Source: Candidatus Parcubacteria bacterium (GTDB lineage Bacteria; Patescibacteriota; Minisyncoccia; Phycocordibacterales; CAIZLB01). Taken from it: DNA of 59,014 bases. The notes under the pieces are model-generated. The model saw only the letters and a program-made list of their open reading frames with translations. It was not told where the DNA came from and ran no database searches. A program made the position numbers and the translations under genes. Shown piece by piece: positions 1 to 59,014 of the stretch (position 1 is the first letter of the stretch; the number at the start of each line of letters is the position of its first letter). The stretch lies in contig JBDKLC010000005.1 in NCBI GenBank assembly GCA_039795775.1, positions 251,624 to 310,637 on the forward strand, given 5' to 3'.

Positions 1-488
1 GCTGTATGTTCGCCTTCAGGGTTGAGGTTTGTAGCGACAATGATTTCTTTGAGAGGTCGGGGAGTCTGATTGGCTTTCTTTTCTACTTCAGCTACGAGCT
101 GTGAGCCACGTACTTTGTCTTCTGGACGTTCTTCGAGAAGGGGAACTGCGCCACCGAGTACAAAATATATACCTGAGAACGCTCGGCTCTTTTCCATTGC
201 CTGAAGATCTATATCTCGTGATACCACCATGAGAGTACTTCGGTCTCGTGCGGGATTTCTACAGATAGAGCAGAGGCCATTGTCGTCTTGTATTTCTGAA
301 ATAGGAAAATAACGGAAACATTCTGGGCATGTAGCAATGCTTTGTTTGAGTGCCTGAAGTTCGAGCACTAGTTCTTGGATGGCACTTGCTGGTTCATTCA
401 ACAAAAAATAGACGAAGCGCTTTGCTTGTCGAGGTCCGATACCAGGAAAATGTCGGAAGAGTTCAGTGAGTTTATCAATTGAATCCAT
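1..488 (-). CDS. recR: Recombination protein RecR (C-terminus runs off the left edge)
   Basis: Edge-truncated, so absent from the ORF track. My own minus-strand translation from the ATG at 488 gives MDSIDKLTELFRHFPGIGPRQAKRFVYFLL..CPECF..CSIC..VVSRDIDLQAMEKS..GIYFVLGG, i.e. HhH motif, C4 zinc finger and Toprim segment. Confidence 0.85.
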   Translation of the reverse strand, partial: MDSIDKLTELFRHFPGIGPRQAKRFVYFLLNEPASAIQELVLELQALKQSIATCPECFRYFPISEIQDDNGLCSICRNPARDRSTLMVVSRDIDLQAMEKSRAFSGIYFVLGGAVPLLEERPEDKVRGSQLVAEVEKKANQTPRPLKEIIVATNLNPEGEHT

Positions 489-500
489 GAAAAGTAGAAA

Positions 501-1898
501 TTAGAAACCGCCGGCAGCAACGTGATCTGAGAAATCGCCGAAGTCTTTCTTTTCGATTGGGATGAAGGTTGTTCGCTGCCCATCGAACTTGAAGTGACAT
601 GCACCTGTCATACCGTTTCGGTGTTTTTCGATGAGGACTTCGGCCATGTTGTCTCGTTCTGAGTGGTCCTTGTATCGGTCTTCTCGGTGAATGAACATTA
701 CCAAGTCGGCGTCCTGTTCAATAGAACCTGAGTCTCGGAGGTCGGAGAGTCGTGGTTTGCCACCTCGCTGTTCTACCGCTCGAGAAAGCTGTGAGAGTGC
801 GAGTACTGGTACATCGAGTTCTCGGGCAAGGTTCTTGAGAGATCGAGAAATTTCAGTTACTTGCTGTACAACGTTATCTGATTTTACGTTTTGTGTAGGC
901 ACCATGAGCTGGAGGTAGTCCACAATGATGAGACCAAGACCTTTTTCAGATTTGAGTCGTCGAGCCACACTTCGCATCTTGATGATGTTGTTGCCTGGCT
1001 GGTCATCGATAAAGATAGGAGCCTTTGAAAGTTTGTCGAGACCTTCTCGAAGCATAGAGAAGTCGTTGTCGTGGAGATTTTTACCTGTTCGGATCTTCCA
1101 TGAATCTACAGTAGAGGCAGCAGAAAGCATACGTTGTGTGAGCTGTGCCGCACTCATTTCCAATGAAAAGATACCCACAGGAATATTGTGGTTTACGGCT
1201 GCATGTCGTGCGATGTCGAGAGCGAATGACGTCTTTCCGACAGATGGTCGAGCAGCGAGAATGATGAGGTCTGACTTCTGGAGACCTGCTGTGATGGCAT
1301 CAATGTTTGAGAAGCCTGTAGGAACACCTCGAATTTCATCTTTTGAATTGTGAAGTTTGTCGATTTGGTCCCATGTTTCAGTGAGCACATCTTTCATTTC
1401 AAGAAATTTGTGTGTCGATTTTCTGTTTGTGAGTTCAAATACTTTCTTTTCTGCCTTGTCGAGTACTTCTTCGAGATGGCCTTCTTCGTCGTATCCAAGC
1501 TGTGCGAGATGCTCAGAAGCCCCAATGAGCTTTCGCATCATATATTTCTTTTCTACAATTTCAGCGTAGTATCGAGCATTTGCGGCTGATGGTACGACGT
1601 GTACGAGTTCAGCAAGAAAGCCTGCGCCACCAGCTTGTTCGAGGAGTCCTTTTTCCTCTAACCTGTTTTTGAGAGAAAGGAGGTCGATCGGTTCGAACTT
1701 CTGAGAAAGTTCGGACATTGTATTGAAAATAAGTTTATGTTTTTCACTATAAAAAGATTCAGATGTGAGAATGTCGTTTACATCTGTCATTGCATCTTGT
1801 CGAAGCATGATAGAACCGAGCACAGCTTTTTCAGCATCCAAACTATTTGGTGGTACTCGAAGGTTTTTAGGTGATACGTATGGAGATACGGTTTTCAT
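501..1898 (-). CDS. dnaB: Replicative DNA helicase DnaB
   Basis: 465 aa. N-terminal DnaB domain (PPNSLDAEKAVLGSIM), Walker A ARPSVGKTSFAL, RecA-like C-terminal domain. Confidence 0.95.
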   Translation of the reverse strand: MKTVSPYVSPKNLRVPPNSLDAEKAVLGSIMLRQDAMTDVNDILTSESFYSEKHKLIFNTMSELSQKFEPIDLLSLKNRLEEKGLLEQAGGAGFLAELVHVVPSAANARYYAEIVEKKYMMRKLIGASEHLAQLGYDEEGHLEEVLDKAEKKVFELTNRKSTHKFLEMKDVLTETWDQIDKLHNSKDEIRGVPTGFSNIDAITAGLQKSDLIILAARPSVGKTSFALDIARHAAVNHNIPVGIFSLEMSAAQLTQRMLSAASTVDSWKIRTGKNLHDNDFSMLREGLDKLSKAPIFIDDQPGNNIIKMRSVARRLKSEKGLGLIIVDYLQLMVPTQNVKSDNVVQQVTEISRSLKNLARELDVPVLALSQLSRAVEQRGGKPRLSDLRDSGSIEQDADLVMFIHREDRYKDHSERDNMAEVLIEKHRNGMTGACHFKFDGQRTTFIPIEKKDFGDFSDHVAAGGF

Positions 1899-1991
1899 AT
1901 GACTATTGTATCACCTCATCTTCATCATGCTAGATGAAATTGTAAGTAAAATGTGTTCAGCTTGTGTACAAACTGTGAATTACTTATTGTT

Positions 1992-2561
1992 TTACGAAAT
2001 ACTATAGAAACCCTTTATTTTGAGGGCTATTTGGACACCTACAAATGAGATAATTACATAAGCAAGAAACACATTAAGGAAATGTAAAGAAATACTGAAT
2101 GTTTGCGCCTCACAAGCAGCAATAAAAATAATGAAAAGCCAAGAAATGAGTCCAAGTGCAGCTGTAGCTATGAGTGCGTCGTGGTGATCTTTGAAAGAGT
2201 CTGAGAGGTGGCTATATTTTTGTTGATGTCTCAAGAGAGCAGGGAGATGGAATTTTCGAAGAATAATCGATGACACGAGAATAATAGCAAAAATAAAGAT
2301 GAGAGCAGTCTCTACACCACTTTGGATTGCGATATTACTGTTAATACGTACAGCATCATACGCAAGTCGAGAGACGAGAGCGACACTTGCCGCTATAATC
2401 GCAGTAAACTGAAGGCGTAGGAGCATTTTTAGTTCTGATATCCGAAGCTGATGATTTTTGAAAGAAAAAATAAAAAATACATCAGCAATAAATGAGCTTC
2501 CTGTTCCAATTGCTGCACTTACTAAAAAAAGTGAATAAAATGCAAGATCCATATTACTCAA
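1992..2561 (-). CDS. Hypothetical polytopic membrane protein
   Basis: 189-aa ORF with several hydrophobic helices. Overlaps the cysS stop by 8 nt (operon-like). Confidence 0.6.
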   Translation of the reverse strand: MSNMDLAFYSLFLVSAAIGTGSSFIADVFFIFSFKNHQLRISELKMLLRLQFTAIIAASVALVSRLAYDAVRINSNIAIQSGVETALIFIFAIILVSSIILRKFHLPALLRHQQKYSHLSDSFKDHHDALIATAALGLISWLFIIFIAACEAQTFSISLHFLNVFLAYVIISFVGVQIALKIKGFYSIS

Positions 2562-3984
2562 GAATTATACCATGCTCTCCATTAAGCAATTTGTATCCTT
2601 GTTGATTGAGTTCGTCACGAAGCTTGTCAGATGTAGTCCAATCCTTTGAAAGACGGGCTTCTTCTCGTTTTGAGATTAAATTAAATATTTCTTGAGATAC
2701 AACTTTAGATGAATTGTACGTAATATTAATTTCTTTTCCTGCTACTTGTATTATCTTTTGTGATTGGGCGATTGGTTTTAATGTCGAAAGATTAAATCCT
2801 AGAACTGTATCAAATGAATCGAGTGTCGCTTTTTTGTCTGTATCAGAAATAGCGGTGTCTTTTAACATTTCCCAGACGGTTGCAATAGCCATAGCTGTAT
2901 TGAGGTCGTCATTTACAGCAGTTGAGAATTTTTTGAAATATTCTTCATGTACATTTCCTATAATTGATCCAAGACTTTGATATGAAGTCTGAAGCTTTGT
3001 AAATGCTTTCTGAGCCGCATCGAGAGCATCCTGAGAAACATTTATAAGTGTTCGATAGTGAGCGGTGAGCAAAAAGTATCTGTATGCGATAGGGGAAATG
3101 CCATTTTGCTGAAGTTGACTCAAATACATCTCATTTTTAAGAGATTTAGAAATTTTTTCATCGTTAATAGCGATGAAGTTCTCGTGCATCCAGTAATGCA
3201 CAAAAGGTTTGCCAGTCAGTGCTTCTGATTGAGCAATTTCGTTATTGTGGTGAATAGCAATATGGTCGACACCTCCGGTATGAATATCGAATGTCTCTCC
3301 AAGTAGATCAATAGACATTGTTGAACATTCTATATGCCATCCAGGGAATCCAATGCCCCAAGGACTTGGAAAACCAAGTTCTGTACTTAGTTTCCAGAGA
3401 GCAAAGTCACGAGAACTTTTCTTTTCACTATCGAGGCCAATTCGTGAAATTTCTGATGATGTATCAATTGCATCAATACCGCCGAGTTTACCGTAGTCAG
3501 CAAATTTTGCTGTATCAAAATAGACCGTATCACTCGTTGTGTAAGTGAATCCTTTTTGTTCGAGTTTCTGTATGAATGCAATTTGCTGAGGAATATATTC
3601 ACTTGCTTTCGGATAATGATGTGCGGGAAGAATGTTGAGAGCCGTGAGGTCTTTGAGGAAAGCTGCAGCATAAAAGTCTGCCATTTCTTTCATGGCAGCA
3701 AGGGAAATAGGCTTACCTTCACGTCGAAGACCTTTTACCATCTTGTCTTCACCATCAGATGAAAGCTCACCGATATCTGTAATATTAATGACCTGTGTTA
3801 CTGCGAATTTGTTGAATTCTGCAACACGTCGGAGGATATCAGCAAATACAAACGCTCTGAGGTTTCCGATATGAGCATAGTTGTATACAGTCGGACCACA
3901 ATGATACATCGAAACATGACCTGGTTTGATAGGTGTAAAAACTTCTTTCTTTTTTGTAAGGGTATTATAGAGATGGAGTTCCAT
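2554..3984 (-). CDS. cysS: Cysteine--tRNA ligase
   Basis: 476 aa. Class I HIGH-type motif (YNYAHIGNLR) and KISKS (KMSKS-type) motif; overall CysRS-like N-terminus. Confidence 0.95.
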   Translation of the reverse strand: MELHLYNTLTKKKEVFTPIKPGHVSMYHCGPTVYNYAHIGNLRAFVFADILRRVAEFNKFAVTQVINITDIGELSSDGEDKMVKGLRREGKPISLAAMKEMADFYAAAFLKDLTALNILPAHHYPKASEYIPQQIAFIQKLEQKGFTYTTSDTVYFDTAKFADYGKLGGIDAIDTSSEISRIGLDSEKKSSRDFALWKLSTELGFPSPWGIGFPGWHIECSTMSIDLLGETFDIHTGGVDHIAIHHNNEIAQSEALTGKPFVHYWMHENFIAINDEKISKSLKNEMYLSQLQQNGISPIAYRYFLLTAHYRTLINVSQDALDAAQKAFTKLQTSYQSLGSIIGNVHEEYFKKFSTAVNDDLNTAMAIATVWEMLKDTAISDTDKKATLDSFDTVLGFNLSTLKPIAQSQKIIQVAGKEINITYNSSKVVSQEIFNLISKREEARLSKDWTTSDKLRDELNQQGYKLLNGEHGIILE

Positions 3985-4053
3985 TGGAATGATTATAGTT
4001 AAAAAAAGTTTGTTTGACCATAGAATGAAACTCTGAGATACTTTCTACTATAT

Positions 4054-5292
4054 ATGCAAATGAACTTTCATGGACCTTCTTGGAAAAATCCTTTAATCAC
4101 AATTTTATTTATCGCAATTGTTGTTGGAGCATTTTACGGTGGTTTCGCAGCAGGTAAGTCATCAACATTGGCAGCAAATAGAATAGAGAACATCATCAAT
4201 AAGACAGATGGTAAATCAGAGAATGTTGATTTCGGTCTTTTCTGGAAAACATGGACACTCCTCAACGAAAAGTTCGTAGCTACACACAACGAAAAGCCAG
4301 CTACAGACCAAGATAAAGTATACGGGGCTATCAAAGGAATGGTGGCATCACTCGGTGACCCATATACTGTTTTCTTTACACCAGAAGAAGAATCACAGTT
4401 TGAAAGTCAGATTCAAGGAAACTTCGAAGGTGTCGGTATGGAAATGGGCATTAAAGATGATACCCTTACTGTTATTTCTGCTTTGCCAGGTACACCTGCA
4501 AAGAAAGCAGGTATTCAATCTGGAGATAAACTCATTAAGATAGATGACAAGCTCTCAAACGGCATGACTGTAGACCAAGCCGTAAAACTCATTCGGGGAA
4601 AGAAAGGTACATCAGTAAAACTTACAATGGTCCGAGAAGACAAAGAGCCAATCGAATTTACTGTGGTTCGAGATGTCATTAATCTTCCTGTTATTGAAAC
4701 AAGTCTCGACAAGAAGACAAACATCTTCACAATTAGACTCTACAGTTTCAGTGCTCAGTCAGCATCATTGTTTCGAAGTGCAATGAAAGAATTTTCTACA
4801 TCTAAATCAAACAAACTCATCATCGACCTTCGAGGCAACCCAGGAGGCTATCTCGATGCTGCAGTAGATATGGCCGGTTGGTTCTTACCCCCAGGCAAAG
4901 TAGTTGTTCGACAGGCGTCAGGAGCAGGCAAGAGTGAAATTGCACTCAGAAGTCAGGGTCCTGACATCTTCAACGATAGTGTAAAGACCGTTATCCTTGT
5001 AGACAACGGTTCAGCATCAGCCTCAGAAATTCTCGCTGGTGCTCTCAGTGAATACGGCAAAGCTACTCTTGTAGGTACTGCTACATTTGGAAAAGGATCT
5101 GTTCAGGAATATATAAAAGTCACACCAGACACTGCTCTCAAGGTGACTATCGCACGATGGCTCACACCAAATGGTGTATCTATCTCAGAAGGTGGGCTCA
5201 AGCCTCAGGTTGAAGTAAAAATCACTAAAGAAGATGTTGCAGCAGGAAGAGACCCTCAAATGCTAAAAGCGGTTGAAATTCTCAGTAAATAG
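4054..5292 (+). CDS. Carboxy-terminal processing protease (S41 family, PDZ domain)
   Basis: 412 aa. N-terminal TM anchor, PDZ-like segment (PGTPAKKAGIQSGDKLIKID), S41 core (DLRGNPGGYLDAAV, SASASEILAGAL). Confidence 0.9.
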   Translation: MQMNFHGPSWKNPLITILFIAIVVGAFYGGFAAGKSSTLAANRIENIINKTDGKSENVDFGLFWKTWTLLNEKFVATHNEKPATDQDKVYGAIKGMVASLGDPYTVFFTPEEESQFESQIQGNFEGVGMEMGIKDDTLTVISALPGTPAKKAGIQSGDKLIKIDDKLSNGMTVDQAVKLIRGKKGTSVKLTMVREDKEPIEFTVVRDVINLPVIETSLDKKTNIFTIRLYSFSAQSASLFRSAMKEFSTSKSNKLIIDLRGNPGGYLDAAVDMAGWFLPPGKVVVRQASGAGKSEIALRSQGPDIFNDSVKTVILVDNGSASASEILAGALSEYGKATLVGTATFGKGSVQEYIKVTPDTALKVTIARWLTPNGVSISEGGLKPQVEVKITKEDVAAGRDPQMLKAVEILSK

Positions 5293-5344
5293 TGATATAT
5301 TGCTCCTACTAAGTTAATTTAATCAGTAACACCATATTATTGTC

Positions 5345-5788
5345 ATGAAAGTAATTCTTCTTCGAGATGTGCCTAAGGTAGGCCACAAATATCAGATTGT
5401 AGACGTCGCTGACGGCTTTGCTACAAACTCACTCTTTCCAAAGGGTTTGGTTGAACTTGCAACTCCAAAAGCTCTCAAGCGTGTAGAAGCTATTAAGGCT
5501 TCTGAAGCTGCTGAACGAAAAATTCAGGAAGACCTCCTCATCAAGAACCTTGGTGCTATCTCTGGTGTTACACTCGAAATCGTTGGTAAAGCTAACGAAA
5601 AGGGTCATCTCTTCAAAGGTATCCACAAAGAAGAAATCGTTCCAGCTCTCAAGGAACAGACTCGACTCGATATCGATCCATCATTTATTGACCTCGAAAA
5701 GCCTATCAAGGAGGTAGGTGAACACAAGATTCACGTAAAGGTTCAGGATAAGTCAGCTGAATTTACTCTCAATATCAAAGCTGAATAA
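5345..5788 (+). CDS. rplI: 50S ribosomal protein L9
   Basis: 147 aa; MKVILLRDVPKVGHKYQIVDVADGFATNSLFPKGL is a typical L9 N-domain. Confidence 0.9.
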   Translation: MKVILLRDVPKVGHKYQIVDVADGFATNSLFPKGLVELATPKALKRVEAIKASEAAERKIQEDLLIKNLGAISGVTLEIVGKANEKGHLFKGIHKEEIVPALKEQTRLDIDPSFIDLEKPIKEVGEHKIHVKVQDKSAEFTLNIKAE

Positions 5789-5803
5789 GCTTTTAAACAA
5801 AAA

Positions 5804-5832
5804 CCTCTGGCCGTTGTGGCCAGAGGTTTTTT
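5804..5832 (+). terminator. Intrinsic terminator after rplI
   Basis: Stem cctctggcc / ggccagagg (5804-5812 / 5818-5826) followed by T6. Confidence 0.75.
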
Positions 5833-5873
5833 GTTTGTATAAAATTCGTTTTGCGAGTACAAAGGTAAAAAAC

Positions 5874-5899
5874 AAAAACCGCCACATGGGCGGTTTTTG
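5874..5899 (-). terminator. Intrinsic terminator after rpmA
   Basis: Stem ccgcc / ggcgg extended by A/T pairs. A-run on the plus strand gives a T-run on the minus strand. Confidence 0.6.
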
Positions 5900-5921
5900 T
5901 TGCGAAAGGAGAGTGGAAGTA

Positions 5922-6194
5922 TTACTTAACGTGAACTACTTTCTTTGTCATTACTCGATTGTTGAAATGAACTTTTCGAGTTGATCCAAATTCTACTGTA
6001 CCTTCTTTCTTTGCGTAGAGAGTGTGGTCTGTACCCATCTTAACGTTCTTTCCGGCGAGAATTCGTGTTCCTCGCTGTCGAACAATGATAGATCCTGCAC
6101 CAGCCTTTTCACCAGCATAAAGCTTGATTCCAAGGTATTTTGGATTTGAATCTCGAAGGTTTTTCGCTGTACCTGCTGCTTTTTTGGTTGCCAT
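5922..6194 (-). CDS. rpmA: 50S ribosomal protein L27
   Basis: 90 aa; [37 protein letters not shown] is the canonical L27 signature. Monocistronic here (no rplU upstream). Confidence 0.95.
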
Positions 6195-6262
6195 AGTCTT
6201 TTAATTCTAAATTTAAACTTTTTTCACGGCTATTTAAGGCCGTCTTGTTTATAGTAAGTTCA

Positions 6263-6586
6263 ATGAGTATACATGACCTTATTGAAAAAATCAATGGTTC
6301 TGCTTTGTCAAAGCCCAAAATTGACCCACCTCCGGCAAAAGTGCCCTTTTTTGCTCTTTGGGCGATAGCTATAGCCATACTTTTGGGCCTTTCTGGATGG
6401 GGGATGGCCATCTACCTTCTAGAGCATATCCGAGCCCCAACTCCAGTACAGATAGAGTGTTCTGAGGATATATTGAAGTCTTTGGAGGCTACTACTTCAC
6501 TGCGTACCCTCAAAGAGCAGACACCCGCTCCAAAGCCAAAAAAAGAAAAGAAGGGGAAAACTAGCAAATCGAAAGAAAAGAAGTGA
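6263..6586 (+). CDS. Hypothetical small membrane protein with Lys-rich tail
   Basis: The track ORF starts at a TTG (6245); the first ATG is at 6263. One TM helix, C-terminal KKEKKGKTSKSKEKK. Confidence 0.45.
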   Translation: MSIHDLIEKINGSALSKPKIDPPPAKVPFFALWAIAIAILLGLSGWGMAIYLLEHIRAPTPVQIECSEDILKSLEATTSLRTLKEQTPAPKPKKEKKGKTSKSKEKK

Positions 6587-6604
6587 TATATACTTATCTT
6601 ATAT

Positions 6605-7195
6605 ATGATTGTTGTTGATGTAGAGACTACAGGTGTAAACCCCCGAGAGAACTCGATAGTCAGTATCGGAGCCGTGGATTTTAATAATCCAAAGGATCAT
6701 TTTTATATGGAATGTCATGCTTGGGCTGGGGCAATCATCACTGATGAAGCTCTAGCTATCAATGGATATACTCGTGATCAGGTCCGAGATACCAAAAAGA
6801 AGTCAGAGTCGGAAGCTATTAAGGAGTTTCTCTTATGGTGTCAGACTAAGACAAATCTCATCATTGCCGGCCAGAATGTTAACTTTGATTTGCAGTTTAT
6901 AGAAGAAGCTTGTATGAGAGCAGGGGAGAAGTCGCCCTTTGGAAAGAGAATCATGGAAATGCACACTCTCTGTTATACACGAATGCTTCAGCAAGATCAG
7001 ATACCACCTCTCAATAAGGGAAAATCAGCTGTAGACTCGGATTTCATCATGAAATACATAGGAATTCCTGCCGAACCGAAGCCTCATATTGCAATAAATG
7101 GAGCAAAATTTGAGGCCGAAGCATTCCACCGGTTTATTTTTAAAAAACCACTGTTCGACGAATTTAAACCATACGATATACCCGACTATCTGTAA
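6605..7195 (+). CDS. DEDD-family 3'-5' exonuclease (DnaQ/epsilon-like)
   Basis: 196 aa. Exo I motif VVDVETTG; later NVNFDLQF and H-containing Exo III region. Confidence 0.8.
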   Translation: MIVVDVETTGVNPRENSIVSIGAVDFNNPKDHFYMECHAWAGAIITDEALAINGYTRDQVRDTKKKSESEAIKEFLLWCQTKTNLIIAGQNVNFDLQFIEEACMRAGEKSPFGKRIMEMHTLCYTRMLQQDQIPPLNKGKSAVDSDFIMKYIGIPAEPKPHIAINGAKFEAEAFHRFIFKKPLFDEFKPYDIPDYL

Positions 7196-7271
7196 AGGGT
7201 ATCTTTGGATAAATACGGCTCTAAATAGCCATATTTTAAACACAATACAGGCTCAAAAACAAGAAAAAAGA

Positions 7272-7300
7272 TTGACAATTGATGTCAAAGGTGCTATTAT
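7272..7300 (+). promoter_or_regulatory. Near-consensus sigma-70-type promoter
   Basis: TTGACA (7272-7277), 17 nt spacer, TATTAT (7295-7300). The -35 lies inside an inverted repeat ttgaca-N5-tgtcaa (7272-7288). Confidence 0.5.
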
Positions 7301-7309
7301 ATTTACTGT

Positions 7310-7335
7310 AACCACATAAGTTAGTGTGGTTTTTT
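7310..7335 (+). terminator. Hairpin plus T-run immediately downstream of the promoter
   Basis: aaccaca / tgtggtt stem (7310-7316 / 7325-7331), then T-run to 7335. Confidence 0.5.
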
Positions 7336-7409
7336 CATTGAGTGCAAGCGCATAATTCGATCCCACACAGACATGCGCATTACCAAATAAGAATCGGCTT
7401 ATAATTCAA

Positions 7410-7958
7410 ATGACCATTGGTTTGGCGATGATTGTATCAGGTATGATGGCAAACCCACTTGCTACCGTAGATGATTCAACCTCGACACAGCCACAAACTG
7501 TTCCCGTAGAACAAACAGCTACATCAACAGCATCTCTTTCTGAAAAGAAAAAGAAAGACGAGACAGCAAAGATCATTAACGTTAATGCAGGAATCGAAGC
7601 ACAGACACGAGCATATTTCGCCGATATTCCTATTATGGCCGAAATCGCTCGATGTGAATCTCATTTCCGACAGTATGCTAAGGATGGTTCAACCTTCCGA
7701 GGCGTAGTGAACAATAAAGACGTTGGTATTATGCAGGTGAATGAATACTATCACCTCGCTCGAGCACAGAAGCTCGGTATCGACCTTTACTCAGTAGAAG
7801 GTAACTTGCAATACGCACTTCGACTTTTTAATGAGCAAGGTTCACAGCCATGGGTATCATCTTCACCATGTTGGGGCAAAACAGCCGCAGCTAAGGGTGA
7901 CCCACTCGCATATACAGTTAAAGTTGCTGCCTCAGTAGCTCCAGTTGTACAGGAATAA
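7410..7958 (+). CDS. Secreted lysozyme-fold / lytic-transglycosylase-like protein
   Basis: 182 aa. N-terminal hydrophobic segment; CESHFRQ..GIMQVNEYYH resembles the SLT catalytic E-S plus (G/I)MQ motif. Confidence 0.6.
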   Translation: MTIGLAMIVSGMMANPLATVDDSTSTQPQTVPVEQTATSTASLSEKKKKDETAKIINVNAGIEAQTRAYFADIPIMAEIARCESHFRQYAKDGSTFRGVVNNKDVGIMQVNEYYHLARAQKLGIDLYSVEGNLQYALRLFNEQGSQPWVSSSPCWGKTAAAKGDPLAYTVKVAASVAPVVQE

Positions 7959-7980
7959 TTTCTTCTCAACTCGTAAATAA

Positions 7981-8020
7981 AAAGGAAAGGGCCCGCACGT
8001 ACGTGCGGGCCCTTTCCTTT
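7981..8020. terminator. 40-nt perfect palindrome, strong bidirectional terminator-like hairpin
   Basis: aaaggaaagggcccgcacgt / acgtgcgggccctttccttt. Confidence 0.8.
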
Positions 8021-8128
8021 TCTCTAAATATATGGTTTAATATTAATCGGGAAGTACAAGGTGTACAACTCATTCAACACAACCCGTAGGGTGTTTAACC
8101 CACACCCTACACATACTTATAATTCAGA

Positions 8129-8638
8129 ATGACGTTATTGAGAAAAGGAAAAAACACAGGAACATCGAAAAGGAGTGCTGTGCCACAGCGCACAGCGGCA
8201 CTGGCCGACCCAGAGCCACCAGCCAAAATACTCCGAGCTTTGATCGGATGTGCTACGAAACCAGAACGAACCAAGTGGACTGAAGCAGGACTTAACCCTG
8301 ACGAATTCACATTCTGGTTTGAAGTGACAATCGAAGGAAGAAAAGGGAAGCACATCATTAACGCTTCCGATGCGTTTAGCACAGCAGCTCCGAGGCTCTG
8401 CAACCGAAACGCCGCAGCAAAACTTCGGCGCTACTATCAAAAAGGACAAGAATTTCTGGTCACTGAGCGGGGAGGATGCTGGGTAATGTCCGATGCTGAC
8501 TTGGAATACGCAGAGTCGGTAGCGACAGACAAACACGTTCGACGGCCAAGGAATGTAGATGGTTCTTATTCTACAGTCTCCCTTTTATACGGAGGAAGAA
8601 CTCCCGCCAAACGGGGTCCCGACGAGGAAAGACGGTAA
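8129..8638 (+). CDS. Hypothetical basic protein in a GC-rich island (composition and codon use unlike neighbours)
   Basis: 169-aa ORF that fills the GC-rich block. Codon position 1 is G/A-rich and T-poor (coding-like). TATAAT at 8118-8123 lies 5 nt before the ATG. Terminator-like hairpin follows at 8672-8706. Mixed AGA/AGG/CGG/CGC Arg codons, unlike neighbouring genes, which appear to favour CGA/CGT. Confidence 0.5.
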   Translation: MTLLRKGKNTGTSKRSAVPQRTAALADPEPPAKILRALIGCATKPERTKWTEAGLNPDEFTFWFEVTIEGRKGKHIINASDAFSTAAPRLCNRNAAAKLRRYYQKGQEFLVTERGGCWVMSDADLEYAESVATDKHVRRPRNVDGSYSTVSLLYGGRTPAKRGPDEERR

Positions 8639-8812
8639 CACCCACACCGTCACCTCTTAAACAATCACATACTCGTAGTGCCGCCACGCGCTACGGGTAT
8701 TGTTTTTATATGGAAATTTTTATTCACAGATAGAAAGAACTAGGGGTAAGACAAAACAATGAGAAACGTCATATACTGTACGGAGGGAGTTTAATTACTA
8801 TTTATTCTACAT

Positions 8813-9718
8813 ATGTCAAAAAAATCAATTATAGTTGTTGTGATCCTCATTGTCCTTGGGTATATAGGATATCAGGTCGCTGTTGTACCTCATCCTGGAT
8901 GGAATACAAACCCAGTACCTCTTACAAGCACCTCTACAGGAGATACATCCACACCATCAAAGCCAGTAAGTACATCTACACCTACAACTGCAGTTCAAGG
9001 TCTCAAGGTAAGTACTCCAGGAGTCAATCAAGTTGTTGGAAGTCCTCTTCATATTAAAGGTCAGGCCAACGGGGGATGGTATTTTGAAGGAACATTTCCT
9101 GTAACACTTCTTGATGCAAAAAAGAAAGTACTTGCCACAGGCATAGCAAAATCAAAAGGCGACTGGGCGACAAGTACTCTTACAGATTTTGAATTCGATC
9201 TTATATTTCCAATTCCAACAACCCAGACAGGTACTCTCGTATTTGAAAGAGACAACCCATCTGGACTTCCACAAAACGGAGAGCAGTATGTAGTGCCTGT
9301 ACGATTTGCTTCAAGTACACAAAATACTATTACTGTAAGTCTTTTTTATCCAAACAAAAACAAAGCGGACCAACTCAATGACGTGTGTAGTGCGGATTCT
9401 GTCGTGAGTCTTCCTCGAGAGATTCCACGGACTATTTCTCCAATTCAAGATGCTATCAAATTTCTGCTCAAAGGGGAGATTACTATAGTAGAAAAAACAG
9501 CGGGGTTTAGCACTGAATTTCCACTCGCAGGAGTTCAGTTGAAGGGAGCAAATTTAAAAAATGGCACACTTACTCTCGATATTGCTGACCCACAACACAA
9601 AACTTCAGGAGGCTCATGCCGAGCTGGACTTCTTCGAGCTCAAATAGAGAAAACAGCACTGCAATTCGCGGGCGTACAGAAGGTCGTATTCAAGCCAGAA
9701 TTGGTTTTTCAGCCATAG
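8813..9718 (+). CDS. Membrane-anchored Gmad2 Ig-like plus GerMN-like domain protein
   Basis: 301 aa. TM anchor, S/T/P linker, GSPLHIKGQANGGWYFEGTFPVTLLD (Gmad2-like), C-terminal GerMN-like region. Confidence 0.7.
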   Translation: MSKKSIIVVVILIVLGYIGYQVAVVPHPGWNTNPVPLTSTSTGDTSTPSKPVSTSTPTTAVQGLKVSTPGVNQVVGSPLHIKGQANGGWYFEGTFPVTLLDAKKKVLATGIAKSKGDWATSTLTDFEFDLIFPIPTTQTGTLVFERDNPSGLPQNGEQYVVPVRFASSTQNTITVSLFYPNKNKADQLNDVCSADSVVSLPREIPRTISPIQDAIKFLLKGEITIVEKTAGFSTEFPLAGVQLKGANLKNGTLTLDIADPQHKTSGGSCRAGLLRAQIEKTALQFAGVQKVVFKPELVFQP

Positions 9719-9771
9719 TTGTATAATGTATTTATAAGTAACTAAACATCAGACAAGACGTCTATAAAGAC

Positions 9772-11466
9772 ATGAAACAGATCAAATTAATGGCCATTGC
9801 CGGCCTTATAGCAGCAGTATTGGGTGGTGTGCTTCCACTTCAAGCTGCGAATGCCCAATTTATTCAAACAGGGTCAGGACAGACTTCTGGATCGGGAAGT
9901 AGTTCATCTTTACCTTATCCAGGAACATCTGGTTGTGTAAGTATTAACTCATTCGTGACATTTGGCTCACGAGATTACTATTCTGGTGGAGAGGTTTCAA
10001 AAGTACAAAACTTTTTAATTTCAAAAGGCTATCTCCAAGCTGGTCTCGCAACAGGCTATTATGGTCGGATGACATTCTCTGCAATGCAGCAGTTCCAAGC
10101 ATCTAATGGTATTCAGCCAACAGGAGGTGCTGGTCCTATTACTCGAGCAAAGATTCGAGATGTATCTTGCGGTTCTGTAGTGAATCCTCCAACAAACGGA
10201 GCACCTGTTATTACATCTATGTCACCAACATCAGGTCCTGTGGGAACAATGGTGACTGTCTATGGCTCTGGTTTTACATCTACAAATAATATCGTTATTT
10301 TTGGAAACAGTGGTTCGGTTCCATACGTTGTCTCTTCAAATGGAACATCTCTCACATTCCGTGTTCCAGAAAGTTTGACTCCTGCTTGTTATTACGGAAA
10401 TCCAGCATGCTATATCGCAATGATGGCTCGAGCCACAACACCTGGTCAGTACGCTGTTTCTATTCAAAACTCTCGAGGAACAAGTAATAGTATCAACTTC
10501 AATGTGACATCTGGTTCGATCAACAATCCAAATGGAGCACCAGTGATCACTGGCGTTGATACTCCAACCAACCTTCAGGTAGGTCAGACTGGCACATGGT
10601 CTATACGAGCTCTTGATCCATCAGGATCAGGTCTTTCATACAGTGTGAGTTGGGGTGATGAAAATACATATAGTGGCTCTGGTTACTATATTCCTTACTC
10701 TGGAGGATATACTCAAAACAGCACATTTACTCACGTCTATTACAGTCCTGGTACGTATACAGCGAAGTTTACAGTACGATCTTCAAACGGCATGACAGCT
10801 GAAACTACACAGACAATTACAGTTGGATCAAATGGAAATAACTACGTTCCAACTATTACATCTATTTCTCCAACATCTGGTCCATTCGGTACTGTTGTAA
10901 CAATCACTGGAATGAATTTTGATCGATACAATAACTCAGTCAATTTCGCTAACGTGAATAATGTAGCTCGAAATGTCGAATCTACAGACGGTCGAACTCT
11001 TCAGTTTACAGTTCCTGCAACTCCATGTTCATCTGGAAGTATATGTGCTCAAGTCGCACTTCAAAATGGTACATACGGCATCAGTGTGACAAACTCAAAT
11101 GGTACAAGTAATGTATTTAATTACACAGTCAGTGCCACAACCGGGAATAATGTTGATCAAACAATTGTTGCGCGTATCAACGAATCTGTATATGTTGGAG
11201 ATCTTATGATTATGCCAACTAGTATTGGTGAAGATAGTCGATGTCCTGTAGATGTAACATGTATTCAAGCTGGTAAAATCGTAGTAAATACACAGCTTCG
11301 AGGACCAAGCACTCAGATCAATACAGCACTTAGTTACGGCTCATCAAACACACTTACGCGTGTAGATGGATATTCAATTCAGATTGTAGGTGTACAGCCT
11401 TCAAAGACTTCGACTCAGACTATTCCTTATTACAACTACGCGATTACATATCGTGTGACAAGATAA
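9772..11466 (+). CDS. Secreted surface protein: peptidoglycan-binding domain, two IPT/TIG-like repeats, PKD-like domain
   Basis: 564 aa with signal peptide. PG_binding_1-like (VSKVQNFLISKGYL..GYYGRMTFSAMQQFQ). Repeated PxITSxSPTSGPxGT modules. PKD-like WGD..FTHVYYSPGTYTAKFTV. Confidence 0.75.
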   Translation: MKQIKLMAIAGLIAAVLGGVLPLQAANAQFIQTGSGQTSGSGSSSSLPYPGTSGCVSINSFVTFGSRDYYSGGEVSKVQNFLISKGYLQAGLATGYYGRMTFSAMQQFQASNGIQPTGGAGPITRAKIRDVSCGSVVNPPTNGAPVITSMSPTSGPVGTMVTVYGSGFTSTNNIVIFGNSGSVPYVVSSNGTSLTFRVPESLTPACYYGNPACYIAMMARATTPGQYAVSIQNSRGTSNSINFNVTSGSINNPNGAPVITGVDTPTNLQVGQTGTWSIRALDPSGSGLSYSVSWGDENTYSGSGYYIPYSGGYTQNSTFTHVYYSPGTYTAKFTVRSSNGMTAETTQTITVGSNGNNYVPTITSISPTSGPFGTVVTITGMNFDRYNNSVNFANVNNVARNVESTDGRTLQFTVPATPCSSGSICAQVALQNGTYGISVTNSNGTSNVFNYTVSATTGNNVDQTIVARINESVYVGDLMIMPTSIGEDSRCPVDVTCIQAGKIVVNTQLRGPSTQINTALSYGSSNTLTRVDGYSIQIVGVQPSKTSTQTIPYYNYAITYRVTR

Positions 11467-11504
11467 CGACTAGTTGCAGACTAGTATAGTTGTATCTCTC
11501 GATC

Positions 11505-11528
11505 AAAACAGCCTTCACGGGCTGTTTT
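11505..11528 (+). terminator. Intrinsic terminator
   Basis: aaaacagcc / ggctgtttt stem followed by a T-rich tail. Confidence 0.7.
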
Positions 11529-11563
11529 GTATTTGTCTGCGAGCGATGTATTGTTATGTATAT

Positions 11564-12313
11564 ATGAATATGACAGCTGACACACTGATGAAAGAGCTTA
11601 GAAGGGCAGGGGATAAAGAGAAGGGAATATTCCTTTTACGTTTTTTTAAGACAGGAAAAGGGCAATATGGAGAAGGAGATCTTTTTCTTGGCATTACGGT
11701 GCCAGTACAGAGACTTATTGCTAAGAAGTATGTACATCTAAAACTTACAGAAATTGTTCCACTTATGACTAGTCAATTTCATGAGTTTCGATTGTGTGCG
11801 CTTATGATTCTCGATTTCAAATATGAAGCAGCTTCAAAACTCAAAGACGAAAAAACAAAGCAGTCGGAACAAAAAAGGATTTTTGATTTCTATATAAAAC
11901 ATAAAAAATATATAAATAATTGGGACCTTGTTGATACGTCAGCTCGCGATATTGTTGGTGCATATTTATTTGATAAACCAAGAGACATACTATATAAACT
12001 TGCTGTGTCTACATCTCTGTGGGACAGACGAATTGCAATTATCGCGACACACTATTTTATTAAAAAAGGACAGTATGAAGATACGATAAAAATTTCTGAA
12101 ATGTTACTAGGAGATAGGGAAGACCTCATGCACAAAGCGGTGGGTTGGATGCTTCGAGAAATGGGTAATAAATCAGAGAAACATCTTATTAATTTTCTTG
12201 ATGTATATGCCGCACAGATGCCCCGAACAATGCTTCGATATTCTCTTGAACGACTGTCGCCCCAAGATAGAAAAACATACATGAGTGTCAAAGGTCCAAA
12301 ATTGACCAAGTAG
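11564..12313 (+). CDS. DNA alkylation repair protein (HEAT-repeat, AlkD-like family)
   Basis: The track ORF begins at a TTG inside the upstream terminator; the first ATG after it is 11564. Sequence (FFKTGKGQYGEGDLFLGITVP..WDLVD..MLRYSLE) resembles the DNA_alkylation family. Confidence 0.75.
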   Translation: MNMTADTLMKELRRAGDKEKGIFLLRFFKTGKGQYGEGDLFLGITVPVQRLIAKKYVHLKLTEIVPLMTSQFHEFRLCALMILDFKYEAASKLKDEKTKQSEQKRIFDFYIKHKKYINNWDLVDTSARDIVGAYLFDKPRDILYKLAVSTSLWDRRIAIIATHYFIKKGQYEDTIKISEMLLGDREDLMHKAVGWMLREMGNKSEKHLINFLDVYAAQMPRTMLRYSLERLSPQDRKTYMSVKGPKLTK

Positions 12314-12403
12314 CCGTGGTGTTGTAAAGTTCTGACAGCATTTGTCTTACAGAAAACCGTCGGTTTTCGGACAAGAGCTCCTTAACTTTTTTATCACGTG
12401 CAT

Positions 12404-13738
12404 ATGGAAATACCACAAGTCCCATGGCGGATTGTGGTTCTCCCACGTCCGCTTTCTCCGTTAGCTGCCTTTGCTTACTTTTTGTTAAGCGAGGCAACCT
12501 TTGAGCAACATGGCTCAACGTTTAAAATCCTTGGACCTCACTATGTTCGATGGGCCACACTGGTTCCATCAATGTCAGTGAGTTCTGATGGTGCTTTCCC
12601 TGAATTTGGCGTTAGTATCAACCTCAATTGTTCCCAAAGGGACTTACGAGAATTGGTAACTTATTTATTCAGTCTCAATCCTCAGTTTGATGATAAGCCG
12701 TTACCGAAGCGTTTGAGTAACTTCTTTTGCTTTGGAAATCATCGTCACACTGTTGCGAAGTCGTGGCTTACCTTTACTGGTAAGCTTTCCCGAAATAATA
12801 ACCTTAACCACGTTGTCGCTCTGACGAATAATCTTATCCAAACGTTCATCCGTGAAGAAAAAGATTTCTTTGAGCATGCTGTCGAAGAAAGGCAAGAACT
12901 GCCTTTTTCATTCGATGTGCCAGTAGCGTCTGATACGCTCGAGATCTCTGTGCCCGTTACAAAACGGGTGCATATCGAAGGTGGACGAGCTCTTGAAGCC
13001 GTTCGAGAAGAAACCCAGCACACTATCCAAGCTCTGCGAGAGTCAGAAATTTTCTGGCTCATGCGGAGTAAAATTGTCATCCTCATCGGTGGTCCTCCTC
13101 AGATGGGGAAGAGCACAATCGCTGCATCCTTGTATACGCAGCTCAAGCACCTCATTAGATCTCTGCAGAGTCGTAGTGGTGCATGCTGGTCGGATCTTCG
13201 GCTGAGGGTTGGTCTAACGACGTTGGATCTTGCTACACCTGTTGCTGACGAAATGCTCAAGAAAGGGCAAGCAAAAGACCGAGCACTCATGCAAAGTCGG
13301 AAGCAGCCTTGGACAGAGCAGTTGGCTAGAGAAGCATTGTTGAATATGGAGAAGGTGCTCCAACTCAACGACATTGTCATAGCCGACCTTCCTGGAAAGC
13401 TCACGGACATTACGCGTCTTCTTGGGGCGTTCGGCACTCATGCAATTATTGTTGGCCAATCCAACGATGAAGAGTTCTCAGAAACCCAACAAAGCTGGAA
13501 TCGTTACTTCAGCGAACTCGGGATCAACGTTGTTGGTCAGATAAAATCTACTGAGCATCAGCCAAGCATGATGAGTCTGTATCGACCCGGTCGTCGAATA
13601 TACGGTCGCGTTCGTAGGCCAGAGAGGGTCGTCCGAGCATGGGACCCGTTCATTACTGTCATGGGACAGTTCCTTATGTTTGAGATTCTCCCGAGTCTCA
13701 TGCGTAACCTTCACGAACGAATAGAGGAACAAACATAG
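12404..13738 (+). CDS. P-loop NTPase of unknown family, GC-rich island (start uncertain: GTG 12398 or ATG 12404)
   Basis: About 445 aa. Walker A GGPPQMGKST at about residue 235, Walker-B/G3-like IVIADLPG. The roughly 220-aa N-terminal domain was not recognisable. Antisense frames are open, as expected for a GC-rich CDS. Confidence 0.6.
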   Translation: MEIPQVPWRIVVLPRPLSPLAAFAYFLLSEATFEQHGSTFKILGPHYVRWATLVPSMSVSSDGAFPEFGVSINLNCSQRDLRELVTYLFSLNPQFDDKPLPKRLSNFFCFGNHRHTVAKSWLTFTGKLSRNNNLNHVVALTNNLIQTFIREEKDFFEHAVEERQELPFSFDVPVASDTLEISVPVTKRVHIEGGRALEAVREETQHTIQALRESEIFWLMRSKIVILIGGPPQMGKSTIAASLYTQLKHLIRSLQSRSGACWSDLRLRVGLTTLDLATPVADEMLKKGQAKDRALMQSRKQPWTEQLAREALLNMEKVLQLNDIVIADLPGKLTDITRLLGAFGTHAIIVGQSNDEEFSETQQSWNRYFSELGINVVGQIKSTEHQPSMMSLYRPGRRIYGRVRRPERVVRAWDPFITVMGQFLMFEILPSLMRNLHERIEEQT

Positions 13739-13813
13739 TGGCAGCACGTGACAACTTACAACCGGCTCAGAGCAATCTGGGCGGGTTTGTCATTTAGGGA
13801 TATACTGGTGCAA

Positions 13814-14431
13814 ATGTTTAAAACCGTTTTATCTACGAGCACGATAGGTAAGGGGACAGGAGAGCATACGCTCTATTTTGAAATGAAAGCGAGTGTACGA
13901 ATTCGTAGTATTAGAGTGTCTTTATATGCGGACGGTAGTTGCAAAGTGACTCATCCACGATTTATTTCTTCAGAAAAAGTTGAACAATTTTTGAAAGCAA
14001 AATCAGCGTGGTTCATATCTAAAGTAAATTTTCAAAAAAATGAAGAATGGGCACATAATCCACATGGTGGACATATTTCTGCGCAAGCAAAGAAAGCTCA
14101 AGAAAAGAAAGAATATGCTTTGCTTAAACATCAAGCACTACTAGTAGCCCAAAAGAAAGTTGAGTATTTTAATCAGATATATAAATTTAATGTCGGAAAA
14201 GTTTCAATTCGAAATCAAAAGAGTCGATGGGGAAGTTGCTCCAAGAAGGGGAATCTGAATTTTAATTATAAAATAGCTAAACTCCCCGAAGAACTTGCTG
14301 ATTATTTGGTTGTGCACGAGATTTGCCATATTGGCCAGTTCAACCATTCAAAAAGATTTTGGGACTTGGTAGCGCAAGTGGTCCCAGACTACAAAATTCG
14401 TAGAGCGGCACTCAAAAAAATAAAACTATAA
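13814..14431 (+). CDS. YgjP-like metal-dependent hydrolase (DUF45 / M48-like HExxH)
   Basis: HEICH zinc motif in ..LVVHEICHIGQFNHSKRFWDLV... TATACT at 13801-13806 lies 7 nt upstream of the ATG at 13814. Confidence 0.8.
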   Translation: MFKTVLSTSTIGKGTGEHTLYFEMKASVRIRSIRVSLYADGSCKVTHPRFISSEKVEQFLKAKSAWFISKVNFQKNEEWAHNPHGGHISAQAKKAQEKKEYALLKHQALLVAQKKVEYFNQIYKFNVGKVSIRNQKSRWGSCSKKGNLNFNYKIAKLPEELADYLVVHEICHIGQFNHSKRFWDLVAQVVPDYKIRRAALKKIKL

Positions 14432-14473
14432 AGTTTTAGTGAAGATTTGTTTAAAAATTTTGTAACAAATAGA

Positions 14474-14848
14474 TTACGCTATTGTACAAAGGTAAGAAAG
14501 CACTTGTTGTAGTCCTGTTTGATCTGCAACAAAACGGCCTTGAGGTCCACCCACTGTGTATCCAATAATTGTTTCTTCACCTGTGAGATAACTTGAAACG
14601 AGCGGATCACCGGCGTCATTCGATTTGTCAGTAAATCCAGCACATGCAAGTGCGCTGAATTCAGCTGAATCAAGAGGCCGAAGATTGAGGTGTTCTCTAA
14701 GATTGTTTGCAATATAGACTACCGTATCTTGTATAGATGAAATAATTGATCCGCCTTCAGGAAGAGCTTCAATGTATTCTTTTAGTTCATCAAAGTGTTC
14801 TAGCAGGACTTCCTCTAGTGTTGGTTGTTCTGAGTGTGATTCTGTCAT
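14474..14848 (-). CDS. Hypothetical acidic cytoplasmic protein
   Basis: 124-aa ORF with no recognisable motif. Confidence 0.5.
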   Translation of the reverse strand: MTESHSEQPTLEEVLLEHFDELKEYIEALPEGGSIISSIQDTVVYIANNLREHLNLRPLDSAEFSALACAGFTDKSNDAGDPLVSSYLTGEETIIGYTVGGPQGRFVADQTGLQQVLSYLCTIA

Positions 14849-14933
14849 AAATTTTAGATGTACATATTATAGTAAATTATTTAAAAAAACATACATCTTG
14901 CTTAAACGATTGAAGCAATTTATAAAATGGTTT

Positions 14934-14967
14934 GCCCCCGGCTTCTATATGTTGTGAAGCCGGGGGC
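14934..14967 (-). terminator. GC-rich 12-bp hairpin downstream of the 15011-15304 gene
   Basis: gcccccggcttc / gaagccgggggc with a 10-nt loop. Confidence 0.6.
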
Positions 14968-15010
14968 GGTGAGTGTTCTTGTGATACGAGCTGGTGATGT
15001 ACCTGCTGTA

Positions 15011-15304
15011 TCATTCTTTTTTGGGCCAGATGCTGGCCAGGATGATGCTGACCAGAAGCGGCCAAATCGATATGCCGGTCAGAAATCCCCAGTTGAAGAA
15101 CCGGGCATACTTGAACGGAATTGCTTCTGGAAATACAGATGATCCTGTGAACAAACGTGGAGCATATAGCATTCCTTCGCAGATGCCGGTGCCGAAGGCT
15201 TCGAACCTTGGCGCGGCGTTGGTGTCGAGGAATGCATAGATGAATCCGTGAATGAGGGCAAGTGCGATAATAATCACAATTGCCCAGCCTGTGTTCTTTT
15301 TCAT
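15011..15304 (-). CDS. Hypothetical small two-TM membrane protein (GC-richer than backbone)
   Basis: The track ORF extends to 15439, but the N-terminal 45 residues are not protein-like. MKKNTGWAIVIIIALALI starts at 15304. Confidence 0.5.
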   Translation of the reverse strand: MKKNTGWAIVIIIALALIHGFIYAFLDTNAAPRFEAFGTGICEGMLYAPRLFTGSSVFPEAIPFKYARFFNWGFLTGISIWPLLVSIILASIWPKKE

Positions 15305-15424
15305 GACTGATTGATTGATGTATGTGGTGTTGGTTGTGCTGTGAACATGTGACATAGAGCTGGGTTGATAAGCTATAGGCCAGTCAGTTCGTTCGTGTAC
15401 ATAATACATAAAATATGGGTTTTT

Positions 15425-15503
15425 GCCAGTTTGGGCCAATTTGAGTCAATTTTGGCAAAATAACGTCAAATTGGTCAAAAAAGCTAAAAAAGCTAAAAAA
15501 GCG
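15425..15503. repeat. Iteron-like repeats followed by three tandem 9-mers
   Basis: gccagtttggg (15425), gccaatttgag (15436), tcaattttggc (15446), gtcaaattggtc (15465); then aaaaaagct, aaaaaagct, aaaaaagcg (15477-15503). An almost pure A/T tract follows to about 15600. Confidence 0.5.
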
Positions 15504-15599
15504 AAAATACAGAAAAAACCAAAATTAATTTTTTTAAAATTTATAAGAAAATTAAAAATATAAATAAAATTTAAAATATTTTTTGTTAAATAAAGTAGA

Positions 15600-16198
15600 A
15601 GGGAATATGAAATTTGTCTAAAAGTTTAGTTTCGAATTTTAGTCTTAAGGGTCAGAGGGTATATGTCTTTCCCAGTCATATAAATGTCGCACAATATATC
15701 TTTTGCGACATACTCCTATAGGGCACCTAGGTCTTTTCGGGCTTTCTGACTCTTATTACCCAATCCACTTATCGGCTATGAATCCTATTCTTTTAATCGA
15801 TTTTTGAGCCCGTATAATCGCTTATAAGGCCTTCTACTTTATATAGATGATAGGTTGACCATCTATTAACTAACGGTTAGCGAACCACTTTATAAGGTCA
15901 TCCAAATTTAAGGGTTTTTACTAGGGGACTGACTTCCCTATTGTTTGCCTGAAGCCGTGAACTGAATCTTTGATAGTAACCCTTGACTTATTACAACCCG
16001 GCCACCCAGTAAGTAATAATTAATAAGTTGAATGTTCAGTAGTAGATATATTTGTGACCAGTCTCATTTGCCATGTAGCACGTGCTACATATATACATGG
16101 TGCCGTAGATCGATCTATGGCTGGTGCCAAGTCATACATGTGTCTACTACCGAGAATTTAAGATACTTTGAAGGGGAGTCGCACTTCCCTTTTTATAG
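15600..16198 (+). ncRNA. Candidate ORF-less plus-strand transcript(s) with duplicated terminator module; class unknown
   Basis: No credible ORF. Two copies of aatttaag-N9/10-agggga-loop-cttccct (15905-15939 and 16155-16190). The second is followed by T5. Both stems contain a G-T pair that only works on the plus strand. Confidence 0.3.
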
Positions 16199-16239
16199 GA
16201 TAAAAAAACTAAGGCTATATAAATAATTTTGTAAATAAT

Positions 16240-16593
16240 TTATTTTACTAAAGCAATAATACTTATAATTAATCCGATAAAACTTATAGTCGCACCAATC
16301 ATTGCATAGACGTTGTGAGTCATGTGATGTCTGAACTTTTGCCAACGAGTTCGAAATTCTTGGGTGCCAAGTTCTGTAATACGTACATAGCCTGTGCCAT
16401 TTATAGCAGTACTTACCTTCCCTTCATCTTTTAGAAAGTTGAGGGCTTGATTCATAATAATATCCTTTCTCCCAGTATCTTGAGGTCGCCATTGGAGTTT
16501 GTATGATACGTGTGAAATGAGTTCAGAAGGTATCCAATCAATTTTTTCGGATAACGCCTTGAGAAGTTCTTTTTTGATTATGCTGTAGTCCAT
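16240..16593 (-). CDS. Hypothetical protein, possible winged-helix N-domain with C-terminal TM anchor
   Basis: 117 aa. C-terminal IGATISFIGLIISIIALV helix. TGATAAAAT extended -10 lies 6 nt upstream of the ATG. Confidence 0.5.
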   Translation of the reverse strand: MDYSIIKKELLKALSEKIDWIPSELISHVSYKLQWRPQDTGRKDIIMNQALNFLKDEGKVSTAINGTGYVRITELGTQEFRTRWQKFRHHMTHNVYAMIGATISFIGLIISIIALVK

Positions 16594-16648
16594 CTACATA
16601 TTTTATCATCAAAACTTTTATATGTAGTAAAAAGTTTGCAAAAGAAAA

Positions 16649-16699
16649 ATACCGCACTCGTTCATCAATTTGTCAGATCAATGGCACGTAGTGCGGTAT
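16649..16699 (-). terminator. Terminator after the 16734-17966 gene
   Basis: 10-bp stem ataccgcact / agtgcggtat, with T-rich tracts on both sides. Confidence 0.6.
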
Positions 16700-16733
16700 C
16701 TTGTTTTCTCAGGCTATATTGCTTCCTTCTTCC

Positions 16734-17966
16734 TTATACCGTGGGCAGACCGAATTCTCCGGCTCGCTCGTTGAAGGCAGCAGCTTCTTCGTCACTCATT
16801 TCGAGCAGTTCACGCACTGGCGCATTGCCGTCCGCAAAAGATTCGAAATTTGGACCTTTCCAAGGTTCGATGCCACTGCCCGACTTCAGTTCGTCATACG
16901 ACACCGTAGGTTGGTTGTCGACGACTCGCCGAATATTTTCGGTGCCGACTTTAAGACCTTGGCGAACGTTCTGGAGGAAGAGGCACTCACCTTCATAGAC
17001 GCCCCATGCTCCCTTCGGGTTACGAGCATGTTCGAGCCAAAGGACGCTCCCGAACAGCGCCGCTGTTTCTGGATTGAAGATTCCGAAGGTGGCAAATTTG
17101 CCAGCCTGATCTTTGAACGGCAACCCGTGCTGACGGTGACGGAATCCCGGAACGCTCCGATCAAAGAACGCGCTTTTGGCGTGTCCTGGGACAATGATGT
17201 CCGCAGCGACGGCATCTTTGACCAGCGTAACCGTGTCATCTTCCTCCTTATCGGGATGAGATACATCCAGACCCACCTTGGTAGCTGCTTTCGCTTCATC
17301 ACTCTGCAGAAAGTTCCGCATGTTGATGATGTCCATGGTGCTTTGAAGAGTCTGCATGACGTGCCAGATCTCGAAGCCGATTTCGACTCCGCACGCAGTC
17401 GCGTGTTTGAGCGTCTCTTCCCATTGCATAGCCAAAAAGAGCAACGCCTGGTGTTTAAGACGACGAGGGAGTGTGCTCCACTGATCGTGGTGAGGGAGGT
17501 CTCGTCCGCCACAGAATGTCTGATGTCGGTTGATGCCGAGGAGCTGACTCAGCGTGAGGACGTCGCGGATGCGAGCGTGGGCAGCCTTCTCGATATCTTG
17601 GATAGAAGCATGTTTGCGCGCTTCTGCCTGCGGGTCAAAGCCCTTGAAACGTGGCCAATAGACTGGGTTGCCGCTGGCGAGTTGACCGTCTGTGTGACTT
17701 TCGAGACGGACGATTTGGAGCCCGATTTTGCGGTAGTGTTCCACAAATTCGTGGCGCGCATCGGCGTTGCTGATGAGTCCTTGGACGTCGAGCATGCCAG
17801 TGTGCATGCTGATGCCAGTGACTCCGCATTCTCCGACGCAAAAGCGCCAGAGGTCGTCGGCCGTTTTGAATTGGCCCGGCTTATCTCCAACGCCTATGGC
17901 GAGGAGCTGTGGTGTGAATACCGCTACTTGCGGCTTTTCTAGTTTTGCAGGAGCAGGTGTGCTCAT
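16734..17966 (-). CDS. GC-rich foreign-looking CDS, tentatively xylose-isomerase-like TIM-barrel (sugar phosphate isomerase/epimerase family)
   Basis: 410 aa. Bracketed by terminators on both sides. The family assignment is from general resemblance only and needs an HMM search. Confidence 0.55.
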   Translation of the reverse strand: MSTPAPAKLEKPQVAVFTPQLLAIGVGDKPGQFKTADDLWRFCVGECGVTGISMHTGMLDVQGLISNADARHEFVEHYRKIGLQIVRLESHTDGQLASGNPVYWPRFKGFDPQAEARKHASIQDIEKAAHARIRDVLTLSQLLGINRHQTFCGGRDLPHHDQWSTLPRRLKHQALLFLAMQWEETLKHATACGVEIGFEIWHVMQTLQSTMDIINMRNFLQSDEAKAATKVGLDVSHPDKEEDDTVTLVKDAVAADIIVPGHAKSAFFDRSVPGFRHRQHGLPFKDQAGKFATFGIFNPETAALFGSVLWLEHARNPKGAWGVYEGECLFLQNVRQGLKVGTENIRRVVDNQPTVSYDELKSGSGIEPWKGPNFESFADGNAPVRELLEMSDEEAAAFNERAGEFGLPTV

Positions 17967-18026
17967 TGTCGTTTATTTTCTATCTAGGTGTTTGTGTTCC
18001 TTGTGTATTTCGTTGTAAAACGAAAA

Positions 18027-18050
18027 ATAGCGCACCAAGGGGTGCGTTAT
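18027..18050 (-). terminator. Intrinsic terminator ending the asnB / small-membrane-protein unit
   Basis: cgcacc / ggtgcg stem extended by A-T pairs. A5 on the plus strand gives a T-run on the minus strand. Confidence 0.65.
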
Positions 18051-18164
18051 AGCCGTGAGTTATCAAGGAACGATTAGCCGTTCTAAATACTACACAAAAA
18101 TATCAAAACGTCAATGTTTGTAGCCCTATAAATTAAGTTTTTGATAAATCAAAAAAATAGACTT

Positions 18165-18404
18165 TCAGTTCGCAACACTCTTCACAAAACCGAAGATTTC
18201 GAGGAGGTCAGCCCAGACGAGTCGAATCATATCTCGTACATATATAGCGAAATCACGAACCCATTGCTTTGCAAGAAGCTGTGTGAGATCAATTCCGAGG
18301 AGGTGTAATATAACGAGCGCTACAATCACTACGACGATCAATTCTACGAATCCTTTTTGATTATTTTTTGAAGATTTGTTCATGATACCTTTGATACAGT
18401 GCAA
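18165..18404 (-). CDS. Hypothetical small membrane protein
   Basis: 79 aa with one TM helix. Abuts the asnB stop. Confidence 0.5.
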   Translation of the reverse strand: MHCIKGIMNKSSKNNQKGFVELIVVVIVALVILHLLGIDLTQLLAKQWVRDFAIYVRDMIRLVWADLLEIFGFVKSVAN

Positions 18405-20276
18405 CTATGCCTTCTTAATAAAAGAATTATACCACAACGCAAGCATAAGTAAGATGTAGATTTTTCGTGAGTGATCAGCCTTTTGATCGAGGTGATCTTG
18501 TGCGAGCTTATTGATGTACTCCATATCCATCTTTGACTGGATATATGGGTTTTCACGAATAAGTTTCATTACTTCGTCAGGTCGTTCACGAAGCCAATGT
18601 TTTATTGGTGTTGGGAAACCGAGCTTTTTTCGCTCAGACGTTTCTCGAGGCAAAATAGACCGAAATGCTTCTCGTAAAATAAACTTTGTAGTGCCAGCTT
18701 TATATTTGAGTTCATCAGGAATTTTTTCTGAAAGCTTTGCAACTTCAATATCGAGAAATGGAACTCGGAGTTCAAGCGAATGAGCCATCGTCATTTTGTC
18801 TGCCTTGGCGAGAATGTCGCCAGGAAGCCAATAGTGTAGATCGATAAACTGCATTTTTCGAGAATCAGATTCCCCTTCAACTTGTTTATAAAAAGGTGTA
18901 AGAGATGTACGAACAGGGGCGGCACTACCTGACTTCCCTTTCCAAATCTTTGTTTGTTCAGAAGGCTTGAAAATATAGGCATTACCAATATATCGTTCTT
19001 CAAGAGTTGTCAGTGCTCGTCGAAGATAATTTTTACCGAAGAAATTAAACGGAAGCTTTGTGAGTGGCTTGATGATACCGTTTCGAATGAATCCTGGAAG
19101 TCCAGCAATAGGTGCGAGAGCAAATGGTTCTCGGTAAATATTGTATCCTCCGAAAAGTTCATCAGATCCTTCACCTGAGAGTACTACTTTTACTTTCTTT
19201 CGAGCCTCTCGAGACAAGAAATACAAAGCTACTGCTGATGGGTCTGCAACTGGTTCGTCGAAATGCCATGCAATTTTTGGCAATTCATTAAAATATTCAT
19301 CAAAAGAAATTAAAATTTCTTGGTGGTCTGTGCCGAGTTTGTCAGCAACTACTCGTGCTTCAGAATGCTCGCTCACGTGGTCAAAACCAATAGTAAATGT
19401 TGAAACAGGACCAGCTTTCTGCTGATTTCTAATTTCTTGAATAAGTGTGACGATGATGGCTGAGTCGACACCTCCAGAAAGGAATGCACCAACAGGTACA
19501 TCACTGATCATGTGGTGTGCAACTGAGTCTTTTATTGTGGCTGCAATTTCAGTAGCGAGATTTTTCTCTGTGAGCTGTTCTGCAGGAACAGTGTGATTGA
19601 ACTGATACTGCCAGTATTTCTTTATGATATGCGTACCTGAAGAAAGGTCTATATGAATAAAATGACCTGGTGGTAATCTGAAAATACCCTTGAACATTGT
19701 TTCTTCGAGTGGGTTGTATTGAAACGAAAGATAGTTGAATACTGCTTCATCATTTACTTCTGGGGTATATGCAGAATCTTTGAGAAGGCTTTTTATTTCA
19801 GATCCAAAACTTACGATTTGACCTTTTTCGTTGAGTCGATAGTAGATTGGTTTGATACCAAAATAGTCTCTAGCAATAAAGAGTGTATTTTTATTTTTAT
19901 CAAAAATAGCAAAACCGAACATTCCTCGGAGCTTTGTGAGCATGTCTGTACCGTATTGTTCATACAAATGTACGAGACCTTCTGTATCACTATGAGTTTT
20001 GAATTGATGACCTGCTTTTTCTAGATCAGGCTGGAGTTCTTTGTAGTTGTAAATTTCACCATTGAATACAACGGTGATCGTTCCATCTTCGTTAGAAATT
20101 GGTTGATGACCACCTCCGATATCAATAATCGAAAGCCGTCGCATACCAAATGAAAATGCGTCTTCAACCAAGATACCTTGATCGTCTGGACCTCTATGAA
20201 TAATTTGATCCACCATTGCTTGGATAGTTGGTGCTGTGTACTCTTTTTTGCCGATGATTCCTGCGATGCCGCACAT
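18405..20276 (-). CDS. asnB: Asparagine synthase (glutamine-hydrolysing)
   Basis: 623 aa. N-terminal MCGIAG Ntn-amidotransferase start; SGGVDS PP-loop. Confidence 0.9.
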   Translation of the reverse strand: MCGIAGIIGKKEYTAPTIQAMVDQIIHRGPDDQGILVEDAFSFGMRRLSIIDIGGGHQPISNEDGTITVVFNGEIYNYKELQPDLEKAGHQFKTHSDTEGLVHLYEQYGTDMLTKLRGMFGFAIFDKNKNTLFIARDYFGIKPIYYRLNEKGQIVSFGSEIKSLLKDSAYTPEVNDEAVFNYLSFQYNPLEETMFKGIFRLPPGHFIHIDLSSGTHIIKKYWQYQFNHTVPAEQLTEKNLATEIAATIKDSVAHHMISDVPVGAFLSGGVDSAIIVTLIQEIRNQQKAGPVSTFTIGFDHVSEHSEARVVADKLGTDHQEILISFDEYFNELPKIAWHFDEPVADPSAVALYFLSREARKKVKVVLSGEGSDELFGGYNIYREPFALAPIAGLPGFIRNGIIKPLTKLPFNFFGKNYLRRALTTLEERYIGNAYIFKPSEQTKIWKGKSGSAAPVRTSLTPFYKQVEGESDSRKMQFIDLHYWLPGDILAKADKMTMAHSLELRVPFLDIEVAKLSEKIPDELKYKAGTTKFILREAFRSILPRETSERKKLGFPTPIKHWLRERPDEVMKLIRENPYIQSKMDMEYINKLAQDHLDQKADHSRKIYILLMLALWYNSFIKKA

Positions 20277-20316
20277 AATAATTTAAGAAATTCTTGAAGA
20301 AAAATTGATAAGTATT

Positions 20317-21663
20317 TTATTGTGGAAAGTATAACATAGGATCAAGGTACGCTTCCGTCGCAGCAATTGGCATTGTGTATATTCGACCACCGCATGATGC
20401 ACTTGGTCTGTTTTGTACGCTCACACCGTTGGCAGGATAGACTGTGATGTGAAGGTGCGGACCCGTAGAATAGCCGGTATTTCCACTGTAGCCGATGACC
20501 TCTCCGAGAGTTACTGTTTGGCCCTGTTTTACGTTTATAACAGACAAATGACCATAGGTGGCTGCTAGACCGTTATCAAACTTAATGAGTATCCAGCGGC
20601 CAAATGAAGCCCCTGGGCAGGTGATATCTGTGTCCCCTGCTCCTAGCACCACGCCAGAAGCCATAGCTTTTACTGGTGTGCCCGTTCTTGTACCAAAGTC
20701 TACCCCGTTGTGAGATCCAGACACATAGAGTCGCTTTGCCGATACTGTCTTACCAAATCGCTGCGTGATAACGACTTTGTCTAATGGCCATGATAGTGGA
20801 CTTGAACCAACCTTTGGAAGTTTCGAAGGATCAAGGGTGTATTTGAGTTGTGATTCGTAATCGAATACTTCTTTTTCAAAAGAAGCTTTTAGTGCTTGTT
20901 TTTGCTTCAACACTTCTTGAAATGTTTTTTCTTCATTCTTTGTTACAGAAAGAATTTTTGTTTGTTCGTTTTTGTTGTATTCAATTACTTTCTTTTTGCC
21001 TGCAAGTTCAGATTGTAATTTCACAAGCTCATCTTTTCTTGTTATCTCTGTTTGCTTGTTTGATTCGTATTTTTTCTTTTCCATAGAAAGTTGCTGATTG
21101 AGCTCTTTCATACGTTTGTTTATCTGAAAAAGCTGGTCTACTTCGTTGAGAAGACTGGAAAGGCTTTTTTCTGAAAGGAATATTTCAATGACACCCATTC
21201 TATCTTTATCGTCTATTTCCCGAATGTTTTCAGCAATAGAATTTTTATATAAATCAATTGATTCTTCAGATTCGCTGATGACGATATTGAGTCGTGTGAT
21301 GTCTAATGATGTTGCCTCAATTTTTTCTTTGATTCGTCTGATGTCGAGATCGAGACTTTTACCTGTAGCCTCGAGTTTTTTAATTGAGCCTTGGAGTGAA
21401 AGAGCTTCTTTACTTGTCTTGTCAGCGAGATCTTGGTATTCCTTAATCTCTTTTGTTAGTTGCACGATTGTTCTGTTTCGCTCGTCAATCTTTCGCTGCA
21501 ATTCAGCTGCATCGGCAGCCTTTGAAGCAGATGGTTGTGTAGTCGCTACAGCTTGAGCAAAAAGCTGCATTGGTTGTGCAATCAAAAAAACTGCATAGAG
21601 CAAAGTTGCGGTAGCGAAAGCTACGAGACTAAGATATGCAGTTTTTTTTGAATTATGCTTCAT
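20317..21663 (-). CDS. M23 family metallopeptidase with long coiled-coil (EnvC-like)
   Basis: 448 aa. Signal/TM, coiled-coil, HNGVDFG and GNTGYSTGPHLH M23 motifs. Confidence 0.85.
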   Translation of the reverse strand: MKHNSKKTAYLSLVAFATATLLYAVFLIAQPMQLFAQAVATTQPSASKAADAAELQRKIDERNRTIVQLTKEIKEYQDLADKTSKEALSLQGSIKKLEATGKSLDLDIRRIKEKIEATSLDITRLNIVISESEESIDLYKNSIAENIREIDDKDRMGVIEIFLSEKSLSSLLNEVDQLFQINKRMKELNQQLSMEKKKYESNKQTEITRKDELVKLQSELAGKKKVIEYNKNEQTKILSVTKNEEKTFQEVLKQKQALKASFEKEVFDYESQLKYTLDPSKLPKVGSSPLSWPLDKVVITQRFGKTVSAKRLYVSGSHNGVDFGTRTGTPVKAMASGVVLGAGDTDITCPGASFGRWILIKFDNGLAATYGHLSVINVKQGQTVTLGEVIGYSGNTGYSTGPHLHITVYPANGVSVQNRPSASCGGRIYTMPIAATEAYLDPMLYFPQ

Positions 21664-23026
21664 GTACTAATTGCTGTGCCTTAGAAATACGTGCGAGTGT
21701 TTCGTCTTTGCCAACAATATACGATAGTACAAATGGATCTGGAGACTTTTCTTTTCCTGAAAGAGCTGCTCGAAGGGCCCAAAGGACAAGACCTCGGCCA
21801 GTCTCGTCTGCATATGGCCACAAGATTTCTTTTATCTTTTCTGCAGTCCAGTCCGACGCTTCAATTGAACTCAATAGTTCTGAAGTTCTTGTGAAAATTG
21901 GATCAAGGTCTTTGATTGTTACATCTTTACCTTTTCTTAATTTTTCAGGACAAAGGAGAAGAGCAGTATCATATGAAGGCTTCATAAAGAAATATTCAAG
22001 ATCACCTGTCTCTTCCATTTCTGCAAGCTCTCCAAAATAAGAAATCTTTTCTCGAAGTGTCGGCATCAAACGTGTGAGAATGTCGGAGTTCTTAACGAAT
22101 TCTTGATATTTTGTTGGAAGAAATTTCATCACCCATTCTGTATACTCTGCATCAGAAAGTCGTTTGCAATGTTCTTTGTTAAACCATTTAAGTCGCACTT
22201 CATCGAAGATAGCACTCGCTTTTTGAACCTTTGAGAGATCAAATTGAGCAATGATTTCTTCGAGTGTAAGTACTTCGTTATCCCCTACTGGATGCCAACC
22301 GAGAAGACAGAGATAGTTTATAAGACCAATTGGAAGATATCCTTTTTCCATGTATTGAGTCGGATGTGCAGCACCTTTTCGTGACGAAAGCTTTGTTCGA
22401 TCTGGGGCATTTACGAGAGGGAAGTGCGCATAAATAGGTGTCGGTGCACCAAGAGCTCGCTGAATAAGCACATGTCGTGGTGTGTTTGAGATATGGTCTT
22501 CACCTCGAAGGATATGGGTAACTCCTGCATCAAAGTCATCTACCACTACTGCAAAATGGAAAATAGGCTCATCAATATTCTTCGCGATGATAAAGTCACC
22601 GAGGTCAGTTGTATCCATTTCCACAGTCCCTCGGATAAGATCAGTAAATGAAACTTTTTCGTTTGGATTATTGAATCGAATGAGTTCGTTTATTTTTCCA
22701 CTACCATCTTTTGCTTCTTCTGGAGAAACATACGCAAGACCTTTTTCAATGAGTTGCTTAAGGTAAGTTCGTTGTGTGTCGATGTTCTTTGTCTGGATGT
22801 ATACCTTGTCATAACTGAGTCCGAGCCAGTTGAGTGTATCGTAGATATTCTGCTCAAATTCTGGTTTGTTTCGCGCTTTGTCAGTGTCTTCAATTCGAAG
22901 CACAAAAGATCCACCATGCTGTTTGGCATAGATATAGTCAAAAAGGGCTGTTCTGTAGTTACCGACATGTTTATATCCTGTCGGAGATGGTGCAAATCGC
23001 GTTACGACTTTTGGGTCTGAATTCAT
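21653..23026 (-). CDS. gltX: Glutamate--tRNA ligase
   Basis: 457 aa. RFAPSPTGYKHVGN (HIGH region); KLSSRKG (KMSKS-type). Confidence 0.95.
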   Translation of the reverse strand: MNSDPKVVTRFAPSPTGYKHVGNYRTALFDYIYAKQHGGSFVLRIEDTDKARNKPEFEQNIYDTLNWLGLSYDKVYIQTKNIDTQRTYLKQLIEKGLAYVSPEEAKDGSGKINELIRFNNPNEKVSFTDLIRGTVEMDTTDLGDFIIAKNIDEPIFHFAVVVDDFDAGVTHILRGEDHISNTPRHVLIQRALGAPTPIYAHFPLVNAPDRTKLSSRKGAAHPTQYMEKGYLPIGLINYLCLLGWHPVGDNEVLTLEEIIAQFDLSKVQKASAIFDEVRLKWFNKEHCKRLSDAEYTEWVMKFLPTKYQEFVKNSDILTRLMPTLREKISYFGELAEMEETGDLEYFFMKPSYDTALLLCPEKLRKGKDVTIKDLDPIFTRTSELLSSIEASDWTAEKIKEILWPYADETGRGLVLWALRAALSGKEKSPDPFVLSYIVGKDETLARISKAQQLVHEA

Positions 23027-23106
23027 ATATATTTATATCTTCTTTATACCAATTTAAGGTGGTTTGTGCTAGTTGGGCCTACCGAAGTGCTAGAAAGAGG
23101 CTTTTG

Positions 23107-24249
23107 TTAGACTACCTCGTGAGAAAGGGCAATTTTCATCACCTCCTGGGCAATAAGGTGAGCTGAATCCTGTCGGGCAAACTTCTTTGCTGCATTACGC
23201 ATGTTTTCAGCAATCTGTGGATGTTGCATGATTCGTTCTATTTCATTTTCAATGATTTCTGGACTGAGGTTTGATTCTTCTACAACAACTGCCGCACCTT
23301 CTCTTGCATAGTTATATGAATTCTTTCGCTGGTGGTCTCCGTTTGACTCTGTGATCGGCACGAGAATACTTGGAATACCCCAAAGCGAAATTTCGAAGAT
23401 AGTAGATCCTCCTCGAGAGATAATAATATTTGCTACACCGGCTGACATACGCATAGCGAGGTTGTTGAGATAATCGTAGGGCTTGTATCGATCTTTGTGA
23501 GGACTGTTTTCGAGTACTACACCAGCTGTTCGCTTCACCTCATCAAAATTCTTTCGGCCTGTCTGATGAATGATCTGATATTTTTCGACGAGTCGTGGAA
23601 GTGCTGTGAGAATAGAATCATTAATAATTTTTGCACCCTGTGATCCACATAGAATGACGATAGTTGGAAGGCTTTCTTCGAGCTGAAGATATTCTGTTGC
23701 GCCAGTTGTGAGAGGTTCTCTCACTTCTTTTCGGACAGGGTTTCCAGTGTACGCCACTCTATTTTCTGGAAAATAAGCTGCTGCTTCCTTGTACGACACT
23801 GCAATCTTTGTAGCAAATTTGCCTGCCCATGCATTAACTCGACCTGGAACACTATCAGACTCATGGAGTACAATTGGAATTCGAAGTATTCGCGCAGCAA
23901 GAAGAGCAGGAAAACTACCAAAGCCACCTTTTGCAAATACGACATCTGGGAAAATGAAATAAAGCTTGAGAATAGCACTCACAACGCCTAATCCCATTTT
24001 GAAAATATCAATAAAGTTTTTTATAACATTTATTCCTGTTGGGTTGATTCGTCGCTTCCCTGCCATTACAGGTACAAACCGAATGTCATGATCAAAAATT
24101 TCTTTTGGATTGTACTGGTCTGGAGCCATGAAGTAGAGTTTCGGCTCGAGGATTTTTTCTTTTCGGGCTATTTCTTGAATTTCTTCACAAACAGCAATGA
24201 TAGGATAAAAGTGTCCTCCACTGCCTCCTCCTGTCGTTAGTATTTTCAT
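23107..24249 (-). CDS. murG: Undecaprenyl-PP-MurNAc-pentapeptide GlcNAc transferase MurG
   Basis: 380 aa. MKILTTGGGSGGHFYP N-terminus, GT28 architecture, position next to ftsW. Confidence 0.9.
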   Translation of the reverse strand: MKILTTGGGSGGHFYPIIAVCEEIQEIARKEKILEPKLYFMAPDQYNPKEIFDHDIRFVPVMAGKRRINPTGINVIKNFIDIFKMGLGVVSAILKLYFIFPDVVFAKGGFGSFPALLAARILRIPIVLHESDSVPGRVNAWAGKFATKIAVSYKEAAAYFPENRVAYTGNPVRKEVREPLTTGATEYLQLEESLPTIVILCGSQGAKIINDSILTALPRLVEKYQIIHQTGRKNFDEVKRTAGVVLENSPHKDRYKPYDYLNNLAMRMSAGVANIIISRGGSTIFEISLWGIPSILVPITESNGDHQRKNSYNYAREGAAVVVEESNLSPEIIENEIERIMQHPQIAENMRNAAKKFARQDSAHLIAQEVMKIALSHEVV

Positions 24250-24333
24250 CCTCTGATTTTATCAGTTTTTAGAGCCAACATGAAGTGTATAAGTAAAAGG
24301 GGCTTAAACGCGTCACTCGCATTTTTGCTCGCC

Positions 24334-25449
24334 TTATGAGCTCGATTCAAGCTTCTTTTGGTATCGAGAGATATTCATGATGATCCCTGTAGATGCGAGC
24401 GTAAAGAAAAGTGCTGTTCCTCCGTGACTTATGAAAAGGAGTGGCGTTCCCGAGAGCGGAATAATAGCGAGCATCGCTGCAATATTAAGAAGCGATTGGG
24501 TGACAATCAATATAATAATGCCCACAACCATGTATGAAGCGAAGGGGTCAGGTGCACGAATAGCAATACGGAATCCACGATATGCAAATGTGAGGTACAG
24601 CATAATAATTGCAACCGAGCCGACGAAGCCGAATTCTTCAGCCGCTACTGAAAAGATAGAGTCACCTATTTGTTCAGGAAGAAAATTAAATTTTTGAATA
24701 CTTTGACCAAAGCCTCGACCAAACATTCCTCCTGATCCAATAGCAATAAGAGATTGCTGAATTTGATAGCCACTTCCTGTTGGATCTTTGGAAGGGTCCA
24801 TAAATGTCTGCACACGCTTCATGAGATATGGTCGTGCAGTGATAAGAAGCGCCAAACCAAGCGCCCCAATGAGAAGCATTCCCATCAGGTCTCTCCAACG
24901 ACCACCAGCAGTAATGAAAATACCAAGACCTGCTGCAACAATAACAAGGAATGTATCGGTATCAGGTTGCATGAGCACGAGACCTGCTGTCACTGCAACG
25001 AGAATAATAAATGGAAGTGTTCCCAGTTTGAACGTACCCGCTTTTTGCTTTACAGAAGCGAGCCATGCAGAGAGATACATTACATATCCAATCTTGTATA
25101 ACTCAGCTGGCTGTAATGAAAATGTACCAAGGCCTATCCATCGTCTCGCTCCCCCGTGGAATACACCAATCCCTGGAATAAATACGAAAATCATAAGTAC
25201 TGCACAAGCTATGAAAATATAGAATGCTCGCTTTCTCCACCAGGTATAGTGGACGTGTGAGAGGATAACTGCCATTGTCACACCTCCGCAGAGTCCGAGA
25301 ACGAGTTGATTGAACATTACTGCATAAAACTTTCCTGTTCCTTGTGCTAAAAGGCCAAGAGAAGCAGATGCAAAAATAAGAAAGCCAACTACAACAAGTG
25401 CAGAGGTAATGAAAAGAAATGGTTTGTCGACTTTCTTTGATAATGCCAT
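24334..25449 (-). CDS. ftsW: SEDS-family peptidoglycan polymerase FtsW/RodA
   Basis: 371 aa, polytopic. QPAELYK and GQSIQKFNFLPE motifs. Lies between mraY and murG. Confidence 0.85.
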   Translation of the reverse strand: MALSKKVDKPFLFITSALVVVGFLIFASASLGLLAQGTGKFYAVMFNQLVLGLCGGVTMAVILSHVHYTWWRKRAFYIFIACAVLMIFVFIPGIGVFHGGARRWIGLGTFSLQPAELYKIGYVMYLSAWLASVKQKAGTFKLGTLPFIILVAVTAGLVLMQPDTDTFLVIVAAGLGIFITAGGRWRDLMGMLLIGALGLALLITARPYLMKRVQTFMDPSKDPTGSGYQIQQSLIAIGSGGMFGRGFGQSIQKFNFLPEQIGDSIFSVAAEEFGFVGSVAIIMLYLTFAYRGFRIAIRAPDPFASYMVVGIIILIVTQSLLNIAAMLAIIPLSGTPLLFISHGGTALFFTLASTGIIMNISRYQKKLESSS

Positions 25450-25480
25450 GAAATAAATGTTCTATGAGCTGCTCAACCTG

Positions 25481-26536
25481 TTACCCTATCAATGCAATAA
25501 TAACTCCAAACAATGCACATATAATAGAGATTACCCAGTATCGCATGGTTACTTTGTATGAAGGCCAACCTAAAGCTTCAAAGTGATGATGGAGTGGTGC
25601 AATTTTGAAAATCTTTTTTCCAAAATATTTTTTTGAGAACATTTGAAGTGAAGATGATGCAGATGTAATGAATAATGGGAATGCGATAAGTGGAAGAAGC
25701 ACGACCTGTTCTGTAAGGAAGGCCACGATGGCGAGAGTAACTGTAAGACCGAGCATACCTGTCTCTCCAAGATAGAAACGCGCAGGTGGAATGTTGAACC
25801 ATAGGAATGCGAGCAACCCCCCTACGATGACTGCACAGAATGCAGCGATATCTATCTGTAGCTGAGCAAAAGCAATAACAGAGTATGCAGCGAAAGCTGA
25901 AGCCATAACACCCGCTGCAAGGCCGTCTATACCGTCTATAACTGATCCAGAGAAGACTCCAAGCACTACCAGCATAAAGAATGGGATAAACAGCATTCCG
26001 AGGTCTATAGGGGCTCCAAACGGAATATTGATACTAAGCGTTCCGAGCTTGAAATAGAACCACCACGCCCCTACTGCTCCAATAAGAAGTACAACGAGAA
26101 TTCGCATTTTTCGAGAGATACCATCACTCATATTGAGACCCTTTCCATAAATCTGAAGTAAGTCGTCTACAAGACCAATAAGCGATGCAAAAATAAGCGC
26201 AAAGAGCGGAAGAATTGTTTGGTTGGTACTGAGGAAGTTGAGCTTTTGAGTAACGAGAGTTGGATAAATAAACGATGTGATCGCAATAATGAGAATAGTG
26301 AGGAGTACAGAAAGCCACACGAGAATGCCACCCACTCGAGGGGTACTTTTTTCTCCCCGCTCATTATGAATTTTTTTAAAATCAGCAGACATGGCGTCTT
26401 GATTTTCTTTACTTCGAGAAGAGTTCTTCCACATCTTCTTTCTGTACATGTAATTAGTAAGTGACGGTGTAAGTGCAAGGCCAACAATGAAACTTACAAT
26501 TGCTGGTGTAAGAATCTTTATAACGTTGAAAATCAT
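25481..26536 (-). CDS. mraY: Phospho-N-acetylmuramoyl-pentapeptide transferase MraY
   Basis: 351 aa, polytopic. DDLLQI, GIDGLAAG and PLHHHFE motifs. Confidence 0.9.
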   Translation of the reverse strand: MIFNVIKILTPAIVSFIVGLALTPSLTNYMYRKKMWKNSSRSKENQDAMSADFKKIHNERGEKSTPRVGGILVWLSVLLTILIIAITSFIYPTLVTQKLNFLSTNQTILPLFALIFASLIGLVDDLLQIYGKGLNMSDGISRKMRILVVLLIGAVGAWWFYFKLGTLSINIPFGAPIDLGMLFIPFFMLVVLGVFSGSVIDGIDGLAAGVMASAFAAYSVIAFAQLQIDIAAFCAVIVGGLLAFLWFNIPPARFYLGETGMLGLTVTLAIVAFLTEQVVLLPLIAFPLFITSASSSLQMFSKKYFGKKIFKIAPLHHHFEALGWPSYKVTMRYWVISIICALFGVIIALIG

Positions 26537-26561
26537 GAGACTTAGTATAGCTTAAAAATGG

Positions 26562-27530
26562 CTAAGAGCCGAAGTACTGAAGTGTGGATGACGCCAAGGC
26601 TTCTGTGTCTGCAAATCTACCATCAATTGTTGAGCCAAGTACTACAATAATAACTGGTCTGTTAAGTCCAGCATTCACTACTACCGCTAGATTTCCTCCA
26701 GCAAGGTCTGTGAAGCCAGTTTTACCTCCTATAAGTTGTGGAATTTCTGCAATCGCCTTGTTTGTATTTATTGCTTTGTGCTGTATGCCGCTCACAGATG
26801 TAAATGTTTGTTCTGGAAGGTCTGTTGGTTCGAGAGCTTGTGGATAGTGACGCAAAATATCTGCGACGAGTAATGCAACACCCATTGCTGATCCTGTTGC
26901 GCCCGCAATTGTCTCTTCTGGATTGTCCAAACCTGAAGGGTTTGTGAATTTGAGATCTGCTCCAATTTCTTTTGATTTTTCATTCATAGCTTTAATGAAT
27001 GTGTCGTATGGCATGAGAGATTTAGCAATAGTCATTGCCCCGTCGTTTGATGAAGTTACAAGGGTGAAACTAAGTAAATCAGATAGTTTCCAAATTTCTC
27101 CAAGGACAAGACCTGACTCGCCAAACGTGTCGAGGTCCTCTTGCTCCACTCGTACTTTTTTATCTGGCTGCTCCTGCACAAATGGTGATGCAATAAGCGC
27201 AGTCATGAGCTTTGTAATAGATGCTAGAACTCGTGTAGAGGTAGCATTTTTTTCGTAAAGCACAGTCTGAGTGTTTGGGTCATATACCAAAGCAGCATCT
27301 GCCTCGATGAGCGGTGAGATAAAATGTCTTTCTTCGACTACCTCTGATGGTGGAATAGGAACATTTGCAGCTTGTTTTGAGACAAATTGAAAAAAAAGTG
27401 ATGTTGCCCATAATCCCAAAAAGAACCCACACGCGAGGAATACAAAGATAACAGATGTGTTATGTAGATGAAGTCTATTGAGCAGATTCTTGAGCTTGTT
27501 CTGCTGGTTGTTGTCCATCTGTGGGGGCAT
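26562..27530 (-). CDS. D-alanyl-D-alanine carboxypeptidase (S11, PBP5-like)
   Basis: 322 aa. SITK (SxxK), SSND (SxN) and KTGFT (KTG) motifs. The 5' end overlaps the scpB 3' end by 56 nt. Confidence 0.85.
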   Translation of the reverse strand: MPPQMDNNQQNKLKNLLNRLHLHNTSVIFVFLACGFFLGLWATSLFFQFVSKQAANVPIPPSEVVEERHFISPLIEADAALVYDPNTQTVLYEKNATSTRVLASITKLMTALIASPFVQEQPDKKVRVEQEDLDTFGESGLVLGEIWKLSDLLSFTLVTSSNDGAMTIAKSLMPYDTFIKAMNEKSKEIGADLKFTNPSGLDNPEETIAGATGSAMGVALLVADILRHYPQALEPTDLPEQTFTSVSGIQHKAINTNKAIAEIPQLIGGKTGFTDLAGGNLAVVVNAGLNRPVIIVVLGSTIDGRFADTEALASSTLQYFGS

Positions 27531-28104
27531 GTGAAAGTTCTTGGTTAGTTTCTTTAAATTTTTTGATTTCTTCTTGAACGCTAGCGAAATCGGGAAGGTC
27601 TTCTACTTTCGCAACTCCCAGATGAGAAAGAAGTTCGAATGAAGACGAGTACACCATTGTTCTTTGGTCTCCGGGTGAAGGCTGTTTTTCTATAAGTCCT
27701 CTAATAAGAAGGTTTCGAATGATAAATGTAGAATTTACACCTCGAATATAATCGATTTCACTTCTTTTGAGTGGTCCTTTATACAAAATGATTGCAAGAG
27801 TTTCGAGAGCTGCTTTTCCAAGGTCCTTTGAGAGTTCGTCTTTTGTAATCTGTTCGATGAGGGCTGATGCAGCTGCTGAGGTACCCAACTGTACTTCAAT
27901 ATCATGACCAGTTCCCTTCTGTTGTAAAACGATGCCACGATGTTTGAGACTTTCTTCAAGATCTTTTAATGCGTCAATGATACTCTGTTCATTAAAACCT
28001 AAAAATTTTGACAGTTCTTTGATAGTTGTAGGTTCTCCTTTCCAAAAGAGAATAGCCTCAATTTTTTGTTCTACAGATAGTTGTACTTGTTCGTCAGAAG
28101 GCAT
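27475..28104 (-). CDS. scpB: Segregation and condensation protein B
   Basis: 209 aa. Tandem winged-helix pattern (AILFWKGEP.., IILYKGPLKRSEIDYIRGV). Directly follows scpA. Confidence 0.85.
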   Translation of the reverse strand: MPSDEQVQLSVEQKIEAILFWKGEPTTIKELSKFLGFNEQSIIDALKDLEESLKHRGIVLQQKGTGHDIEVQLGTSAAASALIEQITKDELSKDLGKAALETLAIILYKGPLKRSEIDYIRGVNSTFIIRNLLIRGLIEKQPSPGDQRTMVYSSSFELLSHLGVAKVEDLPDFASVQEEIKKFKETNQELSHAPTDGQQPAEQAQESAQ

Positions 28105-28138
28105 AATAAAGTGATTGAAAATTAATAGTGATACTTAC

Positions 28139-28885
28139 TTAGTACCGAGGGATACCTATATCATGACTTTCCATCTGGATTTCGTCAAAGTTGTTTTCCT
28201 GGTGAACGTTGATAACTCCCTGCTTTACAAGCTCGAGCATAGCAAGGAAACTAACGATCACATGCACTCGTTCGGCCTTGTGCGCCTGACTAAACTCTTT
28301 GAAACTTATTCGTACAGCCCGCTGAATTCTGTCTGTGAGATTGCCTATCATTTCTTCAAGACTAATTGCTTTTTTTACAGTTACCTTTGGGGGTTCAATC
28401 TTTTTAGGAAGTGAGAAAAGCACTCGGTGAATTGCCTCTGTCAGATTGGCTACGCTTGTGTCTTGGCTCGGAGCAAACACTTGAATAGTTTGCTTTATTT
28501 CTCCTCGTGGAAAAATAATACGAGTACCGTAGTTGTCTTTGATAATGCCACCAAGTCGTCTCATGAGTTCGAGTTCTCGGAGTCGCTGTTCAAGGTCATC
28601 GATACTTCCCTGTTCATCATCAGTAAGAGAAATTGTTGGAAGAAGAGACTTTGCCTTGATGAGAAGCAGTGTCGATGCAATAACAATAAACTGAGTACGA
28701 TCACTCATGTTATATGTTGGGAGACTGTTTACGTGCTGAATGTAGTCTTCAGCTACTTGCGAAAGCGAAATATCGTTGATAAAAAGCTTTCTCTTTTCAA
28801 TGAGATTGAGCAAGAGATCAAGCGGGCCTTCAAATGCCGCTGTTTTTACTTTGAATTCGCCCTCTTTTTGAGGAGTGTCAGACAT
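28139..28885 (-). CDS. scpA: Segregation and condensation protein A (kleisin)
   Basis: 248 aa. FEGPLDLLLNLIEKRKL N-terminal kleisin motif. Confidence 0.85.
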   Translation of the reverse strand: MSDTPQKEGEFKVKTAAFEGPLDLLLNLIEKRKLFINDISLSQVAEDYIQHVNSLPTYNMSDRTQFIVIASTLLLIKAKSLLPTISLTDDEQGSIDDLEQRLRELELMRRLGGIIKDNYGTRIIFPRGEIKQTIQVFAPSQDTSVANLTEAIHRVLFSLPKKIEPPKVTVKKAISLEEMIGNLTDRIQRAVRISFKEFSQAHKAERVHVIVSFLAMLELVKQGVINVHQENNFDEIQMESHDIGIPRY

Positions 28886-28904
28886 GGCTTCTATTATGCC
28901 ACAA

Positions 28905-30329
28905 TTAATTAGAAGGTTTGATAGAAATACCCAATTCTCGGAGCTGTTCTGTTGATACAGATGAAGGTGAATCCATCATGAGGTCCTTTCCTTCTCCTGT
29001 CTTCGGGAATGCGATTACTTCTCGGATGTTTGGTTCGTTTTCGAGAATCATCATGAGACGGTCGAAGCCCCAGGCGATACCGCCGTGTGGAGGAGTTCCA
29101 GATCGGAATGCGTGAAGCATGTGACCGAAGTTGGCTTCTACATTTTCTCGCTTGTGACCCATGATTTCGAATACTTTGTGGAGCGCTTCTGCGTTGTGGT
29201 TTCGAACACTTCCTCCACCGATTTCAAAACCGTTGAGTACGATGTCGTATTGAGCAGCAAGAATACCTGTAAGGTCAGCGTCTGTAGGAGTTGCCTTCAT
29301 GAGTGCATCGTGGAACTGCGGCTTTGCAGCTGAGAATGGGTTGTGTGTAAATGTCCAACCACTTCCTGTTGCGTTCTTTTCGAAGAATGGGAAGTCTACC
29401 ACCCAGCAGAATGCGAGGAGATTTGGATCTTCCTTGTTTTCTCGGATGTCAGGTCGGTCATTGCCGTACTTAGACATTGCTTCACTATATGGAATTCGTG
29501 GGAATGGGATCTGCTGAATCTTTTTGTGAGGATAGTTTTTTGTCACAAGTTCAATAAGCATCTTTTCGATGAGATTCATAAGGTCTTCTTCTTGTACGAA
29601 GCTCATTTCGAGGTCCATCTGAGTAAACTCTGGCTGTCTGTCCCCTCGTCCGTCCTCATCTCGCATACATCGAGCTACTTGGAAGTATTTTTCAACACCA
29701 GCTGCCATAAGGAGCTGTTTGTATTGCTGTGGCGACTGTGGAAGCGCATAAAAATGACCGTGTTCGAGTCGTGAAGGAACGATATAGTCTCGAGCACCTT
29801 CAGGTGTAGATTTGGTAAGGAGTGGAGTTTCTACTTCAATAAAGCCTTCACCATCGAGCATATCTCGAACGTGTTTGAGAACTTTGTGTCGGTTTCGAAT
29901 ATTTTTCTGGAGTCGAGTAGATCGAAGGTCGAGGTATCGGTATTTGAGTCGTACTTCTTCGCCCACTTCTCGTGTGTCAGTACTGATATCAAATGCTGGA
30001 GTTTCAGCTTCGTTGAGAACTGTTATAGCAAGAATTTCGAGTTCGATGTCTCCGTTTTGTTTGTCAGCCTGTACGTTTCGTTCAGGTCGAGCATTTACTT
30101 TTCCTTGTACTTCAACAACCCATTCAGTTCGAAGAGTCGAACCAACAGCGTGAGCATCTTTTGCATTTGGCAAAATAACGCCTTGAATCTTTCCTGTCAT
30201 GTCACGAAAATCGAGGAAGATAAGTTTTCCCTGATCTCGTCGGATATCTACCCAACCTTTGATAGTAACTTCTTCACCTTTGTGAGCTGGAAGGTCTTTA
30301 ATGTATGTTCTTGGGGCTGTAGTTGTCAT
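28905..30329 (-). CDS. aspS: Aspartate--tRNA ligase, bacterial-type core but lacking the GAD insertion domain
   Basis: 474 aa. OB anticodon domain, QSPQQYKQLLM, RDEDGRGDRQPEFTQMDLEMSF, FEIGGGSVRNH. The sequence passes from ..YGNDRPDIR.. almost directly to ..FTHNPFSAAKP... Confidence 0.9.
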   Translation of the reverse strand: MTTTAPRTYIKDLPAHKGEEVTIKGWVDIRRDQGKLIFLDFRDMTGKIQGVILPNAKDAHAVGSTLRTEWVVEVQGKVNARPERNVQADKQNGDIELEILAITVLNEAETPAFDISTDTREVGEEVRLKYRYLDLRSTRLQKNIRNRHKVLKHVRDMLDGEGFIEVETPLLTKSTPEGARDYIVPSRLEHGHFYALPQSPQQYKQLLMAAGVEKYFQVARCMRDEDGRGDRQPEFTQMDLEMSFVQEEDLMNLIEKMLIELVTKNYPHKKIQQIPFPRIPYSEAMSKYGNDRPDIRENKEDPNLLAFCWVVDFPFFEKNATGSGWTFTHNPFSAAKPQFHDALMKATPTDADLTGILAAQYDIVLNGFEIGGGSVRNHNAEALHKVFEIMGHKRENVEANFGHMLHAFRSGTPPHGGIAWGFDRLMMILENEPNIREVIAFPKTGEGKDLMMDSPSSVSTEQLRELGISIKPSN

Positions 30330-30444
30330 TGTAATACTCAGTACTAATGTATTTTTCTTGCGAAATTTTTAATGCAGACAGTATAGCATATATGGCCAAA
30401 AATATACATATTTTCAAAAAAACTGTACCTGATATACTTGTGTG

Positions 30445-31011
30445 ATGTCATCAATTCCTTGGAAGGTTTATTATGAAAAAGCTCGAAAGTTCGGTCCCTC
30501 TCCCTTCCTCGAGATGGCCCTCAAGTCTGTAACGAACCGGGAAAAAGCTATTGATATAGGCGCAGGTTCAATGGTTGATACTGATCTCCTCATAGATGCT
30601 GGCTTTAAAGAAGTCGTGGTACTCGATAATAATCCTAATGTGGCTGAACTCGCAAAAGAAGAACGGTATAAATCAGTGATACTAGATGGTAGAAATGTAG
30701 AACAATATGACTATCAGCAAAATACGTTTGATATTGTGTACGCAAGTAAAGTGCTTCATTTTATAAAACAGGAAGAATACGAATCAGTCGTTGCGAGCAT
30801 TTTATCATCGATCAAACCTGGTGGATTGTTTGTTGGAGCATTGGTCGGTGACAAATCAGACATGACAAGAAATATATCAATGACGTTTATGTCATTTGAA
30901 CAGCACAAGCAGTTTTTTATGAGAGATGGTTGGAAAATTCTTACAGCTACAAACAAGGATGATGGTGCCGGTTTACATATTATTGGAATAATTGCCAAAA
31001 AGAATGACTAA
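30445..31011 (+). CDS. Class I SAM-dependent methyltransferase
   Basis: Motif I IDIGAGSMVD. The track start at 30442 is a GTG; ATG at 30445 with TATACT 6 nt upstream. Confidence 0.75.
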   Translation: MSSIPWKVYYEKARKFGPSPFLEMALKSVTNREKAIDIGAGSMVDTDLLIDAGFKEVVVLDNNPNVAELAKEERYKSVILDGRNVEQYDYQQNTFDIVYASKVLHFIKQEEYESVVASILSSIKPGGLFVGALVGDKSDMTRNISMTFMSFEQHKQFFMRDGWKILTATNKDDGAGLHIIGIIAKKND

Positions 31012-31576
31012 CAACACAACTGGATCAACAACACAAAAGCGGTATGTATATCACTGGGTGCCCTCAAACATGACTGGCACTACCCTTTTTCCTTTGAATA
31101 GACTTGTAGAGCTCATGCCTGATGTCGCTGCTATCCATTTCAACAAATATGATGCTCGAGAAAATAGACATGTGTTGCTCAAGCGAAAAATTCCTCTCCT
31201 CGATTGTCTTTGGAATGACGTACTTCACTTCACAGCTGTTCATCCGAAAGTAACAAACGATAATGTAATCGCAGCAGGAGTTGATCCAAAGATAATTAAG
31301 AAAAAGAAGTATTTTGCTATTCCAATTGAAATGCTAGATCCTCAGTTGATTGCTGTTTTAGATTGGCAGAAGTTTACAATGGAAAAAGATGCATCACGGT
31401 ACAGCCATTTTGATGCAACAAAGATGGACTACTACGCTACCGTGCCACAAGCTACCTTAGATTTCTATAAAGAACGTACCTCAAATGGAAAATTTTTTGG
31501 CACATATCACTTTGTGCCACATATTCTCTACAAGGGTTCTGTAGATGTGACAGGTCTTGAAATCATTGAGGTGTAA
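30992..31576 (+). CDS. Conserved-looking hypothetical protein
   Basis: 194-aa ORF overlapping the methyltransferase gene by 20 nt. No motif recognised. Confidence 0.55.
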   Translation: MPKRMTNNTTGSTTQKRYVYHWVPSNMTGTTLFPLNRLVELMPDVAAIHFNKYDARENRHVLLKRKIPLLDCLWNDVLHFTAVHPKVTNDNVIAAGVDPKIIKKKKYFAIPIEMLDPQLIAVLDWQKFTMEKDASRYSHFDATKMDYYATVPQATLDFYKERTSNGKFFGTYHFVPHILYKGSVDVTGLEIIEV

Positions 31577-31607
31577 AATATAAAAAGAAAAAAGAAAGAA
31601 AAAGAGA

Positions 31608-31641
31608 AACCCCGCACCATGCTTTCGCACGGTGCGGGGTT
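31608..31641 (-). terminator. GC-rich hairpin terminator after the ABC gene (also closes the plus-strand pair)
   Basis: ccccgcacc / ggtgcgggg stem. A long A-rich tract on the plus side gives a T-run on the minus strand. Confidence 0.7.
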
Positions 31642-31669
31642 GAACTCATGAACGTCAGTGAGACGCGAA

Positions 31670-33526
31670 CTAGGCTGCGTTGGCTGCCGGATCCACTGGC
31701 CGCAGATGCGACACTTTTTGCATCAACGCTTCCATTTCTCCTTCGAACGCTTTGGCATAGGTGCCACCGGCTTCGACGAGTTGATCGTGAGTGCCGTCAC
31801 CCACGACTTGGCCATCCTCAAAGGCGATGATTCGCTTCGCTAGGCGCAGCGTCGCCATGTTGTGGGAGATGAAGAGTGCCGTCACTGCAGGAGGTAAGTC
31901 TCGCAGCTGAGCAAAGAATTTCGAACGGGATTCCGCATCGAGTTCTTTTTCGGGTTCATCAAAGATGAGCGTATGTCGCCTTGCGAACATTCGGCTTGCT
32001 ATTGCTAGCCGTTTCCATTCGCCTCCGGAGAGATCTACTCCTCCGAGCTCTTCCCCCAACTGTGTGTCGAGGCCGTCACGCATTTTTTCTACCACTTTGT
32101 CTGCGTTGGCATACTGAAGCGCCTCGTGGATCTCTTCGTCTCTGGGCGTTTTCCGGATATCTCCGAGCCCAATAATTTCCCGCAGGGTGAATCGATACGG
32201 GTAGTGACGTTGGAGCAGAACGGCGAGTGACAGTTGCCACTCACTTGGGTCGATCAACTTGAGATCGACACCGTTCAGAAGAATGACGCCTTCGGTCGGA
32301 TCGTGAATGCGGCACAGAAGTGACACAAGGGTTGATTTCCCCGATCCATTTTTTCCAAAGACACCAATCTTATCTCCCGGACGAATTGTGAGGTTGACGT
32401 TGCGGAGCGCAAACTTGCCCTCTTCTTGACTTGGGTATTTGAACGACACGTCCTTGAACTCGATTGTTGGAGGTTCATGCAGCTGGAGTGAAATGGGCTC
32501 TTCTGCGACGATGAGTCGCGGTTTGAGCGCAAAAAACTGCTGCACGTTGTCCAAGTAGCGAGCCATAGTGAACTGATCGTTCAGAATATTGAGGAGCGAG
32601 TTGCTGTAGCTTCGGAGGGAGTTGAGTCCCATGAAGAGTAAGCCCATCGTCCCCACCAGGATTTCTCCTTTGAGCGCTGCTGAAACCACGTAATACATGC
32701 AATACACAAGTCCGATCATCGAGATGATCTCACTGAGTGCGGCCAGGGCGAAGCGACGTTTTTCAATTTTCGTCACATCGTCGATCAGGCCTTTGTTGAA
32801 GGTTGAGATGATGCCAATGAGAAACTTTGCACTGTGGAAGAGCTTCGTTTCAATCAAGGCGGCGGGGTGAAGGAAGCAGCGACTTGCATTGTTCCTCCAC
32901 TTGGCGCGCTCAGCACGCTCCTCTCCTACTTTCCACTGAACTTTGCCGATATAGAGGTCGGCGATGAATTCAGGGATAATAAAAAGAATGAGCATGAGAG
33001 CGAGAGTTACGCTGTAGCTGCACACGATGACCAGCGCGGAAATGATGCCGATAATATGTGTGAGTCCCTCGAACTGATGGAGTGTAATGTCTACAGCGAC
33101 GTTCCAACTATACTGGGATTCTTGAATGCTACGCTCTATTTTTCCAAATTCTGGTGATTCAAGCGTAGCGATGTCGAGTTTGAGCCGTTGAGCCCTTACT
33201 CGATCTTGCATTGCAGTTCGCACACGCCATTGCCAGCATGTCTTGAGGCCGACGACGGCGATGCGGACGGTGGATGCGAGCACGAGGTAGAACCCGTATG
33301 CCCACAGTGTCTTGAGGACGATATCCGAATTGTGCGTTTGCGCACCAAGTTGGATTTTGTCTCCCATGACGGCGGTGAGTTTTGCGGTGACGAACGAAAC
33401 AACTGTTCCGATCATCATCCCAGCTGCAATGAGCCAGGTGAGCACCGGTGCCAGTGGTTGAGTTTCTTTGAAGGCGATAATGCCAACGCCGAAAAAGCGT
33501 CGCAGTGTTGCTCTTAGTTTGTTCAT
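31670..33526 (-). CDS. ABC exporter, fused permease plus ATPase (GC-rich island)
   Basis: 618 aa. Six-TM N-domain, Walker A GKNGSGKST, signature LSGGEWKR, Walker B LIFDEP. Confidence 0.85.
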   Translation of the reverse strand: MNKLRATLRRFFGVGIIAFKETQPLAPVLTWLIAAGMMIGTVVSFVTAKLTAVMGDKIQLGAQTHNSDIVLKTLWAYGFYLVLASTVRIAVVGLKTCWQWRVRTAMQDRVRAQRLKLDIATLESPEFGKIERSIQESQYSWNVAVDITLHQFEGLTHIIGIISALVIVCSYSVTLALMLILFIIPEFIADLYIGKVQWKVGEERAERAKWRNNASRCFLHPAALIETKLFHSAKFLIGIISTFNKGLIDDVTKIEKRRFALAALSEIISMIGLVYCMYYVVSAALKGEILVGTMGLLFMGLNSLRSYSNSLLNILNDQFTMARYLDNVQQFFALKPRLIVAEEPISLQLHEPPTIEFKDVSFKYPSQEEGKFALRNVNLTIRPGDKIGVFGKNGSGKSTLVSLLCRIHDPTEGVILLNGVDLKLIDPSEWQLSLAVLLQRHYPYRFTLREIIGLGDIRKTPRDEEIHEALQYANADKVVEKMRDGLDTQLGEELGGVDLSGGEWKRLAIASRMFARRHTLIFDEPEKELDAESRSKFFAQLRDLPPAVTALFISHNMATLRLAKRIIAFEDGQVVGDGTHDQLVEAGGTYAKAFEGEMEALMQKVSHLRPVDPAANAA

Positions 33527-33647
33527 GAGTTGTTAAGGATCTGTCTTGTTTAGGTTGTCTGTGAGTCGGTAGACCGACGGAATAGTTTGGGTTTGGACAG
33601 AGTTGTCCATTTACTATTATATCACAAAACGCAGTCTTGTCAAGTAT

Positions 33648-33671
33648 AAAAGGGCTTTGTTGAGCCCTTTT
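33648..33671 (-). terminator. Intrinsic terminator after the 33696-34742 gene
   Basis: aaaagggct / agccctttt stem. Confidence 0.6.
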
Positions 33672-33695
33672 ATGGAATTTATATTATTTTGTGGC

Positions 33696-34742
33696 CTACA
33701 CCCTTCGTATCGTTCCCCTCCCTTCTTCGGCCACAACTTCAACCAGTTCGCCAGTTTTGAACACCTTTGTAGCAAGTGCCGTTCCAACAATACAGACCTT
33801 TTTTAGTTCTCTACATGTAATTGCTGCATGGCTCATCATCCCTCCTTCATCTGTGACAATGGCTGCTGCTTTTTTTATTGCTGTAAGATAATCTGGTGTA
33901 GTAGCTTCAGCAATGAGAATTTCTCCTTCCTGTACGGTGTGTAGTTCAGATTTGTATTTGATGATTCGAGCTTTGCCTGTTACACGACCTTTTGACGCAA
34001 TGACGCCGTTGAGATAATCGACATCTTGCGGAACCTCTTCTTGCTCTAGAATCAGATTGTGTTCAGCAATAATACTTTCGAGCTTCCCCGCTGGATACAC
34101 TTCTTCATTGAAAAGAACATATCCATGTTTTCTTAATTCTATTTCTTCTTGCAGTTGAGCTGAATACTCTTCATTGTCTAGGTGAAGGAGTTCTTCTGGC
34201 GTAATAAGATGAGCAACATGTGCATACTGAGACATGTGCGTAGAAATATATTCAATGAATAATGCATCAATATCTTCAGTATACTTTTCATGTTCTACTC
34301 GCCAAGACTGATACTCTCGTTGTATGTCTTCAGAGATATGCGATGCATCAAGTGTAAATGATAATGCGGACCACCATTTCCAATATGTCTCATAGAGGTT
34401 GTACGCTTCCACAGGTGTCGTGATAACTTTTTCTTTTCGTACATAGGTCATAAGGTGTTGCCAACATGTGTCGAATTGTATTTTGACGCTCGCGTTAAAG
34501 CTTGGATCATTCTTCACTTTTTCTTGTACCGCGGTAGACACTTTCTTGAGTTCGTCTGCCGAATACCATGTTGTTATTTTTTGTGTTGTGCCCTCGCCTG
34601 TTACCAAGATAGTCACATCAATACCGAATTGTTGTTTTAATTCACATCTATCGCCTTTTGATAATACAAGTGCATAGATAAGAGACCGTTCTCGAGAGCC
34701 CATATTTTGGAGGTGTGTAGCTTGTGTGATTTTTTGATTCAT
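33696..34742 (-). CDS. PEP-utilising-enzyme mobile (swivel His) domain protein lacking an ATP-grasp domain
   Basis: 348 aa. C-terminal TDEGGMMSHAAITCRELKKVCIVG. The upstream helical region parallels the middle of the neighbouring 651-aa paralogue. Confidence 0.7.
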   Translation of the reverse strand: MNQKITQATHLQNMGSRERSLIYALVLSKGDRCELKQQFGIDVTILVTGEGTTQKITTWYSADELKKVSTAVQEKVKNDPSFNASVKIQFDTCWQHLMTYVRKEKVITTPVEAYNLYETYWKWWSALSFTLDASHISEDIQREYQSWRVEHEKYTEDIDALFIEYISTHMSQYAHVAHLITPEELLHLDNEEYSAQLQEEIELRKHGYVLFNEEVYPAGKLESIIAEHNLILEQEEVPQDVDYLNGVIASKGRVTGKARIIKYKSELHTVQEGEILIAEATTPDYLTAIKKAAAIVTDEGGMMSHAAITCRELKKVCIVGTALATKVFKTGELVEVVAEEGRGTIRRV

Positions 34743-34892
34743 GTGTTTGTATAGTTGTGTAAATAAACAAAAGTAAATAACCCTTGTAAAAAGAGTTGCA
34801 GAGTAAAAGCCGTGGAGTGTTGGTCGGCTTTAGTTGTTTATTTTCCTGGATACATATGCGCTATGTGTAAGAGAGTAACACATTTAAGACAC

Positions 34893-36848
34893 TTAGGAAA
34901 GTATAGTAATACTGCCTTTTTTTGCGTCTATAGTTTTAATTTCAACTCTATCACCGACTTTGATAATTTCAGTACCAATCTTTGTGCCAATAATACATGG
35001 TATTTTAAACTCTCTTGCTGTAATTGCCGCGTGAGAAAGTATTCCGCCTTCGTCAGTGATAATAGCCTTTGCTTTTTTTATTTCATCAATCATACCAGGG
35101 TGTGTTTTTTTAACTACAAGAATATCCTCCCCAGCTATACCCCGTACTATATCGTTAGCAAAAAAGGCTATGTCACCTTCAAGAACTTTTATTGATGTAT
35201 CAGTGTTTATTGACGGACTTTTATCACCTAAATGTATACATACGACTCCATCTTTTTCAACTAAACTCCATGTAGTATTTCTCCGTTTGTTTATTTCAAG
35301 TAGATCAATTTTCTCGCCTGAAATGAGTTTCATAACTTCATCTATGAGCATAACGTGAATAGTCTCAATCGGTGTGTTTGTTTGCTGAGCAACTTTTTCC
35401 CAAAGTTTATCGTGTGAATCCCAGCGTTCTTTATTGTTTCTCCACTTTTCAATATAGTCTTTATCTTTTTTTGAGGAGTTGTTGTTTGTAAAGATTAAAT
35501 TCGCTTCATCTTTAGCCAAGCCATAGTATGCTAAATGCTCACTCATTAGCTCAAAGATATGATAATAGTCCGAAGGTGTTCTTAGATCTTCTCTCGCAAC
35601 TTCTGAATGAATCTTTTCTTCAAGATTATTAACTTTTGTAATGAAATCAAAGGCAGGTGCAAGTCTTTTTGATCTAGCGGCAACCATTGCATCTTCTTCA
35701 GATTTAAGCAAAAAATCACCAACACCTTTTACAGTAATTGTATTTTTATAGGTTGTTCCAAGTTCTTGTAAAAAGAATTTGTTTCTTAATAAAAGTACTA
35801 AACTTTCTTCGATTAGAAATGCATTAAAAAATCTATCTTTAATCCACTCATCAGGTGTTTTCGTGTCAGGTAATTTAGTAAGTACTTTTTCTGAAGGTGT
35901 AGCTTTATCAGAAAGTGTTGTAATTGGTCGACTTTGTACGATGTACAACATCTCTTTCTCAAATGCCCATTCAATGTCACAAGGAAAGCCATAGTGCTGT
36001 TCAATGTTTATGATAATTTGTGCCAGCTCGAGTATAAGAGCCTCAGAGAGTACTTGTGTCTTTCCTTTCTCATCTATGTTTTTCCATTCATTGCCCCCAG
36101 ATTCTGAGCGATAGAGGCCTTTTGCTTGTGATGCTACAAACGTATCTATGATACGGCGAGGTTCTTTTTGTACGACATATGAGTCAGGTGTAATCGCACC
36201 AGATACAATTGCTTCGCCTAGTCCAAAGCCTGCTTCAATGATCAGTTCATTGCGATTCTCTGTCACTGGATGTACTGAAAAAGCTATTCCGGAATATTCT
36301 GAGTCGATCATCTTTTGAATCACTACAGCAACGGAAATCTTTGTTGCAGAAAGTCCTTTTTCGATTCGATAAAAGATTGCACGAGATGTGAAAAGAGATG
36401 CCCAGCACAGTTGAACATGATCAATGAGGTTGTTAACTGTTGTATTCAAATACGACTCGAGTTGGCCTGCCCAGGCGTGATCAGCACCATCTTCTGCTGT
36501 AGCTGATGAACGAACGGCAACATAGGAAGCGCCAAGAGTATCAAACGCTTGCAGGATTTCTGTTTGAATATCAGCAGGTACAGGTGTTGCTACAATGAGT
36601 TTTTGAATTTTGTTTGACGCATCATCTATACTGGCCGTGTTGGTACTATCTACACTCTTTAGAATTTCTTCAATTGAATCTGCAATATCTGTGCTTTCAA
36701 TAACATGATCGAATGTCGAAGCAAGAATAACAAAGCCAGGCGGTACTGGAATACCTGCTTGTGTCATTTCTCCGAGAGATGCACCTTTACCGCCTGCAAC
36801 AGCAGCATCATGTTTATTTAATTGAGAAAAAGTTTTAATAAATTTCAT
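34893..36848 (-). CDS. PEP synthase-like phosphotransferase: PPDK_N ATP-grasp, unknown middle domain, swivel His domain; no PEP/pyruvate TIM-barrel
   Basis: 651 aa. N-terminus GGKGASLGEMTQAGIPVPPGF; C-terminus TDEGGILSHAAITAREFKIPCIIG. Confidence 0.8.
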   Translation of the reverse strand: MKFIKTFSQLNKHDAAVAGGKGASLGEMTQAGIPVPPGFVILASTFDHVIESTDIADSIEEILKSVDSTNTASIDDASNKIQKLIVATPVPADIQTEILQAFDTLGASYVAVRSSATAEDGADHAWAGQLESYLNTTVNNLIDHVQLCWASLFTSRAIFYRIEKGLSATKISVAVVIQKMIDSEYSGIAFSVHPVTENRNELIIEAGFGLGEAIVSGAITPDSYVVQKEPRRIIDTFVASQAKGLYRSESGGNEWKNIDEKGKTQVLSEALILELAQIIINIEQHYGFPCDIEWAFEKEMLYIVQSRPITTLSDKATPSEKVLTKLPDTKTPDEWIKDRFFNAFLIEESLVLLLRNKFFLQELGTTYKNTITVKGVGDFLLKSEEDAMVAARSKRLAPAFDFITKVNNLEEKIHSEVAREDLRTPSDYYHIFELMSEHLAYYGLAKDEANLIFTNNNSSKKDKDYIEKWRNNKERWDSHDKLWEKVAQQTNTPIETIHVMLIDEVMKLISGEKIDLLEINKRRNTTWSLVEKDGVVCIHLGDKSPSINTDTSIKVLEGDIAFFANDIVRGIAGEDILVVKKTHPGMIDEIKKAKAIITDEGGILSHAAITAREFKIPCIIGTKIGTEIIKVGDRVEIKTIDAKKGSITILS

Positions 36849-36905
36849 ATATGTTGTGAGTGATATGTGCCATAGTACTAATGACTGTCTGTATATTCCA
36901 CCCGG

Positions 36906-37349
36906 CTATAACCGTTTCATCATTTTCATACCATCGTACGCTTTATAGCCTCGTTCTCCATAGAAGCGAAAGAGCTCTTTTTGTGAGAGTCCTTTACCCT
37001 TATAAGGTCGTGCTAAAAGCTGTATAACTTGGTTTGGGGCCGCTTGCTCAACTTTTTTGAGGAGATACTGGGCAAGTCCTTTTCCTTGGTGTTCAGGCGC
37101 CACCACTATACCCTCTAACCACGGACCGTTAACTTTTTGAAGACCTTGGCGCTCGCTTGCCGCAATCTGGCGGCGCTTCTCCGACCGAAAAGGATACACA
37201 AGAGCATACGCAATATTGTTGCCGTTGTAATGAATATCGTATCGCACACCTTTGTCTACAGTGTCTTTGTATCTTGTTAATTTGTAGTGGCGTGGAAGTC
37301 TCATGATTGAATGTTGTTCTTGATTCGATCGACTGTCAAATGAGTGCAA
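36906..37349 (-). CDS. GNAT family N-acetyltransferase
   Basis: 147 aa. Acetyl-CoA motif VVAPEHQGKGLAQYLL. Confidence 0.8.
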   Translation of the reverse strand: MHSFDSRSNQEQHSIMRLPRHYKLTRYKDTVDKGVRYDIHYNGNNIAYALVYPFRSEKRRQIAASERQGLQKVNGPWLEGIVVAPEHQGKGLAQYLLKKVEQAAPNQVIQLLARPYKGKGLSQKELFRFYGERGYKAYDGMKMMKRL

Positions 37350-37350
37350 C

Positions 37351-39174
37351 TTATTTTTCTGCGACCAATGATTTTACTTGCTCTGCATAAAGTCGAGCGT
37401 ATGTGCCTTGCTTCGCAACGAGTTCTTCGTGAGTACCGTCTTCAGTGAGTGCTCCTTGCACCATCACTAGAATTCTATCAGCACGACGAATTGTTGAAAA
37501 TTCATGTGAGATGAAAATACCGGTAATGTTTTTTGGCATAGCATCGAGCTCTTTGAAGATTTCGATTTCTGATTCTGCGTCTACTGCAGCCGTCGGTTCA
37601 TCAAGAAGCATGATTGGAGCTTTTCGATAGAATGTTCGCGCGAGTGCAAGCTTTTGTCGCTGGCCTTTTGATGGTTCTTTACCCTTGAATTCAACACCGA
37701 GTTGTTCGTCATACTTCTTTTCCCATTGCTCAATAAACTCTCGTGCTTGACTGACCTTTGCACTCCAGAGCATTCGTTCATGATCGTACGGTGCTTCAGG
37801 CTGACTGATTGCGATAGATTCTTTTACAGTAAACTCATACGAAGCGAAGTCTTGCATAAGAACAGAGAGATATGATTGCCACACAAGTGGGTCAATATTT
37901 TTGAGGTCTACGCCGTTTACTAAGATACGACCTTCAGAAGGATCATAAATTCTACATAAAAGTTTTATAAATGTAGATTTACCAGCGCCATTGTTTCCCA
38001 CCAAGCCGATCTTTTGTCCTGGTTCGATGGTGAAGCTGAGGTTCTTGAGAATTTGAGTTGTTGTACCTGGGTACGCAAATGAAACATTCTCAAATGTAAT
38101 TGTTGGTGGCGTTTCAAAAAGCTGAAACTGAACAGGGTTTGGTGTTGTGACGAGAGGTTTTGTATTGAGGAATGCTAGAATATCTTTGATATATCTGTTT
38201 GTATCAAACATACTAGAAATACTGTACAAGAGATCAGAAATTGATCCGCCGAGTCGTGAGATAGATGCAACGATGAATGTCATTTGACCGATAGCAAGTC
38301 CCGCTGAAACAACTCCGTTGATAACAAAGTAAATTGAAATACCAAAGCCAGCCATAGCGATAAGCTCTACAATGAGCGTGAGCCAGAGTCGTCTCTTTTC
38401 ATTTTTTACGAGATCGCTGTTTGTACTATCGTAAATAGATTTGATAAGTCCAAGAAACTTTTTTGATGCTTGATACGATCGAAGTTCTGTAACGCCCACT
38501 TTGAAATCTCGAATGTGACTTCGATAGTTGTAGTATCGGCGTTGCTCTTCCCCTTCTTCTTTGTTCCAGATGTCATAACTCTTTTGGCTGAGTTTGAGGT
38601 CCGTGATAAATCGCGGAATAGATGTCGCCACGATAAGTGCCAAAATTCTCCAATCGAAGAAACCGATAATAAGCGTAGCGATAACTACTTCGACAACATC
38701 CCACAATGTTCTTGTAAGGAAATTGATACCGAGTTCTTGGAGTGGCCACTGCCCTCTTGTACCAAACACTCGCTGAAGAAGGTTTTGAAAATCTGGGTTT
38801 TCGTATCGCCCTTTGTCGAGTTCTGTTAGTTTTTGTAATACATCAAACTCAAGTTTTGTCTTTACTAGATATCCTTGTCGATAGCCAGCAAATGAACGGA
38901 ATCCTCCTACTACACCACCAAGCCCATCCATGATAGCCCAGAGTGCTGCGTAAAAGAGAACAGTGTTGCCTGAACTTACACCAGTTTGAATGGTGGCAAT
39001 AAGTGTGTCGATAATTGTTGCGGCAACCTTTGATGTTCCAAACGGAATAGATGCCGTAATGATTACTATGCCAACAATAAGAAACGTAAAGCCAGGTGCA
39101 GCTTTAAAGTTGAGTTTGAGTGATGCGTAGAGGTTTCGAGTGAAATCTAGCGTTGATGTGAAAAATTTCTTCAT
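37351..39174 (-). CDS. ABC exporter, fused permease plus ATPase
   Basis: 607 aa. Walker A GNNGAGKST, signature-like PSKGQRQK, Walker B MLLDEP. Confidence 0.85.
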   Translation of the reverse strand: MKKFFTSTLDFTRNLYASLKLNFKAAPGFTFLIVGIVIITASIPFGTSKVAATIIDTLIATIQTGVSSGNTVLFYAALWAIMDGLGGVVGGFRSFAGYRQGYLVKTKLEFDVLQKLTELDKGRYENPDFQNLLQRVFGTRGQWPLQELGINFLTRTLWDVVEVVIATLIIGFFDWRILALIVATSIPRFITDLKLSQKSYDIWNKEEGEEQRRYYNYRSHIRDFKVGVTELRSYQASKKFLGLIKSIYDSTNSDLVKNEKRRLWLTLIVELIAMAGFGISIYFVINGVVSAGLAIGQMTFIVASISRLGGSISDLLYSISSMFDTNRYIKDILAFLNTKPLVTTPNPVQFQLFETPPTITFENVSFAYPGTTTQILKNLSFTIEPGQKIGLVGNNGAGKSTFIKLLCRIYDPSEGRILVNGVDLKNIDPLVWQSYLSVLMQDFASYEFTVKESIAISQPEAPYDHERMLWSAKVSQAREFIEQWEKKYDEQLGVEFKGKEPSKGQRQKLALARTFYRKAPIMLLDEPTAAVDAESEIEIFKELDAMPKNITGIFISHEFSTIRRADRILVMVQGALTEDGTHEELVAKQGTYARLYAEQVKSLVAEK

Positions 39175-39180
39175 GTGAAA

Positions 39181-39402
39181 TTAAAGGCCAAGACTCTGAA
39201 TATCAGCGAACTGTTTGAGGAATGATGGAATGGCAAAAACGAGACCTATAAGTGGGAGGACGATTGCCGCTACAGTGATGATTCCAGTCCATAAGAGGAT
39301 CTTTCGCGTGGTTTCTGCTGATTTGTAGACTGCATCGATCTTTTGTTCAAGTTGCTGAAGTCGTGCTTCAAGCTGGGCTGACTGGTTTGTTGTTGGTTCC
39401 AT
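39181..39402 (-). CDS. Hypothetical small membrane protein
   Basis: 73 aa. Coiled N-terminus plus one or two TM helices; immediately upstream of the ABC gene. Confidence 0.5.
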   Translation of the reverse strand: MEPTTNQSAQLEARLQQLEQKIDAVYKSAETTRKILLWTGIITVAAIVLPLIGLVFAIPSFLKQFADIQSLGL

Positions 39403-39470
39403 AGTTGTTAAATTATATCATCTCATATGAGAGAATCTATACATATCATATATATGCCTTTTGCATACAA

Positions 39471-39501
39471 GTAAAAAGTAGGAATAATTCCTACTTTTTA
39501 C
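39471..39501. terminator. Bidirectional intrinsic terminator after trpS
   Basis: gtaaaaagtaggaa / ttcctactttttac near-perfect palindrome. Confidence 0.75.
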
Positions 39502-39557
39502 TTGGACGTCTGCGTATGTATTTACTTTATTGTATCTACTGTGAAAACGGATTAGCC

Positions 39558-40517
39558 CTACTCTTCGATAGTCAATCCAACATTCTTCTTTGCAACAGCA
39601 AGTCGCATATCAGCCTGAGCACGAGCTCGTTCGCCTCCCTCCTTCAATATTCGCAAAACAGCTTTTTTGTCTGCAGCGATAGCCTTTCGACGTTCTCGAA
39701 GTGGTCGAATGAACGCTTTTATGTCTTCCGCGAGCAATTCTTTCAACACTTTATATTTTCCTTCATGTTCTGCATATATTTTCTTGAGCTCATCTTCAGA
39801 TCGGAAAAGCTGGTGAATTGCATATACGTTTACAGGAAGCCCTCCTGATGAATCAGTCACAATACTCATCACAAGTTTCTGAATTTCGTCGTCTTCTGCA
39901 AATAAAGGAATATAGTTCTTGTAACTCTTACTCATCTTTTGACCGTCGATGCCAGGCGTTGTTTGAGTTTCTTCTTTGATGAGTTCTTGAGGGAGCTTGA
40001 ATGTGTCTCCGTTTTGTCCGTAAATACGGTTGAACTTTTCAGCAATATCTCGAGCGATTTCAACATGCTGCTTCTGATCTTTCCCTACTGGTACGAGGTC
40101 GGTGTCATAGAGCAAAATATCAGCAGCCATGAGAATCGGATAGTCGAATGTGCCAACATTTACTTCTTTGTTTTTTGCTTCAGCATCTTTGAAGGCATGT
40201 GCTCGTGAGAGATACGGCATTGTTACGATTGTATTCAAGATCCATGTGAGCTCTGTGTGTGCAGGTACATCAGACTGCTTAAAGATAACTGACTTTTGAG
40301 GATCGAGGCCGATGGCCAAATAGTCTATTGCGAGATTGAGGGTGTTTTCTGCCATCTCTTTTGCATCTTGCACAGTGTTGAGCGCATGAAGATCAGCGAT
40401 CATAAAATAACCCGTATAGTGGTCTTGAAGGTCAACGAATTGCTTCATTGCTCCAAAATAGTTACCGAGATGCGCCTGTCCTGATGGTTTTACTCCTGAA
40501 AGAATCGTTTTTTTCAT
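39558..40517 (-). CDS. trpS: Tryptophan--tRNA ligase
   Basis: 319 aa. SGVKPSGQAHLGNYFGA (HIGH-type) and KMSKS. Confidence 0.95.
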   Translation of the reverse strand: MKKTILSGVKPSGQAHLGNYFGAMKQFVDLQDHYTGYFMIADLHALNTVQDAKEMAENTLNLAIDYLAIGLDPQKSVIFKQSDVPAHTELTWILNTIVTMPYLSRAHAFKDAEAKNKEVNVGTFDYPILMAADILLYDTDLVPVGKDQKQHVEIARDIAEKFNRIYGQNGDTFKLPQELIKEETQTTPGIDGQKMSKSYKNYIPLFAEDDEIQKLVMSIVTDSSGGLPVNVYAIHQLFRSEDELKKIYAEHEGKYKVLKELLAEDIKAFIRPLRERRKAIAADKKAVLRILKEGGERARAQADMRLAVAKKNVGLTIEE

Positions 40518-40571
40518 AAATAGATGTGTTGACTAAATGGTAGCAGAAAATGAGCAAAAATTAAAGAAAAT

Positions 40572-40614
40572 ATAAAAAAAGAGGAGGACCGCACGTGCGA
40601 GACGTGTGTCCTCC
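40572..40614 (-). terminator. Canonical intrinsic terminator ending the upstream non-coding unit
   Basis: Minus strand ggaggacacacg-tctcgca-cgtgcggtcctcc followed by T7 (plus-strand A-run 40574-40580). Confidence 0.8.
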
Positions 40615-41015
40615 AATACCTGATTGGTATTCACTTACATTCAAAGGCATTCGCCTCCACGACGAGTGCCGTGGGAATTTGGGTGTCGAGCCTACAGGCT
40701 TTGACTCGAGTTGTGCTAGTTGACGACCTCAGGGACTACGCCTCACGCGCCACGATGGCGCTGAGTGAAAATGCTGCAAAACCCGACGGGTTGCAGACCT
40801 TGGATGCGTTCTGTGCGAACGCTGCTGGAGGGCTCTCTGAGAGCCCGTGTGTATGTGGTTTGATAATGTTCACCCCCCTTCTGTAATGTCCTGGATACCC
40901 AGTACTCAGGACCTAGGCATAACCCTAGAGGCTTAGAAAATCTTCTCCTTACGACGTTCCGTGGAACTGGCCTGTGTATACGATACCACGTCCTTGCTGA
41001 GAGCGCAAAATCGGA
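40575..41015 (-). ncRNA. Candidate structured non-coding RNA of unknown class (about 440 nt)
   Basis: GC-rich block without a protein-like ORF. TATAAT on the minus strand at 41027-41022. At least six perfect GC-rich hairpins. Own terminator. See findings. Confidence 0.45.
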
Positions 41016-41232
41016 ATTAACATTATATAATTTGACATATTTAATACCTGTGTTATTTTGATACCCATGCAACACATGCATTCAAAACTAAATAACTGGC
41101 GATTCACCTCACCTATTAAGGCCGGGGTCTATTCTCATTGCCTTTTATTTAGCCGCGAATCTTGTATTGGATATTCTCATACTTTTACTACGCATACTGC
41201 GTAATCTCTCGTATATAACTCCCAATTGAAGC

Positions 41233-41262
41233 ATCTCGGCTGAATAAAAGCCGAGATTTTTC
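41233..41262 (+). terminator. Orphan plus-strand intrinsic terminator (no ORF upstream)
   Basis: atctcggc / gccgagat stem, 9-nt loop, T5. Confidence 0.6.
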
Positions 41263-41340
41263 TTTGTGCATTTATTTGCCGCCCGCTTCTGCGTATGAAG
41301 CAAAACAAACCTAGTACATTACAACTGCATACTCTGAACT

Positions 41341-42528
41341 ATGAACCAACATCAAATCCAACGTAACATTTGGCTCTATAAAGTATTTTCCCTTTTTGGG
41401 GAACCACTTTTTTGGGGACCAATTCTCATTCTCACACTCAACGACCTTGCACACATGTCTCTTAAAGAGGTGTATATCTGCGAGTCAGTTGTCGTTGTCC
41501 TTATCATCGTGTTTGAAGTCCCAACAGGATCAATTGCTGACATGCTTGGAAGGAAAAAGACAATTTGTATTGGTCAGTGCTTTCTATTTCTTAGCGCACT
41601 GACATTTGCATTCATGCACAATCCCTTCATGGGATGGATGGCCAATATCCTTTGGGCAATTGGCTTCTCATTTCAATCCGGGGCTGATAGCTCCCTCCTC
41701 TACGAAACTCTCAAAGAGGGTGGAATGGAACATATGAATAAGCAAATCAAGGGTAGAAACTTCGGCAGCAGACTGCTGCTCGTCGCGTTTTGCTCTCTTC
41801 TGTCGGGATACTTGGCTGATATACATCTCCGCCTTCCACTTCTTGTGGGTATTCCCTTCCTCATCATTCCACTCATCGTGTCCTTTTTCTTCATTGAGCC
41901 GAGGCACGAATACAGCGCTGCACATGCGTATACAATGAGTGGACAAATTGATCTGATAAAAAAGGCATTTGGAATTGTCTTTCGATCAAAAGCGTTGCGG
42001 TGGATTATTGGATTCACTGCACTCATTGGTGTGTCATCAAAACTGTGGTTCTTTACATACAATCCGTATTTCAAAATTGTCGGGTTGGATGTGAAGTATG
42101 TTGGAGTCATTTTCTTTTTTCTTAATGTGACGGCGTGGTTTACTTCACGCTACGCAAAAGAGATTGAAGATTACCTTCAAGAAAAAAATTCCATCGTATT
42201 GATGATTGTGCTTATTGGTGTGCCTCTTATCCTCATGGGAATGTTCCCAACATGGATGGGTGCATGTTTAGTCCTACTTCCAAATCTGACGCGAGGCATT
42301 ATTGTGCCTTTTGTTGATGACTACACAAACAAACACCTTTCATCTGAAAGTCGCTCGACTGGGCTATCAATCCGGTCGTGCATCACAAGCACTATTCAGG
42401 TGTTCGCCATGTGGGGCTTTGGCGTGCTCGTTGAGAGCGCCGGAGTATGCACGTCCCAAATCATATTGGGTATTGTGGTGCTTATTGTCGGAGCCATGTG
42501 CTTCGCTCAGTATCGCAATATAAAATAA
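41341..42528 (+). CDS. MFS transporter
   Basis: 395 aa, about 12 TM helices. GSIADMLGRKK loop 2-3 motif. Confidence 0.8.
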   Translation: MNQHQIQRNIWLYKVFSLFGEPLFWGPILILTLNDLAHMSLKEVYICESVVVVLIIVFEVPTGSIADMLGRKKTICIGQCFLFLSALTFAFMHNPFMGWMANILWAIGFSFQSGADSSLLYETLKEGGMEHMNKQIKGRNFGSRLLLVAFCSLLSGYLADIHLRLPLLVGIPFLIIPLIVSFFFIEPRHEYSAAHAYTMSGQIDLIKKAFGIVFRSKALRWIIGFTALIGVSSKLWFFTYNPYFKIVGLDVKYVGVIFFFLNVTAWFTSRYAKEIEDYLQEKNSIVLMIVLIGVPLILMGMFPTWMGACLVLLPNLTRGIIVPFVDDYTNKHLSSESRSTGLSIRSCITSTIQVFAMWGFGVLVESAGVCTSQIILGIVVLIVGAMCFAQYRNIK

Positions 42529-42550
42529 CCAACAAACAATAACCAAAAAC

Positions 42551-42598
42551 AAAGACCGAACACCGGAGCTGCAAAGCTTCGGCCAGTAGGTCTTTTTT
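42551..42598. terminator. Bidirectional terminator between the MFS and kinase genes
   Basis: aaagacc / ggtcttt outer stem with an inner agct..agct stem, then T6. Confidence 0.65.
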
Positions 42599-42627
42599 GT
42601 TTAACGACTTTTGAATTGTAGAGTTGA

Positions 42628-44232
42628 TTACTCAGCGAGATCGAGTTCGATAAAGAAGCTTGAACCTTTATTTTGGCCGGCTGATTCTGCCCATACTCGT
42701 CCGTGGTGTGCTTCTACCATCTTCTTTGCTACATACAATCCAAGACCTGTACCGAGAATGTTTGTCTTTGACGCATCAGGAGCACGAGTAAACTTTTCAA
42801 AAAGTTTTGGTAATACTTCAGGAGCAATACCCACGCCAGTATCAGAGATAGTAATAAGTGCCTTTGCTTTTTGTGTCGGGTTGCCGACATTTGTTTTTGA
42901 AAGCCACACATGAATAGCACCTTTAGGTGTGTATTTAATTGAGTTATCAATAAAGTTACCGATTACTTGCTTGATCTTACCCATATCAGCATTGATCATA
43001 AATTTCTGGTTCGTATCGACATCAAAATCAAGTGTGAGGTTTGCTTTCTCAATGTTTGGTTTGAGCTCGACTACGACTTGAGCTACAAGGTCCTTCATAT
43101 CAAATGTTGTAAAATCGTATTGCATTCTACCTTGTTCAATTCGAGATACGTCTAAATAATCGTTTACAAGTACAACAAGGTCCTGAGTTGATTTATACAT
43201 CTTTTCAATTGCCCCTTTTACTCCTTCATCCATATTTCCAAAGTCTCCCTCAATAATCATCGAAGCATATCCTTTTACCGCAGTGAGCGGGCCTCGAAGT
43301 TGATGACTAGCAAGTGATACGAATTCCGATTTCTGTTGATCGAGCTCTTTGAGACGGTCGTTAGCTGTTGAAAGATCTTCAGCAAGTTTTTCTATCTTTT
43401 GACGAGTCTTTACCTCTCTGTTTACACTATTTACGAGAAGGACACTGAAGAAGATCACCAATATAAACATGAAGAAGTTGATGAGCCACTGTTCGATAGT
43501 TGTAGTACTGAGAAGGTTGAAGAGGAATACCAAAACGAGCGCAGATGAAAAGAGCTGCGCTGAAATAACTTTTGTACTAAGCAGTTTGTATCGAAGTACT
43601 CCGTACACCATGAATACGATGAACAAAATCACTAAGTAGTTTCCAAATGGATATACATTAAAAAATTGAGGGAAAAAGTTTGAAACCCCTCCGACATATC
43701 CCATCAACCCACCGAGGAGCGTGTTTCGAATCTGGCCTCGAATAACAGAACCAGGTTCGTTCTTTTGAAGCTCTCGCAAAAGGATAAGGAGCGTAATAAT
43801 TGCATAACATACATAGTATGCGAGGAATACAACATAGAATTCACCTGGGTTTACCCAAAAGAAGTCATACTTTGCGATAACACCTTGTTTGAAATATGGT
43901 GTAACACTAAATACAGACATTGCAAACGCTGAAAATATTGCTAGGTTTCGCAGGCCATTATTTTTATACTGAACAAGTTCTGAAATAAAAATAAAATAAA
44001 GCGCAGGCAAAAAGATAGCTGCAATATCAAGAATGTACTGCCACGTAAGTGCTACTTGCTGGTCGTGTGTTGATGTCACGCCATATAAACCAAGTGCCCA
44101 TACAGAGAATGAAATAGATGTAAAAAACCATGCTCTATTTACCTTACTTGCTCTATCAATTCGATAGACAAGAAAACTGAATGCAATACTACTTAAAGAA
44201 AGTATGAGACTGGAAATTCCGAAGAGATTCAT
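42628..44232 (-). CDS. Sensor histidine kinase with polytopic N-terminal membrane domain
   Basis: 534 aa. H-box SHQLRGPLTAV; N, G1 and G2 boxes (DTGVGI, GTGLGL). No response regulator in the window. Confidence 0.85.
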   Translation of the reverse strand: MNLFGISSLILSLSSIAFSFLVYRIDRASKVNRAWFFTSISFSVWALGLYGVTSTHDQQVALTWQYILDIAAIFLPALYFIFISELVQYKNNGLRNLAIFSAFAMSVFSVTPYFKQGVIAKYDFFWVNPGEFYVVFLAYYVCYAIITLLILLRELQKNEPGSVIRGQIRNTLLGGLMGYVGGVSNFFPQFFNVYPFGNYLVILFIVFMVYGVLRYKLLSTKVISAQLFSSALVLVFLFNLLSTTTIEQWLINFFMFILVIFFSVLLVNSVNREVKTRQKIEKLAEDLSTANDRLKELDQQKSEFVSLASHQLRGPLTAVKGYASMIIEGDFGNMDEGVKGAIEKMYKSTQDLVVLVNDYLDVSRIEQGRMQYDFTTFDMKDLVAQVVVELKPNIEKANLTLDFDVDTNQKFMINADMGKIKQVIGNFIDNSIKYTPKGAIHVWLSKTNVGNPTQKAKALITISDTGVGIAPEVLPKLFEKFTRAPDASKTNILGTGLGLYVAKKMVEAHHGRVWAESAGQNKGSSFFIELDLAE

Positions 44233-44235
44233 TTC

Positions 44236-44910
44236 CTACAAGTATATCACAGGAATATTATTCATTTCAGCAATTTTTTTCATTGCTGTTGATGGATTAG
44301 CAGCAAAAGGTTCAGATACTTTGAGAAGAAGTGGAATGTCACTTAAATGATCTGCATATGCACGTGTTTGCTTGATATCAAACCCATGCTCTTCAATAAA
44401 CTTCTTGAGCATATCAACTTTATTTTCTCCATATACAACTTCGTTTGCGAGTTTACCAGTATATTTCCCTTCAAGTACTTCTACTCGTGTGCACACGTAT
44501 GCATCAGCTTGGAAGATAGTAGATACTCGAGAAATAATTGGTTCAATAGCGCCCGAGAGAAGCAGTACATAGTAGCCATCAGCTTTGAGTTGCTTGATGA
44601 GATCGTGAGACTTTGGATAAATACGAGGCTTAATAGATGTGGCGATAAAAGCGTCGAGCACTTGGTCAATCGTTTGAGAATCCTTATCTTTGAAATATGA
44701 AAGTGCATATTCGAGTACGGTTCGAATATCGTGAACGAGGCCTAGTTTGTAGCACACAAACCAGAGATTGAGTCGGAAGAAAAACCATCGGCCGATAAGA
44801 CCTTTTTTAAGAAGAAATTTGATAAGATGTTGTTGGCTTTGGCCTCGAATCAATGTGCCGTCAACGTCTACAATAGCTAATTTTTTATTGTTCATCATGG
44901 TTGAGTTCAT
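44236..44910 (-). CDS. HAD-IB family hydrolase (SerB-like)
   Basis: DVDGTL motif I. Start ambiguous (ATGs at 44910, 44898, 44895); overlaps the upstream gene stop. Confidence 0.8.
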   Translation of the reverse strand: MNSTMMNNKKLAIVDVDGTLIRGQSQQHLIKFLLKKGLIGRWFFFRLNLWFVCYKLGLVHDIRTVLEYALSYFKDKDSQTIDQVLDAFIATSIKPRIYPKSHDLIKQLKADGYYVLLLSGAIEPIISRVSTIFQADAYVCTRVEVLEGKYTGKLANEVVYGENKVDMLKKFIEEHGFDIKQTRAYADHLSDIPLLLKVSEPFAANPSTAMKKIAEMNNIPVIYL

Positions 44911-45565
44911 AATGTGGGTATGTTTTACCTGAAAGCACTTCAATCTTTTTCATAACTTTTTCAGTTACAAGCTGACAGATTTGCTTGTCCGTGTGCTTAC
45001 CGTGGTGATCAGAAAAGTGCAATGGTTCACCAACATGAATTTCTACTACTTTATTATACTGCAGCTTGGGAGTTCCGTTTGAGAGCACTGCATATGTGCC
45101 TTTGATTCCAACAGGAATAACCGGCACTCTATGCTCGAGCGTAAACTTCCCTACTCCTGTAAAAGCCTTGAGCATCTCATGCTCATGAGGTGACCGAGTA
45201 CCTTCAGGAAAGATACCGACAAGCATGCCCTTAGCGAGATGCTTTCGTACACTTTCATGAACATCACTTTTGTCATGTACATGTCGTTCTACTTTTATCT
45301 GACCTGTAAATTTCATAAGATGTTTCCATAATTTATGATAGAAGAATTTTTCAGCTGAAAGAAAATGAACATTTCGTGGGGCAACCACACTAAAACAAAG
45401 GAAGTCGAAGAAACTTTGGTGATTGAAAGCGATAATGGCAGGTCCTTTTGTAGGAATATGCTGGATACCTGTAGTTTTTTTTATCCAAATTGTCTTAATA
45501 ATTGGTCTCAAAATAGCTCTGAGAACAAAGTATGTGAAAGCAATAAATTTACTATCTGAATTCAT
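44885..45565 (-). CDS. plsC: 1-acyl-sn-glycerol-3-phosphate acyltransferase (PlsC family)
   Basis: 226 aa. NHQSFFD (HX4D) and FPEGTRS motifs. Confidence 0.85.
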   Translation of the reverse strand: MNSDSKFIAFTYFVLRAILRPIIKTIWIKKTTGIQHIPTKGPAIIAFNHQSFFDFLCFSVVAPRNVHFLSAEKFFYHKLWKHLMKFTGQIKVERHVHDKSDVHESVRKHLAKGMLVGIFPEGTRSPHEHEMLKAFTGVGKFTLEHRVPVIPVGIKGTYAVLSNGTPKLQYNKVVEIHVGEPLHFSDHHGKHTDKQICQLVTEKVMKKIEVLSGKTYPHYELNHDEQ

Positions 45566-45597
45566 ATTGAAAATTAGGCTCGGTAAATAGCGGCTGA

Positions 45598-46377
45598 TTA
45601 CTTTTGAGCGTGAAGTGAGCCTACAACATTATACAGCAACTCAGTACCCGTTTCATATGTAGTGTCTGGGGAGAGCGTGAGTGCATCACCAATGTTTATT
45701 CTCATGCGTACTCGCTTGCCAGTTTCTTTGATTCGTCGAATCGAAAGAGGAAGAATCTGAGCGCCAGTCTTAAGTGCAAGAGCTGCTGCCCCTTTTTTGA
45801 ATTGACCGATAGTATCGTCGTAAATCATCTTACCTTCTGGATACATTACGACTGTGTGATGAAGACCAATAACTTCCTGAGCTTTTTCTAAGTTTTTATC
45901 AATGCCCTGCCCTTGTCGGATAACGAATACACCAAGTAAAAAATACACAAGTGGAATAATTCCTGTCCATGTGAGTACATTGAGAAATCCTTTACTAAAT
46001 CGGAGGACTGCCATAAATCGAAGTGGCATAATTTTTTGTGGGAACGCGCCAAGTGCTACACGGATAATAAACCCATCATAGAAATTGATGTGATTTGAAA
46101 CGATGATAAGCGGCGCAGTGAGTGATGCGATTTTTTCTTTCCCCTTGATGTCGAGAGTATACATTGCCCGGAAAAGGATTGAACAAAGTACCCAAGCGAT
46201 AAATTGACTCAGGTAGAGTGAGTAGCGTGCTGCTGTGTTATAGATATGCGCAAAGAATTCAGCTATTTGTGAAGGCGCATGATCGCGTGGAATATAGGCA
46301 GATGATTGCAAAGCTGCATCTGTTGCGAGTACTTTTTTGGGTTCTTGCTGAGGTTGTAAGGGTGAAACAGGAGTCAT
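45598..46377 (-). CDS. Second lysophospholipid acyltransferase family protein
   Basis: 259 aa. NHINFYD (HX4D) and YPEGKM motifs. Confidence 0.75.
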   Translation of the reverse strand: MTPVSPLQPQQEPKKVLATDAALQSSAYIPRDHAPSQIAEFFAHIYNTAARYSLYLSQFIAWVLCSILFRAMYTLDIKGKEKIASLTAPLIIVSNHINFYDGFIIRVALGAFPQKIMPLRFMAVLRFSKGFLNVLTWTGIIPLVYFLLGVFVIRQGQGIDKNLEKAQEVIGLHHTVVMYPEGKMIYDDTIGQFKKGAAALALKTGAQILPLSIRRIKETGKRVRMRINIGDALTLSPDTTYETGTELLYNVVGSLHAQK

Positions 46378-46447
46378 ACAGTAAATATATTATACTACAG
46401 TTTTGTGTTTTAGACAATAGTAGTATGAATGGCTAGGTAAAGGCTTT

Positions 46448-46918
46448 TTAGAATGTTCGTTTAGAAATATGGAACATTACTCCAAGTGGTAGGAGGAGCG
46501 ATAAGAAGTATCCCATATCTGATCTAAAGAATTTCTCAATTGTTCCTGAAAGATTGTAGATATCTCGTGATGGAAGAATGTGAAGTGAAAGCACAAGTGT
46601 AAGAGCTGTAATTGAAACAGCAAGAAGTACTGCATCTAGAACACCTGATACCCCACCCATGATTGCATCTGCATGTGTGATTCTTCTCATAATGAAGTAA
46701 ATCCCAATAAAAATTAAAACAAAAAGTGCGGCATGAGAAAGAAACACTTCGCTTGAAGTTTTCTTAAAGAAAATGAAATTTTCTGTATAGGGAAACGCTT
46801 TATAGATAACAATTGCAGGATAGAAACTTGAGATGAGACAAAATAGAATGCTGGTACCACGATAGTACGCAAGGAGTGATAAGCAAGCAATGACCGCAAA
46901 AAGTGCAATATTGAACAT
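46448..46918 (-). CDS. Hypothetical four-TM membrane protein (possibly CvpA-like)
   Basis: 156 aa. Hydrophobicity pattern only. Confidence 0.45.
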   Translation of the reverse strand: MFNIALFAVIACLSLLAYYRGTSILFCLISSFYPAIVIYKAFPYTENFIFFKKTSSEVFLSHAALFVLIFIGIYFIMRRITHADAIMGGVSGVLDAVLLAVSITALTLVLSLHILPSRDIYNLSGTIEKFFRSDMGYFLSLLLPLGVMFHISKRTF

Positions 46919-46959
46919 GAAAAGTTACTACTTTATTTTATGAGTAACTTATTATATAC

Positions 46960-48072
46960 CTAAATGCCTTCGTTCTTCAATTCCTCTATCAACTGTTTTG
47001 CTTTTTTAGATAATTTTTTTGGAATATCAATTGTCACTGTGATGATGAGATCTCCTCGTCGGTCTTTGTGTTTGATATCTTGTACAACGCCTTTTCCTCG
47101 CACTCGAAGCATTTCTCCATGAGTAATTCCAGCAGGAATTGTAATTATAAGATCGCCTTCTACTGTTGCGATTGTTCGATCACCTCCAAGAAGTGCATCT
47201 GACAGTTTGAGCTCAAGTGGCATGAGAACGTTGTAGCCTTCTTTTTTAAAATGAGAATCAGGTTTTACATGAACTCGGATATATAAGTCACCGGCAGTTC
47301 CGCCAATGAGAGCTTCTCCCGCACCTGTGAGACGGAGCATTTCACCGTCATTGATACCGGGTGGGATAACGATAACAAACTCTTCTTTCTTTTGAGTTGT
47401 ACCCTGCCCTTTGCATACTTTACACTTTTCTTTAGGAATTTTTCCTGTACCAGCGCAATCTGTACAAGAACGTGTGCTTGAAAAGTTACCAAAAATAGAT
47501 CGGCGTGTTTCATTTACTTGGCCAGCACCGCCACAGGTAGAACAGTTCTTGAAATCTGTACCAGGTTCAGCTCGAGAACCTTTGCAATGATCACAAAGAG
47601 ATGTTTTTGTAACAAAAATCTTTTTGTCAGTACCAAATACTGACTCCTTGAATGTGACTTCAGTATCTACTGCGATGTCAGCTCCTTTCCGAGCTTTCTT
47701 TTTGTTTCCACCACCACCGAAAATGCCACCGAAGATATCTCCGAGGTCGAATTCCATATTTTCTCCTTGACCAAAGCCTCCTTGTCCGAAACCACCAAAG
47801 TTTGAGAAATCGAATCCTTCGAATCCAGCGCCGCCTTGTGCTCCGTACCCACCGCCTCCGTTGAAGGCATTGCTACCAAACTGATCGTATTGAGATCGTT
47901 TTGTGTCATCAGAAAGCACACTGTAAGCTTCGTTTATTTCTTTAAACTTTGCTTCATTACCTGTTCCCTTGTCTGGATGGTATTCGTGAGCAAGCTTTCG
48001 AAATGCTTTTTTGATTTCGTCTTTTGATGCGTTCTTAGAAACGCCGAGTGATTTGTAGTAATCTTTTCCCAT
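46960..48072 (-). CDS. dnaJ: Molecular chaperone DnaJ
   Basis: J domain ([11 protein letters not shown]), G/F region, four CxxCxG zinc repeats. The track ORF starts 4 codons earlier (48084). Confidence 0.9.
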
Positions 48073-48271
48073 ATATAGTTGCATTAGTATAGCATTAACG
48101 GAATTCTCATTGAATTGACGTATGCCATTATTATTGTATGATTAAATTCAAAGGTGATCTTTAACGTTGGTCGGTAAGGATGAATAGGCCGGCATAGCCA
48201 GCTTGCTCATCCTTACTGACTCCTATGAGTAAGAAAGGATCTCAACCGCAACTCGACACTTCACACAACCC

Positions 48272-48682
48272 ATGAAAAGTCTCCGTTTGTTACTCGTGCT
48301 CGGTGGCAGCATTGTCACCTCACTCACTGGGTGCTCAAGCATTCAGCAGCCAAAGCCAGCCGCCACGTGCGTGTTGGACATCCCTCACAACCTCTCGTCT
48401 ATCAGCGAGGGCCCGAGCAAGGCCAATGCCTTCAGCAAGAGCATTCTGTTGCTTGAAGCTGACTTGCCCGAAGTCAAAGATGGCCCGCTGGATATTCGCG
48501 ATCCGCTTCAACCAGAAGCTGAACCGGTAAAGGCTCACAAAAAGCCTCCGCAAAAGATGAAGAAGTCTCCTGCCTCTGAGGAGGTCAAACCTCCCACCGA
48601 GTCAAAGCCAGCTCCGCCTCCACGTCCGAGAAATCGGAGTGATGACCCCGAGCGTGCGATGTATGCGATGGTATCCAATTGA
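48272..48682 (+). CDS. Pro/Lys-rich lipoprotein, GC-rich island, opposite strand between dnaJ and dnaK
   Basis: 136 aa. Signal peptide with lipobox LTGC; low-complexity P/K/E-rich tail. Confidence 0.6.
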   Translation: MKSLRLLLVLGGSIVTSLTGCSSIQQPKPAATCVLDIPHNLSSISEGPSKANAFSKSILLLEADLPEVKDGPLDIRDPLQPEAEPVKAHKKPPQKMKKSPASEEVKPPTESKPAPPPRPRNRSDDPERAMYAMVSN

Positions 48683-48727
48683 GAACCGCGCTTCGTCGCT
48701 TTGCGATCCATTCGCTACTCATAGAAA

Positions 48728-48756
48728 CAGCCCCGGCACTTACGTGTCCGGGGCTG
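48728..48756. terminator. GC-rich hairpin shared by the convergent lipoprotein gene and dnaK
   Basis: cagccccgg / ccggggctg stem with 11-nt loop. Confidence 0.75.
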
Positions 48757-48773
48757 CTTCTGTTCAGATACGC

Positions 48774-50684
48774 TTATTTTGTTTCAGCGTCCCGAACATT
48801 TCCTTCTGCACCTTGTGCTCCTGCATCACCTGATGCTTGAGCTTGGTCGCCCGTAGGATTTGCTCCGGCTGCTCCAGCATTAGCATTTTTCTGGAGAGCT
48901 TCGCCAATCTTTGAGAGTTCTGAAGAAAGTTCTTCTGTTGTCTTTTTGATTGCTTCGATATCTGTACCATCTTTTGCAGTCTTTGCAGCAGCAACTTTTG
49001 TCTCTACTGCTGATACGACATCTGCCGATACTTTATCTTTATTATCTTTCAAGGCTTTTTCAGCTGTGTAGATCATTTGTTCAGATGTATTTCGAACTTC
49101 TACTTCATCTTTCTTCTTCTGATCTTCTGCATTGTGCATTTCAGCATCTTTCTTCATCTTTTCGATATCTTCTGGTGTAAGACCTGAACTTGCTTCGATT
49201 CGGATAGACTGTTCTTTGTTTGAAGCCTTATCTTTTGCTTTTACCTGAAGAATACCGTTGGCATCTACGTCGAATGTTACTTCAACTTGTGGCATACCTC
49301 GTGGAGCTGGTGGAATACCATCAAGGATGAATCGTCCAAGGGACTTGTTGTCTTTTGCCATTGCTCGTTCACCCTGCACAATATGAATTTCTACTGATGT
49401 CTGGTTGTCTGCAGCTGTAGAAAATACTTGTGATCGTGATGTTGGAATTGTTGAGTTCTTATCGACAAGTTTTGTTGATACACCTCCCTGAGTTTCAATA
49501 CCAAGTGAAAGTGGAATAACGTCGAGGAGAAGAATATCTTTTACATCTCCAGCGATAATACCTCCTTGAATAGCAGCACCGAGGGCTACTACTTCGTCTG
49601 GGTTGATTGATTTGTTAGGTTCTCGGCCGAAGAGTTCTTTTACAGCTTGCTGCATTTTTGGCATTCGAGTCTGACCTCCCACGAGAATCACTTCTTCAAT
49701 TTCGTTGATCTTGAATGGTGAAGCTTCGATAGCTCGCTTTGTGATCTGCATAGCTCGTTCGATAAACTCGTCTGTGAGTTCTTCGAGTTTTGCTCGAGTC
49801 ATTTTCATTACGAGGTGCTTTGGACCGTTTGCATCTGAAGTAATGAATGGGATGTTGATTTCAGTTTCAGTTGCTGTAGAGAGCTCAATCTTTGCTTTTT
49901 CAGCAGCTTCGTCGAGTCGCTGAAGAGCGAGTGCATCGCCTCGTACGTCGATACCTGAATCTTTTTTGAATTCATCAGCAATCCAGTTGAGGATTTTCTG
50001 GTCGATGTCTTTACCTCCAAGGTGAGCGTCACCGTCTGTCGCTTTTACTTCTACGATATCAGCACCTACTTCGAGAATTGAGATGTCGAATGTACCGCCT
50101 CCGAAGTCGAATACAGCAATCTTTTCATCCTTCTTTTTGTTGAATCCATAGGCAAGAGCAGCAGCAGTTGGTTCGTTGATGATTCGTTTTACATCAAGAC
50201 CTGCAATTTTGCCGGCGTCTTTTGTGGCCTGTCGCTGGGCATCGTTGAAGTAGGCTGGTACAGTAATGATAGCTTCTGTTACTTTTTCTCCGAGCTTTGC
50301 TTCTGCATCATTCTTGAGCTTGGTAAGAATCATTGCTGAGATTTCTTCTGGAGAATAATCTTTGTCGCCGATTTTTACTTTTACACCGCCATTGTCTGCT
50401 TTGTTAATTTCGAATGGAACAGAAGATTTATCTTTTTGTACTGCTCCTTCGTCATAATTGTGTCCAATAAATCGCTTAATACCAAAGACTGTGTTCTTTG
50501 GGTTTGTAACCGCTTGTCGCTTCGCAAGAAGACCAACAAGTCGTTCACCTGTTTTTGATTGTGCAACGATAGATGGAGTAGTTCGCACGCCCTCTGTGTT
50601 TTCAAGAATTCGTGGTTCCCCTACTTCCATAATCGCAACCGCTGAGTTTGTTGTTCCTAAGTCGATACCAATAATTTTAGCCAT
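48774..50684 (-). CDS. dnaK: Molecular chaperone DnaK (Hsp70)
   Basis: 636 aa. [18 protein letters not shown] and the rest of the Hsp70 signature set. Confidence 0.97.
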
Positions 50685-50751
50685 AGAGCTTAAATATAAA
50701 TTAAATAAATAATAACTATATTCTTATATTTAAATAAGAAATATATGAAAT

Positions 50752-51192
50752 TTATTTAGTATTGGGACCTCGGGTCAATTGAGATGCAAAGAATGATTCT
50801 TGAAGACTGATTTTTGAAAAATAAGGAGAAACAACAACTCTTGTAAGTCGTGCTGATTCAAGAACTGGTGTGGCTGCGTTGAGACTGTATACAGAAAATG
50901 GAAGTGCTACAAATGTGTCTTGCTCTACCGTAGCATCTACGAGAAGTACACCATATGCACTGAGTGCCTGAGCTTTGAGTTTAAGATCTTCAACTTGGTC
51001 TGCTGAAAGGATTTGTACACCAACAACATGAGATGTGTATGAACCGTTGAATCGAAGTCCGAGTACAATCATTCGTGCCAAAAAAACATCACCCTGTCGT
51101 GACAAGTGAATGACTGTTCGTTGATTTGTGTGCTTAATAAGATTCATAGCGTGTATGTGCTGTATTTTAATGATCCCGACCTTACCAGTCAA
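50752..51192 (-). CDS. Hypothetical protein between grpE and dnaK (start may be the ATG at 51147)
   Basis: 146-aa ORF with protein-like composition. No motif recognised. Confidence 0.5.
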   Translation of the reverse strand: MTGKVGIIKIQHIHAMNLIKHTNQRTVIHLSRQGDVFLARMIVLGLRFNGSYTSHVVGVQILSADQVEDLKLKAQALSAYGVLLVDATVEQDTFVALPFSVYSLNAATPVLESARLTRVVVSPYFSKISLQESFFASQLTRGPNTK

Positions 51193-51213
51193 CGGTCTAT
51201 CCTGCCCTATGTG

Positions 51214-51837
51214 TTAAGCCTCAAATACCTTTACAAGAGCAGCTCGGAGAACTTTATCTTTGATTTTGTACCCCTTTTGTAAGACTTCAGCTACAGTGTG
51301 ATCTGCAGATTTGTCATCTGTAGGAACTGCTGCAATTGAATGATGGAGGTTTGGATCAAACGTGTCGCCTACTTTTGTATATGATGTAACTTCATATCTA
51401 CTGAGTACTGACTGAAGTTGTCCGTAAATACCTTCGATACCTGTCCGCCACTCCTTAGAAACACTCTCCCAAGAGGCTGTGTTGGCCGTAGCCATGTCAA
51501 AACTATCAAGTACGGGCAATATGTCTTCTATAACTTTTTGTGTAGCAAACTTGAGATAATCAGCTTTTGATTCTTCATCTCGTTTTCGTGCATTTACGAA
51601 TTCAGCCTTGTCTCGCTGCCAGTTTGTGAGATATGTTTGCTTTTCGTCTACCGCTTGTTTTAAACGGAGTCGGAGCTTTTTTATGACTTCTGCTTGAGAT
51701 GATTCGCCGTCTTCATCTACGACAACATCATCCATGTCTTGATCGTGAGCTGATGTCGCTTCTGTATCTTCAGAAATATCGAATTCAACTCCTTGTTCTT
51801 CACTGTCTTGTGGCTTTTTGTTGAGATCATCTGTCAT
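51214..51837 (-). CDS. grpE: Nucleotide exchange factor GrpE
   Basis: Acidic N-terminus, long helix and C-terminal beta domain (FDPNLHHSIA..GYKIKDKVLRAALVKV). The track ORF begins 18 codons earlier. Confidence 0.85.
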   Translation of the reverse strand: MTDDLNKKPQDSEEQGVEFDISEDTEATSAHDQDMDDVVVDEDGESSQAEVIKKLRLRLKQAVDEKQTYLTNWQRDKAEFVNARKRDEESKADYLKFATQKVIEDILPVLDSFDMATANTASWESVSKEWRTGIEGIYGQLQSVLSRYEVTSYTKVGDTFDPNLHHSIAAVPTDDKSADHTVAEVLQKGYKIKDKVLRAALVKVFEA

Positions 51838-51931
51838 AGTGCTGAAATTGTAGTCATTTCGAAGAAGTTTTGCAAGTCTAAACAAAAACACCCTTGTGGG
51901 GTGCTTTGTTGATATCTGTGAGATATGAAGA

Positions 51932-52342
51932 TTATCGTTTTGACCACTGTGGAGCCTTTCGAGCTTTCTTGAGACCGAATTTTCGTCGTTCTTTTGATCG
52001 CTGATCTCGTGTGAGGAAACCTGCCTTCTTAAGTGGACTTCGGAGGTTTCGATCTACTGTGAGGAGTGCTCGTGAGATAGCATGTCGGAGAGCAATAGCC
52101 TGTCCAGCAATACCACCACCGATGATCTTTGCTGAGACTGCATACTTGCCTTCGATACCAGCTGTCTTGAATGCTTCAAGAGCAGTATTCTGAAGTTCTT
52201 TTGTTTTGAAATAGTCAGCAAGCTCTCGTCCGTTTACGAGGATAGAATGCTTACTTGCAGCTGTAAGACGCACTCGCGCAATTGCGGTTTTTCGTCGTCC
52301 TACTGCCTGGTTGTAATTTGTTTTTTCAGCCATAGTAATCAA
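51932..52342 (-). CDS. rpsI: 30S ribosomal protein S9
   Basis: C-terminal RDQRSKERRKFGLKKARKAPQWSKR signature. Confidence 0.95.
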   Translation of the reverse strand: MITMAEKTNYNQAVGRRKTAIARVRLTAASKHSILVNGRELADYFKTKELQNTALEAFKTAGIEGKYAVSAKIIGGGIAGQAIALRHAISRALLTVDRNLRSPLKKAGFLTRDQRSKERRKFGLKKARKAPQWSKR

Positions 52343-52352
52343 ATAGTAATAA

Positions 52353-52697
52353 TTATTCGGTGATGGTAATTTTTGTCATCATTCGAGCTCGGAGCTTGTT
52401 TGCTGGAAGCATACCGTAGATAGCTCGTTTGAAAGCTTCTCCAATACCTCGTCGTTCAAGAAGATCACCAAGCTTTTCGTCTTTCTGACCACCTGGGTAC
52501 CCAGTGTGAGTTCGGTAAAACTTATCAATCTTCTTCTTTTCAGAAATTTCAAGCTTAGAAGCGTTGATGATTTCAACCTCTACTTCTGGTGCGACATTCT
52601 TTGCGAATTCAGGAGAATCCTTACCCATAAGAAGCTTTGCAGCTTCAGATGCAACTCGTCCTAGTTTTTTGTTTTTTGCGTCAATTACGTGTTTCAT
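52353..52697 (-). CDS. rplM: 50S ribosomal protein L13 (short, 114 aa)
   Basis: KLGRVASEAAKLLMGK, HTGYPGG and GMLPANKL motifs. Upstream of rpsI, as is usual. Confidence 0.9.
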   Translation of the reverse strand: MKHVIDAKNKKLGRVASEAAKLLMGKDSPEFAKNVAPEVEVEIINASKLEISEKKKIDKFYRTHTGYPGGQKDEKLGDLLERRGIGEAFKRAIYGMLPANKLRARMMTKITITE

Positions 52698-52711
52698 ATC
52701 TCTTTTCTTAT

Positions 52712-53062
52712 TTATACGAGTTCAATCGCAGCCATCTTACTACCGTCAGCTTTTCGCTGTGGAAGCTTAATGATTCGAGTATAACCTCCATTTCGATCCA
52801 TGTATTTTGGAGCAATTGTAGAAGCAAGCTTATCAACAATTGGGTTGTTACCCATTCGTGCTGAAGCTACTCGAGTCGATGCCTGAGTCTGATTCTTAGT
52901 AAGAGTGATAAGCTTTTCAGCAAAAGATCGTACTTCTCGCGCTTTAGCGTCAGTAGTAACAATCTTTCCTCGGAGGAAAAGTTCTCGTGCAAGAGATCGA
53001 AGCAACGCTCGTCGCTGATTTCGCTCTCGCTTTAGTTTTCGGTTTGCATTATGGTGTCGCAT
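52712..53062 (-). CDS. rplQ: 50S ribosomal protein L17
   Basis: MRHHNANRKLKRERNQRRALLRSLA signature. Follows rpoA. Confidence 0.95.
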   Translation of the reverse strand: MRHHNANRKLKRERNQRRALLRSLARELFLRGKIVTTDAKAREVRSFAEKLITLTKNQTQASTRVASARMGNNPIVDKLASTIAPKYMDRNGGYTRIIKLPQRKADGSKMAAIELV

Positions 53063-53080
53063 GTCGGTTTCAGTAGGATA

Positions 53081-54058
53081 CTATGATTTTAGAGATAAGC
53101 CAAGTGTTTCGAGAACTTCTTTGATTTCTTCGAGACCTTTTGAGCCAAGACCCTCGATGTCGAGGATATCTTTCTCCTTCTTTCGAATAAGACCCCCAAC
53201 ACTTCGAATGTTTGCATTTACGAGTGCATTCATTGTTCGCTGTGAGAGAGTAAGAGACTCAATCCGTGTTTTGAGGACGTCATCGAGTGCTTCTTTGTTT
53301 GTTTCAGCCATTGAAGCTGTATGTTCATGATCTTCGTGAGAAGCCTGGAGGAGTTCAGCTTCAGTATCTTTGAAGCCAATAATAGCCTTAAGCTGAGTGA
53401 TCATGATTTCGATAGACTTTTCAAAAGCTTCTCGAGGTGTGATTGTACCATCTGTGTGGATGAACATTCGGAGCTTGTTGAAGTCTGTTCGGTCACCAAC
53501 TCGCATCTGTTCTACATCGTAGTTGGCCTGGAGGATAGGTGAAAAAGCAGCATCCATAGTGATTGTACCGATGTCTACTCGTTCTTTCTGGAGCATTTCT
53601 TTAGCAACGTATCCAATGCCCTTTTCTACTGTGATCTCCATTTCGAGTTCAGTATCTTTGTCAGTAATAGTAGCAATGTGAGCTTCTGGGTTAGCGATAG
53701 TAACTTGACCTGGAGCTGTAATGTCGCCAGCTGTTACTTTCTTTGCACCTTTTACCTTGAGAGTAAGTGTCTGAGCTTCATCTGTAGAAACACCGAATCG
53801 GAGTTTCTTAAGATTAAGAAGAATCGCAATAACGTCTTCTTTAACGCCTTCGATAGTAGAGAATTCGTGGTTTACACCAGTAATCTTTACGTTAGTAATA
53901 GCTGCACCAGGGAGAGATGAGAGAATGATTCGTCGAAGTGAGTTTCCGAGAGTGTGACCGTATCCAGGATAAAGACCGTCGATTTCATATCGGCCTTTTG
54001 TCTCAGTTTCTTCAATAACTCGAGGCTTTGATGGCAAAACAATTGATGTATCTGACAT
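53081..54058 (-). CDS. rpoA: DNA-directed RNA polymerase subunit alpha
   Basis: 325 aa. N-terminal dimerisation domain (GYGHTLGNSLRRILLSS-type) and C-terminal HhH domain. Confidence 0.95.
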   Translation of the reverse strand: MSDTSIVLPSKPRVIEETETKGRYEIDGLYPGYGHTLGNSLRRIILSSLPGAAITNVKITGVNHEFSTIEGVKEDVIAILLNLKKLRFGVSTDEAQTLTLKVKGAKKVTAGDITAPGQVTIANPEAHIATITDKDTELEMEITVEKGIGYVAKEMLQKERVDIGTITMDAAFSPILQANYDVEQMRVGDRTDFNKLRMFIHTDGTITPREAFEKSIEIMITQLKAIIGFKDTEAELLQASHEDHEHTASMAETNKEALDDVLKTRIESLTLSQRTMNALVNANIRSVGGLIRKKEKDILDIEGLGSKGLEEIKEVLETLGLSLKS

Positions 54059-54082
54059 ACGTGTTTCTTTAAAAATTAAAAA

Positions 54083-54685
54083 CTATCGTTTATAAAACTC
54101 AAGTACTGCTCCTAAATCGAACAACAAATCTACACCGTCGATTGATGGCAATCGAAGTACAGAAGCTTGTTTCTTGTCAGTGTTCCATGTCAACCATACT
54201 GGAGTCTGAGTGTCTTTCATCTTTGCATCCAATTCTTTGAATACAGTCTTTGTCTTACTACCTTCTCGAACAGCAAGCTGATCGCCAGGTCGTACTACAT
54301 AAGATGGGATAGTAACTTTTTGACCGTTCACTGTGATGTGACCGTGAGATACGATCTGTCGTGCAAATCGTCGTGTAGAAGCGAGACCCAAACGGAACAC
54401 TACGTTATCGAGTCGAGTTTCGAGAGCTTCGAATACTTTGAGACTTGGAGTGTGTGAACCTGATTCAATCACGTCCTTCACGTATCGTGAGAACTGCTTT
54501 TCTGAAATACCATATGTAAATCGAGCTTTTTGCTTTTCGATCATTTGTCGAGCAAACTCACTCTTTGTCATTGGCTTTTTTGTAGACTTTTCGCCAGCTC
54601 GCATTTTGAACTTCTGAGTTTGTGTTTTCTCAAAAATTGGAGCTCCGAGTCGTCGTGCAATTTTGTATTTTGGACCTAGTTTCAT
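54083..54685 (-). CDS. rpsD: 30S ribosomal protein S4
   Basis: 200 aa. S4 N-domain and S4 RNA-binding domain (RLDNVVFRLGLA). Confidence 0.95.
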   Translation of the reverse strand: MKLGPKYKIARRLGAPIFEKTQTQKFKMRAGEKSTKKPMTKSEFARQMIEKQKARFTYGISEKQFSRYVKDVIESGSHTPSLKVFEALETRLDNVVFRLGLASTRRFARQIVSHGHITVNGQKVTIPSYVVRPGDQLAVREGSKTKTVFKELDAKMKDTQTPVWLTWNTDKKQASVLRLPSIDGVDLLFDLGAVLEFYKR

Positions 54686-54703
54686 ATATATACAATTAAA
54701 TTA

Positions 54704-55129
54704 TTATACTCGTCGTGGCTTCTTTGCCTTAACACCGTTGTGTGGAACAGGTGTTGCATCTTTGATAGATGCAAGCGAAATACCTTTTGTAATAAACGAT
54801 CGAATCGATGATTCTCGTCCTGACCCTACACCCTTCACTACCACTGAAATTTCCTTCACACCCATTGCAATTGCTTTATCAGCAAGAGATTCGCCTACTT
54901 TTGCAGCAGCGAACGGTGTGCCTTTCTTTGCTCCCTTGAAGCCAAGACTTCCACTTGAAGCCCAAGCTACAGCGTTGCCCTTAGCATCAGTAAGGATGAG
55001 TTTAGTGTTGTTGTAGGTAGACTGAACTCGAAGTACAGCTGTATCGAGTTTTCTTTTTGCAGACGAAGAAGATGCTTTTGGAGCACCCTGGTCATCACCT
55101 GTTTTGTTTACAATTCGTTTCTTACCCAT
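54704..55129 (-). CDS. rpsK: 30S ribosomal protein S11
   Basis: 141 aa. GFKGAKKGTPFAA and DATPVPHNG signatures. Confidence 0.95.
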   Translation of the reverse strand: MGKKRIVNKTGDDQGAPKASSSSAKRKLDTAVLRVQSTYNNTKLILTDAKGNAVAWASSGSLGFKGAKKGTPFAAAKVGESLADKAIAMGVKEISVVVKGVGSGRESSIRSFITKGISLASIKDATPVPHNGVKAKKPRRV

Positions 55130-55156
55130 TGGTCGTTCGAGTTTATTTGTTAATTA

Positions 55157-55534
55157 TTATTTTTTAGTTTCCTTCTTTCGGCCTGAACCCATAGTCTTCT
55201 TTGGACCCTTGAGTGTTCGAGCGTTTGTCTTTGTTCGCTGACCTCGAGCTGGAAGTCGTCGAGCATGTCGCATGCCTCGGTACGCCTTGATATCTTTAAG
55301 TCGTTTGATGTTTCCACCAACTTCTCGCTTAAGATCTGCTTCAAGTTTAAAAGATTCAACAATAGTTTTGATCTTGTTTTCTTCGTCCGCTGTAAGATCT
55401 TTAGATTTTTTAGCGTAATCTACGCCCGCTTTGTCGAGAATAGTATGAGCTCTTGATCGTCCGATACCGTAAAGAGCTGTAAGGCCCATTTCGATTCGTT
55501 TTTCATCTGGAATTGTGATACCGAGGATTCGCAT
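55157..55534 (-). CDS. rpsM: 30S ribosomal protein S13
   Basis: 125 aa. MRILGITIP..ALYGIGRSRA..YRGMRH signature. Confidence 0.95.
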   Translation of the reverse strand: MRILGITIPDEKRIEMGLTALYGIGRSRAHTILDKAGVDYAKKSKDLTADEENKIKTIVESFKLEADLKREVGGNIKRLKDIKAYRGMRHARRLPARGQRTKTNARTLKGPKKTMGSGRKKETKK

Positions 55535-55559
55535 TGTAATTTAGTGATTATTTTTCTTC

Positions 55560-55676
55560 TTACCCTTGTCGCTGTTTATGACGAGTATTTGTCTTGCAAA
55601 CAATATATACATAGCCCTTTCGTCGGACTACTTTACAATCTTTACACTTTGGTTTTACTGAAGCTTTTACTCGCAT
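55560..55676 (-). CDS. rpmJ: 50S ribosomal protein L36
   Basis: Below the ORF-track length cut-off. My translation is [38 protein letters not shown] (38 aa, zinc-ribbon C/C/C/H pattern), in the canonical infA-rpmJ-rpsM position. Confidence 0.9.
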
Positions 55677-55805
55677 GACTAGGTTAAATGATTACGTATA
55701 AAAAGACGTGGGTGTAAATATACTACACCCGCTATGAAAAGTAAAGCAAAACAAGGCTTTTTGCTGTGTGGCATCGGCCAAAGACCTTTTTTAGTGATTT
55801 TTGGC

Positions 55806-56033
55806 TTAGAATCGACGGATTATACGGCCTTTTCCACCGTGTATATCCTGCTCTATACTTACCCTATCCCCAATGAGCACTCGGATTCTATTGAGCTTCA
55901 TCTTCCCGCCGAGATACCCCAAAATGAGTTCTCCTTGTCTTTCTCCTTCAAGTTGAATTCGAAATTCAGCATTTGGTAACGCTTCTGTAACGACTCCTGA
56001 AAGTAATAATTTTCCTGCTTTTGGTGTATCCAT
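55806..56033 (-). CDS. infA: Translation initiation factor IF-1
   Basis: 75 aa. S1-like OB fold (G.V.EALPNAEFRI.LE..GKMK.NRIR.L.GD.V); operon position. Confidence 0.85.
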   Translation of the reverse strand: MDTPKAGKLLLSGVVTEALPNAEFRIQLEGERQGELILGYLGGKMKLNRIRVLIGDRVSIEQDIHGGKGRIIRRF

Positions 56034-56097
56034 TCGGTGTTATAGGTTGCTATAAATATATCAGTTTTTTGACTAATGGTCAATTTAACTGCTAAGT

Positions 56098-57630
56098 CTA
56101 CTGCTTAACTGTGATTTTATCGGCTCTTGGGAGTGACTTTTTCCAGAAAGGAGTGATAGAAATGTCTACAGTTTCTACATTATCCATACCTTGAATGGCT
56201 TCTATTGCCTGTACTTTTGATAATGTACTCACTGCGCGAGCCACCTTGTCGGCTGTAAAGACAGGTTTGATTGTCACACTGCCGTTGAGGCTGATCTTTG
56301 ATGATCCGGCCTTGAGTGTTGCTGCTGTAGTCCCTGATGGGAATGCTACTGAGAGGCTACTAAGGTCAGCATCATATGTTACTTTTGATTCTTCTTCAGA
56401 CGGAACATCTCCGCCAGCATTTGCTACCAAGATGTGTTTTATAAGACTGGCTTTGTCCATAATGACAGCAGTGGCTGTAGCTCGTTCTGCTACTGTAGAT
56501 TGGCCATCAGTTCCTGGAGTAATTATTGGAGATGTATAACTCACAATCATACTGTCACTTACATACACAAAGTTTTCAGGAAGCTGAGCAGTAATTTGGT
56601 TTACGAGTTGATTTTTGAGATCTTCTCGTAGTCTGTCCTCTACTGTGCCATTACTCGAAGCTCCAACTGTTGTTGGCGCAGCAGTAGTAATTGATCCACC
56701 AGCAAGTGCTCCATTTGATCGTGCATAGAAACTAGTATATTTTTCTGTTCCTTTAAGACCAGGCACGGTGAAGTCTTTTGGACCTGAATTGTATTTATCA
56801 CCAACTTGATCGGCAGTAATAGTTGCAGTAACACTTCCTGGAACAGTTTTGCCATCTTTTGTTGTCTTGCCTGGAACTGTTACACCTGTATTTAGTCGGT
56901 AAATAAGACCGTCTGGTGTTTGGAGTCGTGTTGTAGCTATAAGTTCTTGAGGTGAAGTACTGTAGTTATTGTAAATAATTACTTTACCTGTGGCTTTTGT
57001 TCCTGTTTCGGGTGTCTTTGAAGATGAGGTACTTGATGCTGACGGAGTTGATGTGATTTTTTCAGAAGCGTTTGCTGTTGTAGAACTTTCGGCGCTCAAC
57101 GTAATAATGTCATACATGATACCTGTAGAGTCATTAGAGGATGCGAGAGTGAATGACGCGCCATTGAGTGCTACCTGCTCATTTTTTCCACCTACAGTGA
57201 TTGTAGCGTGAGTAAAGAGGCCGATGACAAAATAGCCAACAAGAAGAATAGCCAAAATACCGATTGCCCATGTAACTAACGGTCGCTTACGAGATCCCCC
57301 ACTAAAACTAGCATCACTCTGGTAAAAAGCAGGCTCTATTTCAGATTCGTTAGAGTGTGAAAGCGCCTCGTGGTCATGATGGTAGTGTTCTTCATTTGAA
57401 GAATCCATTGGATGAATAGGAATTGAAATGTTCTGATCTTCATCATGCTGCTTTGTGTGACTATGTAAAGCGTGAGATGCATGAGAAGTTTTCTTCTTTG
57501 GCGCTGGAGGATGATCTACACCACTTGTACTTAGGACTGAACTCTTTTTTCGTTCAGGTAATGGAATATCTCGAATTGACCGTCGCTCGGGATTGTTTGG
57601 AGGAATAATATCTTGATATTTTGGACTCAT
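56098..57630 (-). CDS. Hypothetical membrane-anchored extracytoplasmic protein
   Basis: 510 aa. His-rich cytoplasmic N-terminus, one TM helix (WAIGILAILLVGYFVIGLF), S/T-rich exterior. Confidence 0.6.
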   Translation of the reverse strand: MSPKYQDIIPPNNPERRSIRDIPLPERKKSSVLSTSGVDHPPAPKKKTSHASHALHSHTKQHDEDQNISIPIHPMDSSNEEHYHHDHEALSHSNESEIEPAFYQSDASFSGGSRKRPLVTWAIGILAILLVGYFVIGLFTHATITVGGKNEQVALNGASFTLASSNDSTGIMYDIITLSAESSTTANASEKITSTPSASSTSSSKTPETGTKATGKVIIYNNYSTSPQELIATTRLQTPDGLIYRLNTGVTVPGKTTKDGKTVPGSVTATITADQVGDKYNSGPKDFTVPGLKGTEKYTSFYARSNGALAGGSITTAAPTTVGASSNGTVEDRLREDLKNQLVNQITAQLPENFVYVSDSMIVSYTSPIITPGTDGQSTVAERATATAVIMDKASLIKHILVANAGGDVPSEEESKVTYDADLSSLSVAFPSGTTAATLKAGSSKISLNGSVTIKPVFTADKVARAVSTLSKVQAIEAIQGMDNVETVDISITPFWKKSLPRADKITVKQ

Positions 57631-57635
57631 AAATG

Positions 57636-58781
57636 CTAAAGATGAAAGTTATATACTGCACCGATTGTGATTGATAAGTCTTTTTCGATTGAGGGTTCCC
57701 ATGTACAGTGTTCGGCAAGATCGGCTACCTTTACATCATATACCTCAAACTGGCCTTCTGAAAATGAAAACTGTTGATATTCCTCACTTTTTATAAAGTC
57801 ACTGAATAGCCACACAATGTCTTTTGGACAAAATAAGTAAAATTTACTCGGTAATGCAGTACCTATAGTCATATCGCCAAGAGTTTTTGTAAAACTTTGA
57901 AGCCAATTTGTCTTTATTTCGGCCATGGCCTTCTCTATTTTATCTACAAGTTTTATATCAAGTCGTTTTTCTTGATACATGGCAAGAAGTGAATTTGATA
58001 CTTCGCCTGTTGTATTGAGAATACGTGTAAGTTCTCGTACTACATACTGTTTACCCATTGGAAATGAAGCTGCTTCCGAAAGTGCATTTTGTCGAACAAT
58101 TAAAAGTTCTGTAATCTCTGATGTTACGTCTGAAATAATATAGTTTGGATGATCTGACCACATCTTCTGGATGACAGAAAACGATGCGAGCGATTGCGAA
58201 TGTACGCTAATGTCGCTGAGATGAAAGTGTTTTTCAATCGTACTCTTGATTTGGTCAATAGAAGCAACTCGTGCAAAACTTAAAAAGACTGAGAGGTCGA
58301 GTATCGTTGCCTTCTTTTTTTCTGGGCTCTGTGTCGGGTAACCGTTGAGACTTACTTTGATAAGCTTTTGCTCAATTATTCTAAACTCTCGGCTTCCCTT
58401 GCCTGTATAAGCACTCGAAGCATCCAAAATAGCATTATCTATAAGCTGCTGCGTAACGATAAAAGGCTTTTCTTGAGTCACATGGATGTTTTTTGTCTGT
58501 GATACATACCACGGAGACGAAAAAAGAACGATCGCTTCCTTAATAGCAATATTTGAGCATTCTGGTTTAGTGAGAATGTTCTTTTTTATATCAAGGCAGA
58601 GCTCGTTGAGTTCTGTGTTCACTCGAGACTCTAGCTGTGCCCGATCAGTTGTATCCAAGTAAGGAAGTTCACGTCGTTCAAAACCAGCAACATGTGGTCG
58701 AGAGACTTTTTCTTTCTGTATTACAGCAGCTTTCACAACACCATTTCCAACATAAAAAATAAGAGCACCACGTTTCTTCAT
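57636..58781 (-). CDS. Hypothetical protein, possibly a divergent actin-fold (FtsA/PilM-like) ATPase
   Basis: 381 aa. The pattern of two beta-rich lobes (ALIFYVGNGVVKAAVI, IISDVTSEITELLIV) is reminiscent of the ASKHA fold, but the Gly-rich phosphate loops are degenerate. Confidence 0.4.
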   Translation of the reverse strand: MKKRGALIFYVGNGVVKAAVIQKEKVSRPHVAGFERRELPYLDTTDRAQLESRVNTELNELCLDIKKNILTKPECSNIAIKEAIVLFSSPWYVSQTKNIHVTQEKPFIVTQQLIDNAILDASSAYTGKGSREFRIIEQKLIKVSLNGYPTQSPEKKKATILDLSVFLSFARVASIDQIKSTIEKHFHLSDISVHSQSLASFSVIQKMWSDHPNYIISDVTSEITELLIVRQNALSEAASFPMGKQYVVRELTRILNTTGEVSNSLLAMYQEKRLDIKLVDKIEKAMAEIKTNWLQSFTKTLGDMTIGTALPSKFYLFCPKDIVWLFSDFIKSEEYQQFSFSEGQFEVYDVKVADLAEHCTWEPSIEKDLSITIGAVYNFHL

Positions 58782-58843
58782 GCTCTTATTTTATACTATT
58801 CTTTTGTATACCGCTACGATGCTACGAGACCTTTAAAGAAAGA

Positions 58844-59014
58844 TTAATTGAGAACTGCTTTAATTCGTCGAACACCTTGCGCCACGGCTTCTTCTTTTTG
58901 AATTTTGAATGTTCCAAGCTCCGATGTGTTCTTTACGTGAGGGCCGCCACAGAATTCTTTTGAGAACGCGAGGTCCATTGTGTCACCAATATAGTACACA
59001 GTAACTGTGTCTGC
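58844..59014 (-). CDS. alaS: C-terminal end of alanine--tRNA ligase (or AlaX-type editing protein); N-terminus beyond the right edge
   Basis: My translation is ..[51 protein letters not shown]. The CGG(T/P)HV zinc motif and GVRRI(E/K)A are hallmarks of the AlaRS editing domain. Confidence 0.7.

What the first reader, a model, noticed from the sequence alone, without database searches (positions are those of the whole stretch)
40572..41030. Orphan ~440-nt GC-rich, hairpin-dense non-coding unit directly upstream of trpS
The 823-bp gap 40518-41340 is one of three abnormally long non-coding gaps in a tightly packed window. Its left ~450 bp is visibly richer in G+C than the flanks. It has no protein-like ORF; the longest is 112 aa with poor composition. 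Read on the minus strand, it runs from a TATAAT box (41027-41022) to a textbook intrinsic terminator: stem 40581-40595 / 40603-40614, then T7. Between these lie at least six perfect short GC-rich stems with small loops, at plus-strand coordinates 40888-40912, 40913-40928, 40830-40846, 40774-40796 (bulged), 40747-40761 and 40657-40674. There is also a ~20-nt imperfect direct repeat (ccacgg..gtcgt..ggag) near both ends, at 40945-40966 and 40654-40674. I looked for known families and did not recognise them. There are no RNase P P4 strands (GGAAAGUCC / ACAGAA..GGCUUA), no tmRNA acceptor, T-arm or CCA end, and no T-box sequence (GGGUGGUACCGCG-like). I also found no upstream segment that could pair with the terminator 5' arm as an antiterminator. 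Still, the position immediately 5' of trpS makes a leader or riboswitch-type role an obvious hypothesis. A dedicated promoter, dense local structure and its own terminator all fit a stable structured RNA I cannot classify.
Basis: partly seen in the sequence, partly recalled or inferred. Interest (0 to 1): 0.7.

Follow-up and report, generated by a model that had tools for sequence, protein, structure and literature searches.

The report
Orphan GC-rich non-coding spacer before trpS
A 440-base GC-rich, hairpin-rich non-coding stretch ending in a strong terminator really exists upstream of trpS in this tiny CPR-type bacterial genome, but it is not a trpS riboswitch or any known RNA; it is a single-species orphan with no evidence yet of a conserved structure.

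Summary
The region 40572-41030 has GC 0.51-0.55 against about 0.40 in the flanks. It carries short perfect hairpins and shows no coding signal. On the minus strand it ends in a strong hairpin plus U-run.

It matches no Rfam family, no tRNA or tmRNA, and no protein in any frame.

The trpS-leader idea fails. trpS has its own extended -10 promoter (TGCTACCAT, 40545-40537) downstream of the terminator. That promoter type sits 6-13 nt before the trpS ATG in 65 of 75 related genomes, so the trpS mRNA there is leaderless. The nearest relatives have no such unit.

Only the terminator and one 31-nt block have a counterpart, and only in one relative (L083). The other ~360 nt occur in this species alone.

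Folding z-scores are no better than those of GC-matched coding DNA from the same window. That window also holds three foreign-looking genes of the same GC content.

My best reading is an independent orphan minus-strand transcription unit, or transcribed spacer, probably of foreign origin. Its terminator shields the trpS promoter from upstream transcription. A function for the RNA body is unproven.

The right third of the same gap holds a conserved leader-peptide attenuator for the MFS transporter gene.

The parts
40574..40614 (-). Intrinsic terminator: hairpin 40614-40583 (GGAGGAC..GUCCUCC with an inner ACGU/ACGU stem) followed by UCUUUUUUU (40582-40574).
   Evidence: Sequence. RNAfold gives -19.1 kcal/mol. 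L083 and L084 have hairpin-plus-U-run equivalents at the same place upstream of trpS.
40615..40975 (-). GC-rich, hairpin-dense non-coding body. Local stems lie at 40615-40631, 40657-40674, 40747-40761, 40774-40796, 40806-40822, 40830-40846, 40888-40912 and 40913-40928.
   Evidence: GC 0.53. Hairpins folded one by one. No coding signal in any frame. z-score -2.95 on the minus strand and -1.64 on the plus strand.
40628..40661 (-). The only block with a detectable relative: UCGUGGAGGCGAAUGCCUUUGAAUGUAAGUG. It aligns to L083 3829-3858 (UCGGGAGGCGAUUGCUUCUGAAUUUAGUG) and contains the small hairpin AGGC-GAAU-GCCU.
   Evidence: Local alignment p about 0.004 against 500 shuffles, on the same strand only. 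First seen.
41022..41027 (-). It has no TG extension and no -35 element.
   Evidence: Not found by the promoter scan.
40980..40988 (-). TGGTATCGT, an alternative candidate promoter of the extended -10 type (TGnTAnnnT) that this lineage uses. It would start the RNA near 40973.
   Evidence: Pattern match. Promoter type inferred. Not tested.
40537..40545 (-). trpS's own extended -10 promoter, TGCTACCAT. It lies 19 nt before the ATG (40517) and 28 nt downstream of the terminator's U-run.
   Evidence: The same motif ends 6-13 nt before the trpS ATG in 65 of 75 related loci, against 6 of 225 control windows.

Best explanation
The 440-nt stretch is a species-specific, non-coding, GC-rich segment wedged between two neighbours that are each controlled on their own.

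To its right is the divergently transcribed MFS transporter gene. That gene has its own promoter, a leaderless leader-peptide ORF and a terminator/antiterminator, all on the plus strand.

To its left is trpS. Its extended -10 promoter (40545-40537) lies downstream of the unit's terminator. The unit is therefore not part of the trpS mRNA and is not a trpS leader or riboswitch.

Most likely (inferred, not shown) the unit is transcribed on the minus strand from a weak start in the divergent promoter region, either TATAAT at 41027-41022 or TGGTATCGT at 40988-40980. That would give an orphan hairpin-rich RNA of 400-450 nt, stopped by the strong intrinsic terminator at 40614-40574.

The one job I can assign with some support is that of the terminator. 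It keeps upstream minus-strand transcription out of the trpS promoter. In the relative L083 the equivalent terminator ends the histidine-kinase operon just before trpS.

Only the terminator and a 31-nt block next to it are ancestral. The other ~360 nt has the base composition of the foreign-looking GC-rich genes elsewhere in this genome, so it is probably recently acquired or expanded DNA. Whether its RNA has a function of its own is unproven.
For: No known RNA family or protein:
- No RNA family, tRNA or tmRNA match.
- No protein relative of the 112-aa ORF among 5.8 billion or 1.8 billion proteins. The only other hit is a spurious satellite-repeat ORF.
- No relative of the 108-aa open plus-strand frame.
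- No Pfam hit in any frame; NCBIfam gave only one insignificant hit (E 0.15, 11.7 bits against a cut-off of 198).
- Codon scores sit at or below the low end for real genes, and GC shows no 3-base periodicity: 0.50/0.53/0.56, against about 0.6/0.4/0.6 in the GC-rich genes.

Minus-strand terminator and strand:
- The terminator is strong.
- The minus strand folds slightly better than the plus strand, -161.3 against -156.8 kcal/mol.

trpS has its own promoter:
- The promoter lies downstream of the terminator, and the arrangement is conserved across relatives.
- The same leaderless geometry occurs at other genes in the window.

Comparison with relatives:
- L083 (trpS 74% identical) has the order kinase, 281-nt spacer with terminator, trpS, and shares only the 31-nt block.
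- L084 (72%) has the order kinase, MFS, gap, trpS. It keeps the MFS leader and a terminator but lacks the unit.
- L085, L093, L094 and L095 have no comparable spacer.
- A terminator is retained in the window and in L084 although no co-directional gene lies upstream. This suggests there is still something to terminate.

Foreign-DNA context:
- Three genes in the window have GC 0.52-0.55 and GC3 about 0.6.
Against: - No expression data.
- Both promoter candidates are weak or untested.
- The unit is identical in the only other assembly compared (L082, Logan SRR35181295), so there is no variation to read.
- Five perfect hairpins against 0.5 expected, together with GC held high in an AT-biased genome, could mean real selection on RNA structure. 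That would make 'function unproven' too cautious.
- Conversely, the terminator could be a relic of the ancestral kinase-trpS arrangement, and the unit might not be transcribed at all.
Confidence: 0.45

Rival explanations
1. Untranscribed or functionless remnant: a piece of foreign or rearranged DNA (a decayed gene, or a donor intergenic fragment) left between the MFS insertion and trpS. On this reading the terminator is a relic of the ancestral kinase-trpS operon boundary.
For: - Found in a single species, and absent from the syntenic relative L084.
- Its GC matches three foreign-looking genes in the same window.
- Its folding z-score is no better than that of GC-matched coding controls.
- 4% of windows have as many perfect hairpins.
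- The promoter evidence is weak.
Against: - No protein similarity in any frame, even with full HMMER against 1.8 billion representatives for the main ORF.
- No residual codon periodicity.
- Perfect hairpins are 10-fold over the shuffle expectation.
- A strong terminator is kept in both the window and L084.
Confidence: 0.25
2. A genuinely functional, structurally constrained new large non-coding RNA (acting in trans or as a scaffold), with its own promoter and terminator.
For: - Non-coding, GC about 12 points above the flanks, and at least eight local stems.
- z-score -4.4 with 0 of 100 shuffles folding as well.
- Ends in a terminator.
- No known family matches.
Against: - No homologue was found: not upstream of trpS in 80 GTDB loci, not in the nearest relatives, and not by motif scans of metagenome and viral contigs.
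- The hairpin loops are mostly 3-5 nt closing perfect palindromes. I saw no GNRA or UNCG loops or other tertiary-motif signatures; this rests on my own reading.
- The thermodynamic signal is not distinguishable from GC-rich coding DNA.
Confidence: 0.13
3. A cis-acting trpS leader: a T-box-like or new riboswitch or attenuator whose terminator is conditionally read through.
For: It sits directly 5' of an aminoacyl-tRNA synthetase gene on the same strand, with a terminator 57 nt (40518-40574) before the ATG.
Against: - trpS has a conserved extended -10 promoter between the terminator and the ATG.
- No T-box match even at E <= 10.
- No upstream segment complementary to the terminator's 5' arm. The best alternative I saw by eye is a 5-bp hairpin that borrows 2 nt of the stem.
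- Relatives express trpS without any leader.
Confidence: 0.05
4. Small peptide genes on the plus strand. One candidate is a 42-aa ORF at 40595-40723 behind GAGGAGG-7 nt-GTG. The other is a 43-aa ORF at 40755-40886, MALSENAAKPDGLQTLDAFCANAAGG|LSESPCVCGLIMFTPLL, which looks like a double-glycine leader plus a Cys/Ser-rich core. Either could be co-oriented with the MFS exporter.
For: Open frames exist. The SD-like sequence has good spacing, and there is a GG motif followed by a Cys/Ser/Thr-rich hydrophobic tail. An MFS gene lies downstream on the same strand.
Against: - Codon scores of -0.06 and -0.30 are below the 5th percentile of real genes (0.05), and GC3 is 0.45-0.58.
- No homologues.
- The SD-like sequence is simply the complement of the terminator stem.
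- No plus-strand promoter was found.
- No modification or processing genes lie nearby.
- L084 has the MFS gene without these ORFs.
Confidence: 0.05
5. A very divergent copy of a universal RNA (RNase P RNA, tmRNA, SRP RNA or 6S RNA) that the models miss.
For: The size and GC-richness in an AT-rich reduced genome fit, and none of these RNAs was found in the 59-kb window.
Against: - No hit to any of these models even at E <= 10 on a 476-nt query with lax filters.
- ARAGORN was negative.
- ACAGAA and AGUCC-like strings occur in the wrong order for RNase P P4 (my own reading).
- A universal RNA would be present in relatives, but nothing similar was found in the ~7-kb trpS loci held from them; the rest of those genomes could not be searched.
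Confidence: 0.02

Closest known systems
T-box leaders of aminoacyl-tRNA synthetase genes (Rfam RF00230)
   Same: A long structured-looking non-coding stretch with an intrinsic terminator, on the same strand and directly 5' of an aaRS gene.
   Different: No Stem I/specifier, T-box sequence or antiterminator, and no model match. The terminator lies upstream of the trpS promoter rather than inside its mRNA.
Orphan, lineage-specific small or medium RNA genes, and transcribed spacers ended by intrinsic terminators that insulate a downstream promoter
   Same: A promoter-like element, a non-coding body and a strong hairpin plus U-run immediately before the next gene's promoter. The equivalent terminator in L083 closes the upstream kinase operon.
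   Different: At 400-450 nt it is unusually long and GC-rich for such a unit. Transcription has not been shown.
Large bacterial non-coding RNAs found as GC-rich intergenic regions (OLE, ROOL, GOLLD, HEARO, raiA)
   Same: It was detected by the same signature: a long, GC-rich, ORF-free intergenic region in an AT-rich genome. That this is how those RNAs were found is from my own knowledge.
   Different: No match to any of their Rfam models. Those families are defined by wide conservation and covariation, whereas this is a singleton.
Horizontally acquired GC-rich islands in the same genome (16734-17966, 31670-33526, 48272-48682)
   Same: The same GC level, 0.52-0.55 against 0.41.
   Different: Those are intact genes with strong codon periodicity. 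The unit has none.

Membership tests
T-box riboswitch | Match to the covariance model (Stem I with specifier loop, T-box sequence and antiterminator). | tested here: not met
   No RF00230 hit at E <= 10 on 1001-nt and 476-nt queries.
T-box riboswitch | Lies within the 5' UTR of the regulated mRNA, with the terminator between the promoter and the start codon. | tested here: not met
   The conserved extended -10 promoter for trpS lies downstream of the terminator. This is inferred from sequence; no transcription start site map exists.
T-box riboswitch | An alternative antiterminator helix that competes with the terminator's 5' arm. | tested here: not met
   No inverted repeat involving 40602-40614 other than the terminator itself.
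RNase P RNA | P4 helix and conserved regions CR-I, CR-IV and CR-V; match to the bacterial or archaeal models. | tested here: not met
   No hit at E <= 10.
tmRNA | A tRNA-like domain with acceptor stem, T-arm and CCA end, plus a tag reading frame. | tested here: not met
   ARAGORN found 0 genes in the whole window, and there was no RF00023 hit.
OLE / ROOL / GOLLD / HEARO / raiA / 6S / SRP RNAs | Match to the family covariance model. | tested here: not met
   0 matches at gathering score in the window, and none at E <= 10 on the unit.
Intrinsic (factor-independent) terminator | A GC-rich hairpin immediately followed by a U-run on the transcribed strand. | tested here: met
   Hairpin 40614-40583 at -19.1 kcal/mol, followed by UCUUUUUUU.
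Structured non-coding RNA (generic) | Secondary structure conserved through compensatory changes among homologues. | not testable with these tools
   No homologues were retrieved beyond one 31-nt block in L083. The other assembly compared is 100% identical.
Structured non-coding RNA (generic) | Folding energy clearly below that of composition-matched sequence. | tested here: inconclusive
   z-score -4.4/-3.6, but -2.95/-1.64 without the terminator. GC-matched coding controls from the same window span +1.3 to -5.0.
Protein-coding gene or pseudogene | Similarity to any protein, or a codon-usage or periodicity signal. | tested here: not met

The most novel reading that the evidence does not exclude
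The unit is the founding, so far single-genome, example of a new large structured RNA of CPR/Paceibacteria. It would be transcribed from its own promoter and act independently of trpS.
Probability: 0.12. Interest if true: 0.6.

Novelty: new member of a known kind. Interest (0 to 1): 0.25.

Why it matters
If the RNA body proved functional, it would be a new large non-coding RNA from the poorly studied CPR bacteria, where almost nothing is known about RNA-based regulation.

On present evidence it is a single-species orphan that comparative methods cannot reach, so its value is modest.

The analysis does correct a tempting mis-annotation: a long structured-looking region before an aaRS gene is not automatically a riboswitch.

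It also gives two more solid by-products:
- trpS, and apparently many other genes in this lineage, is expressed as leaderless mRNA from extended -10 promoters.
- The neighbouring MFS transporter carries a conserved leader-peptide attenuator.

Tried and rejected
- **Rfam.** I ran it at gathering score on the whole window, and at E <= 10 on 1001-, 476- and 316-nt pieces. It gave only junk. The CRISPR-DR22 hit at 41039-41088 scored 25.6 bits against a cut-off of 50. It needs a 19-nt insert, its stem is not kept in L084, and no cas genes are present, so I rejected it.
- **ARAGORN.** Nothing.
- **Similarity searches.** Phage and plasmid BLAST gave nothing meaningful. BLAST and nhmmer against 80 GTDB trpS loci gave nothing. 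Self-BLAST in the window found no second copy, so this is not a REP- or MITE-like repeat, and no terminal inverted repeats join the two ends.
- **Collection scans.** A metagenome scan with the 20-mer shared by the window and L083 gave six hits, all chance matches in unrelated contexts. The same 20-mer gave no hit in viral contigs. Three viral scans with hairpin 20-25-mers gave nothing.
- **Protein searches.** Searches with the 112-aa ORF and the 108-aa plus-strand frame returned only the query itself. The one other hit (P0122, E 2.5e-4) is a 745-aa tandem-repeat artefact.
- **Two-sequence RNAalifold of the window and L083.** MAFFT misaligned the shared block, so I discarded the result.
- **Strain variants.** Exact look-ups of trpS, MFS and the 73-aa gene found the same three contigs, all identical.
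- **Leader peptide.** No ORF in the unit has tandem Trp codons.
- **Scripts that timed out.** An RNA-RNA duplex test against neighbouring mRNAs timed out and I did not repeat it. A first genome-wide z-score scan also timed out, and I redid it more coarsely.
- **Literature.** Searches found nothing on CPR non-coding RNAs or trpS leaders.

Full report
**Setting**

The window comes from a small-genome CPR bacterium of the Paceibacteria/Parcubacteria type. The best trpS matches among species-representative genomes are Parcubacteria, Nomurabacteria and Paceibacterota MAGs at no more than 67% identity. The best match among 5.8 billion proteins is 74%.

The finding lies in the 823-bp gap 40518-41340. 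On one side is trpS (39558-40517, minus strand). On the other is an MFS transporter gene (41341-42528, plus strand), followed by a histidine kinase gene (42628-44232, minus strand).

**Checking the observation**

- GC is 0.52-0.55 across 40600-40999, against 0.36-0.42 in the flanks and 0.415 for the whole window.
- The longest ORF is 112 aa, Arg-rich, and has no Pfam match.
- TATAAT lies on the minus strand at 41027-41022.
- All the listed hairpins fold as claimed, and two more exist at 40806-40822 and 40615-40631.
- The minus-strand terminator (hairpin 40614-40583, -19.1 kcal/mol, then UCUUUUUUU) is convincing.

The statistics are less clear-cut.

- Five perfect hairpins of at least 6 bp compare with 0.5 expected from shuffles; 1 of 500 shuffles reached 5. 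However, 4% of equally sized windows in this same sequence do as well.
- The whole-unit z-score is -4.4 on the minus strand and -3.6 on the plus strand.
- Without the terminator it falls to -2.95 and -1.64.
- GC-matched coding segments from three GC-rich genes in the same window range from +1.3 to -5.0.
- A coarse scan of the window found about 10% of 300-nt windows below -3. Several, including the MFS leader, score much lower than the unit.
- The 'promoter' is a lone hexamer that the promoter scan did not pick up.
- The direct repeat matches only with gaps, and the repeat finder did not report it.

**What the unit is not**

- No Rfam family reaches gathering score anywhere in the window.
- Permissive searches (E <= 10) on 1001 nt and on 476 nt return only noise. 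There is no T-box, RNase P, tmRNA, 6S, SRP, OLE, ROOL, GOLLD, HEARO, raiA or intron model among the hits.
- ARAGORN finds no tRNA or tmRNA.
- It is not a repeat: the window holds no second copy, and no terminal inverted repeats join its ends.
- It has no meaningful similarity to phage or plasmid records.
- It shows no sign of coding:
  - The 112-aa ORF has no relative among 5.8 billion proteins.
  - A full HMMER pass over 1.8 billion representatives also found none, apart from a tandem-repeat artefact.
  - The 108-aa open plus-strand frame has no relative.
  - No stop-free segment in any frame hits Pfam; NCBIfam returned only one insignificant hit (E 0.15, far below its cut-off).
  - Codon scores are at or below the 5th percentile of real genes.
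  - GC shows no 3-base periodicity (0.50/0.53/0.56), unlike the GC-rich genes (about 0.6/0.4/0.6).

**Relation to trpS**

This is the decisive point against the leader or riboswitch reading.

Between the terminator and the trpS ATG lies TGCTACCAT (40545-40537), an extended -10 element. The motif TGnTAnnnT sits immediately upstream of the trpS ATG in the closest relatives:

| Locus | Motif |
|---|---|
| L083 | TGTTATATT |
| L084 | TGGTATCAT |
| L085 | TGGTAATAT |
| L093, L095 | TGCTAAAAT |

In each case it lies 6-8 nt before the ATG.

Across the 75 related loci with a clear start codon, 65 have the motif ending 6-13 nt before the ATG, and 43 of them at exactly 6 nt. Control windows gave 6 of 225. 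This is the geometry of leaderless mRNAs.

The same geometry appears before several other genes in the window, those starting at 1898, 16593, 24249, 44232 and 39402.

So trpS has its own promoter downstream of the unit's terminator. In this organism the spacing is 19 nt, which would leave a short 5' UTR. The unit is therefore outside the trpS mRNA, and no antiterminator partner for the terminator's 5' arm exists.

**Comparative picture**

trpS of the window, L083 and L084 form a small clade at 72-75% mutual identity. All other proteins are at or below 72%.

- **L083** has the same upstream synteny as the window (acyltransferase, HAD, kinase), followed by a 281-nt spacer ending in a terminator, then trpS.
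- **L084** has kinase, MFS (inverted), a 400-odd-nt gap, then trpS.
- **Outside the clade**, trpS follows the upstream gene with a gap of 5-90 nt.
- **Window versus L084:** the MFS-proximal ~300 nt are conserved, but the GC-rich unit is absent. L084 has only about 100-150 nt of unrelated sequence plus a terminator.
- **Window versus L083:** upstream of the terminator, only a 31-nt block is similar (window 40661-40628 against L083 3829-3858). This gives p of about 0.004, on the same strand only.
- A metagenome scan with the core 20-mer of that block returned six unrelated chance hits, and viral scans returned none.
- The only other assembly compared (L082, Logan SRR35181295) is 100% identical across the whole gap; exact look-ups of trpS, MFS and the 73-aa gene found the same three contigs.

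No covariation test is therefore possible.

**Origin**

The window contains three genes with GC 0.52-0.55 and GC3 about 0.6, against a background GC3 of 0.25-0.39:

- a xylose-isomerase-like TIM-barrel protein (16734-17966);
- an ABC transporter (31670-33526);
- a 136-aa ORF (48272-48682).

The MFS gene itself has raised GC3 (0.47). It is inserted, in inverted orientation, between the kinase and trpS relative to L083.

In this genome, then, high GC marks foreign DNA at least as often as it marks RNA structure. The ~360 nt specific to this species may have arrived with, or after, the MFS insertion.

**Most likely explanation**

*Shown or strongly supported:*
- The unit is non-coding.
- It belongs to no known family.
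- It is restricted to one species.
- It ends in a strong minus-strand terminator that lies upstream of an independent trpS promoter.

*Inferred:*
- It is transcribed on the minus strand from the divergent promoter region, either TATAAT at 41027-41022 or the lineage-typical TGGTATCGT at 40988-40980. This would give an orphan RNA of 400-450 nt.
- The terminator shields the leaderless trpS promoter from that transcription. It is ancestral: in L083 it closes the kinase operon. It is retained in the window and in L084 although no co-directional gene lies upstream.

Whether the RNA body does anything is open. I put about 0.45 on 'independent orphan transcription unit or transcribed spacer'. Of the rivals:

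| Rival | Confidence |
|---|---|
| Untranscribed relic | 0.25 |
| Truly functional new structured RNA | 0.13 |
| trpS leader | 0.05 |
| Plus-strand small peptides | 0.05 |
| Divergent universal RNA | 0.02 |

**Side finding in the same gap**

The right third (41030-41340, plus strand) is a conserved regulatory leader for the MFS gene.

- The promoter is TTGACA-16 nt-TGtTATTTT (41032-41059).
- A uORF starts 7 nt after the -10 element, at 41067-41204, which is again leaderless geometry.
- The uORF encodes 45 aa, MQHMHSKLN...SRESCI.... It is conserved in frame in L084 as a 38-aa version, with identical MHSKLN and SRESCI segments separated by the same 19 residues.
- Three overlapping pairings form a classic 1:2 / 2:3 / 3:4 attenuator:
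  - 41088-41103 with 41137-41152;
  - 41142-41170 with 41222-41250;
  - the terminator 41233-41257 plus T-run.
- The antiterminator helix is conserved between the two genomes, with one compensatory change.
- No Rfam family matches.

This looks like ribosome-mediated attenuation of an efflux-type transporter. It is better supported than anything in the GC-rich unit itself.

**Verdict**

The feature is real but ordinary to modest in interest. It is a single-species GC-rich non-coding unit that is neither a riboswitch nor a known RNA. It currently has no evidence of conserved structure or function beyond its terminator.

Noticed in passing
window 41032-41340 (+); L084 3594-3900 (-): A conserved leader for the MFS transporter gene. 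It has a promoter at 41032-41059 and a leaderless uORF at 41067-41204 (45 aa), conserved in frame as 38 aa in L084. Overlapping helices 41088-41103/41137-41152 and 41142-41170/41222-41250, plus the terminator 41233-41257, form a 1:2 / 2:3 / 3:4 attenuator. No Rfam match. It looks like leader-peptide (ribosome-mediated) attenuation of an efflux pump.
   Followed up: partly
window 41066-41082 (+): The palindrome ATGCA-N5-TGCAT sits at the start of the MFS leader and uORF and is also present in L084 (ATGCATGTAGTGCAT). It could be an operator, or simply the first hairpin of the leader.
   Followed up: no
window 40537-40545 (-), and L001-L095 just upstream of trpS: trpS is preceded by an extended -10 motif TGnTAnnnT ending 6-13 nt before the ATG in 65 of 75 related genomes, 43 of them at exactly 6 nt. 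This implies leaderless mRNA. The same geometry occurs before the window genes starting at 1898, 16593, 24249, 44232 and 39402. The window's own trpS is the exception, with 19 nt.
   Followed up: partly
window 16734-17966, 31670-33526, 48272-48682: Three genes have GC 0.52-0.55 and GC3 about 0.6 in a genome with GC 0.41 and GC3 about 0.33. They are a xylose-isomerase-like TIM barrel protein, an ABC transporter and a 136-aa ORF with no Pfam hit, and are probably horizontally acquired. 16701-17942 (+) and 16734-17966 (-) are long overlapping ORFs on both strands.
   Followed up: partly
window 48601-48900, both strands: This is the strongest local folding signal in the window (z -7.6 and -6.1). 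It includes the hairpin CAGCCCCGGCAC..GTGTCCGGGGCTG at about 48730-48757, between convergent genes, and is probably a bidirectional terminator.
   Followed up: no
window 15440-16239, 17967-18404, 55535-56097: Other long gaps without a long ORF (GC 0.33, 0.37 and 0.38). Parts of them have low folding z-scores: 15901-16200 (+) at -5.5, 18001-18300 (+) at -4.9, and 55801-56100 (+) at -4.3. None has an Rfam match at gathering score.
   Followed up: no
L083 3720-3975: The 281-nt spacer between the histidine kinase and trpS in the closest relative folds with z -3.2 and ends in a strong terminator. It shares only a 31-nt block with the window unit and has no Rfam match.
   Followed up: partly
window 41341-42528 versus L083 and L084: Relative to L083 (acyltransferase, HAD, kinase, trpS), the window and L084 carry an MFS gene inserted in inverted orientation between the kinase and trpS. 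The window's MFS gene has raised GC3 (0.47), which is consistent with acquisition.
   Followed up: no
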